In this document: in pieces, positions 1 to 44,199 of the stretch | Numbering within the stretch: position 1 is the first letter of the stretch | Layout of the letters: each line of letters opens with the position of its first letter | Notes under the pieces: generated by a model | What the model was told of the DNA's origin: nothing | Seen by the model: the letters and a program-made list of their open reading frames with translations, nothing else | The model's database searches: none | IMG/VR virus record: IMGVR_UViG_3300022924_000007 | Location: 1-44,199 of that record | Origin: a virus | Length of the DNA: 44,199 bases | Strand: one strand, 5' to 3' | Made by a program: the position numbers and the translations under genes

Positions 1-127
1 TCTGTGTTAAAAGGCCCAGGTCCCATTACTTACCTTCCTTCGCCTTTTTATCAGCCTTCATCCCGTCTTCGCCATCAGTTTTATTTGATGCCTTTTCAGA
101 TGGTTTGAATGATGTGATAAATGTGTG
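1..127. repeat. Terminal overlap: 1-127 is identical to 44073-44199 (contig closes on itself; unit genome 44,072 bp)
   Basis: Direct reading: tctgtgttaaaaggcccagg...gatgtgataaatgtgtg is present at both ends. Confidence 0.95.
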
Positions 128-304
128 GTCATCGGTCTCTCTCTTGAGCTCTACGAGTGCCTGGCTTACGCCTGCATCGCTTTCGATATCCTTAGTGAAT
201 ACTTTATCACCAATTTTAACACGTAATTTGCTTCCAGATAGGACTTCAACTGGTAGGTTTGTATCCATACTGTCAACTAATCTTTGTAGTTCTGCTTTTT
301 TCAT
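26..304 (-). CDS. hypothetical protein, 92 aa (Lys/Glu-rich C-terminus)
   Basis: ORF in the late-strand operon directly downstream of TerS. Its stop overlaps the ATG of the next gene (TAATG), which continues across the contig junction at 44098. Confidence 0.65.
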   Translation of the reverse strand: MKKAELQRLVDSMDTNLPVEVLSGSKLRVKIGDKVFTKDIESDAGVSQALVELKRETDDHTFITSFKPSEKASNKTDGEDGMKADKKAKEGK

Positions 305-305
305 T

Positions 306-737
306 CTAATCCTCCAACGAATTTAATGCTTCTTCTAAACCAACATGCGCCGTAATACTCTTACTGACGAACATACCTTGGTCGGTTCCTAGTAATTTAA
401 TAGCAGCGATCTTATCACTGTCTTTACTGAACCTGTCGTTAATAATTTGAGCTAATGCGATCTTGAGGTGCTCTGGATTGAGCCTCATAATGTTCTTAGC
501 TGCTCTCACCCAGTCTAATGCAAGTGACTCACTCATAATAATACGAGAATAAGTCTCACTATACCCAGCCTTAATAGCTGCTTGATAGGCATTACCCCAG
601 GTCTCCCTCTCTTTAGGGTCCATGTAGTACTTGAGCCAGTCTTGCTGACGTTGTGTACCCTGCCATTGATTAGCAGTGACCACTTCCCCATCTACTGTAG
701 GGCGTTTCATAGGTTTCTTTCCAGCCTTTTTAGACAT
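306..737 (-). CDS. terS: terminase small subunit (Terminase_2-like HTH)
   Basis: The motif WGNAYQAAIKAGYSETY matches the GNa.qAai.AGYS helix-turn-helix signature of small terminases. The N-terminus is basic. Confidence 0.75.
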   Translation of the reverse strand: MSKKAGKKPMKRPTVDGEVVTANQWQGTQRQQDWLKYYMDPKERETWGNAYQAAIKAGYSETYSRIIMSESLALDWVRAAKNIMRLNPEHLKIALAQIINDRFSKDSDKIAAIKLLGTDQGMFVSKSITAHVGLEEALNSLED

Positions 738-939
738 CAGATACCTCCGTGTAGTCAGCTAGCACGGTCATGAACCTACCACGTGCCTTATCTGTCCACT
801 GTTTTCTTAGTTGTATACTGTATCCTGATGGGGCTTCTGATAGTAACCTGTTGTACATTTCACTACGCTGCGCTATAACCCATTCCTTCGTGGCACCAGT
901 GGGAACCTCGATAGTAATACTCTTGTGTCTTACGTTCAT
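730..939 (-). CDS. hypothetical protein, 69 aa (MNVRHKSITIEV...); first gene after the minus-strand promoter
   Basis: Only the C-terminal 69 codons of track ORF 730..1194 look protein-like. The ATG at 939-937 lies 6 nt after a TATAGT -10 box, and the 3' end overlaps the terS start. Confidence 0.5.
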   Translation of the reverse strand: MNVRHKSITIEVPTGATKEWVIAQRSEMYNRLLSEAPSGYSIQLRKQWTDKARGRFMTVLADYTEVSDV

Positions 940-945
940 ATACTT

Positions 946-974
946 ACTATAGCACAACCCCCTGCATTTGTCAA
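946..974 (-). promoter_or_regulatory. sigma70-type promoter (minus strand): TTGACA-N17-(TGc)TATAGT
   Basis: Reverse complement reads cacTTGACAaatgcagggggttgtgcTATAGTaagtatATG. Confidence 0.6.
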
Positions 975-1246
975 GTGTTATATATGGTATATCCATACAT
1001 TTGTAAAAAATACAGCATGTGAAAATGGACTGCATATACATTTCCAGCCGTAGTAGTATACACAACACTCCTGTCGTCGCCCCCCCATACCCCACCTTGC
1101 TGTAATACCCACAACAACGTAAAAAACACAACAAACAAACAACAACACAACATAATGTACATAGTGTCATGCATATGGTATAGTATGTATGCAACCATCA
1201 TGCTATAGTGTTGTACATAATACAACATGTATGTGCCTTATGCTTA

Positions 1247-1275
1247 TTGCAATGCATGGGTATGTGTGCTATAAT
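1247..1275 (+). promoter_or_regulatory. sigma70-type promoter: TTGCAA-N17-TGcTATAAT (extended -10)
   Basis: Read directly: ttgcaatgcatgggtatgtgtgctataat. Confidence 0.5.
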
Positions 1276-1667
1276 GAATAGGTAAACAAATGATGTATGG
1301 CATATACAGATCATCATGCAAATAAACACATAGAAAGTAACACAATGAAACACATTAAAGTCAAAGCATTCAACAAACAAACACGTAACTTATACATCTT
1401 AAAGAATCATGTACTACCGTACATCATCATATTAGCATTCTTTATACTCCCCTCTACTATACTTAACCTATTCTAATAAGGTGTAATAGCCATAACAAGA
1501 AGGGCCGAGGCATTTTTACCACTGTTACAGGTGGTATTTATGTTATTATGCATGGTTATTGTATAAAGGTTATGCATATTAGGACATCGAAAATATAACA
1601 TTTCAAGACTATGCAATCATTATCCCCCATGTTATTATTAATACATAGCCAACAAAGAACCAGTTCT

Positions 1668-1696
1668 TTGACTCAATAGGGGCTACGACATAAGAA
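1668..1696 (+). promoter_or_regulatory. sigma70-type promoter: TTGACT-N17-TAAGAA
   Basis: ttgactcaataggggctacgacataagaa; same architecture as the promoters at 7488 and 12612. Confidence 0.4.
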
Positions 1697-2033
1697 CAGT
1701 AACAATATAGTATCGTGAACAATTAACCACATACAGACGCTTACACTCTTATACAGTAAAGGTATAACAATTAAGATAGAACCGAGGAATATTATAAATA
1801 AGAATATCAGACAGTTTCTAATCATCATAGGTGCAATAGTTGGCGTACATGTAGGATATTACATCGTCACCATCATAAGCTAAATACATATTATAACATA
1901 AAGGGGGCAATCATGCAAAAGCTTACACAAGCTGAATACATCGCATTAGTGTTAGAAATCAACGAAATCACACTATAGTAAGAGACGGTGCAGGGATAGA
2001 CACAAGATCACAGAAAAATACAGCACAAAAGGG

Positions 2034-2062
2034 TTGACAATAAATAATAAGTAATGTAGTAT
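2034..2062 (+). promoter_or_regulatory. early promoter: TTGACA-N17-TAGTAT followed by AAGAGT
   Basis: ttgacaataaataataagtaatgtagtataagagt; the layout is shared with the promoter at 3402 (TTGACT-N17-TATCAT-AAGAGT). Confidence 0.6.
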
Positions 2063-2125
2063 AAGAGTATCACTAAGTTAAACGAGTATAAAAAATCTCG
2101 GCTTGGGGGATACGAAAGGAATGAC

Positions 2126-2449
2126 ATGGCAATAGTTAAGACAATGACACAATCAGATTTTCAAGACGCATTCAAAGATGAAGAGTTTAGTTATGATGCA
2201 ACTGAAGCACTATTCAACTTCTACGAAGAGGTCAGCGATAGCATGGAAGAACCGTTTGAGTTTGACCAAGTTGCAATTCGTTGTGACTGGTATGAGTATG
2301 ACAATCTTAGTCAAGCATACATGGAATATGAAGCACAAGACAGTGGCAATGATACACTCGGTAATGATGAATTGATGCGAGAATACTTTGAAGATCGGAC
2401 AACCGTAATTGAACTTGATAATGGTCATGTTCTACTACAGGCATTCTAA
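2126..2449 (+). CDS. very acidic early protein, 107 aa (candidate DNA mimic / anti-restriction; function unproven)
   Basis: First ORF after the early promoters, preceded by RBS gaaagga. My hand count gives 28 Asp/Glu against about 6 basic residues. Confidence 0.7.
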   Translation: MAIVKTMTQSDFQDAFKDEEFSYDATEALFNFYEEVSDSMEEPFEFDQVAIRCDWYEYDNLSQAYMEYEAQDSGNDTLGNDELMREYFEDRTTVIELDNGHVLLQAF

Positions 2450-2450
2450 T

Positions 2451-2621
2451 ATGAAAGTAATATTCACAGCACAAGAGCTAGAATCATTTATAGAAGCGAC
2501 GGAGGGGACAAAGTTTTCAGGAGTACAGATTGCAGAGGGGTTAGTGCATAGTTATGGCGCTAACTTACATGAAGACATTAAATCACAGATTGAATTATTA
2601 GAAGAGGGAATTGATGGCTAA
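2451..2621 (+). CDS. hypothetical protein, 56 aa (MKVIFTAQELESF...)
   Basis: The ATG at 2451 lies directly after the stop of the previous gene. The upstream part of track ORF 2409.. overlaps that gene and is unlikely to be coding. Confidence 0.55.
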   Translation: MKVIFTAQELESFIEATEGTKFSGVQIAEGLVHSYGANLHEDIKSQIELLEEGIDG

Positions 2622-2775
2622 AAATGTAAAGAAAGCGTGTTGGAATGGGCACACCTTTACACCAGAAAATAGTTATATAGATAAAAATGGATATCGCAGT
2701 TGTAAAGACTGCCGGCGCATAAGAACTAAGAAGGAGAGAGACTCATGGAAACCACCAAAGCAAAACGAAACCTAA
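2614..2775 (+). CDS. small Cys/His zinc-finger-like protein, 53 aa (CWNGH...N...G.RSCKDC)
   Basis: Translated by hand; shorter than the track cutoff. The pattern C-x2-GH-x16-C-x2-C followed by a basic tail is typical of small phage zinc-ribbon / HNH-associated proteins. Confidence 0.45.
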   Translation: MAKNVKKACWNGHTFTPENSYIDKNGYRSCKDCRRIRTKKERDSWKPPKQNET

Positions 2776-2873
2776 TCATATTATTAACAGTCTATGGAGT
2801 ATTGATCGCAGCAGTAGCAGCGGTATGGATTTACAACTTCATATGGATAACAGCAGCAATAAAGGGGATTTAA
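2745..2873 (+). CDS. small membrane protein, 42 aa
   Basis: Hand translation METTKAKRNLIILLTVYGVLIAAVAAVWIYNFIWITAAIKGI. One or two hydrophobic helices. The stop abuts the next ATG (TAAATG). Confidence 0.45.
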   Translation: METTKAKRNLIILLTVYGVLIAAVAAVWIYNFIWITAAIKGI

Positions 2874-3377
2874 ATGAATAAGAAACAAGTAGGCGCATTG
2901 CTTAAGATCATCAGCAAGGATACAGCAAGAGAGGTATTAACACTAGCACATATTGCAGAATACGATGGAGAGATTGTGTTGCAAGGTACTGATGGATATG
3001 TTCTAGCTATGATTAAGCTTGACAAAGAGGATGCACAAGAGTATGTAGGCAAGAGCATTCGTCGTGCATCACTAGAGAAATGGTATAAATTGGCCACCGG
3101 TAAGAGTCGGTTAGATACGCAAGAGCTTATTAATGTACTTAATGAGGATTATGGGCAATATGGAGAGTTTGAAGGCTCACAATATCCAGACTTTAAAGTG
3201 GTATTGGATAACGCAAAGTTAAAAGAGGTGGATGAAATTGTATTCAATGCAGACTTTGCAAAGAACTTGCAAGACCTAAACAATGGTAACGCACTACGAT
3301 ATAAGATGCATGGTAAACTTGCACCTATGATCGCAACAAGTGATCTTGGTACATTTGTACTAATGCCAATGAAATAA
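2874..3377 (+). CDS. truncated DnaN (beta sliding clamp)-like protein, 167 aa
   Basis: Three clamp motifs occur in the correct order: GTDGYVLA (E. coli ATDGHRLA), QYPDFKVVL (RFPDYRRVLP) and C-terminal TFVLMPMK (AYVVMPMRL). Confidence 0.5.
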   Translation: MNKKQVGALLKIISKDTAREVLTLAHIAEYDGEIVLQGTDGYVLAMIKLDKEDAQEYVGKSIRRASLEKWYKLATGKSRLDTQELINVLNEDYGQYGEFEGSQYPDFKVVLDNAKLKEVDEIVFNADFAKNLQDLNNGNALRYKMHGKLAPMIATSDLGTFVLMPMK

Positions 3378-3401
3378 GTGTTGTATAATTGTAATAAGTT
3401 A

Positions 3402-3430
3402 TTGACTTATACAAAAGAGTGTAGTATCAT
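3402..3430 (+). promoter_or_regulatory. promoter: TTGACT-N17-TATCAT followed by AAGAGT
   Basis: ttgacttatacaaaagagtgtagtatcataagagt. Confidence 0.5.
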
Positions 3431-3461
3431 AAGAGTGTAAAACAAATTATAAGGAGCAACG

Positions 3462-3677
3462 ATGAGTACAGTATACATGACAATTGAAAACATCAGTGAC
3501 AATTTTGATGGTGGTGAAGAAGTGTACAGTGTGATCGACAGCATGAACTGCTACAGAGTCGAAGTAGTTGATGGTTGCGAGTATGAAGCATATGACCAAG
3601 ACCACAATGTGGTTGAGGACGAAGATTTAGCAGGCACATTAATAGACCAAGTAATCAATTTCCAAAAGGGGGAATAA
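3462..3677 (+). CDS. hypothetical acidic protein, 71 aa
   Basis: ORF with RBS aaggag 7 nt upstream. Confidence 0.65.
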   Translation: MSTVYMTIENISDNFDGGEEVYSVIDSMNCYRVEVVDGCEYEAYDQDHNVVEDEDLAGTLIDQVINFQKGE

Positions 3678-3680
3678 GCG

Positions 3681-3887
3681 ATGGGTAAAATAAAACTAAA
3701 CAACAAAGTAAAAGTAACATTAATCGTGTTGGGGATCGTGGGACTATTTGTCTCAGGTGTAACAGCAACACTAGGCGTACAACGCTACAATGACAACCTA
3801 AAAGCACAAGGCGTATCTGCATTCAAAGCAAATAGTTGTGATGAATATGCAAAAGATGGCATGAGCTGGCTGGAGTGTGACAAATAA
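3681..3887 (+). CDS. small membrane protein, 68 aa (one N-terminal TM helix)
   Basis: ORF containing the hydrophobic segment VTLIVLGIVGLFVSGVTATLGV. Confidence 0.6.
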   Translation: MGKIKLNNKVKVTLIVLGIVGLFVSGVTATLGVQRYNDNLKAQGVSAFKANSCDEYAKDGMSWLECDK

Positions 3888-4081
3888 TGAAGAGTTTAGA
3901 ACTATCGGCAGTAAGAGTAAATGTTGACCTAGAAAATGAGTCAGTAATTGTAACCGGAGTTGATGTGGATGAGATCGTATCGCAAATTGGATACGAAGAA
4001 CTACTAAACGCAATGGAATATGCAGACGTAATGGAATACGTAGCACAAGCAGAACGAGATAAAGCTGAGGAGGATTCATAA
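3887..4081 (+). CDS. hypothetical acidic protein, 64 aa
   Basis: ORF translationally coupled to its neighbours (ATGA/TAATG overlaps). Confidence 0.6.
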   Translation: MKSLELSAVRVNVDLENESVIVTGVDVDEIVSQIGYEELLNAMEYADVMEYVAQAERDKAEEDS

Positions 4082-4347
4082 TGAGTACATTTGACGAAGA
4101 TATCAATGCAATGCAAAAGCAAGTGACGCAAGAAGTGATCTTTTACATCAACAAGAACCCTGAAGTATATCGCATTATTAGTGATATTACTAAAGAAGGA
4201 TTGACACCGGAGCAATCTGTGCTACGGATGAAGCAAGAGATTTACAAATGGGCTGATGAACACGATAACGAGTTCGGTACAGTCTTCCAAGCTGAATTGG
4301 ATGGACTTAATAACGACAACTGGGTGCAAGTAGCAGCAGGTATCTAG
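4081..4347 (+). CDS. hypothetical protein, 88 aa
   Basis: ORF translationally coupled to the previous gene. Confidence 0.6.
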   Translation: MSTFDEDINAMQKQVTQEVIFYINKNPEVYRIISDITKEGLTPEQSVLRMKQEIYKWADEHDNEFGTVFQAELDGLNNDNWVQVAAGI

Positions 4348-4348
4348 T

Positions 4349-4459
4349 ATGCTAGAGCCACAAGACAACGGAAGAGTGCTACGGAACTACATTATCTTGG
4401 CACTGATAATCGCACTTTTAGCATATATAGTGGGTCTGAACGTGGGTAAGACGCTATAG
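4349..4459 (+). CDS. small membrane protein, 36 aa
   Basis: Hand translation MLEPQDNGRVLRNYIILALIIALLAYIVGLNVGKTL. It starts 2 nt after the previous stop. Confidence 0.4.
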   Translation: MLEPQDNGRVLRNYIILALIIALLAYIVGLNVGKTL

Positions 4460-4502
4460 GTAGCGTAGTGTAGTAAAGTTCAAAAAAACACCATATATAG
4501 CG

Positions 4503-4531
4503 TTGACAAATAAAATTGTGTATGCTATAGT
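4503..4531 (+). promoter_or_regulatory. promoter: TTGACA-N17-(TGc)TATAGT
   Basis: ttgacaaataaaattgtgtatgctatagt; near-consensus and the same type as the three minus-strand promoters. Confidence 0.65.
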
Positions 4532-4537
4532 GAATAG

Positions 4538-4828
4538 ACAACAAGAACTATGTAGGTGTTCGGACAAGTGCTAGACCTATTGCAAAACTCAAGCGACTAA
4601 ATCATTATTACGGCAAAACTCTCGCTCTATCTTACGGGTTGATAACGAGGACTCTAGTACATTCGACAAGGAATGAATACAGCCAAGGTAGTAGTGTAAT
4701 CCATTTGAACCAAGGAGAGATAAGGTCCTCTGACGGTTAGTGATAGTTCTGTAATCTCGGCGGTGTTCCCTAGTATTACTAGAGGAATAAAACCCGTCAT
4801 ATCTAAAAATAATTAAAGGAGAATAATT
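4538..4828 (+). promoter_or_regulatory. ~290-nt ORF-free structured leader or ncRNA downstream of the 4503 promoter
   Basis: No ORF is present. Nested complementary segments: acgggtt (4634-4640) with aacccgt (4791-4797), and ctctagta (4652-4659) with tactagag (4777-4784). A competing pair is gaggac (4647-4652) with gtcctc (4725-4730). Direct repeat gcaaaactc occurs at 4582 and 4613. Confidence 0.4.
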
Positions 4829-5245
4829 ATGAATTTCAAAGTAGGTGATAAAGTACGAGTGCGAAAAAATCTTTTACTTAATGCAAGATAAGGGGCTGAT
4901 GTTGCAGTGGAAGAAATGATAGCACTTGCCGGCCAAGTCGTAACAATCAAAGATGTTAATGTAAGTACTTACAGTATCGAAGAAGACACATGGGGTTGGA
5001 CAGATGAAATGTTCTACAAGACCAAAGTGAAAGCAGGGATTGAAAAGGTTAGTGATGATATTAATAGTGTGGTTAAGCGTACTAATATTCTCATTACAGA
5101 AGGTGAACTTGCAGTGCAACACACCACAAATAGTAAACGAGATCGTGTTGGATTCTTGAAGCAAGGTCGTGTCATGGGACACATTCGATTCGTAGAGATC
5201 GACTCATATATTGAAATGCTGAACAAACTTAAGCAAGAGGTATAG
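4829..5245 (+). pseudogene. small phage protein (KVGDKVRVRK...WTDEMF type) interrupted by an in-frame TAA at 4889-4891
   Basis: The strong RBS aaaggag serves the ATG at 4829. Twenty codons later a TAA occurs, and the same frame continues into track ORF 4907..5245, which has no RBS of its own. Confidence 0.6.
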
Positions 5246-5246
5246 A

Positions 5247-5525
5247 ATGGATAAGCTAGGCAACAAAATTAGTGAAGGTGATTTGGTTGTTTTTGCTCTC
5301 GGTGGTCGTGTAGGTGAACTCATGTTCGGATATGTTCTTTCGACAGATTTTAAGCCTCAGCAACAGAGAGGCCTGTCAGCAGGAACGATTCTAGTAAATA
5401 GTATGAACAAACAAATGGTATTCCCTCAACGAAACTTGATCGTAATACCGGATGAAATGCAACCGGCAAAGAGACAGGAGAAATTACATGGCACAGAGGA
5501 GGCAGTCGAAGTCAGCGATATCTGA
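5247..5525 (+). CDS. hypothetical protein, 92 aa
   Basis: ORF starting 2 nt after the previous stop. The N-terminus (G.KI.EGD.VV) resembles those of the ORFs at 15907 and 19144. Confidence 0.6.
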   Translation: MDKLGNKISEGDLVVFALGGRVGELMFGYVLSTDFKPQQQRGLSAGTILVNSMNKQMVFPQRNLIVIPDEMQPAKRQEKLHGTEEAVEVSDI

Positions 5526-5781
5526 TGGTCAGGTGGATGTATTCGGTTCAATTCATGGGCTAGAGAAGCTTGTGAATAAACCAACAGTAGTTGAAGCAAA
5601 TGGGCTCAAGGTAGTACAGGTAGTTGTACCTGAGTCAGAGCAGAACACACCAGGGTATAAGGAGCTTGCACTTGAAATAGCACGTAAGTTTGCACCGGAA
5701 GTAAAGTCCAAAGGTAAACCACCTTGGATGGATGCCAACTGGCAAGCAAAGAGGAGGATGCAACGTGCGACAAACTATTAG
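5488..5781 (+). CDS. hypothetical protein, 97 aa (MAQRRQSKSAISDGQ...)
   Basis: Internal ATG at 5488 preceded by RBS caggag; overlaps the previous gene by 38 nt. Confidence 0.5.
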   Translation: MAQRRQSKSAISDGQVDVFGSIHGLEKLVNKPTVVEANGLKVVQVVVPESEQNTPGYKELALEIARKFAPEVKSKGKPPWMDANWQAKRRMQRATNY

Positions 5782-5926
5782 AACATGGTACGATGAGTAT
5801 TGGAAAACATGGGCAGCATGTGCAGTTGGCGATCTTGATGGATTAACACTGTATTTTGCAGACACAGAACTTGAGGCTTATGAGGTATGCTATGGATTTA
5901 TGGTATATAACGGACTTAAACCATGA
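5765..5926 (+). CDS. hypothetical protein, 53 aa (GTG start)
   Basis: RBS aggagg lies 7 nt before the GTG at 5765. The stop overlaps the helicase ATG. Confidence 0.45.
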   Translation: MRQTIRTWYDEYWKTWAACAVGDLDGLTLYFADTELEAYEVCYGFMVYNGLKP

Positions 5927-7152
5927 ATCAACCTAGAGCTTTAGAGATAATGATGCGAGGCGATAACGTAATGTTGACCGGACCGGCAGGTTCAGGAAAG
6001 TCATACACATTGATGGAGTTCATCAAACAAGCCAAGCGCAAACGAAAGAAAGTAGTAGTCACGGCAACAACCGGACTTGCAGCAGCACATTTAGATGGAC
6101 AGACAATACATAGTTGGTCTGGTATGGGACTCGGTGAGGAATTACCTGATAACTATATTTATACTATGTCGGAGGCCCGAAAGAAAGTCATTCGCAGGAC
6201 TGATGTACTTATCATTGATGAGATCAGTATGATGCATGACTACAATTTAGACATGGTGAACAAGGCAATGAAGATCATACGTGAAGATAACCGGCCATTT
6301 GGTGGTATACAAGTTATCTTATGTGGAGACTTCTTCCAGCTTCCACCAGTAGCAAAGGGTAGAGATGGTAGGTTCGTGGTTGACAGCGAGGCGTGGCAGG
6401 AACTAAATCCATCAGTCTGTTACCTAGAAGAACAACACCGTGCAGATGATTTACGATTACAAGAAATCCTAAACGCTATGCGAGCAGGGAAAATGACAAG
6501 TAAGCATCTACAGTGGTTGAAGTCTTGTATGAACCGGACAGTACCTGAAGATATTACTCGACTCTATACTTTAAACGTAGATGTTGAAGATATCAATGAA
6601 CAGAAGCTTAACGCATTAAAAGGCGATAGTCACTATATATTAAGGACTAGTAAGGGTAATCATTATGATATTCAGAACTTACAAAGGAATGTCATGGCAC
6701 CGGAGGTATTACACCTTAAGGTTGGTGCTAGAGTTATGGCGGTTAAGAATGACGCAGAACTACAATATGCAAACGGTAGTATCGGAGACATTATTGAGTT
6801 CACAGAGGATGGCCTTCCCGTCGTACTCTTTGACTCAGGAAAAGTTGTCATTGTGGAACCTCAAGAATGGGAGGTACGCAAAGGAGATAGACTGGCAGCA
6901 GCTATCACACAAGTACCTTTACGGCTTGCTTATGCAATTACAGTCCACAAGTCACAAGGTATGACCCTGGACAGCGCAGAGGTAGACTTAAGTAAAGCTT
7001 TCGTTGAAGGCATGGGGTACGTGGGGTTAAGCCGTGTTAAGAATCTTGATACATTATTCTTAAAAGGATTAAACCAGCGTTCACTACAAGTAAGTCCACG
7101 AGCTAGGGAAATAGATGTAACTTTAAGGGACATGAGTAGGAGTTTAATATGA
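5923..7152 (+). CDS. PIF1/RecD-like SF1B DNA helicase, 409 aa
   Basis: Walker A LTGPAGSGKSY, Walker B LIIDEISMM, then ILCGDFFQLPPV and a C-terminal TVHKSQGMT motif. Confidence 0.85.
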   Translation: MNQPRALEIMMRGDNVMLTGPAGSGKSYTLMEFIKQAKRKRKKVVVTATTGLAAAHLDGQTIHSWSGMGLGEELPDNYIYTMSEARKKVIRRTDVLIIDEISMMHDYNLDMVNKAMKIIREDNRPFGGIQVILCGDFFQLPPVAKGRDGRFVVDSEAWQELNPSVCYLEEQHRADDLRLQEILNAMRAGKMTSKHLQWLKSCMNRTVPEDITRLYTLNVDVEDINEQKLNALKGDSHYILRTSKGNHYDIQNLQRNVMAPEVLHLKVGARVMAVKNDAELQYANGSIGDIIEFTEDGLPVVLFDSGKVVIVEPQEWEVRKGDRLAAAITQVPLRLAYAITVHKSQGMTLDSAEVDLSKAFVEGMGYVGLSRVKNLDTLFLKGLNQRSLQVSPRAREIDVTLRDMSRSLI

Positions 7153-7220
7153 TGGGCGATATAATAACTTTAGTTGTTACCATAGTATTTATGATAGCAT
7201 TCGTATTTATAGAGGATTAA
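7149..7220 (+). CDS. micro membrane peptide, 23 aa
   Basis: Hand translation MMGDIITLVVTIVFMIAFVFIED; ATGA overlap with the helicase stop. Confidence 0.3.
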   Translation: MMGDIITLVVTIVFMIAFVFIED

Positions 7221-7221
7221 C

Positions 7222-7308
7222 ATGGATATATTTGACGAGATCGGTGAGATCATAGCAGAAGGCGCAGAAGTAATTCTGGACGCAGTAGCAGAGTTCCTTA
7301 ACCTATAA
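7222..7308 (+). CDS. acidic micro-ORF, 28 aa
   Basis: Hand translation MDIFDEIGEIIAEGAEVILDAVAEFLNL; last ORF before the terminator hairpins. Confidence 0.3.
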   Translation: MDIFDEIGEIIAEGAEVILDAVAEFLNL

Positions 7309-7313
7309 AAAAA

Positions 7314-7356
7314 GACCCCTAAAATGGAGTCTTATAAACTGAATTAAATCAGTTTT
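7314..7356 (+). terminator. two tandem hairpins (gacccc/ggagtc and aaactga/tcagttt) followed by T runs
   Basis: Read directly; located in the intergenic gap after a gene block and before a new promoter. Confidence 0.45.
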
Positions 7357-7487
7357 GGAGAAAGGAGTTAAGCGTAGAGTAACGACAAAGAAACCTCTAC
7401 ACTATTTACTATAACATACATCAGTAGTATTGTCAATAGTTCAGAGGTGTAATTGTACATTCTACAACACTTTTTCCGGCAAAGGTA

Positions 7488-7517
7488 TTGACAAACAGTA
7501 ATCAATCATGGTAAGAT
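7488..7517 (+). promoter_or_regulatory. promoter: TTGACA-N18-TAAGAT
   Basis: ttgacaaacagtaatcaatcatggtaagat. Confidence 0.5.
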
Positions 7518-7523
7518 AGATAT

Positions 7524-7625
7524 ATGGAGAAAGAAACAGTGTTTTATATTTGTATAGCAGTAGTCATCGGAATCGTAGCGATCGGATGCATTACATGGCC
7601 ATTCATTAAGGAGTTAGATAAATGA
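7524..7625 (+). CDS. small membrane protein, 33 aa
   Basis: Hand translation MEKETVFYICIAVVIGIVAIGCITWPFIKELDK; the stop overlaps the next ATG (ATGA). Confidence 0.4.
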   Translation: MEKETVFYICIAVVIGIVAIGCITWPFIKELDK

Positions 7626-8920
7626 GTTATATCCAAGACAATGATGTTGACCTAGCATCGGCAGACGAAGCAATTCGTGCCCAAGAGGAATATGAGAAAT
7701 CAAAAACGAGTTACCACAGTAAGTTGGTTGGTGTCACATTTGAAGGACGACAGGACATTATTAAAGTCCTAGAAGGTACAGAAGAATTGCGAGTACGTAG
7801 GGAAGCTGATAATCAGTACGACCCTAAAGCAGTTGCAGTTGATGTATTGTTCGGTGAAGAATATGTACCTATTGGTTACATTGCGAAAGACAAGAATGAG
7901 GCACTGTCTCAAACATTAGACGCAGGCAATGAAGTTACGATCAAGCTTGCAAGTATTACGGGTGGCGGTGATAAAAGTTATGGTGTTAACATCGAACTTG
8001 AATACCAAAAGACAAAGGCACCTGTTAAAGAAGAAGTTAAGGCACCGGAACCTGCAGTATTACTATCACCTATTGATAAGCTACATCAGGCAGTCGATGA
8101 GTATGTTAAAAGCACACTTACAAAGACAGTTAAGTACACATCACGTTTACTTGGCAAAAGCACAATGGTTCAGGTTAATAACGGACACGTGGGACTTGAA
8201 GGTTATCTATCAGGTAGCTCATTCCCTAAAAAGTATTATCCTACATTCAATGAAGAAGAAATGCTTCAGAAGATGGCAGATAAGTTCGGAGTTGACAAGG
8301 CGCACATTAAAGCAATGTGGGGACTTAACCGAGATGCATCAACAGGATATGGTACAGCCATTCACGCTGCACTTGAAAACTATGACACATACTACAAGCT
8401 TGGTGATAAGATTAAATCTGTTAAGGTACTTAAGACTAAAACAACGGTCGGACCTAACAAGGCATTCAGTCGTAACCCATTCTTGAAGAAGATCGTAGAA
8501 GACTTCCACACATTGTTTGGTGGTGATTATGTACGACTCAACGAGCAGTTCGTATGGTTACACGATAAGAAATTATGTGGAGCTATTGACCGAGTTAAGG
8601 TTATTGATGCAGAGAAGAAGATTGTTCGTATTCAGGACTTTAAGACTGATGGCGACATTCACGAGAAGACATATCAGAATACAGATTCACCTTTCTATAA
8701 GTTGACACAGGGTACAGCGCCTAAAATGGGCAAAGAACTACTTGACCTACACTGGTTGCAATTGAGCTTTTACGCTTATATCTTGCAACAATACGGCTAC
8801 ACAGTCGAAGGCTTGGATGTTTATTGGTTGAACCCAACAAAACTTGCAGCAGGTGAAAATGCATGGGAAGAATTTAGTCACACAGTGATTGATATTTCAA
8901 AGGAGATTGAGAATGAGTAG
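7622..8920 (+). CDS. HIRAN domain + PD-(D/E)XK (RecB/Cas4-like) nuclease fusion, 432 aa
   Basis: The N-terminus LVGVTFEGRQ...ELRVRREADNQYDPKAVAV matches the HIRAN signature. The C-terminus carries GTAIHAALENY, AIDRV, IQDFKTD and QLSFYAYIL (the D...D/ExK...QxxxY nuclease motifs). Confidence 0.75.
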   Translation: MSYIQDNDVDLASADEAIRAQEEYEKSKTSYHSKLVGVTFEGRQDIIKVLEGTEELRVRREADNQYDPKAVAVDVLFGEEYVPIGYIAKDKNEALSQTLDAGNEVTIKLASITGGGDKSYGVNIELEYQKTKAPVKEEVKAPEPAVLLSPIDKLHQAVDEYVKSTLTKTVKYTSRLLGKSTMVQVNNGHVGLEGYLSGSSFPKKYYPTFNEEEMLQKMADKFGVDKAHIKAMWGLNRDASTGYGTAIHAALENYDTYYKLGDKIKSVKVLKTKTTVGPNKAFSRNPFLKKIVEDFHTLFGGDYVRLNEQFVWLHDKKLCGAIDRVKVIDAEKKIVRIQDFKTDGDIHEKTYQNTDSPFYKLTQGTAPKMGKELLDLHWLQLSFYAYILQQYGYTVEGLDVYWLNPTKLAAGENAWEEFSHTVIDISKEIENE

Positions 8921-9599
8921 TGTAAAAGCTGGTGATAGAGTAAAAATCATTGATAGAAAAAGTTCAGCGAGCCACAAACACGCAGGTGAAATAGTAACTA
9001 TCAGATCACTAGAATCAACTGATGGTGAGGGTTGTGAACCGGATTATGTGTACATTAAAGAGCATGAAACCGGTGGTTTATGGCTAGACGAAGTAGAATT
9101 AATTAAGGAGAATGAAATGACAAAGTTTACAGTAGGACAATTAGTACAATTGGTATCAAACGCTAAGGATTTAGGTTCTGTTGATAATGAACGATTCTTT
9201 GGTCAACTACTTAGAGTAGAGCGTGTAGGTGAAGACGATTATAACATCCGAGTTGTACCAACAGAAGGAAGTAATGGCGAAGATGACTATGAATATTTCC
9301 GTGAGTCACAGCTAGAAGTGGCAGAAGTCAACTTTGAAACTGCACGAGCAGGCGACAAGGTTAAAGACAATGATGGCGATGAGTATATTGTTCTTGCAAA
9401 AGTAGGTAACATTATTGCACTCAGTGGATATGGTAGTAGCCAAAGCGAGTTCCGTGAATGGTACACTAAGTCTGACTTTGAAGATGCAACATTTACATTT
9501 ATTCAACCAGAGACCACACCGGTTGTTAAAGAGGTTACACTTGAAGAAGTTGCAAAATCTCTCGGTGTACCAGTAGAAACACTACGGATTAAGGACTAA
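8913..9599 (+). CDS. hypothetical protein, 228 aa, with three SH3/KOW-like (A/V)GD.VK modules
   Basis: ATG at 8913 preceded by RBS aaggag; track ORF 8889.. extends upstream into the previous gene. Confidence 0.65.
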   Translation: MSSVKAGDRVKIIDRKSSASHKHAGEIVTIRSLESTDGEGCEPDYVYIKEHETGGLWLDEVELIKENEMTKFTVGQLVQLVSNAKDLGSVDNERFFGQLLRVERVGEDDYNIRVVPTEGSNGEDDYEYFRESQLEVAEVNFETARAGDKVKDNDGDEYIVLAKVGNIIALSGYGSSQSEFREWYTKSDFEDATFTFIQPETTPVVKEVTLEEVAKSLGVPVETLRIKD

Positions 9600-9600
9600 T

Positions 9601-9882
9601 ATGATCAAGTATTACAAAGTATTACAGACAAACTTCTTGTGGGACGAGGGTGCAATCATTGAATGTAACCCAGACCGAGATAACGGTTATACACCTGTAG
9701 ATGATATTTGGGACCACACTGAAAGTAATGGTAATGAGTATATCTCATCACGTATTATTGAAGATGAAGGTAACAAGGAATTCTTTGAACGTGTTTATCC
9801 TATTGGCAAACTTGAAAAGATGGTATTTGGAGACAAGAGGCAAGCACAAGCTGCTGCAGCTGCACTACACAAAGCAAAATAG
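9601..9882 (+). CDS. hypothetical protein, 93 aa
   Basis: ORF coupled to the previous gene (TAATATG). Confidence 0.65.
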   Translation: MIKYYKVLQTNFLWDEGAIIECNPDRDNGYTPVDDIWDHTESNGNEYISSRIIEDEGNKEFFERVYPIGKLEKMVFGDKRQAQAAAAALHKAK

Positions 9883-9891
9883 GAGGTTCAC

Positions 9892-9969
9892 ATGGCCGAA
9901 AAAGAAGTTGAGTATGAAGACCCAGAGATAATCATAGCATTACTCGAAGAGGAAAAGGAAAACCAGTGA
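9892..9969 (+). CDS. acidic micro-ORF, 25 aa
   Basis: RBS aggagg lies 5 nt upstream. Hand translation MAEKEVEYEDPEIIIALLEEEKENQ. Confidence 0.35.
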   Translation: MAEKEVEYEDPEIIIALLEEEKENQ

Positions 9970-10151
9970 GTCTTAGGTTAGAAGAACAAACAGTTGATCT
10001 TCAAGATATTAAGGTGCAAGAAGTCAATAGTTATATGTATGCAGGTACACACTTCATAGATATAGTAGGGGCTGATGTAGAAGATATACTTGAAGCAATT
10101 GGTGAAGATATAGTAAAGAAGTATTTTGATATTCCAGAGGAGGAGTTATAA
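9966..10151 (+). CDS. hypothetical acidic protein, 61 aa (GTG start)
   Basis: Track ORF; GTGA overlap with the preceding micro-ORF. Confidence 0.5.
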   Translation: MSLRLEEQTVDLQDIKVQEVNSYMYAGTHFIDIVGADVEDILEAIGEDIVKKYFDIPEEEL

Positions 10152-10648
10152 TGGGAATTAGTAAAAAGAAGTTTAATGCAGAAGTTGCAGATACAACTCA
10201 ATCATTTATTAATGTAAAGAAAGAAATGGACTTGGCTTTCGAGTTGATCGGAGACCTACAAAAGTCTGTACGTGACTACGCATCTATTGCAAAGAACGCA
10301 CAATCTCGTGCTGATATTGCTATCAAGGAAAATGAATCATTACGTGAATACGTTTACGAACGATTTGGTCAACTTGACAATAACGGTGTAGCAACAGCAA
10401 TTAACAAGCTTAATGATGAAGTGTTCAAAGAACGTAAGGAAAAGAAAAATGCTCTACGTGTTAACTTTGATTACCTATTTGGTATTGCAACAACAACACC
10501 TAAGCCAGTAGAAGAAGTTACTCTTGCCGGTAAGGTTGAAGCGATCGCAGAACACCTCAAATTGAACTTTGAAGTAGCACCTGAAGAAGTAAAAGCTGCT
10601 AAACCAGTGGCTAAAAAAGTAGTAACAAAGAAGAAGGGCCGACGATAA
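10151..10648 (+). CDS. hypothetical coiled-coil protein, 165 aa, with a basic C-terminus
   Basis: ORF preceded by RBS gaggagg. Confidence 0.65.
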   Translation: MGISKKKFNAEVADTTQSFINVKKEMDLAFELIGDLQKSVRDYASIAKNAQSRADIAIKENESLREYVYERFGQLDNNGVATAINKLNDEVFKERKEKKNALRVNFDYLFGIATTTPKPVEEVTLAGKVEAIAEHLKLNFEVAPEEVKAAKPVAKKVVTKKKGRR

Positions 10649-10649
10649 T

Positions 10650-11114
10650 ATGGCAAAAGACCTAAAAGTAGCAAAAGCATTTCAATCAACAGTAAGTAAA
10701 GAAGACAAAACTCCACAGGTTGTACAAACTCGTGGTGGTGAAATGCACAAATTTATGGTGCAGTTTGAAGGACGTAACGACTGGATTGGTATTCTTAAGA
10801 AACCTGGAAACGTAGTTAACGCCGGAGACTCTCTTTATGGTAACATTATCGAAGATGGTCAATGGGGCAAGCCTGAATTCAAGGGTGAGCAGAAACCATT
10901 TGGTGAAGCTTCAGCGCCACAAGCTGGACAATCACGTACAGCATCTACAGCACAACCTAGCGGAACAGTGGAGGAAAAACTGGACTATCTTATTAGCCTA
11001 GTTGAAAACTTTCTGGAATCTCAAGGCAGCGCAAAGCGAACACCTACTACCACTGATACGGTCATTGAAGACGTTGACGATGGGCCAGTAGACCTTTCAG
11101 AACTACCTTACTAA
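10650..11114 (+). CDS. putative ssDNA-binding protein, 154 aa
   Basis: Beta-rich N-terminal half, a low-complexity linker, and an acidic C-terminal tip DDGPVDLSELPY that recalls the SSB tail (D-D-D-I-P-F). The assignment is weak. Confidence 0.35.
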   Translation: MAKDLKVAKAFQSTVSKEDKTPQVVQTRGGEMHKFMVQFEGRNDWIGILKKPGNVVNAGDSLYGNIIEDGQWGKPEFKGEQKPFGEASAPQAGQSRTASTAQPSGTVEEKLDYLISLVENFLESQGSAKRTPTTTDTVIEDVDDGPVDLSELPY

Positions 11115-11127
11115 TTAAGGAGAATAT

Positions 11128-11568
11128 ATGGCATTTACCGATGAACAATTAGGTAATATGCTTGTGAACATGGCGAGTATCTACCATCATCTCACTAATG
11201 AGGACAACCTCAAGGGGATGACTGGTGATGCTTTGTCGTATACAGGTGTAAAACTAGCAGCAATGAAAGCATCCATCATTGAACTGAAACATGCAGCACA
11301 CAAGGAACTACTTGAAAAAGAAGTATTGCTCGGAAAAGCGAAAGCTGAAGCATACTACAAATACAAGAAGGAACATGGCTCTACTGCAGCAGGTGATATG
11401 AAATACATGGATGAAGATTTTATCGCAGCACAACGAGAGCACAATACAGCTAAATCATCCTACGAACAGCTCAAGGGTACTACGGCAGACGTACACGATC
11501 TACTCGAACAAATCCAGACTCGTATTATCGACCTAGGTGGACAGCGTAAAGACGAACGGACTCACTAG
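11128..11568 (+). CDS. hypothetical helical protein, 146 aa
   Basis: ORF preceded by RBS aaggag. Confidence 0.65.
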   Translation: MAFTDEQLGNMLVNMASIYHHLTNEDNLKGMTGDALSYTGVKLAAMKASIIELKHAAHKELLEKEVLLGKAKAEAYYKYKKEHGSTAAGDMKYMDEDFIAAQREHNTAKSSYEQLKGTTADVHDLLEQIQTRIIDLGGQRKDERTH

Positions 11569-11801
11569 TGGGCTTTCAGGATATGCCTCGTGTATTACAT
11601 GAAGCAGCCAGTCGCAAAGGTGGAGGGGTTAGGAAGCCGAAAGGTTTGGCTAAACAATCATTAGAACGACGTAAAGAAATAGCTTCTTTGGGAGGCAAAA
11701 CAAGTGCAGATAATCGTAGAAAAGGAACCAAGCAGACGCAAGTTGATTCACATAACCGTGGAACGAACTTGGCAGACGTTCTTGGAGCATTAGATGAATA
11801 A
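11568..11801 (+). CDS. small basic protein with KGG-type (YciG-like stress repeat) motifs, 77 aa
   Basis: SRKGGGVRKPKGLA...RRKEIASLGGKTS resembles the GG-x-FA...A-x-x-GGxxS repeat. The start is uncertain (GTG at 11568 or ATG at 11583). Confidence 0.45.
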   Translation: MGFQDMPRVLHEAASRKGGGVRKPKGLAKQSLERRKEIASLGGKTSADNRRKGTKQTQVDSHNRGTNLADVLGALDE

Positions 11802-12180
11802 GTACAGAAATAAGTTTGAGGAGAAGACCGGAGATGACCTTACACAAAAAGGAATACAGTTTGGGTACGAGACCGAGAAGCTTGATTACAGCGTTGCCGG
11901 CAGGTACTTACCGGATTTCATCATCACACGGAAGAACGGTAGTAAGGTTTATATCGAGACCAAGGGAAACGGACGTTCATTTGACGGCCCTTCCCGTAGG
12001 AAGCTACTCGCCGTTAAGTCCCAACACCCTGAAGTTGATCTCAGAATTGTATTCTACTCAGATGGGAAAATCGGGGCAACACGAAAAGATGGTTCCAGAG
12101 CAACTCAATCGGAGTGGGCAGAAAAGAACGGCTTTAAGTGGGCGATCAAAGTAATTCCGGAGGCATGGCTTGAGGAATGA
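11794..12180 (+). CDS. T7 endonuclease I-like Holliday junction resolvase, 128 aa
   Basis: YLPDFIITRKNGSKVYIETKG matches the endonuclease I PD-(D/E)XK core (Y.PDF...G..hE.KG). Confidence 0.7.
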   Translation: MNKYRNKFEEKTGDDLTQKGIQFGYETEKLDYSVAGRYLPDFIITRKNGSKVYIETKGNGRSFDGPSRRKLLAVKSQHPEVDLRIVFYSDGKIGATRKDGSRATQSEWAEKNGFKWAIKVIPEAWLEE

Positions 12181-12466
12181 AGAATATTTTAATAGTGCGG
12201 ACTGGATTAGGTTCAGGATTCACTGGCTCAAGGATAACCCTCCGCTCGACAACGGGTATTATCTTTGCGGGATTTGTGGTCATTGGGTTGCAGCTGAGGA
12301 AGTTACGCTCGATCACATCATCCCCAGGACAGCGCAGAACATGTTTGACCCTAATAATATTCAACCGGCACATGGTATATGTAACTATAACAAAGGAAGT
12401 AAAAGATGGCAGCCAAAAGTAACCAAAGAAACTTACGAATTCCTGAATCTCATATCACATATGTAA
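12170..12466 (+). CDS. HNH endonuclease, 98 aa (TTG start)
   Basis: CGICGHWV...LDHIIPR...N.QPAHGICNYNKG is an HNH motif with flanking Cys pairs. RBS ggagg lies 6 nt before the TTG. Confidence 0.8.
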   Translation: MRNEEYFNSADWIRFRIHWLKDNPPLDNGYYLCGICGHWVAAEEVTLDHIIPRTAQNMFDPNNIQPAHGICNYNKGSKRWQPKVTKETYEFLNLISHM

Positions 12467-12611
12467 CTCAGGATGGTGAGCGAATGAAATACCCTTCGTT
12501 AATGGGTAACGTACCACGAGTATCGGGCATCCGTACAGGTGGGGACAAAGAATTTTTAGCTAGTAATAATGGCAAATTGTCGAAATTACAACACAATTTT
12601 AGCTAAATCTA

Positions 12612-12640
12612 TTGACTTTTGCATACTTCTTTGATAAGAT
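12612..12640 (+). promoter_or_regulatory. promoter: TTGACT-N17-TAAGAT
   Basis: ttgacttttgcatacttctttgataagat. Confidence 0.5.
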
Positions 12641-12709
12641 AGTAAGATAGAAAGGGGAAATATATGAGTCAAATTAAACAATTAGTTCCACAAGAAGTAA
12701 ACGCATTTG

Positions 12710-13420
12710 ATGAAATTGATTTCAGTGAACAAGTTGCCTAACATTAGGCAGAGACTTGAGAAATCTATCCCTTTAATATTAGATAACCAAGGAGGTTACA
12801 TTAGTAACTTTTTAAATAAGGTGAAGCTCTGGATAATTCCTATTGCAGTAGCTCTCCTGATCGTAGTAAATGCCGTGGTTCTGACACGATTCAGTGATAC
12901 AAACCAAAAGTTTGTTGAGCAGCAAAGTATGACGATCGAAACTAAAAATACTCTACGGAGTGTTCAAGGTGAGAAAGCGAAGGTGGATACCTCGTTAAAG
13001 GAAGAACGACTAAAAGCTGAAAATCTCCAAACGGAGAATGAAAGTTTAAAAGTCAGCTTGCAAGCTAAAAAAGATGCAGAAGCGAAAAAGATATATCCGG
13101 TTGCAGAAGTGCCCAAAGTGGCAGCAACGGTATCTATTATTAGCGGAACTAAATCAGATTGGCTTGCAGCGTCTGGAATACCAGAAGACCAATGGAGCTA
13201 CGTTGATTCAATCGTAACCCGTGAGTCTGGATGGAATCCTAATGCAATCAATAAATCCTCTGGGGCCTGCGGTCTAGGACAACAATTACCTTGTGGTAAA
13301 TGGTCTGGCGCATGGAATGACCCAGTAGCAGCGTTGATAGCTATGAACGGTTACGTAACATCACGTTATGGTAGCTGGGCAGGAGCAGTTGCATTTTGGA
13401 ATACTAATCACTGGTATTAA
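12710..13420 (+). CDS. membrane-anchored coiled-coil protein with a C-terminal lysozyme/transglycosylase-like domain, ~236 aa
   Basis: TM segment LWIIPIAVALLIVVNAVVL and a coiled coil, followed by SIVTRESGWNPNAINKSSGACGLGQ, which resembles the (E)SGGNpnA.N.sSGA.GlfQ core of IsaA/SceD-type transglycosylase-like domains. The start is uncertain (TTG at 12707 or ATG at 12710). Confidence 0.6.
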   Translation: MKLISVNKLPNIRQRLEKSIPLILDNQGGYISNFLNKVKLWIIPIAVALLIVVNAVVLTRFSDTNQKFVEQQSMTIETKNTLRSVQGEKAKVDTSLKEERLKAENLQTENESLKVSLQAKKDAEAKKIYPVAEVPKVAATVSIISGTKSDWLAASGIPEDQWSYVDSIVTRESGWNPNAINKSSGACGLGQQLPCGKWSGAWNDPVAALIAMNGYVTSRYGSWAGAVAFWNTNHWY

Positions 13421-13429
13421 AAAACAACG

Positions 13430-14092
13430 GGCCTCTAAGCTATATTAGATGTGAGGATAACTGGCGGTGGAACAACTTTTGTGACCCAGTACCGTCTTAT
13501 GGTGTGGTGTATAGCCCTTTATTGGGATTTGAGAAATTGGCTCTGCTTCGGTATCCAACTCATCTAGCATGGAATCTTGGTGCAAGTCCAAGTCACACTT
13601 TTTATATGCCCGTACCTGCAGGAATTGGCCAAGCAGGTGTTAGCTAACGGGTTGGGGTAGCTCCCCATCAAGAACCCACGAGGATGATAATTTGTTTCAT
13701 TAGTAGTGGTTTTACACATTTCTTCGGAAGAGATATTTGCACATGCGTGTTGACTCTAAATAAACAGTGCTTTATGCCACTAACTCAGCGAAGTAATCGT
13801 CTCGTTGACCTGTTGAATTGAACTTACTTCATACTTGAAGGGAAGGAAACTACGAGATAGCCGTGCACAGGCGATTCTGAAAGTGCCAACAGCGAGAGAA
13901 GAAGGAAGACGGTTGGAGTCCGTGCGGTGGCTACAATTATTGATACAGACAAGGCAGCTTCTGTGGGAAGGTTATGCATAAACACCCAGAGTCGCATACA
14001 CGGTTGGAGGCGTAAGTCCCATAAAGGAAGTCCGTGGTAGGTAGCGTGTGGTATCCGTTTATGGTGGGAACATTTCGTAAAAATGTTAATCA
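13430..14092 (+). ncRNA. candidate large structured ncRNA (GOLLD/ROOL-class or novel); boundaries approximate
   Basis: There is no plus-strand ORF in the track. The region is G+C richer than its flanks and holds many short perfect helices, UUCG loops, T-arm-like hairpins and a duplicated module. It lies immediately upstream of the tRNA-like element and the tRNA. Confidence 0.4.
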
Positions 14093-14174
14093 GGGGTAGT
14101 AACTGGTTTGATTGCATTGAAAGCCTGAAAAGGAACGATGTAAGACGAGTGTTCGATTCACTCCTACTCCACCA
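14093..14174 (+). ncRNA. 82-nt tRNA-like element: 7-bp acceptor stem (G3:U70), T-arm GAGTG-TTCGATT-CACTC, encoded ACCA, no canonical D or anticodon arm
   Basis: Hand fold: ggggtag (14093-14099) pairs with ctactcc (14164-14170). The T-arm is 14147-14163 and the discriminator A plus CCA is 14171-14174. Confidence 0.5.
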
Positions 14175-14313
14175 AACAATATAGGGTGAATTAGTAGTCC
14201 TTTAGATATGCCACTAGCCTCTTCGTGAAAGCTAGTCCCCAGTCTATAAAGTTCTGCACCGGAACGGGTAGGTGTCTGGTTTCTGTCAGAGTTCCATGTT
14301 AAAAACTCAAGAA

Positions 14314-14390
14314 CAGGGTGTAACTCAGTTGGTTAGAGTGCTCGGTCTGGAACCGAGATGTCGGGGGTTCGAGTCCCTCTGCCTTGACCA
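14314..14390 (+). tRNA. tRNA, anticodon UGG (Pro by anticodon), 77 nt with encoded CCA; noncanonical C33 and A37
   Basis: Full cloverleaf folded by hand. Acceptor cagggtg/tgccttg (C1:G72, G3:U70). D-arm actc-agttggtta-gagt. Anticodon arm ctcgg-tctggaa-ccgag. Variable loop atgtc. T-arm ggggg-ttcgagt-ccctc. A73-CCA. Confidence 0.8.
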
Positions 14391-14574
14391 TGAAATTTGC
14401 AGAGATGGTGACTCCGAAAGTGTCAGGAATAAATGGGCTTCTGAACACTAAATAAACACCACTTTATTGATAATCACATAGCATTCAGGGAGTTGAAAAA
14501 GCGATAGCTACGTCCCGCTTATCGAGCCGAGTATACCAAGTGGATGCTAGTTGATTGTTTATAAAGGAGACATA

Positions 14575-14676
14575 ATGGACGAAGTAGAGAAGTGGCTCCT
14601 AGATGAGACCACCACATTTGAAGAGATAGATAGGATAGCGAATGGCGAAGACGACAGCGAAGATTCTACTGTATGA
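14575..14676 (+). CDS. acidic micro-ORF, 33 aa
   Basis: Strong RBS aaaggag 5 nt before the ATG. Hand translation MDEVEKWLLDETTTFEEIDRIANGEDDSEDSTV. Overlaps the exonuclease start by 35 nt. Confidence 0.35.
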   Translation: MDEVEKWLLDETTTFEEIDRIANGEDDSEDSTV

Positions 14677-15394
14677 CCTAGAGGTGTCGAGAGACATCGT
14701 TGAAGGATACGGTAATAAATGGGAGTTCAAGGTAGTTAAGACTATCCGACACCAAGAACTCATGTGCTTTGCATATAAGTTTTTAGGCGATAAGACAGTT
14801 AAATACGTATCACGACATGATTTTGCTAAATATGATGACTTTGTTAAAGCACTTTGGGACATCCTGAATGAAGCTGACATTGCTATTGCACATAACGCAG
14901 CACGATTTGACAATAAGATGGCAAACAGATTCTTTATTAAGGCAGGTCTTGGACCAGTTTCACCTTACAAGACTGTTGACACACTGCAGGTTGCACGAGG
15001 AGCCTTTAAGTTTCAATCGAATGGACTTAATGATCTTGCCGAATACCTAGACCTAGGAAGTAAAGTCAAGATGGGCTATGCCGACCTAGAAGAAGAATTC
15101 ATGAATAATCCTACACCAAGCGTTGAGAGGCTTATGAAAAAGTATAACGTCCAAGATGTTGTACTTCTGGAGAAGATTTACTTGAAATTACGACCGTTTA
15201 TTAAGAACCACCCGAACATTGGTGATATCTTGCAAGAGATTGGCCTTTGTCCTAAATGTGGAAGCCCAGACTTGCGTACATATGGTACGGCACCAAGAGC
15301 TAACGGACGAGTACAGACATATATTTGTAATACTTGTGGTGGACGTTGTAGCCAGGCAACTATTAAAAGTAGCGGAAGGATTGTTAATGCCTAG
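14642..15394 (+). CDS. DEDDy 3'-5' exonuclease (RNase H-like, PolB-exo/YprB-type) with a C-terminal zinc ribbon, 250 aa
   Basis: ExoI LLYDLEV, ExoII AHNAARFDNKM, ExoIII YNVQDVVLLE, then CPKCG...CNTCGGRC. Confidence 0.75.
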   Translation: MAKTTAKILLYDLEVSRDIVEGYGNKWEFKVVKTIRHQELMCFAYKFLGDKTVKYVSRHDFAKYDDFVKALWDILNEADIAIAHNAARFDNKMANRFFIKAGLGPVSPYKTVDTLQVARGAFKFQSNGLNDLAEYLDLGSKVKMGYADLEEEFMNNPTPSVERLMKKYNVQDVVLLEKIYLKLRPFIKNHPNIGDILQEIGLCPKCGSPDLRTYGTAPRANGRVQTYICNTCGGRCSQATIKSSGRIVNA

Positions 15395-15692
15395 TATTGA
15401 AAATGAAGCGTACCTAGTGAGTCGGAGATCAGTAGTAGAAAAGATGCTACCGCCTGAACTATTAGTAGTGCGTGAAGGTATACTTAAACGACTGAATCAA
15501 GAATACGAAGACCTAGCTATGGTTAACGATGTTCTTACCGGATACGGATATACAGAAACAATTGTAGATGAGATTACATCAAAGCCTGCAGGAGTACATG
15601 ATGCTAATGATGGCACGATCGGCGCAGTAGAGCGACCTACAGATAGCGTATGGCCAAAAATTAGAGATGGATTAGATTTAGAGGAAGTGTAA
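15387..15692 (+). CDS. hypothetical protein, 101 aa
   Basis: ATG at 15387 overlaps the exonuclease stop; the upstream part of track ORF 15219.. lies inside the exonuclease gene. Confidence 0.55.
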   Translation: MPSIENEAYLVSRRSVVEKMLPPELLVVREGILKRLNQEYEDLAMVNDVLTGYGYTETIVDEITSKPAGVHDANDGTIGAVERPTDSVWPKIRDGLDLEEV

Positions 15693-15693
15693 A

Positions 15694-15897
15694 ATGATAT
15701 TGTCCCGAATATGCGAATGTTACATCTGTGGTGATATGGAAATCACTAAACAGGCATTGTTACCTGATGGATGGGCCGTAACTTGGGAGAATGCAAAGAC
15801 ACTATGTGATAAATGCCTGAGTAAATATGAGGAAAGGTTTGGAGAAAAGCCTATTCTCTGGTACGAAGGCGGAGTAATAGAACCAACACTATTTTAA
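15694..15897 (+). CDS. small Cys-rich (zinc-ribbon-like) protein, 67 aa
   Basis: CECYIC...CDKC pairs; ORF coupled to its neighbours. Confidence 0.6.
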   Translation: MILSRICECYICGDMEITKQALLPDGWAVTWENAKTLCDKCLSKYEERFGEKPILWYEGGVIEPTLF

Positions 15898-15906
15898 GGA
15901 GTTAAG

Positions 15907-16173
15907 ATGGCTAAAGATATATTAGGTAAAGATATCCAAGAAGGTCAGTTTGTTATTCAAGCTGCAGGACAGGGGCACGATAAATGGCTCCAGATTGCTG
16001 TAGTTCTTGAAGTAATAGATGAAAACAACGTTAAAGTTCAGTCACAATCACGACCGGGCATTGTTAGGTGGGTAAATAGCAGACTACTTGTCATGGAGAC
16101 AACGGCTGGAATGACTAGCGAGAATGTCAATAAATTAGAGAAATTTTATGTTGATTATAGGAGCAAGAAATAA
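15907..16173 (+). CDS. hypothetical protein, 88 aa
   Basis: ORF preceded by RBS aaggag. Confidence 0.65.
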   Translation: MAKDILGKDIQEGQFVIQAAGQGHDKWLQIAVVLEVIDENNVKVQSQSRPGIVRWVNSRLLVMETTAGMTSENVNKLEKFYVDYRSKK

Positions 16174-17162
16174 TGTCAAGAACAGCGCCATTCCCCAAGA
16201 TTATACATATCGGGGATAAACAGATTCAAGACCTATTCGACGACACTGTAGAAATTACAGAAAAAGTAGATGGTTCACAGTTCGGATTCGGTAAGGTTAA
16301 CGGTGAGTTATTCTGTCGAAGCAAGGGCCGTGAAATTGACATGGACAATCCAGATAGAATGTTCATTAGCGGTGTAGAATACGTAAAAACTATTCAAGAT
16401 AGAATCCCGGATGACTTTACGTTCTATGGTGAGTATCTACAAAAGCCTAAACATAATTCATTAGCTTATGATAAAATACCACATAATCATATTGCATTAT
16501 TTGCAGTTAATGATAACGGTAAGGACAAGAAGTTCTTAGACTACGATGCTATTAAACACTGGGCTGAAGTACTAGACATAGATGCAGTACCACTATTATA
16601 CCAAGGTAAGTCCGGCCCAGAAGCTGTGCTTGAAATGGTAAAGAATAAAGTTAGTTATCTTGGTGGACAGAATATTGAAGGTGTTGTGGTGAAAGCTTAC
16701 AAGCCTTGGCTGTTTATGAATCAGATACCGCTAAACGTAATGGCAGGTAAATATGTTACAGAAGACTTCAAAGAGGTACATAATAAGAGCTGGAAAGCTG
16801 AACACACCAATAAGGGTCAACTCGAAGTGGCGATTAGTAACTACAAGAGTGAAGCACGGTGGAATAAGGCCATACAGCATTTACGAGACGCAGGAAATCT
16901 TACCGGGACACCTCGTGATATCGGAGCACTCATCAAGGAAGTCCACAAGGATATAGCCGAAGAAGAGAAAGAATCAATCAAAGCAGCACTATGGTCTATC
17001 TATAATGATAAGTTCATGAAGGCAGCTACTGAAGGATTTGCTCAGTGGTATAAAGAGAAAATAATGATTGAAGGAGTTGAACCAAATGTTCAAGAGAGTA
17101 ATGCTAGTCCTGATAGCAGCAGTGATACTGTTGGTACCGGCGACAACGACACAAGCGTATAG
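16173..17162 (+). CDS. ATP-dependent RNA ligase (covalent nucleotidyltransferase), 329 aa
   Basis: Motif I EKVDGSQ (KxDG), motif III FYGEYL, motif IV IALFAV, motif V EGVVVKAYK. It lies 1.1 kb upstream of a Pnk-like gene. Confidence 0.75.
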   Translation: MSRTAPFPKIIHIGDKQIQDLFDDTVEITEKVDGSQFGFGKVNGELFCRSKGREIDMDNPDRMFISGVEYVKTIQDRIPDDFTFYGEYLQKPKHNSLAYDKIPHNHIALFAVNDNGKDKKFLDYDAIKHWAEVLDIDAVPLLYQGKSGPEAVLEMVKNKVSYLGGQNIEGVVVKAYKPWLFMNQIPLNVMAGKYVTEDFKEVHNKSWKAEHTNKGQLEVAISNYKSEARWNKAIQHLRDAGNLTGTPRDIGALIKEVHKDIAEEEKESIKAALWSIYNDKFMKAATEGFAQWYKEKIMIEGVEPNVQESNASPDSSSDTVGTGDNDTSV

Positions 17163-17490
17163 TTACACATCAACAAGAAGTTATACACCAAGCGTAAGGA
17201 GCTATTCAGCACCATCTCGCTCAACGTATACTGCACCTAAAACGACAACACCAAAGTCTACAACTACTACTCCAAAGAGCACGGCTCCAAAGACTAGCTC
17301 ACCAAAGACACCTAAACCGCTTTCAACTAATAAGCAGTTCAAGAACTCAGCAGGACAGACAGTTGTATATAGAGACCGAGGAATCAGTTGGGCACCTTAC
17401 TTCCTCCTGTTCGGATGGATATGGTATGATCACAACAACGACAAATGTTACGATGCAAACCATAAAGAAATAGATTGTAAGGAAAAGTAA
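17086..17490 (+). CDS. secreted or membrane Thr/Pro/Lys-rich protein, 134 aa
   Basis: Signal-like N-terminus MFKRVMLVLIAAVILLVPATTTQA, then TPKSTTTTPKSTAPKTSSPKTPKP. RBS aaggag lies 9 nt upstream. Overlaps the ligase 3' end by 77 nt. Confidence 0.6.
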   Translation: MFKRVMLVLIAAVILLVPATTTQAYSYTSTRSYTPSVRSYSAPSRSTYTAPKTTTPKSTTTTPKSTAPKTSSPKTPKPLSTNKQFKNSAGQTVVYRDRGISWAPYFLLFGWIWYDHNNDKCYDANHKEIDCKEK

Positions 17491-17491
17491 T

Positions 17492-17620
17492 ATGACGGTA
17501 GTTTGGGCATTAGTATACCTGATCGTAAGCGCAGTAAATGGCGGACCGGTTGATATGACATTTTGGGATGGCTGGACAGTCACACTCATGATTGCCGTAT
17601 TACTTGATATACTTTTTTAA
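17492..17620 (+). CDS. small membrane protein, 42 aa
   Basis: Hand translation MTVVWALVYLIVSAVNGGPVDMTFWDGWTVTLMIAVLLDILF. Confidence 0.4.
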   Translation: MTVVWALVYLIVSAVNGGPVDMTFWDGWTVTLMIAVLLDILF

Positions 17621-17631
17621 GAAAGAAACAA

Positions 17632-17799
17632 ATGAACGCAGCCACAATAATTAAAGATGACATGACACTAGAAGAAAAGCTTGCAGCTATTGATGCTGCT
17701 ATGGCAACGGGAGCAAAGGAATTCAATAAGGCTAATGGCCGACCTGAAGATGCACCAGTTGACCCAAGCGATTTAACCATGTGTGAAGGTTGTCAATAA
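17632..17799 (+). CDS. hypothetical protein, 55 aa (ends ...PVDPSDLTMCEGCQ)
   Basis: Hand translation. It is the sense-strand alternative to the antisense track ORF 17586..17780. Confidence 0.5.
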   Translation: MNAATIIKDDMTLEEKLAAIDAAMATGAKEFNKANGRPEDAPVDPSDLTMCEGCQ

Positions 17800-17811
17800 C
17801 AAGGAGATTTC

Positions 17812-18054
17812 ATGAAGGTAGTTTTGAATTTAAACGGCAAAAGGTACATATACTCATCTTTGATATCAAAACGCAAAATGACCGCCAGTATCAGGGGGCT
17901 CCAGGCGCAGAATGCAATTTTCGGGGGGACATGCACAGTGAAATACACATCTGAGTATAGTAACTCATTTGATTTCAGTAACGTGGAAGAACTTAAGGAT
18001 AAATTGTGGCCATGTTTAGAGCCAGAAATGATTGAGGATTTTAAGAATGCATAA
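17812..18054 (+). CDS. hypothetical protein, 80 aa
   Basis: ORF preceded by RBS aaggag. Confidence 0.65.
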   Translation: MKVVLNLNGKRYIYSSLISKRKMTASIRGLQAQNAIFGGTCTVKYTSEYSNSFDFSNVEELKDKLWPCLEPEMIEDFKNA

Positions 18055-18295
18055 CGACAAAAAACAACGCCGAGTAAAACGACAACTTAGGAAGGTGAAC
18101 AGGCAACTGGTCGCCCTAACTATTAAAAAGTTATTCGGTGATACAACGACAGAGATCAAATATACACCAGACATTGACCCTAAATTAAGTAACAAGCAGC
18201 GACTTGTTAAACGACGTATTCTTAATGGACGGATTAAAGTTGACGGCAAGGTGTTCAATCCAAAGACTGGGGATTTTGAATTAGATGCAGCCTAA
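18047..18295 (+). CDS. hypothetical highly basic protein, 82 aa
   Basis: ATG at 18047 overlaps the previous stop. The N-terminus is Lys/Arg-rich (KKQRRVKRQLRK). Confidence 0.55.
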   Translation: MHNDKKQRRVKRQLRKVNRQLVALTIKKLFGDTTTEIKYTPDIDPKLSNKQRLVKRRILNGRIKVDGKVFNPKTGDFELDAA

Positions 18296-19157
18296 ACCAG
18301 AACTACTAATGTTGAAAGGCTTACCAGCTTCAGGTAAGTCTACACATGCTAGAGAGCTTGTTGATAAGGGATACGTCCGAGTCAATAAAGATGATCTACG
18401 CAAAATGTTAAACAACGGCCAATACAGTAGGCCAAATGAAGCTGCAGTACTTAAGTTCCGTGATACTATTATTAATGAATCATTGCAGAATGGTAAAAAT
18501 GTAGTAGTAGATGATACAAACTTTGAACAGAAACACTATGATCGGTTAAGCGAAATAGCACAGAACCAACAAGTGAACTTCCGAGTACTGTTTATTGATA
18601 CACCTCTTGAGGACTGTATTAAACGCAATGAAGCTCGTGCTGACAAAGTACCGTTGGAAGTTATATATCAAATGTATAATAGACACATTGCACCACTAAG
18701 GAACGATAAGGAGATTAACTACGATGAAGAACTTGATGAGTGTATTATCGTTGACATTGATGGGACTCTTGCTCATATTAGCAATGGGCGTAGTCCCTAC
18801 GATGCTAGAAGTTCCGGCGCTGATACTGTCGATGATTCTGTTGCTGGCATTGTTGCCATGCACTATCGTCATGGATACAAGGTCATCCTCTTCTCAGGAC
18901 GAGGAAAGCTCGAAGGCGAAGAAGAAGCAACGATTCAATGGCTCGCAGATAACAACATTGCCTATGACGCACTCTATCTACGACCTGTGGGAGATGGCAG
19001 GAAAGATACCGAAATCAAAGAAGAGCTCTTCAACACACACATTAAAGGTAAGTACAACCCACGGTTCGTCATTGATGATCGTCCGAGTGTCTGTAGAATG
19101 TGGCGACGTATTGGACTCAAAGTCCTGCAAGTAGGCGACCCTCATGTTGAATTTTAA
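18285..19157 (+). CDS. polynucleotide 5'-kinase / 3'-phosphatase (T4 Pnk-like), 290 aa
   Basis: P-loop GLPASGKST and VNKDDLR in the N-terminal kinase domain. HAD motif I VDIDGTLA and a later FVIDDRP in the C-terminal phosphatase domain. Confidence 0.8.
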   Translation: MQPKPELLMLKGLPASGKSTHARELVDKGYVRVNKDDLRKMLNNGQYSRPNEAAVLKFRDTIINESLQNGKNVVVDDTNFEQKHYDRLSEIAQNQQVNFRVLFIDTPLEDCIKRNEARADKVPLEVIYQMYNRHIAPLRNDKEINYDEELDECIIVDIDGTLAHISNGRSPYDARSSGADTVDDSVAGIVAMHYRHGYKVILFSGRGKLEGEEEATIQWLADNNIAYDALYLRPVGDGRKDTEIKEELFNTHIKGKYNPRFVIDDRPSVCRMWRRIGLKVLQVGDPHVEF

Positions 19158-19425
19158 TAAGACAGATAAATATGGACAGGTGATTAAGCCTGGAGATGTT
19201 GTAGCATATCATAATAAGTTTAAAGGAGTTGAACTTGTCGTATATCAAGAAGAGGCTGGTGGCAGCAAGGCAAAAGGCACCTATGGTAGGTTCATTACCG
19301 ACACTGGCATCACTAGCATTAAGTATTCTAGTGTGGCATTTGTATTTGATTCTCTATACCAAAGGAGAGCAAATGGCAAAGAGGTACGTAGAGCGATAAA
19401 GAGGTACTATGAAGGTATTCGCTAA
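19144..19425 (+). CDS. hypothetical protein, 93 aa
   Basis: ORF overlapping the Pnk 3' end by 14 nt. Confidence 0.6.
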   Translation: MLNFNKTDKYGQVIKPGDVVAYHNKFKGVELVVYQEEAGGSKAKGTYGRFITDTGITSIKYSSVAFVFDSLYQRRANGKEVRRAIKRYYEGIR

Positions 19426-19591
19426 ATTCCAGGGTGAGGATGATATACTTCAAGAAGGGTTTGTATACCTCATAGACATCTACAACAGGGTAGGTGACTT
19501 ACAGAAATTAAATGTAAAGATAGGTGATGGCGAGTGGTGGAAACCATACGCAAATTACTTTCAATTAACAAGAGAATGGGAGATTCTATAA
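19409..19591 (+). CDS. hypothetical protein, 60 aa
   Basis: Track ORF in the operon. Confidence 0.55.
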   Translation: MKVFAKFQGEDDILQEGFVYLIDIYNRVGDLQKLNVKIGDGEWWKPYANYFQLTREWEIL

Positions 19592-19797
19592 TGGAACCAT
19601 CAAAAGCAGGTGTCTCATCTGAACTATCAACGACAGAAGAGTTCATCACTTATATTGAAAATCAGTTGAACATCGGACAACTAGTAAAAGAGAATGACGC
19701 TCCAGTTGCACCAAGTCAACTAAGAGTTTCTATCAACCGTGTACAATCAATCAACGAACGTCTTGGACGAATTAACAATGAATTGGAGCAGCTATAA
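19591..19797 (+). CDS. hypothetical protein, 68 aa
   Basis: ATG at 19591 overlaps the previous TAA (TAATG). Confidence 0.55.
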   Translation: MEPSKAGVSSELSTTEEFITYIENQLNIGQLVKENDAPVAPSQLRVSINRVQSINERLGRINNELEQL

Positions 19798-20393
19798 TGA
19801 AGTTAGTAGGCAAATACGTAGTTATTAGTAAAGAAGACCTTAACGCAGCATTGCGAGAGGCAGAGAACAAAGCTAAGAAAACTATCACTAAACGGCTTGA
19901 AGAAGAGTACGCAGATAAGTTTGAACAGCAAGAGAAAACAATTAAGGCACGTAACAAGACAATCCAGATTCTACGTGAGCAGGCTGATGAAGCTGAGACT
20001 GACAACGAACGAAAGATTGAACAACTTGAAGCAACTATCGAAGTTTTACAAGAAGACCGAGATAACGTCCGTGATGTAGCAAAGAAAGAGATGGAGAACG
20101 ATGATCGTGCTGCACTTCTTGATGCTAAAAAAGAAGGTCTTGATAAGCGAGCAGCTGCTATTAAAGCACGTGAAGCAGAGCTAGACACTGAAGAAGAAGC
20201 AAAGAACACATCACACTACGCAGATGGTTTGGCTGATGGACTCCGTAAGGCACATGAGATTACACAGAAAGACCGTGAGAACTCAATGAAGATTGCAATG
20301 ATTGCAGCAAGTTCACACACACCAGTTGCTAATCTTAAGGAGCTAAACAGTGAGCACCAAATTACCGCAGGCAGCACAGACAGCGAAAGTTAA
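19797..20393 (+). CDS. hypothetical coiled-coil protein, 198 aa
   Basis: Charged heptad-like sequence; ATGA coupling to the previous gene. Confidence 0.65.
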   Translation: MKLVGKYVVISKEDLNAALREAENKAKKTITKRLEEEYADKFEQQEKTIKARNKTIQILREQADEAETDNERKIEQLEATIEVLQEDRDNVRDVAKKEMENDDRAALLDAKKEGLDKRAAAIKAREAELDTEEEAKNTSHYADGLADGLRKAHEITQKDRENSMKIAMIAASSHTPVANLKELNSEHQITAGSTDSES

Positions 20394-20916
20394 GTCCTTA
20401 CCGGATGATCTTGCAAAAATAGCGGAAGAGATGCTCAAAGAGAAGTTTGGGATTGAGGAGGAACCGCCTAAAAAGCGGAACTCCTTTCAAGACGACTTCA
20501 ACCTCTTCGCGGATGACTTTTCTACAGGAGGCATGGGGTTCGCAGGTTTTACTACAAGCTCAACCTCCCGTATGGATAGTAAATGGCGTGGACGAGATAT
20601 CCAAACTAGACCTGACTTCGCAACCAGGGGCTATATTTCATCTACCGAAGTCAATCACCCTGACGAGAGAACCATTGGTGAGGGCATCTATCGCTTAAGA
20701 GAACAAATACCTCGTATTAGAGAGATGTTCATGGAAGCAAGTCCTGACTTTGCACACTACTTAATAAGGAACGAGAGAGACTTCATAGCGTATGACCACA
20801 TGGGTCAGCGTCCACGAGAAGGTGAACTCGATTTCTTTGGCAGCTTCCGAGGTATGAAAGTATATATATCAAGGAATGTTCGACATGCAGTTGTTTCTGC
20901 AAGACACGGTTTTTAA
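20350..20916 (+). CDS. hypothetical protein, 188 aa (GTG start)
   Basis: RBS aaggag lies 7 nt before the GTG. This is the last plus-strand gene before the terminator. Confidence 0.6.
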   Translation: MSTKLPQAAQTAKVKSLPDDLAKIAEEMLKEKFGIEEEPPKKRNSFQDDFNLFADDFSTGGMGFAGFTTSSTSRMDSKWRGRDIQTRPDFATRGYISSTEVNHPDERTIGEGIYRLREQIPRIREMFMEASPDFAHYLIRNERDFIAYDHMGQRPREGELDFFGSFRGMKVYISRNVRHAVVSARHGF

Positions 20917-20925
20917 GCCATAAAA

Positions 20926-20960
20926 ATAACCCCCCAGGTTTTATACTGAGGGGTTTATTT
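20926..20960. terminator. bidirectional rho-independent terminator between the convergent modules
   Basis: Stem aaccccccag / ctgaggggtt (one mismatch) with an 8-nt loop, flanked by A-runs on the 5' side and T-runs on the 3' side. Confidence 0.75.
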
Positions 20961-20966
20961 TATATC

Positions 20967-21044
20967 TTAACGTCGGCCGAAGATAAATAGTACACCGGCT
21001 ACGATGACTACAATCAAGGCTACGACTGTGAGAAATTCTACCAT
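20967..21044 (-). CDS. 25-aa hydrophobic peptide at the end of the lysis cassette
   Basis: Hand translation MVEFLTVVALIVVIVAGVLFIFGRR; RBS aaaggaa upstream. Confidence 0.35.
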   Translation of the reverse strand: MVEFLTVVALIVVIVAGVLFIFGRR

Positions 21045-21059
21045 GTAGTTCCTTTACTG

Positions 21060-21290
21060 TTAAGCGTTTACTGTTTTCTTATCAAAGAAGGTCTTAGTGA
21101 TAAACACCAAGGCTACGTTGATAAATGGTGTGTAGACACCAAACAAGGCTGGGTCGCCTTGAATTGCTGCTACAATACCAGCTAGTCCTGCAGATACTGC
21201 AAGATAAACTGCTGCAGTCAAAGTCTTCCCGATGTTTGTCTTCAGGAAAGGTACTTTAACTGTTGCATCTTTTACATCAGATGTTGCCAT
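21060..21290 (-). CDS. holin-like protein, 76 aa, two TM segments
   Basis: Hydrophobic helices LTAAVYLAVSAGLAGIVAAI and FINVALVFITKTFF; immediately downstream of the endolysin (ATGA-type coupling). Confidence 0.5.
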   Translation of the reverse strand: MATSDVKDATVKVPFLKTNIGKTLTAAVYLAVSAGLAGIVAAIQGDPALFGVYTPFINVALVFITKTFFDKKTVNA

Positions 21291-22237
21291 TATTTTGTCC
21301 TCTTAAAGTTTTCTAATAGTGCGAGGAGCTTTTCCCAAAGTTCTTTCAGGAAGTCCTTAAACGATTGTACGTCAACTGAAGGTTGAGGCTTATTAGCTTC
21401 TTCCTGGTCCCTTGCATCTTGAGCTGCCTTTTCTGCAGCAGCCTTTGCGTCGGCTTCAGCCTTATCTCGTGCATCTTTTTCAGCTTTAGCTTTCGCCTCA
21501 GCTTCTGCCTTTTCTTTAGCAATGCGATCTAATTCAGCTTTCTCGGCTGCAGCTTGTGCATCCTTAGCCTCCTGTTCCTTACGAGCTATAAGGTTCTTAC
21601 GTTCCTGTGACTGGTAAAGATCATTACGCATAAACTCGACTGTGTAACTACGATAGTGGTTGATACCGTCTTGATCTGCTGGTCGTTCCAGAATCTCTTG
21701 GTATGCTGCACGGATTTGGTCATCATTAGCATTGGTCTGTCGGTTGTTAACTGTTCCCCAATCGCCTGAACCATCTTTGCTTCGAGCTAGTTGGTCTAGG
21801 CGGTTAAGATCATAATTACCAGGACATGCTGTCGCCACGAACTGACGGTGTGGTACTAATGGTAAGTCACCATATGCGTCACGAATCTGAGAGATGAGTT
21901 CTGCAACTACATCATAATCTTCATCACGACAACGTGGGTCACATTCAATTGATATTGTCCAAGGGTTTGCGGAGTTAGTTGCCCATGAGTTTTCTGATGG
22001 ACTCACTAGACATGCTACTCTTCGTCCTGTACCGGTTGCTACATAATGCGCCGAAGCTCCCCTATTAGGGTTACATAGTGTTGCAATGACACCTTCGTAA
22101 GTAGGACCAGTGTTGGGGTCCCCCCACCAGTGTATTGCGATAGCTTTAATAACACGAGGCTGACCCCATACAGATTGAGTCTGTGAAGCAGCTGTGTAGT
22201 TAGGGCTGTTGTATTGTGTTTCATACTTATACGACAT
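21290..22237 (-). CDS. endolysin: N-acetylmuramoyl-L-alanine amidase (Amidase_2/PGRP fold) with an Ala/Lys/Glu-rich coiled-coil C-terminus, 315 aa
   Basis: AIAIHWWGD, GASAHYV, ISIECD and HRQFVATACPG match the Zn ligands and catalytic layout of T7-lysozyme-type amidases. Confidence 0.8.
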   Translation of the reverse strand: MSYKYETQYNSPNYTAASQTQSVWGQPRVIKAIAIHWWGDPNTGPTYEGVIATLCNPNRGASAHYVATGTGRRVACLVSPSENSWATNSANPWTISIECDPRCRDEDYDVVAELISQIRDAYGDLPLVPHRQFVATACPGNYDLNRLDQLARSKDGSGDWGTVNNRQTNANDDQIRAAYQEILERPADQDGINHYRSYTVEFMRNDLYQSQERKNLIARKEQEAKDAQAAAEKAELDRIAKEKAEAEAKAKAEKDARDKAEADAKAAAEKAAQDARDQEEANKPQPSVDVQSFKDFLKELWEKLLALLENFKRTK

Positions 22238-22617
22238 TAAATCTCCTTTAGATTTTGTGCACCTTCAAGTGCTAATATCCTTTTGTTCTTGTCTGCTAGT
22301 TGCGCCAATGCATCAGCTAGTAGTCTTTTTGTTTCAGAGTGGTCGTTCTTTTCTTTACGAAGCTCTGTGCGTAGACGGTCTACTTCCTTCACAAGTGCAT
22401 CCTTTTCTGTACGTAACTTAGTTATTTCGTCGAATAGGAAATCTACTTGTTGGATGAGTGTTTCCACCTTCTTGTCAGTGTCATTAATTCGGGTGACTGA
22501 TATAGCCTTATCCTCACCATTTCCACTCTTACCTCCACGTAATGCAACAATAATTGTCGCCACTGCACCTAGTATTAAGCTAATTGCAGTAATGATAGGG
22601 GCTATGTTTTCAGTCAT
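22237..22617 (-). CDS. membrane-anchored coiled-coil protein, 126 aa (lysis-associated?)
   Basis: N-terminal TM segment IITAISLILGAVATIIVAL followed by a charged coiled coil; adjacent to the endolysin. Confidence 0.5.
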   Translation of the reverse strand: MTENIAPIITAISLILGAVATIIVALRGGKSGNGEDKAISVTRINDTDKKVETLIQQVDFLFDEITKLRTEKDALVKEVDRLRTELRKEKNDHSETKRLLADALAQLADKNKRILALEGAQNLKEI

Positions 22618-23072
22618 TACTTTTCCTTGTGTGTTTTTATTGCTGTCTCTGGATTAATAGGTGGTTCAAGTAACATAAAGAATGAAGTAGTAGCCAAACT
22701 TAAGTAGGCTAGAACTGCAAACAACGATGTGATTGACTCCTGATTAAATACGTTATTAGTAAAGATACCCACTGCCCATAGGAAGTAGAGCAGTATTGTT
22801 CCACCGATTCCTAGTCGTGCTATCTTATAAGGAAGCTTAAATAATGCACTCATGATCATTAAACCAAATATAAGGAACAGTCCACCGGCGAGTTGTAGTG
22901 GTAGGACTGTTGCAATAACATCGTAGTTGCTTGAGTTAACAAATGCAGCAGGAAAGAACAGGATGCCTAATCCGGCAAGGATTGATACAACCCCCCTAAA
23001 GGCATATAGCCTCCAGAGAAGTCTGTGTGTAACTCGTAGGTTAATGTGACCCATTCTATTCCTCTTCATCAT
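22617..23072 (-). CDS. integral membrane protein, 151 aa, ~4 TM segments
   Basis: Four hydrophobic stretches; track ORF coupled to its neighbours. Confidence 0.55.
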   Translation of the reverse strand: MMKRNRMGHINLRVTHRLLWRLYAFRGVVSILAGLGILFFPAAFVNSSNYDVIATVLPLQLAGGLFLIFGLMIMSALFKLPYKIARLGIGGTILLYFLWAVGIFTNNVFNQESITSLFAVLAYLSLATTSFFMLLEPPINPETAIKTHKEK

Positions 23073-26000
23073 CTGCTAAATATTCCGCTTCTTTATCTAA
23101 TGTTTTTTGTGATTTCTTTGTGTCCAGTGAATCAACTGTCTTTTGTACATCTACATACAGTGTACTTGTCATTTCGTCTTCAAGACGTTCAGGTAGTGAA
23201 GTATTAGTTTTCCAGTAACTGCCCATGGCTTTTGTTACTTTAGCGTTATACTCAGCACCTAATCGAGCAGCTTCATTCAAGTTTCCAGCCTTAGCTGCTT
23301 CCTTGATCTTTGCCACTGCATCGTCACGACCAGTAGTGTTTTTGGCTGCTTGGTAGTAGTCATAGTATTGTTTTTGTTTTTCTGGGCTGAGACCTTCTAG
23401 TTGCTTAGTTTGAGCTTCTGATAAGGTATTCATTCCAGAGTTTACCCAGTTTTGGCCTGCTTTAGTTGCATATTGGCCAAAGAGTAGAGATTGTAGTTTA
23501 GTTCCATCATCTGTGTCCTGTAAGAATCGAGTCTTTCCTGAAGCGTTTTTAGACTGACCAGTTGTAGCTGATTCGAGTCCTTCAGTAGACTTCTTGATTT
23601 GAGAACCTGCAGGTACTAGTTGTGACCAGTTACCATCCCAGAATTTCTGCCATACTTCATCGACTGTTTCATCACCACGGGCTTCTTCGTTGAAAGTCTT
23701 AGAGACTGTCTCGTTTAACCCTTGGCGAGATTTACCATCACCGAATAATACACTAATAAGTGGACTTCGATATAGTGAACCTTCTGAAAGTTGGTCTGCA
23801 AAAGGAATGAACTCTTGAGGTTTCATACCGATAACAGGTCCAAGTGCAGATACTGTAAGTCCAGCACCCATAACGAATGTTAGGGCACGGCCTGCAGCTT
23901 CAGCGTTAGCGAACCCATAGTTACCATTTGCATCCTTTTTAACAATGTCGATACCCATGTGAGTGAGGTATTCAGCTTGCTTGACAGAGAAGGTAGCCAA
24001 CTGCGTAAGTGAGCGAACCATCGGACCGTTAAGTGCAACTGCATTATCAATATTAGATGTAACGAACTGTGTATCAATAACTGCTTCAATTGCTGATGCC
24101 TTAGCACCTTCAATATCACCAGGGTTCTTTGCTAGATACTTAGCACGAGCGCCGAGGTAGGCTTGTGATCGTAGGAGTACGTCACTTGCACGGATACCTG
24201 ACATAAGTAGGTCAACACCCTTCTTTGCACCTTCAGCTGCTTTAGAACCGATAGATAGGTCTTCCATATCAATGTTGTAGTTTTTAGATACACCACCTTC
24301 AAATACACCTGAGTCTTGAAGTTCTTTGAAGAGTTCAGACTTTCGGTTTGGAAGAGTACGAATAGCATCAAGCATTCCGGCTGTAGCCCATTTAGGGTTT
24401 AGCGTTGCGCCTGTGTTAACCATCTGGCTCATGTTACGTACAACGGTTGATAAGTTACCACCCATTGTTGCAACTGCAGATACCATACGTTGTGCACCAA
24501 GTGCTTTACGTAAGTGGTTCTCGCCGTAATTCTTGCTTTCTTTACCGTATAGACTGTCAACCATTGCGTTGATACCCTCTTCAACACCAGAACGGTTTTT
24601 GTTCTGCAGTTGGTTTAGGTAGTCATTAACGAAACGACCTTCAGCATTAGTAAGCTCTGCCTGTGTACGTAGGGACTCAAGTGGCTTAAGAGCAGGTTCA
24701 AGGTATACCTTACGGTTAAATCCTTGTGCATACTTACTCATAACTGCAATGACATCTCGTGAGAAGTCACCACCTTCAGTAGTACGTTGCTTTAAGTTAC
24801 CGAAGTTTACTGTACCTGTTGCCTTGTTTCCGAAGAGACGTTGGACAACTTTATCATCCTTATTAAAGATGTGAGGGAAGTAATCTTCACGAGTAGCGTA
24901 GCCCATCTTTTTGAGAGCCTCACCTTTAGTATCGAAGAATGACTTAACCTTATCGGCTAGTTCTTTATTGCCGGTACTAATAGTATCAGTATTTCCTTCG
25001 AGGTAATCAATGATAGAGTCTGCAAGTTGTTTGTTACCATCAATAGATTTGCTTACATCTTTTATGAGTGCAAGGTCTTCATTGTTGGCTTTGATCATGC
25101 GTCCTGAAGCCTGGAATATTTTAGTATGTAGATCACGGAGACCCATTGCTTCAAATACTTTGCTTGGAGACATGATACGAATAAGCGCCTGTACGACTGG
25201 ACTTGCTTGTTTGTAGTTGTCAAAGTCTGTTTCGCCTACTGTCTCATCACGTGCTTCATTCATGTGTGTTGGTGAAGCTTCTGCAACGTCTTGGAATTTA
25301 CCTTCCACCGCTGCTTCATTTACGTCCACATTGGCTTTTGCGACGGTGTTACTGAGGGCTTTTTCTTGTTCTAGCTCTGCAAGACGGGTACTAACACGTT
25401 CTTCGTTCAAAGTTTTATAATCGTCGAAGTATTCAGCTTGGAAGCCATTAACGTCTGATACAAGTTCTTTTTCTTTTTCAATGATAGAATCAAGGGTTGC
25501 TTGTGCTTGTTTCGCTGCAGGAGCATCCTCTGCCATGACTGCCTGAATTTCATCTACTTGATCAAGATAATCATTTGTCATGTTCTCTTTTTCAATAGCT
25601 GCACGAGCTTCTGGTAGTCCTTCTAGTGTAGCAAGATCGGCCATGTACTGGTCATCTAGGCTTTTAAGAACTTCTTTACCAGCTTCTGGTGTGAGTAGCT
25701 GTGATAGTTGATTCTGTGCATATGCTTTGTCGGTTGCTAGTAAGTTACCAGCTTGCTTAAGTGGTTCCGGAAGGTTCTCGTGTAATGCAATGTCTTCTGC
25801 TTTTTCAACCAGTTTAGGTGCATCATAGAAGTCTTCAGGTACTTGACCGTTATTAAGTGCTTCAGCTTCTGCGTCGATTTCATCAGGTGAACGTGTTGGA
25901 GCGTCATCTATTCCAGCTTGTCGTAAACCATTCTCATAACTCTTTGATGCTTCTAATTCATCTTTGAGTGCCTTGAATTGATCTTTAACTTTTTGTGGGT

Positions 26001-27243
26001 CTAGCTCTCGGCTAGTGCTTCCATCAATTGTACCTGTTGATGCCTTTGCAGTTTTAGCTGCTTCTAACTCATCAGCTGCATCTTGCAATGCTTTTGCTGC
26101 GTTGTTGTATGTAGCGAGGTCTGCATTGTCTGGGTTAGCTTTGTTGGCTGCAGATATTTCATCTAACTGTTGTGAGAGGTCACGAACTTTCGCTTGTGAT
26201 TCTGCAACTGTTTGATCAAGTTGTTCTACATCTTGTGTAGCTGTACTCTCTGAAGTTTCAGGAGTGTCTTTCCATACATCGTCTTCTGGAGTGAATTCAC
26301 CCTTTTGGAACTTATCTATGTCAGCTACTACGTCATCAGTCTTACGGAATCCAGCAGATAGAGCAAGTTGTTTACCGGCCACTTCAGATGCTTGTGTAAC
26401 TTCTGTGTCGGTAGCGTTTGCTGCTTTACCTTTTTGTCCCTTAACTTTGGCGATAACTTTACCACCTGCGATACCAAGTCCACCTAGTGCTGCGTTGGCT
26501 ACTGTACCAACTACGGCTGCTTTACCTGCTTCTACTGCAGATTCGCCTAGGTTCTTACCTTCACCAAGTGATTCAAGACCAGTTTCTACACCTGTAGCTC
26601 CACCAAGACCAACTGAGGTCTTACCGAGGTCCACTGCTAGTTGTCGTGCTGTTGCACCACCCACTGCGCCCCTTGCGAGGTTAACAGGGTTTACTAGTGT
26701 TGTTGCTGCAAGACCTGTCTCAAGACCTTTACCTGCAACTGCTGCGAAGTCTTTTCCATCACCCTTACCTTGTGAGATACGAGTTGCTGCTTCGTCTACG
26801 TTAGATGTACCTTGAATTTTGTTGCCATTAATGTCTGTAAGACCATGTAATTTCTTACGAAGTGCTTCAGTGTTTGCAACTTTCTTAACTCGAAGTTCAT
26901 CACGTTCTTTTTCAGAGATACCACTTGTGGTTTGTGTAGCGAGTTCGTCTATTAGCTCACCACCACCGAGTGCTACATCACCTAGAAGACCACCGGCTTG
27001 TTGTAGTCCACCGACTAGTCCTTTACCTAGGTCCTTAGCTTTATCAAGGAGTCCTTTTGCAGTACCGTCTTCTTTCTTTCCGTCAGCAAGGTTTTGAGCT
27101 TTTTGTTGCTCTTCAAGTGCTTTCTCAAGCTCTTCCTGCTTCTTCTTGTCTATCTCTTCTTGTTTAGCCGTAGCATATGCTGTGACTGCACTCGTAGAGA
27201 GCCCGAACTTCTGACTTCCTGTGTATCCTTTATATTCTGCCAT
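23056..27243 (-). CDS. large virion protein, 1395 aa (internal core/ejection protein or tape-measure-like)
   Basis: Its size, its Gly/Ala-rich N-terminal third, its long helical regions, and its position at the end of the structural module all parallel T7 gp16. Confidence 0.55.
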   Translation of the reverse strand: MAEYKGYTGSQKFGLSTSAVTAYATAKQEEIDKKKQEELEKALEEQQKAQNLADGKKEDGTAKGLLDKAKDLGKGLVGGLQQAGGLLGDVALGGGELIDELATQTTSGISEKERDELRVKKVANTEALRKKLHGLTDINGNKIQGTSNVDEAATRISQGKGDGKDFAAVAGKGLETGLAATTLVNPVNLARGAVGGATARQLAVDLGKTSVGLGGATGVETGLESLGEGKNLGESAVEAGKAAVVGTVANAALGGLGIAGGKVIAKVKGQKGKAANATDTEVTQASEVAGKQLALSAGFRKTDDVVADIDKFQKGEFTPEDDVWKDTPETSESTATQDVEQLDQTVAESQAKVRDLSQQLDEISAANKANPDNADLATYNNAAKALQDAADELEAAKTAKASTGTIDGSTSRELDPQKVKDQFKALKDELEASKSYENGLRQAGIDDAPTRSPDEIDAEAEALNNGQVPEDFYDAPKLVEKAEDIALHENLPEPLKQAGNLLATDKAYAQNQLSQLLTPEAGKEVLKSLDDQYMADLATLEGLPEARAAIEKENMTNDYLDQVDEIQAVMAEDAPAAKQAQATLDSIIEKEKELVSDVNGFQAEYFDDYKTLNEERVSTRLAELEQEKALSNTVAKANVDVNEAAVEGKFQDVAEASPTHMNEARDETVGETDFDNYKQASPVVQALIRIMSPSKVFEAMGLRDLHTKIFQASGRMIKANNEDLALIKDVSKSIDGNKQLADSIIDYLEGNTDTISTGNKELADKVKSFFDTKGEALKKMGYATREDYFPHIFNKDDKVVQRLFGNKATGTVNFGNLKQRTTEGGDFSRDVIAVMSKYAQGFNRKVYLEPALKPLESLRTQAELTNAEGRFVNDYLNQLQNKNRSGVEEGINAMVDSLYGKESKNYGENHLRKALGAQRMVSAVATMGGNLSTVVRNMSQMVNTGATLNPKWATAGMLDAIRTLPNRKSELFKELQDSGVFEGGVSKNYNIDMEDLSIGSKAAEGAKKGVDLLMSGIRASDVLLRSQAYLGARAKYLAKNPGDIEGAKASAIEAVIDTQFVTSNIDNAVALNGPMVRSLTQLATFSVKQAEYLTHMGIDIVKKDANGNYGFANAEAAGRALTFVMGAGLTVSALGPVIGMKPQEFIPFADQLSEGSLYRSPLISVLFGDGKSRQGLNETVSKTFNEEARGDETVDEVWQKFWDGNWSQLVPAGSQIKKSTEGLESATTGQSKNASGKTRFLQDTDDGTKLQSLLFGQYATKAGQNWVNSGMNTLSEAQTKQLEGLSPEKQKQYYDYYQAAKNTTGRDDAVAKIKEAAKAGNLNEAARLGAEYNAKVTKAMGSYWKTNTSLPERLEDEMTSTLYVDVQKTVDSLDTKKSQKTLDKEAEYLADDEEE

Positions 27244-27251
27244 TATTTCTC

Positions 27252-27938
27252 CTAGAATGTGTAGTATTGTTTACGGAATGAGTATACTTGCTTTGCTGCA
27301 TCAGCATAGTTTAAGCCGTAGCTTGCTGCATAGTTTCCGATTACGTTGTTTTCTGTGTAGCCGTTTTTCTTCCAGTTAGGGTCAGCTGCTGCTTTTGTAA
27401 ATGCATCAATAAGATATTGAGCTTGTGTAGGGCCTGACTTTGCTGCTGCAGCTGCTGCACGGTCGGCTGCTGCGTTAGATGCTGTTGCACGACGGTTAAG
27501 TTCGTTCTCACGAGCTTGTGCTTCTTGTTGCATTTGCTGTAGGTTCCATGAATTAAGATCGCTAGTCTGCTTGTCGATACGTCCCAATGCTTGTGTGCGT
27601 TGATCTGTAGATAATGCTGCTGCTTCTTTTTGTAAACCTAAGTCATCTTCATTTTGCTGTGCATCTGCTGCTTGCATACCTGGAAGGTACTTAGTAGCAA
27701 GATATGTAGCTTGTTCATCAATAGGAATACCACTGAATGAACCACCTCTTCCGGTAGCTTGGTTGTTAATTGTGTTGAACCCTTGGCCTTTTTCGGCTGT
27801 GATTCCTGCCCTTTGAGCATCATATTTGGCTCCAAGACCGGAACGCTCTTGTGTGACTAGGGCTTGTTGACCTGCGTAAGACGGGTTAAGGTCAGCCATT
27901 ACCTGGTCAAGTGTTTGGACTACTGGTGCTGTTGCCAT
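27252..27938 (-). CDS. virion-associated protein, 228 aa (Gln/Ala-rich)
   Basis: ORF with its own promoter and RBS, immediately upstream of the 1395-aa gene. Confidence 0.5.
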   Translation of the reverse strand: MATAPVVQTLDQVMADLNPSYAGQQALVTQERSGLGAKYDAQRAGITAEKGQGFNTINNQATGRGGSFSGIPIDEQATYLATKYLPGMQAADAQQNEDDLGLQKEAAALSTDQRTQALGRIDKQTSDLNSWNLQQMQQEAQARENELNRRATASNAAADRAAAAAAKSGPTQAQYLIDAFTKAAADPNWKKNGYTENNVIGNYAASYGLNYADAAKQVYSFRKQYYTF

Positions 27939-27967
27939 TTATGTTCCTCTGTTTTATATCTGTTATT

Positions 27968-27996
27968 ACTATAGCACATTGTTGTGATTTTGTCAA
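27968..27996 (-). promoter_or_regulatory. promoter (minus strand): TTGACA-N17-(TGc)TATAGT
   Basis: Reverse complement reads ggtgTTGACAaaatcacaacaatgtgcTATAGTaataac. Confidence 0.6.
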
Positions 27997-28000
27997 CACC

Positions 28001-28966
28001 TTATACTGTTCCGGCTGGGACAATATGGTTCATGTCGAACTGAACGCTGACAGTCTTTGGTGTATAAGAGACTGGGCTGGCATTAAAGTTGTATTCTGTC
28101 ATGACAATGCGTACTTGATTTGATGTATTCATTTGTACTGTGATCGTCATACTAACATTTGATGCTAATATGATGTCCTGGTATATGGATGGTTGACTTA
28201 TATTACCTGAAGTAATAGTAGCTTGCATCGCTAATGTTCCTGGACCAGTATCATACCAAGGGCTATAAGTTGTTTTGGTTTGATTGGCCGTTAATGAACT
28301 TGAGCTTGTTATTGATTGAGTAGTTGAATATGGGATAGAAAGTGGTATCTTATCGCTGTTAAAAACGTAGACATCTGTTGGGTCTGGTTCTAGTGGAACG
28401 CCAACTATCTGATATTCAATATCTGCAAACATATCTAGCGCACTGAAGCGTAGAATAACATTGCTTGTATTATTTTGAAGTCCTAGTGTACCGTAGTCGG
28501 AACCTTGTCCGTCTGTGTACCATAGTGTAGGTGCATGTGTCACATTCTTCCACACTGCAAATAGAAGCATTTTCTTACCGTATGTGTTTGGTATACTGTA
28601 TGAAGTAACTCCGGCTGCGTTGTATGTGCCTGAAGCTGTGAATACTGCCTTCTCTATAATGTCATCACTGAAGAATGAGAAGTTATCAGACTTTCCGTAA
28701 ACCCTGTAGTAAAATGTACCTGCAGATACGGATGCTGCTTTGAGAGCACCTGATTCTACTTGATAACCTACTGTAGGGAAAGGTCCACCATACTGAATTA
28801 CGTTAGTTCCGGTATCAACAACAACTTTAAATCGTTGCCCTTCGGTTACGCCATTAGTAAGTGTCTGAACTGTATTCGTTGCTGCAACTGCCACACTTCC
28901 TGCAACAACTGCATGGTTGTATTGGAAGTCACTATGGAAAATGAAGTCGTCTGGATTAGCTGCCAT
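28001..28966 (-). CDS. tail fibre / receptor-binding-like protein, 321 aa
   Basis: Ser/Thr/Asn-rich, beta-type composition; located within the tail gene block. Confidence 0.45.
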   Translation of the reverse strand: MAANPDDFIFHSDFQYNHAVVAGSVAVAATNTVQTLTNGVTEGQRFKVVVDTGTNVIQYGGPFPTVGYQVESGALKAASVSAGTFYYRVYGKSDNFSFFSDDIIEKAVFTASGTYNAAGVTSYSIPNTYGKKMLLFAVWKNVTHAPTLWYTDGQGSDYGTLGLQNNTSNVILRFSALDMFADIEYQIVGVPLEPDPTDVYVFNSDKIPLSIPYSTTQSITSSSSLTANQTKTTYSPWYDTGPGTLAMQATITSGNISQPSIYQDIILASNVSMTITVQMNTSNQVRIVMTEYNFNASPVSYTPKTVSVQFDMNHIVPAGTV

Positions 28967-29211
28967 TATTTCTCCAATGCTGTAAGAACGTCTGTACCTT
29001 TAATTGTAATTGCAAGTACGTAATTCCCTTTAGGCGCACGACCAAGGAGAATCCGGTTAGTACCTTCATCATCCTTGATTACTTTAGTGCGGTTCTCCGA
29101 CTCAAGTTGGCGGAAATTATCGTTGATGACTTGAGCCATCGTTGCAGGGTCCATGCCTGGTGTAAGTTGAATCGGAGATATCATTAGGCTACTGGTCCTA
29201 GTGCAATCCAA
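28966..29211 (-). CDS. hypothetical structural-module protein, 81 aa
   Basis: Track ORF coupled to its neighbours. The true start may be the internal Met (MISPIQ...) to reduce overlap with the 29184 gene. Confidence 0.5.
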   Translation of the reverse strand: MDCTRTSSLMISPIQLTPGMDPATMAQVINDNFRQLESENRTKVIKDDEGTNRILLGRAPKGNYVLAITIKGTDVLTALEK

Positions 29212-29636
29212 CTCACAGATAGTGGGTTAGTTGCGTATGGTTGTTTAGCGGAGAAGTCGATAGGGCTTCGTCCTGTAGTCCATGACTGTTGCGAGTTAGG
29301 GTCTTCTGTCGTAAGTACTACTCCTGGAGTAGCTGCGAATGGCACTGCGAAGTTAACTGTAGTTCCGGTAGAAGCAATTTGAGATACTCCCCACTGAATC
29401 ATAAAGTTTCCGAAACGCATGTAGTTTGAACCACCGATGTTTTGTGAAGACAAGTCAAGCTTATCGTTATTCACTGCACCGGTTGCAATTTTTGCACGGG
29501 TAACTGCTTGGTCTTTTAGGTTAGCTGAATCAAGGTTCCCATTAACTTCGTCAATGATATCCCCGAATCGTTGATTGAGTACGTTAGCAGATGCTGGTGT
29601 ATTGTCCTCAATGTTTGTGTATGAAATGAGTCCCAT
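29184..29636 (-). CDS. tail fibre protein with a gp53-like C-terminal module, 150 aa
   Basis: The C-terminus FMIQWG...VNFAVPFAATPGVVL...SVSWIALGP is paralogous to that of the 34474..34773 ORF. Confidence 0.55.
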   Translation of the reverse strand: MGLISYTNIEDNTPASANVLNQRFGDIIDEVNGNLDSANLKDQAVTRAKIATGAVNNDKLDLSSQNIGGSNYMRFGNFMIQWGVSQIASTGTTVNFAVPFAATPGVVLTTEDPNSQQSWTTGRSPIDFSAKQPYATNPLSVSWIALGPVA

Positions 29637-29644
29637 GGATTCTC

Positions 29645-32092
29645 CTATAGTCTCTTAGTTTTGTAACTGTATTGTGCACCAATGAAGGCAACACGGTTTA
29701 ATATTCCCTTGCGAGCAATTCTTAGCTGCCAGTAGTAGGCATAGCCTGAGAAGCTTTGGCGGTGCTGTTTGAATGACGTATCATTACCGAACAGTGTACC
29801 ATCTCCCCAGTTGAACTCTCCCCACTTTGAACCGTTGACTGTGAGCAGCACATCTTTGATACGTGGGCTGTTCTGGAAGTCTTTGTCCATAGCAAGTTGA
29901 ATTTCAAATGAACTGTCTACACCTTGTAGGAGTGGGAAGTATTTCTTTAGGCGTTTCTTCTGAGCTGGTGCTCCGAGAGAGTCGTACTTAAAGCGATACT
30001 CGAAATCAATCGGTCCTCCAAGTGAAGTGTAATCTTGTTCTGCAAAGAATGCGTTAGGGATTAGTGAGCTGAACTCAACTAATTGCTGGTCGTCATCTGC
30101 GTCTCCGTAATAGATAGCTCGATCAATGAATGTATCAGTGTCGAACTCCATCTCCTGGAAGTCTTTGTTGTAAATAACACATGTGTCGTTTACGGATGAA
30201 CCAGGTGAAGCCATGTAGAAGCGAACTTCTTGCTTCCAAAGAACAGGTGTGATCTTTTCCTTCTGGCCACATCCATCAAACATTGGGTTAATTAGTGCTG
30301 AGATTTTAGTGTCTGCACTACCATTGTATGAGTAGAAGCCATCATTAGATACGAAGAAGATATTGTTTTCGTCGGCTGCAACACCACGATAACTTAATGC
30401 TCCCTTATTACCTGTAGACTGTCGAAGGTTTAACGAACCACGGTCGTAACCACTAAGAACGTACTTGTTGTCTTGTGTGAAGACTGTAAGTGCATCTTGG
30501 AATGATACAATTGCTGTGATAGGTGAACCATTGTGAGGTCGAGGAACATACCAGAAGCTAACAGATAGCCATGCGTAGTACCACTGTTCTCGTGCCGTAG
30601 TAGGAATTGCTCCTGTTGGGTCGAATGCAGGGTTTCCTGGGTTCTCTGAGAATACAAGTTTGTTTGGGTCTGCAGCAACAACGCCCCAGAGTCGGTCTTT
30701 GTGCATAAGAATCTGTGAAAGAATTGGAAGCTGGAGATCACGAATGTATTCAATACCCGTATCAACAATACTGACGTCATCAATGAAGAAGTTATCAGAT
30801 GAACCCTTAAACTCGATAGTTGTCAGGTCGCTTGTTGGAGTGTAGTAAAATTCATTCTTAGCCCATGCTGTTGTCAATGCCTTTGTAGAACCTGTTAATG
30901 CAGTCGTTCCACCGTTTACTGTAACAAATGTATTACCTGTTGCAGTAGAGCCTTTAGTGTAATAGCTAATCTTGTACCTGTGGTCACGGTTTACCGCTTG
31001 GGTAAGTATCGTTCCACGAATACCAGATGCAGCAGTTACTTGTAAGGATGCTGGTGTAGTGTTAAAGTCAGATGTGACTCGTGATGCTGTGCTACCTGCA
31101 ATTGCAGTGTAACCTGTCGCAGCAACGGTAAATGAAGGGTTTGTGACGGTGTTACTGGCCGTTAATTCGTCCTGTCCGTTCCAAGCCGTAAGTTCATCGT
31201 ATCCGTTAACCCAGAACACTTTATTGTCACCATTAGTAAAACTATAGTCACTTGCGTTTGAGTTAAGTCCTGGAAGAATTGAAATCCAAGTCTTGGTTGC
31301 TTCATCTAGCTTATACATATCAGTACCAAAGTTGGCAACTGTAATGTTTTGTCCATTGTCTCGGTTGAACCGGTATGCTCCCTTAGTAACTTGATCAATA
31401 GAAGTGTAAATCTTGTAGTTTAAACTGTATGTCTGAAGTGCTAATTGAGAAAGGTTCGAGTCAGTTTTGTAAGCTTTTGTTCCTGCAGTAGTTGTAGTAA
31501 AAGTATAGGTATTCTTTCCGTCATCTTGGATAGATAGAACAAACCAGTACTTAGTACCGGATACCAACTTGATTGCATTTAAGAATCGAGCAATAACATA
31601 GCTTTGTGTTCCTAGAATGTCACCATTTAATAGGCCACTTTCTGTAAGGAGTTTAGCTGGTTTACCTGCATCGTCACTGTACACTTGAACCTTGATAGGT
31701 CCGGCTGCACTGTTTAGGTTTGCAAGCTGGAAGTCTACACGAGTTAACCGGTTATTTGAAGTTGCTACATATGGCTGTGCATGTGTGCCAATGATGACTC
31801 CAACATTAGCAGTAGAAGCTCCTGTGGTTGCCACATTTGAATCTACTAATACATGTCCGATAGGTGTTGTGTAGTGTCCAGGGCCTTTGCGAGAACTCAC
31901 CGTTACACGACGATCATCAGTCTGTTGTGCGTACAGTCGGAAGTTCTGGGCATATGGTGTGTGTCCATCCTTGATCAAGTCTACAGGAGTTACGAGGTCT
32001 AACCCACGTAAGTCGAGAGAGGCTGCAATAGTCTCTCCTCTTCCTGAAGGCATCTTGACGGCTGTACTTGATGAGTAGTCGTATGCTGGCAT
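29645..32092 (-). CDS. large tail protein, 815 aa (tail tubular B/nozzle-like by position) with a jelly-roll/CBM-like insertion
   Basis: Its size and its position after a ~216-aa protein mirror T7 gp11/gp12. The segment ...RYKISYYTKGS...WAKNEFYYTP...FFIDDVSIVD resembles a carbohydrate-binding jelly roll. Confidence 0.5.
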   Translation of the reverse strand: MPAYDYSSSTAVKMPSGRGETIAASLDLRGLDLVTPVDLIKDGHTPYAQNFRLYAQQTDDRRVTVSSRKGPGHYTTPIGHVLVDSNVATTGASTANVGVIIGTHAQPYVATSNNRLTRVDFQLANLNSAAGPIKVQVYSDDAGKPAKLLTESGLLNGDILGTQSYVIARFLNAIKLVSGTKYWFVLSIQDDGKNTYTFTTTTAGTKAYKTDSNLSQLALQTYSLNYKIYTSIDQVTKGAYRFNRDNGQNITVANFGTDMYKLDEATKTWISILPGLNSNASDYSFTNGDNKVFWVNGYDELTAWNGQDELTASNTVTNPSFTVAATGYTAIAGSTASRVTSDFNTTPASLQVTAASGIRGTILTQAVNRDHRYKISYYTKGSTATGNTFVTVNGGTTALTGSTKALTTAWAKNEFYYTPTSDLTTIEFKGSSDNFFIDDVSIVDTGIEYIRDLQLPILSQILMHKDRLWGVVAADPNKLVFSENPGNPAFDPTGAIPTTAREQWYYAWLSVSFWYVPRPHNGSPITAIVSFQDALTVFTQDNKYVLSGYDRGSLNLRQSTGNKGALSYRGVAADENNIFFVSNDGFYSYNGSADTKISALINPMFDGCGQKEKITPVLWKQEVRFYMASPGSSVNDTCVIYNKDFQEMEFDTDTFIDRAIYYGDADDDQQLVEFSSLIPNAFFAEQDYTSLGGPIDFEYRFKYDSLGAPAQKKRLKKYFPLLQGVDSSFEIQLAMDKDFQNSPRIKDVLLTVNGSKWGEFNWGDGTLFGNDTSFKQHRQSFSGYAYYWQLRIARKGILNRVAFIGAQYSYKTKRL

Positions 32093-32093
32093 G

Positions 32094-32744
32094 TTATCGT
32101 GTCCTTACTTGTCGGTTTTTCATAATGATAGGACCGTCTGCATGTCGGTATCCGTATCGTGCTACTAACATATTTAGTAGGTTGTTGTACTGTTGGCCAA
32201 TAACTGCAGCTTGGTCATAGTCTTCGTTTCGTTCTTGAATGCGTTTAAAGGCACCTAGTACGAGAAGCTCACCGAATTCTTCTGGTACATCTGGCACATC
32301 AGCGTTGTCAACTAGAGTAGTTGGTTTCTTAATGTAGAAGATGTTCATTGTGTATTCAGCGTCAGTTGGTCGGTTGAGGAGCATGTTATTTGCATAAAGA
32401 CTCCACACCGTAACCTCACCGGCTTCGTTGTTTGTCGGAGTAGGGTAACGAGAGTTAAAGTCTCGGAAAGCTATATAGCTATCTCTGAGGTCCTTCTGTT
32501 TACCGTCCGGAGATGTGATCGTTTGTGATTGAACCAAAGCTACATCATCAGGAAATTTGAACATTGCTGTTCCTATTGGAATCGTACCTGAGAAGATTTT
32601 CTCCTGGAACGAAAGCTCATACTGATTAAAGATGTCTCTCTGGGTGTCATTGATGAAGTGGTCTACGATGCTTGGGTCGAATTCCTCATCATCCAGTTTA
32701 TCGACAATTACTCGTTGTCGGATTCCTGCTAGGTTATATTCCAT
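32094..32744 (-). CDS. tail adaptor / tubular A-like protein, 216 aa
   Basis: Assigned by position and size only. Confidence 0.4.
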   Translation of the reverse strand: MEYNLAGIRQRVIVDKLDDEEFDPSIVDHFINDTQRDIFNQYELSFQEKIFSGTIPIGTAMFKFPDDVALVQSQTITSPDGKQKDLRDSYIAFRDFNSRYPTPTNNEAGEVTVWSLYANNMLLNRPTDAEYTMNIFYIKKPTTLVDNADVPDVPEEFGELLVLGAFKRIQERNEDYDQAAVIGQQYNNLLNMLVARYGYRHADGPIIMKNRQVRTR

Positions 32745-32753
32745 TGTTATTCC

Positions 32754-34322
32754 TTAAAATGTACCTTTTGATATTAGTGTATTGGTGTAAGTTCCCTCTT
32801 GAGCTTCATTAGCTTCAAAGTTTCCACCGTTGGCGAAGTCTGGTACATAAAGTGTTCCTTCACCGATACTTGTTGGGTCGAACTCTCCAGTAGGTTGATA
32901 GTCTGGATTGTATATACCGCCACCAATATATTTATTGTATGTGCGGAAGACACCACCCTGTTCCTTGTCAGACAGTTTGAATACTGCAAATTTACCAGTC
33001 TGTGTCTGTGTGACAACTGCTGCAACTCTGAATCGTCCTGTTTGCGTCTGGTTATTGATGATAGTAACACGGAATGTACCGCTTTGAGTCCTATCGACTG
33101 TGGCCATGACGTTGAACTTACCAGTTTGCGTCTTGTCATTCGTGAGTGATACACGGAATTGACCAGTCTGGGCTTGTGTAGTGAGCTTGTATACTCGGAA
33201 CACACCAGTTTGGTTTCGTGTGATATCAGCTCTAACCCTAAAGATACCTGTTTGGTTCTTTGTTGTTACTGCGTATACTCTGAACTTACCAGTTTGAGAT
33301 TGTGTTGTAAGTTGTACAACATTAAACTTACCGGATTGTGTTCTATCGAGTGTTCCTTGAACCCTGAAAATACCTGGTTGGTTTTGACTTGGTTCATTGG
33401 CTACTCGGAAGAGTCCAGTTTGAGTTTGATCTGTCGTAACAGCGACACGGAAGACACCGGTTTGCGCCCTGTCTGTTGTTGCTTGTACCCTAAACTTACC
33501 GGTTTGGGTTCGATCTAATGTACCCTGCGTTCTGAATATACCCGTTTGAGTACGTGTCAGTATTCCGGTTGTTCTAAATTTACCAGTCTGTGTACGAGAA
33601 GCTATAGCTTGTGTACGGAAAACACCTGATTGTGTTTTTGTAGTAACTGCAAATACCCTGAATATACCACTTTGTGTCTTTGTTGTAGTAATGTTGAGAG
33701 CACGGCTTACTTCACCTGCAGATTGCATACCCCATACAGATGAACCGTATCCACCTACGATCGTATTTGTAGGGAAAGCCGCTGGTACCGCTTGTACTCT
33801 GAACACACCACCTTGAGTCTTATAGTTTAGATAGTCACCCAGTATTGCATATGCATAATCTGTAGACTGAGACGCAACAGTTCCACCTACACTTGTGGTG
33901 TAAGAGTATTTACCAGGTATGTTCGCACCTTCGTTTCGCCAGTTAAGGTTGTTTCCGAATGTACCACCACTATATTCAATACCTATAAAATATTGTCCGT
34001 TAGGTATCAATAAACCTGCACCAGCAAAGTTAAAATTTGGGTTAGAGGTTGGAGATGTACTAAGTACAGATGCAGATATAGGTGTTGTATATAGCTGTGC
34101 ACCCTGTGCAAGTGAACCATCGCTATTGACTATTGCTCTATACAATGATAGATTAAAGTTTCCTGGTGGGGTCCCTGACTTATATAAACCTAGCGTAATG
34201 GTCGTTATTGCAACAGGACCGCTGTTAATGATAAATGACTGAGATACTGCATTGAATGTACCGCTACCAATTAAGGTATCGAAATTGTTTGAGCCTGAGT
34301 TGCTATCAATTATTGCTGGCAT
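32754..34322 (-). CDS. fibre-like protein, 522 aa, with 18 consecutive 14-residue repeats (x-x-T-Q-T-G-x-F-R-V-x-x-x-x)
   Basis: The repeats are read directly from the translation. The Q-[TS]-G triplet recurs every 14 residues from about aa 216 to 457 with no indels. Confidence 0.7.
   Translation of the reverse strand: MPAIIDSNSGSNNFDTLIGSGTFNAVSQSFIINSGPVAITTITLGLYKSGTPPGNFNLSLYRAIVNSDGSLAQGAQLYTTPISASVLSTSPTSNPNFNFAGAGLLIPNGQYFIGIEYSGGTFGNNLNWRNEGANIPGKYSYTTSVGGTVASQSTDYAYAILGDYLNYKTQGGVFRVQAVPAAFPTNTIVGGYGSSVWGMQSAGEVSRALNITTTKTQSGIFRVFAVTTKTQSGVFRTQAIASRTQTGKFRTTGILTRTQTGIFRTQGTLDRTQTGKFRVQATTDRAQTGVFRVAVTTDQTQTGLFRVANEPSQNQPGIFRVQGTLDRTQSGKFNVVQLTTQSQTGKFRVYAVTTKNQTGIFRVRADITRNQTGVFRVYKLTTQAQTGQFRVSLTNDKTQTGKFNVMATVDRTQSGTFRVTIINNQTQTGRFRVAAVVTQTQTGKFAVFKLSDKEQGGVFRTYNKYIGGGIYNPDYQPTGEFDPTSIGEGTLYVPDFANGGNFEANEAQEGTYTNTLISKGTF
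32937..33686 (-). repeat. 42-nt coding tandem repeat array (18 units) inside the 522-aa gene
   Basis: Protein periodicity of 14 aa mapped back to nucleotide coordinates. The units have diverged at the DNA level. Confidence 0.8.
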
Positions 34323-34361
34323 TGTATTGTTTTATTCTTCCATTGTATTGAAGTTAGTTGT

Positions 34362-34472
34362 TTAAGCCCTACGGCCGGTTGCTGACCAAAGTACGGTTAG
34401 TGCTGGAGTCAATACTCCTAGCAAGTTATTTGCTTGGAATGTAAAGTTTGTCTTTGTAATAGTCTTAACCAT
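34362..34472 (-). CDS. micro-ORF, 36 aa
   Basis: Hand translation MVKTITKTNFTFQANNLLGVLTPALTVLWSATGRRA; it starts 2 nt after the upstream stop. Confidence 0.3.
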   Translation of the reverse strand: MVKTITKTNFTFQANNLLGVLTPALTVLWSATGRRA

Positions 34473-34473
34473 A

Positions 34474-34773
34474 TTACGCTGGACCTATCGCTAACCACTG
34501 AACACCTAGCGAACTAGATGCATAGCTTTGTCGTAATGTAGCACCTGTTGTACTAATTCCGTAAGCCCTAGCATCTTGTGCACCTGGGTCGTTCAAGTTA
34601 ACCATTACTTTAGGCGCTTGACTGAATGCAATAGGGAATGTAATTCCAGAACCTGTACTGGTTGCTGGATTCTCTCCCCACTGTATCAATATACCACCTA
34701 GTATAATCGAACCACTACTGTTTGCATTCTGCGAAAAGTTAGTCTGTGCGTTATTTATTTTCTGTTTAGCCAT
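34474..34773 (-). CDS. small fibre protein consisting of a gp53-like C-terminal module, 99 aa
   Basis: ILIQWG...ITFPIAFSQAPKVMV...GVQWLAIGPA is a paralogue of the 29184..29636 C-terminus. Confidence 0.55.
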   Translation of the reverse strand: MAKQKINNAQTNFSQNANSSGSIILGGILIQWGENPATSTGSGITFPIAFSQAPKVMVNLNDPGAQDARAYGISTTGATLRQSYASSSLGVQWLAIGPA

Positions 34774-34782
34774 TTTATTCCC

Positions 34783-36018
34783 CTATGCTATCTCGTACAT
34801 TATTTGTAGTCCAAGAGTTCGTTTGTTTCCACTTGCAGTGAATGGAGATCCACCAGTGTCTTTAGTTAGGACTAATACTGTTGCGCCACTATTGATTGTC
34901 ATTAAACCTGCACTTGATACACCGTTATCAACTGCTTGACCAATTGCAGACCAAACGGCATTAGCGACTGTAGCAGCGGTAAACGGTAAGCTGATCGTGA
35001 AGTTAGATGAGTTACTTGTACCATTTGTTATCTGATTTATAAATAATGTACAAAGTTTTCCTTCAAGGAAATATCTATATACACCAGTAGGGTTAGCAGA
35101 AAATCCCGTTAACGTAGGTGTCCATGCTTGAGCGGTGCCTGATAAAGAAGATATAGGAAATTGCCCATTCGAGTCAAGGACTGCGAGTGCATTAGCTGAA
35201 GGCGTAGCAGTTGCGTGGTATCCGTCTACTGTATCTGCATTTCCTGATACGCTGATCTGGAATTGGTAGTTAACCATAATGTCGTCACCCGTAAGTGGAG
35301 CATCTGACATTGTAAATGAACCGGTTGATGGGTTCGTTTCTGTGAAGTGAACTCCACGTTTTTGCTTTACACCGTTAACGAATACCTCTAGTGTTCCTGG
35401 ACCATAAGATACACCCAATGTAGTGTAAGTAGTATTGCTACCATTTACTAAACCACTAGGTACTTCGTCTGTCTGGAAGCTGCTAGAACCGTTAGTGAAT
35501 ACTTGTGAACCAATAATAGTATTAGCTACGAGTACCGCTCCTGTTGTAGGGGCTGTAACGAATGTAATAGTCGTGTTGTTGGTAACAGTATAATCTGAAC
35601 CACCACCGGCCATACGTACACCGTTCTTAAATACCTCTACTGAAGTAAATGCTGGAAGCGTATAAACCTTGTTTGAACTGTTAACCAGTCCTGATGGTGT
35701 TAGACCATACGAAATTGAACCAGTAATATCCTCAGCATAAATACCGTTAGATATAATCCAACCAGTAGCTACGGTCTGTGCGGTTGTAGTCTTCTGTGCA
35801 CGAGTGATCGTGAATGTATCAGTCGATACTGCAGTGACTAAAACAACTTCAGCAGTAGCATAGTTAGACAAGCTTGCCGGAGGTGTGAGTGTGGCATAGA
35901 AAGGTGCTGCTGGGAAGTAGCTTCCCGTACCCGAAGTAACTGTCAAGCTAGTACCTGCTGTAGGTGTGCTTGGAGCAGTAACCACGAATGAGGAGGCGAG
36001 GTTTTTGAAATTAGCCAT
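34783..36018 (-). CDS. fibre / head-fibre-like protein, 411 aa, with two copies of a ~70-aa module
   Basis: Internal duplication: ...VYTLP..VEVFKNGVRM..GSDYTVTNNTTITFVTAP and ...TYTTL..LEVFVNGVKQ..GVHFTETNPSTGSFTMSDAP. Confidence 0.55.
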   Translation of the reverse strand: MANFKNLASSFVVTAPSTPTAGTSLTVTSGTGSYFPAAPFYATLTPPASLSNYATAEVVLVTAVSTDTFTITRAQKTTTAQTVATGWIISNGIYAEDITGSISYGLTPSGLVNSSNKVYTLPAFTSVEVFKNGVRMAGGGSDYTVTNNTTITFVTAPTTGAVLVANTIIGSQVFTNGSSSFQTDEVPSGLVNGSNTTYTTLGVSYGPGTLEVFVNGVKQKRGVHFTETNPSTGSFTMSDAPLTGDDIMVNYQFQISVSGNADTVDGYHATATPSANALAVLDSNGQFPISSLSGTAQAWTPTLTGFSANPTGVYRYFLEGKLCTLFINQITNGTSNSSNFTISLPFTAATVANAVWSAIGQAVDNGVSSAGLMTINSGATVLVLTKDTGGSPFTASGNKRTLGLQIMYEIA

Positions 36019-36430
36019 CTATTGTAATTATCCGTTTCTGTACTTTGCCGTGTTCATCTTTATATTCGTATCCGATATTGTAGTTAACTACATACGGTTC
36101 TTGCCATTCACCATCTACATTTTCCTGATTCATGTCTCGGAAGTAGATTAATTTGTTTTCTCCTGATGGGCCTATCTGGTACCGGAGCCCATTTTGCGTG
36201 AAAGTTCCAGAGTTGAGTTCTAGTTCAACTTTGTGTTCTTCATTTAAAATAGCGAACAGTACAAGGGGGCTTGTTTCGGAGTATTCAATAATATCTCGGA
36301 ATGATGAGGGATTCCATTCTGAAGTATCATCGTGTTTACTATAACGGTCATCCTCCGGCTGTTGGATTATGTGTCCATCAGCGAAGGTTGCCGTCCATAG
36401 AAATTTGAGAGGTTGCTTAGTAGTTGACAT
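36011..36430 (-). CDS. hypothetical structural-module protein, 139 aa
   Basis: Track ORF overlapping the next gene by 8 nt. Confidence 0.55.
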   Translation of the reverse strand: MSTTKQPLKFLWTATFADGHIIQQPEDDRYSKHDDTSEWNPSSFRDIIEYSETSPLVLFAILNEEHKVELELNSGTFTQNGLRYQIGPSGENKLIYFRDMNQENVDGEWQEPYVVNYNIGYEYKDEHGKVQKRIITIDG

Positions 36431-36451
36431 TGTATTGTGCTTTCCTTTTCC

Positions 36452-36976
36452 TTAGTTTTCTGAGTAACGTAGTGTAAGCGTTAGAGTAGCTGAGTCACCT
36501 GTTGGTGTCGTACCAGTTGTTCGTGCTTGTGTCGCCAAGTACTGCGTGTATCCTGCAGCAGCGAGAGTCGTAGTTGGGCTTGCGCCTTCTGGACCTACTG
36601 TTGAGAAACTGACAGCTGCACCTGAAGTGATGGCGATTACTGTGCTAATGTCTGACAATGCACCGTTGGCTGCTTGAGCTGGGGTTGCATATGTGCTAGT
36701 GACTGCACCGTAAAGGCTTGCACCTGTTGGTAGTGCTCCTGCCGTGTGTGCGAAAAGACCGTTTGAAATCTGGTTGAAAGTTCCTGTGAACTTACCGAAC
36801 TGGTATTTCGTGAAGCTGTTAGCTCCCTGGTTAATCGGAGCAGCGGAATAGGCGGTTGCTACGTCATCTACAGCTTTCCAGTTTACTTGCGTAACTGCGG
36901 TGTTTCGAGTTGTTCCCTTTGCAGGTGAACCCGTTGCTGCACCGTTGTCTTCGTTGAATTCAAATGTAGCTGCCAT
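36452..36976 (-). CDS. Ala/Thr/Gly-rich protein, 174 aa (capsid decoration / minor capsid candidate)
   Basis: It lies directly after the capsid-gene terminator. The function is inferred from composition and position only. Confidence 0.45.
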   Translation of the reverse strand: MAATFEFNEDNGAATGSPAKGTTRNTAVTQVNWKAVDDVATAYSAAPINQGANSFTKYQFGKFTGTFNQISNGLFAHTAGALPTGASLYGAVTSTYATPAQAANGALSDISTVIAITSGAAVSFSTVGPEGASPTTTLAAAGYTQYLATQARTTGTTPTGDSATLTLTLRYSEN

Positions 36977-37002
36977 TTATTTTCCTTTGTATGTTTATTA
37001 TA

Positions 37003-37030
37003 AAAATAACCCCCTCCGTTATGGAGGAGG
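37003..37030 (-). terminator. rho-independent terminator downstream of the capsid gene
   Basis: The minus strand reads cctcc-ataac-ggagg followed by ggttatttttataataa. Confidence 0.65.
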
Positions 37031-37066
37031 TCATAGTTTGAGTTATTCAGTAATTTAATCCGTAGA

Positions 37067-37918
37067 TTAGAATGTACGTGAGATAACAACAGCGTGGTCA
37101 GAACGAACAACTTTCGCACCAAACAATGTAGAACCGGCAATGATGTCCGCTTTCATTAGAATGTTACGGTCGTATTCGACTTCTGGCTTCAACTGAACTG
37201 CAGCTGCGATAGCTGACTTGTGAATGAGAAGGAACTTAGCTTGTGCAGTTGGAGTAGTACCAGTTGTTGCAACAGCGTTAGTAACCCAGACTGGTGTGTT
37301 GTAGATTGTACCTACAAAACCGTCTTCACCCTTAACTAGTCCAGCTTCACCTGTCTTTTCGTACATTACGAATTCTGCGACTTTGCGGAGGTCCGCTAGT
37401 CCGAGTCCGTTAACGATAAGAGTACGGCCGTCTGTAGGGACGTTCTTGCTGTCTAGGATTTGGTGTGCGTCAACAATTGAGTTGAAGGTAAGGCTTGCGA
37501 TAGTAGCAGGTTTGTTAGCTGTATCGAAGTTATTCCAAAGACCCAAGATGTAAGCGTCGATAGCATTTGCAAGAGCGAATGAGATACGGTCTACGTAAGG
37601 AGCACGAAGCTCGTACTTAGATTGTTTCTTAAGCATGTCTTGGATGCGTACTGGAACACCCTTGTACTGGTCAACGACCAAGAGTTGCTCTGTAGGAGTA
37701 GCGTCTTGTACGGTCATTTCTGTACCTGGGACAATTGTTTGTGCGGTTAGTTCTGGGATTGCTACGATGTGAACTGTGTCACCGTGGCTAAGAACTGAAC
37801 TCTCGTATTGGTGGTCAACTGCTTTAAGAGCAACTAACTTGTTACGACGGTTTTCCTGGATTTCGTTTGCCCAGATTTCGTCGATGAACACGCCACCATT
37901 AGTAGGAGTCATAGTCAT
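37067..37918 (-). CDS. major capsid protein candidate, 283 aa
   Basis: It follows the portal and a scaffold-like gene and is followed by a terminator (the high-expression pattern). I recognised no diagnostic motif. Confidence 0.6.
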   Translation of the reverse strand: MTMTPTNGGVFIDEIWANEIQENRRNKLVALKAVDHQYESSVLSHGDTVHIVAIPELTAQTIVPGTEMTVQDATPTEQLLVVDQYKGVPVRIQDMLKKQSKYELRAPYVDRISFALANAIDAYILGLWNNFDTANKPATIASLTFNSIVDAHQILDSKNVPTDGRTLIVNGLGLADLRKVAEFVMYEKTGEAGLVKGEDGFVGTIYNTPVWVTNAVATTGTTPTAQAKFLLIHKSAIAAAVQLKPEVEYDRNILMKADIIAGSTLFGAKVVRSDHAVVISRTF

Positions 37919-37961
37919 TTTGATGTTTTCCTTTTGATGTTATATTTTTTGGAGTTTGTTT

Positions 37962-38762
37962 TTAATACAAATCACCACGAGCTACTGCTTCGTCAAGTAA
38001 CTTAACGTGCTCTGCATTGTTCGAGTCATACTCATTTTGAACCCATGCGAGGTCAATTTTACTTGAAGTTGGAGCTGAACTTGATGCATGTGCAGCAGGT
38101 GCTCCGGCGTTAGATCGTTGGTTAATAGATTCCCTTTCCTCACGGCGAATAGCTTCCTCATTTGCTGAAGAGCCACTTGATTTGCCTGAACGGGCCTGGG
38201 CTAGGTCATATAGTGTATCTAAATCATTACTCAAAGCTTTAGCGTAGTTTTTGTCTACGGCTTTCTTTTCGTTAAGGATTTCGACCATGATTGGTTCAAG
38301 AGTTTTATCACGACCATCACCAGCCCAAAATTGACTGGTTTTTTGTTCGTAACGGAACTGATTGAATTCACCACGGAACTTTTCTTCGTCTGTAGCATCC
38401 GGTTTAACTTCTGAAAGCGATGTGCTTACGTCTGTTAATTTGGGGCTATCTTGACTTCTAAAAGCCTTTTGGTTATCGCTGGCAATCTTAAGTAGCTTCT
38501 TTTCTCGATCGGACAGTGAAGAATATTCTTCTTCATTGATGCCCTGAGATTTAGCAAACTTTGCAAGACTATCATCAGTGTTGACTGCGCCTTCTGGTTG
38601 GTTATTTGTTGGCGTAGTCGTTGATACTGCCTCTTGCGATTGCTCACCTGAGATAGTTTCCTGATTTGACTCCGCCGGTGCTGGGACTATTACTTCATTG
38701 CCAGTAGGCTCAGGAACTGAGGCTGGTTGTGTAACAGGTTCTCCGGTAAGGGATTCTGACAT
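37962..38762 (-). CDS. scaffolding protein candidate, 266 aa
   Basis: Acidic, Ser/Glu/Gln-rich and helical; located between the portal and capsid genes. Confidence 0.5.
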   Translation of the reverse strand: MSESLTGEPVTQPASVPEPTGNEVIVPAPAESNQETISGEQSQEAVSTTTPTNNQPEGAVNTDDSLAKFAKSQGINEEEYSSLSDREKKLLKIASDNQKAFRSQDSPKLTDVSTSLSEVKPDATDEEKFRGEFNQFRYEQKTSQFWAGDGRDKTLEPIMVEILNEKKAVDKNYAKALSNDLDTLYDLAQARSGKSSGSSANEEAIRREERESINQRSNAGAPAAHASSSAPTSSKIDLAWVQNEYDSNNAEHVKLLDEAVARGDLY

Positions 38763-38800
38763 CTAGGATACTCCTTGTATTCTATTAATTCTGTGAAATG

Positions 38801-39106
38801 CTATGCGTCATCGGTTGTTGTATAATTTACATAACCTTCAACGTATGTTTTTACTATATCATATCCTACGCTTCTTTGCAATAGCGCAGCAGCATTTTCC
38901 CTGTTAAAAGGAAGTTGTTCTGCACTTTCATCAGAGAATGTATTGATAGGGCCTTTAGCCTCTAGGATAGCCATATAGTCTTGGAACTCAATGTATTCCA
39001 TGAGTTTCTTGTAAGCGGTGGTTCGTGAGAACGCTTGCCACTCGTTACTAACAAGGCGGTTTTCTAGTTCCGCCTCGCTAGGTTTGGTGTTGGTTTCTTT
39101 TGCCAT
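38801..39106 (-). CDS. hypothetical protein, 101 aa
   Basis: Track ORF between the portal and scaffold genes. Confidence 0.6.
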   Translation of the reverse strand: MAKETNTKPSEAELENRLVSNEWQAFSRTTAYKKLMEYIEFQDYMAILEAKGPINTFSDESAEQLPFNRENAAALLQRSVGYDIVKTYVEGYVNYTTTDDA

Positions 39107-39109
39107 ATA

Positions 39110-41092
39110 CTATCTTCCTGTCTTAGGTTTTGAACTAGCAGGTAAGACACCGCTAGGTTGTGTACTACGTGTACGTCGGATGTTATTAGAGTTGCTATCA
39201 GCGCCTCCACCACCTTGATTACCACGTTGTGTCGCTTTACCACGAGCCGTTGCACCGAATGATGCATAACGGTTCTCTTTTTCCTCACCACCTTCACCAC
39301 GTAGGGCTGCAGCTGCATCAGGAGTAACCTGTGCGTTAGCTTGCGCCAGTGCTGGGTCGATAGCTTGGCCATCTGGTCCCATGATAGGTGTTGGCACCTT
39401 AAGTAGTTTCTCGATGTCGTCTTTAGGCATATCTGGGAAGATAGCTTCGTACATCTTTCGTAGGAACTCTTGCTGGTTAACCAGTGGGTTGTTAAGGCTG
39501 AACTGTGCAGCAACTTGCATACTTTGAGCTACTTGAGCTGCTTCTGCATTAGCTGAAGATTCAAGGATAACTCGTGGTTCATATTCACCGTTGTAAGTAT
39601 CAGGAGCATATGTCTTCCATTCAATACCGTTGTTTCCAACAATACGAACTGCCATAGGCTGATCAACAAATATCTGAATCATCTTAAAGATAATACGTGA
39701 TAGTTGTGCGAATCCTTCGTCTTCAAGGTTTTGTACCTTAGTAGTAAATCGTGTAGATGCTTGGTTAAGCTGTGCTTGTACTTCAGTAGCCGTTGTACGA
39801 CTAAACTTCTGTGCAACACCTTGGACCGCTGCATCTGCTGCAGTAGCTGTACGCATGACTTGTGTAAGTCGTGTAATTTCAGTGTCTGCTGCCGGACTAA
39901 CATCATTCTTCTCGATAGGAGTAAGCGCTCCCTTTGGAATTGGGAAGACTGCACCTGGTTCAGAACTGATCTGTTCTGCAAGATGTTTGAATCGAGGGTC
40001 AATTTGCCACATGTTATTAAGCGCATACGCAAGGTTATCTCGCTTCTGGCTTGATGTGTCATTTAACGCTTCCTGTGTAGGAAGGATTACTTCAATATCT
40101 CCACGTGCAAAGAATAGGTTACTATCTACATAGTTACGCAATACTGCAAATGGTAAGAATCCCTTAATCTCTGGAATATTAATAGTTCCCTGAACAGTTT
40201 CACCATCTACGACTGATGTAGTAGGTACTGATTTAGCTGGTCGTGAGAATGGGTTCTTGTCTTCAAAGATAATAGTGCTACGGTTAGCAATCATAATCTT
40301 CTTACGGCGAGTAAAGTAAACAATGACTTCGATCTGTTCTTTAAGAGCGTCTTTACCTAGAGTAGAACCGAGGAATTGTTCCTTACGGTCTTTATCTAGC
40401 TTGTCATCATCAGCTGTACTTGATTGAATCTTATCAAGGTTCTTGTACTTCATCTTAAGTTCAGCAGTATCAGGGTCAATAGACCATTCTGATTGCAGTT
40501 CAGCTAGGCTTGTAAGGTAACGATACCCTGCAAATCGAGCATATCCTGGCTCTTCTGGACGGTTAAGGTGAGTAGAAGTAGGGTCTACGAAGAAATCGGT
40601 TAGTGGAATGTGCTGGATGAGTGGCTTGTCGCCGTCCCATGATACCATAAACACACCGTTACCGTATACAATCATGTCTCCGACCCAGTTAAGGACCTTC
40701 TCAGTCATGTTGTTTTGAGCCCAATAGAAATCAACAAGGCTGTTCAATACAGTCGTGTCTTGTTCCTGCTCTTCTCGTAGTGGCATATATTTGAATTTAG
40801 GTTTTGTGCCGGCAATAGCTGCTTTGAGTGATTCCACGATAGAGAAAGTCTCTGGGATGAAGTCATCAGCAGTACCGTCATAGCCCCTTCGTGTACGGAT
40901 TCCGTTGTAAGCCTTAAAACACTCTTCCCAAATTTCTTGGTAGTTGTCTTTCACATACTTACGGGCACGGTCGAAGTCTTGCATAACGACATTGATTAGA
41001 GCATCGTCTTTTCGCTTGACATCGGCTTCAACTAGTCGTTCAGAGTTATCTTCTCCGTTGACTGGTTTTACTGGTTTAATTTCTGGGTCCAT
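39110..41092 (-). CDS. portal protein, 660 aa, with a basic Gly-rich C-terminal tail
   Basis: It lies immediately downstream of TerL, coupled by a 1-nt gap, and has the size typical of portals. Confidence 0.7.
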   Translation of the reverse strand: MDPEIKPVKPVNGEDNSERLVEADVKRKDDALINVVMQDFDRARKYVKDNYQEIWEECFKAYNGIRTRRGYDGTADDFIPETFSIVESLKAAIAGTKPKFKYMPLREEQEQDTTVLNSLVDFYWAQNNMTEKVLNWVGDMIVYGNGVFMVSWDGDKPLIQHIPLTDFFVDPTSTHLNRPEEPGYARFAGYRYLTSLAELQSEWSIDPDTAELKMKYKNLDKIQSSTADDDKLDKDRKEQFLGSTLGKDALKEQIEVIVYFTRRKKIMIANRSTIIFEDKNPFSRPAKSVPTTSVVDGETVQGTINIPEIKGFLPFAVLRNYVDSNLFFARGDIEVILPTQEALNDTSSQKRDNLAYALNNMWQIDPRFKHLAEQISSEPGAVFPIPKGALTPIEKNDVSPAADTEITRLTQVMRTATAADAAVQGVAQKFSRTTATEVQAQLNQASTRFTTKVQNLEDEGFAQLSRIIFKMIQIFVDQPMAVRIVGNNGIEWKTYAPDTYNGEYEPRVILESSANAEAAQVAQSMQVAAQFSLNNPLVNQQEFLRKMYEAIFPDMPKDDIEKLLKVPTPIMGPDGQAIDPALAQANAQVTPDAAAALRGEGGEEKENRYASFGATARGKATQRGNQGGGGADSNSNNIRRTRSTQPSGVLPASSKPKTGR

Positions 41093-41093
41093 T

Positions 41094-42839
41094 TTACCTT
41101 ACCACTTTATGTTTTTTGAGTTTTTTGTCTGAGCGTCGAGTAACCTCTAGGCCAGTGATATCGTTTTCACCCCAAGGGAATAGTTGGAATGCAATAGCTT
41201 TAGCCATTACAGTGTCATCGTGTTCGCCTTCTTCGGCGTTCATACGACCTCTATCATCCCTTACGTAAGCAAATGCTTCGTCAATGAATACTTTATCTTT
41301 ATCCTTATTCCAACCTTCACGTATAATACGTACAAGATCGTCAATGGCAAGTCGTTTAGTCTTAACATCCGTTTTCCAACCTAGGTTACTGGTTGGTTCT
41401 TCAAAGTCTTCATCATAACCCTTATCTCGTTTAAAGAGATTGGTGTAGAAAGTATCTCGAAGTTTCTGGATGGTTGTGAGTCCGTGGTTGTTGACTTCCA
41501 CACCAATAAGTGCGTAGTTGTAGTAAGTACCGAGAGCACCCAATACTTCCCCGAATTTATCTGGGTCTCTATGACCTCTCCATCTTGCAACCGTCTCCAT
41601 TGTTTGCGTGTCAACGACTTCAGCAACTGAATAGTCTCCAGTGGCCAGTCCTTCGGCAACGTCTGCTCCAATGACATATTCGTGTCCTGGTTCAGGTTCT
41701 TTCCAAACTCTGAGAGGCCCAATATATGTAAAGTCTTCCGCTTTATCATCATAATCTACTTTATCCAAAAGATATTCTTCGTGAGTATCACCAAGCAGTA
41801 GGTTATAATAGTTACCGTCGATTAACTCTTCAGAGTCTTTTTCTAAGTTTTCTAGTGCGAGCACATCGAACACTGCACGACCAGATGCAATAAATGCTTC
41901 TTTGGCTACGGAAGGATATTCCTGATACATTTTCTCAGGTGTACTTGCGAATTCTCGTGCTTTGCGTCGGTAAAACTTAATCTTGGCTGGAATGTCGGCT
42001 TCGTTTACGGGGAAATGTTCACCCATAAATGTTGTGAATCCTTTACGTAGCAGTGCTACTAGGAATTCTTCATACTCTGTTAGCTTACCTAATGGCTCAT
42101 TGTCATGTACTTCGTAGCCATCTATTAACCACCATGGGAAGAAGAAAGGAACAAAGTTATTCTTTTTCTTTTCAGCGTTTACCCATTCCTTGTGGAAATA
42201 GTTACCACGACCTTTAGCCGTTGATTCTAGGAATATCATTGTAAATGGTACGTCAGGTACTGTCTGCATAATAGATGCAACAAGTTCTTCACCATTCTCC
42301 CACTCACCAACCTCAGAGGCGTGTAGTAGTTGAATTGTGTCCGAACGTCCTGCACTTGTATTCTTAGCTGTAGCCGTCTTGATAATTGAGTTAAGTCCAA
42401 CCTGGTTCCCTGCTTCATCCTCACGTTCAAAGGAGAGGTCTGTTCGGGTGTTGTACTTAATACTAGGTTTGAATAGCGGATTGCTGTTGTCATAATATCT
42501 ACGGAACATCATGTAAAGGTTCTTTGCAGATTTGTCTTCGTGTCCAATGATTACACTGGTGATGTTTTTGTTTGTAGATGTCCACCAATAAATGATAGCC
42601 TCAACTGCAGTCGAGAGTCCCATCTGGCGAGCTTTTAGAATAATAACTCGAATCGGTACTCCATGTTGTATGCACCACAACACGTAGTCTATTAGTGCTC
42701 GCTGGGCTATGTTCGGCACAAACCGGACAATCTTTGCATCTTTATTTTTGATCCAAAGGTTGTTCCGGCAGTACTTATAAAAGTCCTTGCGAATATCAAG
42801 AATTTTGGCTAACTGCTCTTTAGTGAGCTTAGTCTCCAT
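41094..42839 (-). CDS. terL: terminase large subunit, 581 aa
   Basis: Walker A-like ILKARQMGLST, Walker B-like IQLLHASEV, nuclease motifs IGADVAEG...DYSV and EHDDTVMAKAIA. Confidence 0.9.
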   Translation of the reverse strand: METKLTKEQLAKILDIRKDFYKYCRNNLWIKNKDAKIVRFVPNIAQRALIDYVLWCIQHGVPIRVIILKARQMGLSTAVEAIIYWWTSTNKNITSVIIGHEDKSAKNLYMMFRRYYDNSNPLFKPSIKYNTRTDLSFEREDEAGNQVGLNSIIKTATAKNTSAGRSDTIQLLHASEVGEWENGEELVASIMQTVPDVPFTMIFLESTAKGRGNYFHKEWVNAEKKKNNFVPFFFPWWLIDGYEVHDNEPLGKLTEYEEFLVALLRKGFTTFMGEHFPVNEADIPAKIKFYRRKAREFASTPEKMYQEYPSVAKEAFIASGRAVFDVLALENLEKDSEELIDGNYYNLLLGDTHEEYLLDKVDYDDKAEDFTYIGPLRVWKEPEPGHEYVIGADVAEGLATGDYSVAEVVDTQTMETVARWRGHRDPDKFGEVLGALGTYYNYALIGVEVNNHGLTTIQKLRDTFYTNLFKRDKGYDEDFEEPTSNLGWKTDVKTKRLAIDDLVRIIREGWNKDKDKVFIDEAFAYVRDDRGRMNAEEGEHDDTVMAKAIAFQLFPWGENDITGLEVTRRSDKKLKKHKVVR

Positions 42840-42973
42840 TATTCCTCTTCGTTCTCTTCCCTATATTTCTTAAGTAGAAGATTTATTAAACGTGATTTAT
42901 TCGGTAGCTTATCGAAGAACTCTTTGTTCTCCGGCCACACGTATATTTGTCTTTTGTTTTTCTTAGTATCCAT
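42839..42973 (-). CDS. small basic protein, 44 aa, upstream of terL
   Basis: Hand translation MDTKKNKRQIYVWPENKEFFDKLPNKSRLINLLLKKYREENEEE. TAATG overlap with the terL start; a promoter lies directly upstream. Confidence 0.5.
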   Translation of the reverse strand: MDTKKNKRQIYVWPENKEFFDKLPNKSRLINLLLKKYREENEEE

Positions 42974-42988
42974 TATCTCTTATTTCTT

Positions 42989-43017
42989 ACTATATCACAA
43001 TGTTGTTAAAAAGTCAA
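42989..43017 (-). promoter_or_regulatory. promoter (minus strand): TTGACT-N17-TATAGT
   Basis: Reverse complement reads ggtgTTGACTttttaacaacattgtgaTATAGTaagaaataagagataATG. Confidence 0.6.
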
Positions 43018-43021
43018 CACC

Positions 43022-43294
43022 TTAAGCTAACATTGCGTTGATGAATGTAAGTGCGTCAGCCTGTACGAAGTTTTTAGCGTAGTAAGAAGTGACGGGTGCG
43101 CCATTCTTGTACCATTTAACTTTACATGCTGTGCCCTGTCGGACTAATACCTTAGCCGTGAGTCCACCTACTGAAAGTGCTGTCTCTAGTGCTGAGTTAT
43201 CTGCTACTGGTTTTGAATCGTTTACGTTTCCGCCTACGAATGTTTGGTTGTTGAGCGGTGCTCGTGCTGCTTTTTCTGCTGCTAATGTTGCCAT
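43022..43294 (-). CDS. hypothetical protein, 90 aa
   Basis: Track ORF in the operon. Confidence 0.6.
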   Translation of the reverse strand: MATLAAEKAARAPLNNQTFVGGNVNDSKPVADNSALETALSVGGLTAKVLVRQGTACKVKWYKNGAPVTSYYAKNFVQADALTFINAMLA

Positions 43295-43303
43295 AATGGT
43301 CCT

Positions 43304-43651
43304 TTAGTGTGTTGGGAATGAACCCTTAAGTCCGACTGTCTCAGCGAAGTCTACCCATGCCTTTTTCTTATATAGGCGGATAGCTTCATTAATTCGAGAA
43401 CTTCTCCAGTGAGGGAAGTCTTCTTTGATCTTTCGTTTGAATTCAGATATTCCTAGGTCGATAACCCTGTGTTGAGCAGGTGAGTTCAGCGATACCTTTA
43501 AGGTAAATGCGTCTCTCATTAGAATCTGGCCCATGAGCTCCTTGGATATATTTCCTGTCTTCTCGAATTCTTTGAGGTCTTTCTTTTTTAATATATCCGG
43601 ATACTCATTATTGAGTATACGTTGCTTCAGTTCCTTTGTCATTTTAAACAC
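43304..43651 (-). CDS. hypothetical basic protein, 115 aa
   Basis: Track ORF in the operon. Confidence 0.6.
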   Translation of the reverse strand: MFKMTKELKQRILNNEYPDILKKKDLKEFEKTGNISKELMGQILMRDAFTLKVSLNSPAQHRVIDLGISEFKRKIKEDFPHWRSSRINEAIRLYKKKAWVDFAETVGLKGSFPTH

Positions 43652-43661
43652 GCTAAGTCTC

Positions 43662-43877
43662 CTAACCTATAATTGTGTAATTATGTGCGTCTACAGCTTC
43701 AATCAATTTCTTGATTTCTGCTTCGATATCTTCACCTGTAGTGATATCGGTGCTGGCTTGTTCCTGTCCATCTGTGACGGTAAGGCGTACACCATCCTCA
43801 ATATCTTCAGTACTCCAGTCATACTTACGAATAAGCGGACTAGCTAGGTGTTGTACTTCATCTTGTGTAATTGCCAT
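43662..43877 (-). CDS. hypothetical acidic protein, 71 aa
   Basis: Track ORF coupled to the upstream gene. Confidence 0.6.
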   Translation of the reverse strand: MAITQDEVQHLASPLIRKYDWSTEDIEDGVRLTVTDGQEQASTDITTGEDIEAEIKKLIEAVDAHNYTIIG

Positions 43878-44098
43878 TATTTCTTCTCCACTTTATTTGC
43901 TAATGGGTCGAGCCCTTTTGTAAGTGCGCTTCCATATCCAAGTTCCATAAACCCTAATCGGAAATGGTTCTTTGCGAATGTCAAGTATTGTCCATGCTCA
44001 GGTTGTGACGAAGCCATTTCATCTAGCTTCTTAATCTGAGCTCCAATTACTTCACGAATTTCCTGTACTTTTTCTGTGTTAAAAGGCCCAGGTCCCAT
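43877..44098 (-). CDS. hypothetical protein, 73 aa (its start lies inside the terminal overlap, equivalent to position 26)
   Basis: Track ORF. Its ATG overlaps the stop of ORF 26..304 once the contig is circularised. Confidence 0.6.
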   Translation of the reverse strand: MGPGPFNTEKVQEIREVIGAQIKKLDEMASSQPEHGQYLTFAKNHFRLGFMELGYGSALTKGLDPLANKVEKK

Positions 44099-44199
44099 TA
44101 CTTACCTTCCTTCGCCTTTTTATCAGCCTTCATCCCGTCTTCGCCATCAGTTTTATTTGATGCCTTTTCAGATGGTTTGAATGATGTGATAAATGTGTG
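44073..44199. repeat. Terminal overlap, second copy (identical to 1-127)
   Basis: Direct reading. Confidence 0.95.

Follow-up and report, generated by a model that had tools for sequence, protein, structure and literature searches.

The gap in coding sequence at 13421-14574 of this viral DNA probably represents the small-RNA (tRNA) array slot of a family of uncultured ~44-kb phages, from which all tRNAs but one have been lost, and in which a tmRNA reduced to its tRNA-like domain (TLD) would act as a decoy. The window, i.e., the whole stretch of DNA analyzed, is 44,199 nucleotides long. The gap contains the following features, with individual loci of the related phages being designated by numbers with the prefix L:

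13427-13496, plus strand: array leader, starting just past the stop codon of the SLT-like lysin gene; conserved in 11 loci
13501-13599, plus strand: M1, a tRNA-shaped RNA without an anticodon and without CCA; homologues in L058, L054 and L189
13608-13667, plus strand: M1b; present in five family members plus L189
13669-13812, plus strand: AT-rich spacer, where collinear relatives have tRNA-Leu and tRNA-Met
13813-13897, plus strand: M2, a conserved segment, 91% identical to L054 2114-2198; two sequences only
13898-14092, plus strand: segment without a detectable homologue, holding the duplicated ACGGTTGGAG..GTCCGTG module
14093-14174, plus strand: tmRNA reduced to the TLD, 82 nt; Rfam tmRNA (RF00023)
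14197-14274, plus strand: M3, with a conserved hairpin at 14203-14246 and flanks that are conserved too; four sequences
14314-14390, plus strand: tRNA-Pro(UGG) with encoded CCA, called by ARAGORN; Rfam tRNA (RF00005) score 56.4 bits (gathering score 29)
14391-14574, plus strand: spacer between tRNA-Pro and the next gene, with a ribosome-binding site (AAGGAG) at 14564-14569

An array slot between the lysin and exonuclease genes

The locus had been predicted to be non-coding and to encode RNA with tRNA-like modules, and this proved correct. There is no credible gene in 13421-14574: in the ORF listing, plus-strand ORFs are either no longer than 48 aa or overlap the tRNA, and the gene caller applied to the source contig placed zero genes between the SLT-like gene and the exonuclease gene. 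Within the plus-strand gene block, 13421-14271 is the longest run without a plus-strand ORF of at least 50 aa. A minus-strand ORF of 97 aa (13824-14117) overlaps the tmRNA-like RNA and matched no PHROG family.

A mosaic RNA array fills the slot, which is flanked by the lysin and exonuclease genes, in 16 uncultured relatives, all phages of ~44 kb. The 17 complete arrays carry from zero to nine tRNAs plus non-tRNA modules, and their order varies. The array of L189 is collinear with the window and runs leader-M1-M1b-Leu-Met-TLD-Tyr-Asp-M3-Pro-His-Ile-Asn-Gln; of these elements the window retains the leader, M1, M1b, TLD, M3 and Pro, the tRNA count being nine in L189 versus one in the window. Between the window and L189, one continuous alignment (77%) runs from the lysin gene through the leader and M1 to M1b, and HNH endonuclease genes adjoin the slot.

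The T4 tRNA cluster also encodes two stable non-tRNA RNAs, the function of which is unknown. The slot resembles the phage tRNA arrays of T4 and T5 in having co-oriented, CCA-encoding tRNA genes in the early/middle gene region, a content that varies, interspersed non-tRNA RNAs, and homing-type endonuclease genes nearby. Unlike the T4 and T5 arrays, that of the window contains one tRNA only, and its conserved sequence consists mostly of non-tRNA modules.

The phage family has podovirus-type genes, i.e., a P22/SU10-type portal and, in relatives, T7-type endonuclease I and gp5.9, and its best cultured relative shows at most 42% protein identity. An exact-protein look-up found no sequences other than the source contig and an identical contig from Logan, giving zero variation for covariation analysis, and a 92% identical relative (L021) begins inside the exonuclease gene and thus lacks the upstream DNA. 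The exonuclease has roughly 270 homologues; a scan of a bacterial genome collection with this protein found nothing.

The original prediction was that the 1.15 kb formed a single large, ornate non-coding RNA, either of the GOLLD/ROOL class or new, with the tRNA-like pieces as domains of one fold. A long ORF-free gap adjoining a tRNA, together with several local helices that are real and conserved, would fit this idea, and the locus does resemble GOLLD (RF01998) and ROOL (RF03087) in being phage-borne, tRNA-adjoining and ORF-free. However, when we ran cmscan against the 4227 families of Rfam 15, using the gathering score and, on 13300-14700, also E ≤ 10, the Rfam matches were tRNA-Pro (14314-14390) and tmRNA (14093-14174) only. 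Models for GOLLD, ROOL, OLE, HEARO, raiA and introns gave no match in 13300-14700 even at E ≤ 10, at which the extra matches were two at chance level (xrRNA and permuted tmRNA). A nucleotide search with the gap against 50,697 phage records matched only the tRNA-Pro of other phages, and a 12-kb query around the gap found nothing by megablast.

Ordinary tRNA genes occupy the slot in the collinear L189, an outcome that the original prediction had itself named as telling against a large RNA. Because the order and combination of the conserved pieces vary in the relatives, with ordinary tRNA genes between them, these pieces are separate modules. In contrast to GOLLD and ROOL, the locus has separable conserved modules of 50-100 nt each and no large fold; no single conserved multi-domain fold extends over several hundred nucleotides, and about 340 nt of the gap (13669-13812 plus 13898-14092) had no homologue that we could find. 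One large RNA is thus already largely refuted, and we regard it as very improbable. The fallback that had been offered, an undescribed RNA or a decayed tRNA array, came near the truth: the array is tRNA-depleted, with several non-tRNA RNAs retained. Long ORF-free phage regions of "ornate" appearance can, therefore, be tRNA-depleted arrays.

The folding energy also argues against one large RNA. The gap had been described as hairpin-dense, but this has no thermodynamic support: 13421-14092, the 672 nt upstream of the TLD, folds less well than its dinucleotide shuffles (-179.3 kcal/mol versus -193.4 ± 6.4; z = +2.2), with z = +1.4 for the minus strand. The claimed enrichment in GC is real but slight: the GC content is 44.7% in the gap and 41.7% in the window, and 8% of segments of equal size are at least as rich. 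The count of 93 G+C in the 180 nt at 13861-14040 was right and lies in the top 0.9% among 180-nt windows, and the individual motifs that had been listed were all found exactly where they had been placed.

A tmRNA reduced to its tRNA-like domain

An element described originally as an acceptor/T-arm minihelix proved to be a genuine RNA gene at 14093-14174, with a match to Rfam tmRNA. The RF00023 score was 48.6 bits (gathering score 47), with 304 of the 374 model positions deleted; the match uses only the two ends of the model, i.e., the acceptor stem with GGnUUnGA(C), and GAC with the T-arm. The acceptor stem GGGGUAG...CUACUCC-A-CCA has 7 bp with G3·U70, followed by A73 and an encoded CCA. The other parts are a D-loop analogue (GGUUUGA), a stub of helix 2 (8 bp, capped by a small hairpin, with only about 24 nt between its two strands), and the T-arm GAGUG-UUCGAUU-CACUC. 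A standard bacterial tmRNA shares the acceptor stem, the T-arm and the alanine identity set G3·U70/A73/CCA, the difference being the absence of the 304 model positions from the window TLD.

This RNA is not a full-length tmRNA. Because the pseudoknots, resume codon, tag reading frame and stop codon are all missing, it cannot perform the mRNA half of trans-translation. ARAGORN at its default threshold called no tmRNA, and inspection by eye of the aligned family members revealed no GCN-to-stop frame common to them. A tiny candidate tag ORF (GCC-UGA) in the central hairpin of the window sequence was rejected, being absent from the relatives.

No other member of the array is as constant as the TLD. 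With the family-only model R1 it was found in 14 of the 17 complete arrays, including four without tRNAs (L001, L057, L185 and L187); the three complete arrays in which R1 did not find it (L003, L004 and L005) belong to a more distant subclade. Its length is 79-84 nt across 15 closer family members, and shorter variants occur in two more distant relatives.

We aligned 18 TLD sequences, i.e., 17 from the family and that of phage DS6A, under guidance of the structure and with N as padding; this replaced a MAFFT alignment, which misaligned the 5' ends. Across the 18 sequences 99.0% of the cells in the three helices pair, both sides change in 14 of 17 pairs, and none of 500 shuffles reached the observed values; covariation was also strong in a 10-sequence set. 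All pairs of the T-arm and helix 2 covary, and G1-C72, G2-C71 and G3·U70 do not vary in any of the 18 sequences. The encoded CCA and the alanine identity elements are invariant in the 17 family TLDs, DS6A having no encoded CCA. Unconstrained minimum-energy folding gave the common TLD architecture for nine sequences out of ten. Taken together, the covariation, the invariant alanine identity elements and the constancy of the TLD argue strongly that it has a viral function under selection.

Genes for tmRNA are the target of many integrative elements, which take the 3' end of the gene with them. A tmRNA-like sequence in a virus might be a piece of an attachment site, or else a host tmRNA gene that has become a pseudogene, and a pattern scan of IMG/VR for tmRNA 3' ends did give many cases in viral contigs among the matches listed. 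Yet both halves of the TLD are present and contiguous, the two strands of its acceptor stem covary from phage to phage, and its size is steady at 79-84 nt in the 15 closer members. None of the window genes that were examined was identified as an integrase. Only one of the 80 loci sampled for tmRNA 3' ends was a compact match to R1, and that locus has A3-U70. We consider an origin as an attachment site or pseudogene extremely improbable.

To our knowledge, TLD-only tmRNAs of phages were previously known from one genome, that of DS6A. They now extend across at least 15 divergent uncultured phages, plus the two distant relatives with shorter variants. The DS6A gene is recorded as a TLD-only ("CDS-less") tmRNA on the tmRNA Website (tmID 11587) and described as such by Hudson et al. 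(2014; PMC4131195). Model R1 matched it at JN698994 28478-28560, aligned end to end, with 56.8 bits (E = 1e-12), whereas the Rfam tmRNA model, for which these RNAs lie at the edge of the threshold, detected neither DS6A nor the majority of the family members scanned.

The two RNAs agree in size (83 nt in DS6A versus 82 nt in the window) and in architecture, sharing the 7-bp acceptor stem with G1-C72, G2-C71 and G3·U70, the D-loop analogue, the T-arm, a short helix 2 with a small closing hairpin, and the lack of a tag frame; sequence identity beyond the conserved core is low. Both phages encode an RNA ligase, RtcB-like in DS6A, and Rnl plus PNKP in the window phage. However, the DS6A RNA ends in ...CCACUA without an encoded CCA, whereas the window TLD encodes CCA. 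The DS6A gene is also solitary, lying between gp33 and the DNA polymerase III gene of a temperate Mycobacterium siphovirus, whereas that of the window belongs to an array of tRNAs and small RNAs, and the phage family that carries it has podovirus-type genes, with no integrase detected.

Proposed roles of the TLD RNA

G3·U70, A73 and CCA are features used by alanyl-tRNA synthetase, and the region of tmRNA comprising the D-loop analogue and T-arm is the binding place of SmpB. Judged by sequence, the TLD RNA carries both the alanyl-tRNA synthetase features and the SmpB-binding region. The array is probably co-transcribed on the plus strand with the flanking genes; read-through on this strand is probable because no terminator was found, a search of 12500-15500 having yielded no terminator-like sites. 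Host tRNA-processing enzymes would cut the transcript into separate small RNAs, the products being, after the leader at its start, tRNA-Pro(UGG), the 82-nt TLD RNA and no fewer than three other modules with structure (M1, M1b and M3). The TLD RNA would then bind host SmpB, as well as EF-Tu when charged. Its most likely mechanism would be that of a decoy, blocking or diverting host trans-translation during infection.

In broader terms, we think it probable that the TLD RNA either interferes with host ribosome rescue or replaces it. The proposed inhibitory function is carried over by analogy from one experiment in E. coli, in which a similar TLD-only RNA is described as inhibiting tmRNA, whether chargeable or not (Mao et al. 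2009, RNA Biol 6:355, as cited in PMC4131195 and PMC11915505).

Replacement would mean that the TLD RNA is a tag-less ribosome-rescue factor rather than an inhibitor, a possibility that we entertain with some doubt. A complex of Ala-TLD·SmpB would enter stalled ribosomes, e.g., after host nucleases had cut mRNA or tRNA, the TLD would accept the peptide, and the peptidyl-RNA would then be released, freeing the ribosomes and leaving the nascent proteins, mostly those of the phage, unmarked for degradation. We know of no mechanism in bacteria for the release of a peptidyl-TLD. The invariant CCA and alanine identity elements would suit such a factor, since an RNA that did no more than soak up SmpB would have no strict need of them. 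A few kb downstream of the array, in this phage and in its relatives, lie genes for the RNA-repair proteins RNA ligase, PNKP and RlaP; these too would suit a rescue factor, although the link is one of proximity only.

Coding-sequence-less tmRNAs are described as persisting in the mitochondria of jakobids and in some plastids, with rescue as their presumed role, and those of Mallomonadaceae plastids have genes of ~65 bp (PMC11915505). Set beside the window TLD by description, these organellar RNAs are alike in being reduced to the tRNA-like domain and kept under selection, and they, too, could be taken to favor tag-less rescue. They co-occur with a dedicated SmpB, however, whereas the window TLD is viral, and no phage-encoded SmpB was found among the 24 window proteins scanned against Pfam or PHROGs. 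The reported E. coli experiment with a TLD-only RNA, having given inhibition of tmRNA with or without chargeability, speaks for a decoy over a rescue factor. Whichever way the TLD RNA acts, its natural variants provide a test set for asking whether bacterial ribosome rescue is switched off, or replaced, by phages.

The remaining modules and spacers

The leader contains two hairpins (CCTC 13432-13435 with GAGG 13453-13456, and GGCGGT 13463-13468 with ACCGTC 13491-13496), and among 11 loci RNAalifold showed changes on both sides in 10 of the 11 predicted pairs. It abuts M1 in the window, L058, L054 and L189, and directly abuts the TLD in L002, L055, L187 and L188. The position of M1, directly after the leader, is thus that of the TLD in other arrays.

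M1 consists of a 7-bp acceptor-like stem, a hairpin (CCC-UUUAUU-GGG), a variable central hairpin of 34 to 71 nt capped by UUCG or GAAA (UUCG in the window), and the T-arm CUUGG-UGCAAGU-CCAAG. A U-rich tail comes after it, the stem being followed by UUUUAUAU and not by CCA. An acceptor/T-arm element at 13501-13599 had been predicted, and comparison of the window with the homologues (L058 1704-1799, L054 1015-1147 and L189; four close sequences in all) showed it to be conserved with compensatory changes. The stem 13501-13507/13593-13599 covaries (GGTGTGG/TCACACT, GGTCTGG/TCAGACT and GATGCGA/TCGCATT), and the T-arm (13576-13592) and the "elbow" sequences are invariant. M1 is not a tRNA: the Rfam tRNA model did not match it at E ≤ 10, ARAGORN made only a poor call, at an 80% threshold, and the likeness lies in the acceptor-like stem and T-arm only. 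It is most simply read as another tRNA mimic processed by RNase P. A pattern scan of IMG/VR for M1 gave one chance match, with no T-arm nearby.

In M1b, an outer stem (13608-13613/13647-13652) encloses a hairpin (CCTGC 13615-13619 with GCAGG 13633-13637) with a conserved loop of 13 nt, AGnAAUUGnnCAA; the 3' part holds a palindromic element (13639-13648) and then a second hairpin (13653-13667). Both sides change in 6 of 14 pairs. The second hairpin, one of those originally listed, is identical in L058 and differs at one closing position in L189, and the 10-nt palindrome keeps its palindromic nature with a different sequence in L054 and L059. A pattern search for M1b in bacterial genomes gave 16 matches in unrelated contexts, with no common flanks; by our own estimate about nine would be expected by chance, and we rejected them.

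M3 has an outer helix (UAGAU/GUCUA), an inner helix (CUAGC/GCUAG), an internal loop with conserved GCC and CCCC, and the apical loop CnnUUCGnGAAn. It is 89% identical to L002 3238-3317, 78% to L189 and 77% to L005. The inner helix (14214-14235), also predicted originally, is supported by the compensatory change to CUAAC/GUUAG in L005, and the outer helix occurs as UAGA/UCUA, CAGA/UCUG and CAGU/ACUG. M3 lies upstream of tRNA-Pro in both the window and L189, and the IMG/VR pattern scan found no M3 loci beyond those already in the set. By predicted structure, the leader, M1b and M3 consist of hairpins, for which covariation is limited. M1, M1b and M3 are candidate new small-RNA motifs that current Rfam models do not recognize.

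If the array is simply decaying, everything in it except tRNA-Pro and perhaps the TLD could be non-functional debris left by tRNA loss and recombination. The nine tRNAs of the collinear L189 set against the one of the window, the stretches 13669-13812 and 13898-14092 without a homologue, the lack of a thermodynamic signal, and the HNH endonuclease genes beside the slot, which suggest frequent rearrangement, would all be in keeping with this. However, no further tRNA-clan remnants were detected in the spacers at E ≤ 10, ARAGORN with relaxed thresholds yielded implausible calls only, and there was no blastn similarity to the tRNAs of L189. Moreover, the leader, M1, M1b, M3 and the TLD are 77-94% identical, with compensatory changes, whereas the neighboring protein is only 64-78% identical, and these modules also persist in several further arrays. 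We consider debris unlikely as an account of these modules. As a tentative suggestion, M1, M1b and M3 may form with the TLD a conserved cassette that manipulates host translation or tRNA surveillance, or that acts as a decoy for tRNA-targeting defenses; if so, selection would keep the cassette even when tRNA genes are lost.

M2 shares 49 identical nt with L054, the neighboring exonuclease protein of which is only 75% identical. In L054 it sits between tRNA-Tyr and tRNA-Pro; there was no second copy in the window and, by pattern scan, none in IMG/VR. The spacer 13669-13812 gave nothing by blastn (word size 7) against all of the family loci. In the segment 13898-14092, the duplicated module (13909-13924 and 14000-14036) and a hairpin (14069-14087) that ends 5 nt before the TLD are both present as predicted, without related sequence in the family loci. 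A repeat, D1, has copies at 13753-13775 and 14445-14467. The genuine tRNA that had been predicted is tRNA-Pro(UGG) at 14314-14390, which has orthologues in L002, L054, L060 and L189. Beyond it, the ribosome-binding site AAGGAG is followed by a small ORF (14575-14676), in a region that is conserved in the relatives.

Coding content and RNA families in the gap

The stretch between the lysin stop (13420) and a small ORF at 14575 had been interpreted, in the original prediction, as a single large RNA of the GOLLD/ROOL class. As that prediction held, coding sequence is absent: plus-strand ORFs are all of 48 aa or less, apart from one that overlaps the tRNA, and the gene caller of the source contig placed no gene between the SLT-like lysin and exonuclease genes. 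A 97-aa minus-strand ORF matched no PHROG family and overlaps an RNA gene. Every motif that had been listed was found at exactly its position. The claimed GC enrichment was a slight excess (44.7% vs 41.7% in the window), a level that 8% of windows of the same size reach. The locus had also been called hairpin-dense, an impression rather than a measurable property, because 13421-14092 folds less stably (-179.3 kcal/mol) than shuffled sequences (-193.4 ± 6.4 kcal/mol). As a whole, that observation was partly confirmed.

At the gathering score, Rfam models identified in the whole window a tRNA (14314-14387, 56.4 bits) and a tmRNA (14093-14174, 48.6 bits against a gathering score of 47), and no other family. 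At E ≤ 10 within 13300-14700, the search for large-RNA families that had been proposed as a check returned no match to GOLLD, ROOL, introns or similar RNAs, the sole extras being two matches at chance level. ARAGORN called tRNA-Pro(UGG) only. The tmRNA match spans model positions 1-374, of which 304 are deleted, so that the tRNA-like domain (TLD) alone is present.

The same slot in related phages

Lysin-exonuclease intervals were taken from IMG/VR, JGI, ENA, Logan and NCBI assemblies. The 17 complete intervals contain a gene-free stretch of 0.25-2 kb with 0-9 co-oriented tRNA genes, and all-against-all blastn resolved the non-tRNA parts into short modules of variable order, each common to a subset of phages. 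One relative, L189, aligns collinearly with the window between the lysin gene and position 13677 (77% identity). Its array reads leader-M1-M1b-Leu-Met-TLD-Tyr-Asp-...M3...-Pro-His-Ile-Asn-Gln, whereas the window array runs leader-M1-M1b-(no homologue, with M2)-TLD-M3-Pro. This comparison of orders indicates that the window locus is a tRNA-depleted array, eight of nine tRNAs having been lost and the non-tRNA modules kept. Ordinary tRNA genes in place of the segment, which the original prediction had named as evidence against a large RNA, are what L189 carries; with no large-RNA family matching at E ≤ 10 either, the large-RNA interpretation is not supported. The fallback offered, an undescribed RNA or a decayed tRNA array, was nearly right. 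Modular and array-like, the locus joins a phage tRNA array and a TLD-only tmRNA, both of known kinds. In another relative (L188, 2337-2576), the array is leader, TLD and tRNA-Pro(UGG) and nothing more; its recognizable RNA genes, TLD and tRNA-Pro, are the same minimal pair retained by the window.

Non-tRNA modules of the array (window coordinates, plus strand)
13427-13496: leader, two hairpins conserved in 11 loci; both-side changes in 10 of 11 pairs
13501-13599: M1, tRNA-shaped, the acceptor/T-arm element of the original prediction
13608-13667: M1b, closed junction whose 13-nt loop is conserved, followed by a 3' hairpin; both-side changes in 6 of 14 pairs
13813-13897: M2, 91% identity to L054, with one run of 49 identical nt (two sequences)
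14197-14274: M3, hairpin whose internal loop is conserved; both helices show compensatory changes (four sequences)

Between the leader and G1 of the TLD there are usually 3-4 nt; in the window, 4 nt separate the leader from M1. The acceptor/T-arm pairing proposed for M1 was borne out, the acceptor-like stem covarying (window, L058/L054, L189) and the T-arm being invariant, as are UGUAUAGCCCUUUAUUGGGA and UAGCAUGRAAU; the central hairpin is variable, with a tetraloop cap. M1 does not qualify as a tRNA: no CCA follows its stem, and it gave no Rfam tRNA match at E ≤ 10. No homologue was found for 13669-13812 or 13898-14092. That M1, M1b and M3 were retained in an array poor in tRNAs speaks for their being functional, and the array supplies candidate new RNA motifs.

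Structure and distribution of the TLD-only tmRNA

The TLD reads GGGGUAG-UAACU-GGUUUGA-(8-bp helix closed by a CC-UGAAAA-GG hairpin)-GAC-GAGUG-UUCGAUU-CACUC-CUACUCC-A-CCA. Ten copies of 79-84 nt were located in the family by motif search, with the same architecture in nine of ten unconstrained folds. In a structure-guided alignment of the ten, 98.8% of cells pair, far above every shuffle and slid control, with both-side changes in 14 of 17 pairs. R1, a model built from the family's TLD sequences, added copies in L185-L189, shorter variants (71-73 nt) adjoining the tRNA arrays of the more distant L006 and L007, and the TLD of mycobacteriophage DS6A (56.8 bits), which falls below the Rfam tmRNA gathering score. 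With the alignment extended to all 18 sequences, base pairing holds in 99.0% of cells; the pairs G1-C72, G2-C71 and G3·U70 are constant throughout, and covariation is free in helix 2, the T stem and positions 4-7. The aligned sequences share no reading frame between the helix-2 strands. We regard the TLD and tRNA-Pro as established in both identity and fold. The TLD occurs in 14 of 17 complete arrays, four of them without any tRNA, and is missing from the L003/L004/L005 subclade.

TLD-only tmRNAs are a known but rare kind, since prior reports cover DS6A ("Mycobacterium phage DS6A (TLD only)" in Hudson et al., 2014, PMC4131195) and CDS-less forms, which also occur in plastids and mitochondria (PMC11915505, a 2025 paper on the tmRNA database). 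DS6A, the only published phage with such an RNA (L183, JN698994 28478-28560, flanked by gp33 and the DNA polymerase III gene; unannotated in that GenBank record), encodes an RtcB-like RNA ligase; the window phage also has an RNA ligase, together with polynucleotide kinase-phosphatase (PNKP). The TLD-only tmRNA passes from a one-phage curiosity to a family-wide, clearly selected feature.

Among the matches listed, only one of 80 viral loci with a tmRNA-type 3' end gave a compact R1 match. This locus, on an unrelated viral contig (L129, 10431-10509, minus strand), is a compact 79-nt TLD-like RNA (40 bits on R1) with A3-U70 where G3·U70 stands in the family, perhaps a tRNA-like RNA whose identity differs. 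In L054 (1497-1573) and L189 (7364-7437), the TLD is immediately preceded by a "tRNA-Met(CAU)" scoring only 35 bits with the Rfam tRNA model, whose T-arm (GAGTG-TTCGATT-CACTC) the window TLD shares base for base.

Possible role of the TLD and neighboring genes

Because no terminator was found, the array would be transcribed by read-through, and RNase P-type processing would release the small RNAs. The TLD, alanylated and bound to SmpB, would then probably work against the host's trans-translation, as a decoy or as an inhibitor. According to the relevant passage of PMC4131195 (citing Mao et al., 2009), repeated in one of PMC11915505, a similar TLD-only molecule strongly inhibits tmRNA, perhaps by SmpB titration. 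That inhibition was reportedly independent of chargeability, which speaks against a live alternative, tag-less ribosome rescue instead of inhibition, although the TLD's charging elements are invariant, as favors rescue.

The window is a phage genome, with no cultured close relatives by megablast and a top protein identity of 42%; metagenomes yielded 273 exonuclease homologues at E<1e-40, many on ~44-kb contigs. The gap follows genes for PIF1 helicase, a HIRAN/PD-(D/E)XK protein, endonuclease I, HNH endonuclease and SLT-like lysin, and precedes those for a DNA-polymerase exonuclease subunit, RNA ligase and PNKP; structural genes, an SU10/P22-type portal among them, lie on the opposite strand.

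Neighboring features (window coordinates)
12170-12466: HNH endonuclease gene, immediately upstream of the lysin gene and RNA array
14575-14676: small acidic ORF, 33 aa, MDEVEKWLLDETTTFEEIDRIANGEDDSEDSTV, preceded by an AAGGAG ribosome-binding site and overlapping the exonuclease start
16173-17162: RNA ligase gene
18285-19157: PNKP gene

HNH or Endonuclease_7 genes occupy the same neighborhood in relatives, consistent with homing endonucleases driving the shuffling of modules. RNA ligase and PNKP are a tRNA-repair pair, 1.6-4.6 kb downstream of the array, and many relatives have an additional RlaP nucleotidyltransferase. At least 8 relatives conserve the DNA of the small ORF and have a 29-41-aa gene called at the equivalent place; the ORF is probably a real small gene. 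CTAAATAAACAnnnCTTTAT, not found in relatives, occurs in the window only at 13753-13775, within the array, and at 14445-14467, 108 nt before the next gene begins. Such a motif could serve as a promoter-like element. The window's largest gap without an ORF of at least 50 aa on either strand (7153-7621, 469 nt) gave no Rfam match at the gathering score and is flanked by the PIF1-like helicase and HIRAN/PD-(D/E)XK genes.

Follow-up and report, generated by a model that had tools for sequence, protein, structure and literature searches.

Together, tmRNA and SmpB form the main ribosome-rescue and protein-tagging system of bacteria. Full-length tmRNAs are also encoded by phages, including Bxz1-like mycobacteriophages, Bacillus phage G, and pelagiphages and methylophages with two-piece ssrA genes (PMC4131195, PMC9004378), and a 2025 tmRNA database contains 79 phage sequences along with nine sequences overall classed as 'Standard, no CDS' (PMC11915505). 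Hudson, Lau & Williams 2014 list 'Mycobacterium phage DS6A (TLD only)' (PMC4131195), where TLD denotes the tRNA-like domain. According to the accounts of Mao et al. 2009 given in PMC4131195 and PMC11915505, a DS6A-like TLD-only molecule strongly inhibited tmRNA in E. coli, perhaps via titration of SmpB. CDS-less tmRNAs are further known from jakobid and oomycete mitochondria (RF02544) and from Mallomonadaceae plastids, where they measure ~65 bp (PMC11915505, which cites Jacob et al. 2004 for the organellar CDS-less forms).

We analyzed a 44,199-bp stretch of viral DNA (hereafter the window), which is a whole IMG/VR record with direct terminal repeats and is 100% complete by CheckV. At ~45% GC, this genome encodes a tailed-phage gene set with podovirus-like virion genes. 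Besides terminase, portal and internal virion proteins, it specifies a Dda-like helicase, a DNA polymerase exonuclease subunit that stands alone, and both an RNA ligase and a polynucleotide kinase. Among deposited phages, MW202692.1, an uncultured freshwater 'Podoviridae sp.', comes closest, with 43.7% terminase identity. On the (+) strand, positions 14093-14174 are a genuine conserved phage gene for a tag-less ('TLD-only', or mini-) tmRNA. The phage TLD-only tmRNA of DS6A was already known; the comparisons made here bring out a syntenic slot held over deep divergence, an invariant alanine identity and invisibility to ARAGORN. A full-text literature search for 'mini-tmRNA' as a term returned nothing.

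Architecture of the tRNA-like domain

The gene spans 82 nt with its CCA encoded and comprises the tRNA-like domain only, as delimited by RF00023, by the covariance model R1 described below and by the minimum free energy (MFE) fold. RF00023 (tmRNA) aligns with 14093-14174 from one end to the other, scoring 48.6 bits against a gathering score of 47 (E 2.7e-16, whole window), and is the best tRNA-clan model at this site; the alignment covers model positions 1-374, with 304 positions in the middle replaced by 12 nt. A resemblance to tmRNA had been proposed in a first-pass annotation of the locus, and a score above gathering with both ends aligned bears this out.

Pairing of GGGGUAG (14093-14099) with CUACUCC (14164-14170) forms a 7-bp acceptor stem in which G3 at 14095 faces U70 at 14168, followed by discriminator A73 and the encoded CCA (14171-14174). 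A perfect T arm, GAGUG-UUCGAUU-CACUC, occupies 14147-14163 in the sequence, the Rfam alignment and the MFE fold. Both helices, down to the G3:U70 pair and the terminal A-CCA, had been described in the first-pass annotation and stand as placed there. The intervening stretch did not hold up as described: it measures 47 nt instead of the 45 nt first given, and in place of a lone short gcat/atgt helix it forms an eight-pair helix 2 with a capped hairpin. This region is structured, yet not as D and anticodon arms, and the anticodon arm is absent. The D-loop analogue UAACUGGUUU (14100-14109), located by the cmscan alignment, reads CUGGUUU versus the tmRNA consensus cuGGaUUC, with a one-base deletion. 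The 5' strand of helix 2 (P2, 14110-14119) has its partner at 14136-14145, where a tandem G·A/A·G (14110-14111 with 14144-14145) precedes eight Watson-Crick or G-U pairs between 14112-14119 and 14136-14143. The 3' strand CGAUGUAAGA and a junction C (14136-14146) provide the 'GAC-G' junction of tmRNA. In the MFE fold, the apical module AAAG-CCU-GAAA-AGG-AA (14120-14135) consists of an A-rich internal loop and a 3-bp CCU-GAAA-AGG hairpin with a GAAA loop, which caps helix 2. The overall fold of acceptor, 8-bp helix 2, A-rich internal loop, hairpin and T arm has an energy of −24.2 kcal/mol (z −2.4). The features of a tRNA-like domain are present throughout (acceptor with G3:U70, A73-CCA, T arm, D-loop analogue and helix 2 with tandem G·A), and at 82 nt, with standard order, a closed helix 2 and no CDS, the gene falls within the 65-90 nt of a DS6A-type TLD-only tmRNA. 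We regard the element as almost certainly a homologue of the tmRNA tRNA-like domain.

The 16-nt apical module stands in place of ~300 nt of tmRNA that would hold the resume codon, the tag frame and all pseudoknots. The window element has no mRNA-like domain (resume codon and tag frame to stop), its 304 RF00023 positions being reduced to 12 nt, and pseudoknots PK1-PK4 are absent, as just 16 nt separate the helix 2 strands and leave no room. Since the resume codon, tag ORF and pseudoknots are missing, the RNA is incapable of full trans-translation. An RNA with only the tRNA-like domain of tmRNA, devoid of mRNA-like domain and pseudoknots, had been predicted, in agreement with both the deleted middle of the RF00023 alignment and the grouping of the element with that of DS6A by R1. 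A one-codon tag was also considered, but the apical GCC-UGA (14123-14128) is a chance occurrence whose frame is neither conserved nor enriched, within a module closed by helix 2. Across the family, GCN...stop frames are not enriched (8 of 38 minis versus 12.6±2.9 in shuffles).

The first-pass annotation had also reported no cloverleaf, and ARAGORN concurs: with default thresholds it makes no call at 14093-14174 and returns only tRNA-Pro at 14314-14390, while its relaxed call is shifted and mismatched. A canonical tRNA was rejected on inspection of that call, as ARAGORN at 80% forces a poor 'tRNA-Phe(gaa)' from 14096 that gives up the perfect acceptor pairing and contains mismatched acceptor and anticodon stems. 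At 60% with introns, the program yields a nonsensical 141-nt 'tRNA-Ala' at the mini-tmRNA site. Other tmRNA classes fared no better. A permuted or two-piece tmRNA was rejected, with RF04321 reaching only 13.7 bits (gathering 47) over the T arm and 3' end and the gene order being standard; the mitochondrial tmRNA class (RF02544) was rejected on the same gene order, the acceptor 3' piece not being placed before the 5' piece. A larger tmRNA with an upstream 5' strand was likewise discarded, the sole other GG(A/G)GTAG (13654) being part of a local GGGGUAGCUCCCC hairpin with no D-loop analogue. Finally, an attP or integration remnant is not supported: a PF00589 search found no tyrosine integrase in the window genome, and the element keeps the 5' half of the tRNA-like domain, which attP does not need.

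The DS6A element (JN698994 28478-28560; tmRNA Website tmID 11587) measures 83 nt versus 82 nt for that of the window. Both possess an acceptor with G3:U70 and A73, a D-loop analogue, helix 2, an ACG junction and a T arm, as well as an A-rich internal loop with a short CC/GG hairpin, and both are phage-borne and uncalled by ARAGORN. In contrast, the DS6A 3' end is ACUA with CCA not fully encoded, whereas the window encodes ACCA; furthermore, unlike helix 2 of DS6A and in departure from the tmRNA consensus, that of the window starts GAU rather than GAC. DS6A is a mycobacterial siphovirus of 69% GC, whereas the window is an unrelated uncultured 44-kb phage of ~45% GC, and of the two only the DS6A-type molecule has been put to an experimental test. 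With bacterial tmRNA (SsrA, RF00023) the window shares the 5' GGGG..G, a UGG..U..GA D-loop analogue, the tandem G·A at the helix 2 base, the GACG junction, the GUUCGAUUC T loop and CUCCACCA, but it is without ~304 consensus positions that include the resume codon, tag ORF and PK1-PK4. Organellar CDS-less tmRNAs are similarly natural tmRNAs cut down to the tRNA-like domain, conserved in their case with SmpB encoded elsewhere. They are mostly circularly permuted two-piece genes, in contrast to the standard-order viral gene of the window, and they descend vertically from endosymbiont tmRNA and serve their own ribosomes, whereas the window RNA would act on those of another organism. Full-length phage tmRNAs are also phage-encoded ssrA homologues, often in or near tRNA clusters, but they keep a tag frame and are seen by ARAGORN, whereas the window gene has no message and is missed.

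Covariation and alanine identity among viral relatives

IMG/VR was scanned with two patterns for 68-89-nt elements with 5' GGGG..G, 3' ..CUCCACCA and short spacing. These scans also caught tRNA-Tyr and 73-74-nt tRNA-Ala(UGC)-like genes; with these discarded ahead of alignment, 35 unique minis remained. Both patterns forced GGGG...CUCCACCA and left helix 2 and the mid T stem unconstrained. The MAFFT alignment of these 35 minis has its four helices 90% paired versus 68% in shuffles, and a covariation score of 0.544 versus 0.144 in shuffles and ≤0.116 in slid controls; the pattern-free helix 2 and mid T stem are rich in compensatory changes. G13 and G55 are invariant and U15/U16 nearly so, with G18 in 32/35, A53 in 35/35 and C54 in 33/35. 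The apical motif (G/U)AAAnCC...GGnA(A/C) is shared by most of the 35 minis and by DS6A, which reads GAAAACC-loop-GGUAC versus GAAAGCC-loop-GGAAC in the window. A covariance model built from this alignment (R1), for which the window was in the training set and DS6A outside it, scores the window at 79.8 bits and the DS6A element at 60.6 bits. Sequence comparison shows homology of the window RNA to the tmRNA tRNA-like domain and to the DS6A element, within a family that extends over many unrelated phages with GC from 0.43 to 0.73.

A third pattern used internal motifs only, GGUUUCGAC...GGACG...GUUCGAnUC, and left the acceptor unconstrained. In all 26 complete unique viral minis obtained in this way, the 7-bp acceptor is perfect and both G3:U70 and A73 are present, while acceptor pairs 4-7 vary freely (e.g., GGGCCAC, GGGACCG, GGGCGGG) and CCA is encoded in 10. 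G3:U70 is the alanine identity pair. The sole exception seen to the alanine set is copy A of the two-copy relative G005 (G3:C70, no CCA), whose sister copy keeps the full set. Retention of G3:U70 and A73 in 26/26 minis while the other acceptor pairs vary indicates that alanine identity is under selection, and the alignments show purifying selection on both the structure and the alanine identity set. This invariance suggests that the mini-tmRNA must be recognized, and probably charged, by AlaRS, and neither a relic nor a processing handle nor a pure protein sponge would readily explain it.

On balance, we lean towards a model in which the mini-tmRNA is charged with alanine, binds host SmpB, competes with host tmRNA and blocks tagging. 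Transcribed on the early (+) strand along with tRNA-Pro, it would be excised by host tRNA-processing enzymes, loaded with alanine by host AlaRS and bound by host SmpB and EF-Tu, and would then compete against the tmRNA of the host for SmpB as well as for stalled ribosomes that hold no mRNA. Because the RNA offers no message to resume on, nascent chains would be left untagged and would escape the ssrA degradation tag during infection. A PF01668 search of the complete window genome found no SmpB gene, so any SmpB used must be that of the host. Among the functions offered in the first-pass annotation, an alanyl-accepting or SmpB-binding decoy would fit best, given that G3:U70 and A73 are invariant. 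Charging may not be needed for the effect; the invariant G3:U70 argues that it would matter in nature.

The TLD elbow and helix 2 base contact SmpB, and these features are the most conserved internal positions of the family, which would also be expected of a pure sponge that sequesters host SmpB (perhaps AlaRS/EF-Tu) from tmRNA, with charging and ribosome entry irrelevant. Such a sponge needs no G3:U70, A73 or perfect acceptor, yet the 26 unconstrained minis keep all three while neighboring pairs drift, and one copy in the two-copy genome retains the full alanine set; we consider this explanation unlikely. The invariant alanine identity is also accommodated by tag-less ribosome rescue, in which Ala-TLD·SmpB would enter and help recycle stalled ribosomes, the benefit being translation capacity and not a block on tagging. 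Investment of the phage in the translation apparatus, in the form of tRNA-Pro and an RNA ligase and polynucleotide kinase 2-4 kb downstream, points the same way. However, we know of no route to free peptidyl-Ala-TLD from the ribosome without a message and stop codon. Tag-less rescue has been proposed for mitochondrial CDS-less tmRNAs; those of jakobid and oomycete mitochondria and of some plastids are conserved with SmpB and are suggested still to handle incomplete mRNAs (PMC11915505). The sole experiment quoted in PMC4131195 and PMC11915505 nonetheless shows tmRNA inhibition, not rescue, and we judge rescue to be quite improbable. Under the preferred model of competition with host tmRNA, a phage gene retaining only the charged, SmpB-binding part of tmRNA would be a natural minimal antagonist or hijacker of tmRNA-SmpB, and a handle both on whether phages gain by switching tagging off and on how the ribosome responds to a message-less tmRNA.

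The internal pattern returned 39 stretches in the viral collection, of which 38 are true minis; across 185,579 prokaryotic species, each represented by a single genome, it returned 9, with 4 true minis (three Actinomycetota, one Bacillota) and 5 chance matches that have no acceptor stem. With 38 viral versus 4 prokaryotic minis by the same pattern, the family is mostly phage-borne. A same-strand tRNA lies ≤300 nt from the mini-tmRNA in 14/39 loci, often 2-6 nt away, a proximity that would fit co-transcription and tRNA-type processing. Phage tmRNA surveys depend on ARAGORN (PMC9004378), and because ARAGORN misses the mini-tmRNA, its frequency in phage genomes is probably underestimated. The family is under-annotated, and the window adds a member from an uncultured phage lineage unrelated to DS6A. 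BLAST of 14093-14276 against 50,697 phage records gave T-arm-sized matches only.

The 73-74-nt tRNA-Ala(UGC)-like genes set aside above lie at L023:1108-1180(-), L026:2697-2769, L035:1985-2057(-) and L063:3873-3946, within large phage tRNA arrays. They possess G3:U70, ACCA and a reduced D arm, and ARAGORN does not call them. L035 additionally has a full-length tagged tmRNA (11699-12057). A 343-nt 'tmRNA' reported by ARAGORN in L040 was dismissed as an artefact, with 'Tag not identified' and its 5' end in coding-like sequence.

A syntenic slot in the lineage of the window

The gene order transglycosylase, mini-tmRNA, DNA polymerase exonuclease is conserved in the window, L003, L004, G005/L114, L056, L091 and L101, and in all R1 finds same-slot copies in eight related contigs besides the window; in L100, only the transglycosylase side of the slot is visible. 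Exonuclease identity to the window ranges from 78 to 55% across the same-slot relatives. In L008 and L009 (exonuclease identity 53% and 42%), the copies are located downstream of the exonuclease gene, with tRNA genes on either side. These relatives were reached by two routes: L003, L004, L008 and L009 were picked solely by protein similarity to the exonuclease gene, after which R1 found their mini-tmRNAs, and L056, L091 and L101 were found by the RNA pattern alone, after which tblastn showed lineage kinship and the same gene order. In the latter three, the mini-tmRNA may or may not be accompanied by tRNAs in the slot. R1 also finds copies in G005, a complete 43.9-kb relative. The mini-tmRNA gene holds a syntenic slot across deep divergence.

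Across 11 lineage copies, 96% of cells are paired and 17/22 pairs are compensatory in an alignment that was fitted to the model and so favors pairing; 0/500 shuffles reach the observed value, and slid controls are ≤52% paired. In lineage alignment A5, the acceptor is 100% paired with covarying pairs 4-7, all 8 P2 pairs are compensatory, and the T stem is 100% paired with 4/5 pairs compensatory. Between the window and G005 copy B, acceptor pairs 5-7 and T-stem pairs 3-4 have changed with full compensation, and the apical hairpin of copy B (L114:1501-1581) is nearly identical to that of the window. Conservation in related phages, on which the first-pass annotation had staked its proposal, is seen here, with compensatory changes in the lineage copies.

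These data bear most directly on the possibility that the element is a decayed tRNA-Ala or tmRNA fragment, serving at most as an RNase P or 3'-processing handle in a polycistronic RNA. Such a relic could be expected in an ORF-free RNA cluster beside a tRNA gene, which is where the window mini-tmRNA sits. Neither MW202692.1 nor the complete genomes G002 and G003 (59% exonuclease identity) possess the gene, which is dispensable in some relatives; loss of this kind, together with the G005 paralogue L114:1298-1374 that has lost G3:U70 and CCA, is also what decay would produce. Decay does not, however, account for heavy covariation in all four helices with syntenic copies down to ~42% protein identity, for a family that spans many unrelated phages, or for the invariance of tmRNA positions dispensable for processing (G13, the G·A tandem, the ACG junction, G3:U70 and A73). 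The relic reading is largely refuted by the covariation, and we find it barely credible; the 'degenerate tRNA' and 'processing handle' raised in the first-pass annotation are both disfavored on these grounds.

Individual copies vary in their details. G005 (L114) has two mini-tmRNAs, at 1298-1374 (A) and 1501-1581 (B), one on each side of a conserved block. Copy A belongs to the L056/L091/L101 type, with G3:C70 and no CCA, and copy B has G3:U70, ACCA and an unusual T loop, UGCAAUU. The mini-tmRNAs at L008:8022-8094(-) and L009:7845-7915(-) lack the apical CC/GG module, helix 2 being a plain hairpin, and show atypical T loops (GGCGGUG, GGCGGUU) and a tRNA-Trp 4-5 nt away. At ~2005-2090 (+), L114 also contains a tRNA-like sequence, recognized by eye only, with a GGUUCGAUUCC T arm, terminal ACCA and an over-long middle, which ARAGORN does not call.

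The RNA cluster and its neighboring genes

A tRNA-Pro(UGG) gene at 14314-14390 (+), called by ARAGORN and matched by the Rfam tRNA model at 56.4 bits, lies 139 nt downstream of the mini-tmRNA on the same strand, and the two genes form one RNA gene cluster. No convincing promoter or terminator flanks the window mini-tmRNA. Further downstream, by 2-4 kb, are an RNA ligase (phrog_548, PHROG match, 16173-17162, +) and a T4-Pnkp-like polynucleotide kinase (phrog_505, E 1e-85, 18285-19157, +). Together these constitute a tRNA-repair pair, which suggests that host nucleases attack the translation apparatus. In L056 and L101, too, the mini-tmRNA is found alongside a ligase homologue.

The ligase and Pnkp hint at an arms race over host RNA-targeting nucleases, and with it at another use of an alanyl-tRNA-like RNA, either as a decoy for a host defense that senses or cleaves tmRNA or tRNA ends or as a non-ribosomal alanine donor. 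We consider such a use very unlikely: homologues of one or other repair enzyme were detected in only 4 of the fetched loci, for which flank coverage is limited, and the conserved features are exactly the SmpB/AlaRS/EF-Tu interface. A more active, charging-dependent counter-measure is conceivable though doubtful. In this scenario, mRNAs would be cleaved during infection, for example by host abortive-infection nucleases, and Ala-TLD·SmpB would enter the ribosomes stalled on them and take the nascent chain untagged. The invariant G3:U70 and A73 would fit such a need for charging. If true, phage proteins would escape ssrA-directed proteolysis, and the mini-tmRNA, tRNA-Pro and RNA ligase/Pnkp would constitute a 'translation-protection' island.

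The remainder of the intergenic region was also surveyed. Between a conserved leader and the mini-tmRNA, 13490-14092 is a ~600-nt ORF-free stretch. The 1.15-kb gap was rejected as one large structured RNA, since 13490-14092 folds no better than shuffles (z +1.8); this segment has no Rfam match at E≤10, no similarity in relatives and ORFs without a PHROG match. Its counterpart is missing in L004, L003 and G005, and because the leader of L004 is only 11 nt from the mini-tmRNA, 13490-14092 looks like a window-specific insertion.

Directly after the mini-tmRNA, a block at 14184-14276 (+) is conserved to a degree that exceeds that of the flanking genes. Its counterpart at L114:1380-1473 is 91.5% identical, that at L004:3238-3317 is 89% identical, and L007 has part of the block. 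The block holds a hairpin (AGAU..ACUAGC, a 12-nt loop, and GCUAG..AGUCU) in which 4 sequences show 3 compensatory pairs. Rfam has no match for the block, which probably represents a further small RNA or RNA motif that has escaped annotation. At the other end of the cluster, a short hairpin-forming element (13455-13489, +) lies directly 3' of the transglycosylase stop, with 80% identity at the same position in L004:2636-2670, and may be a processing or termination signal that heads the RNA cluster.
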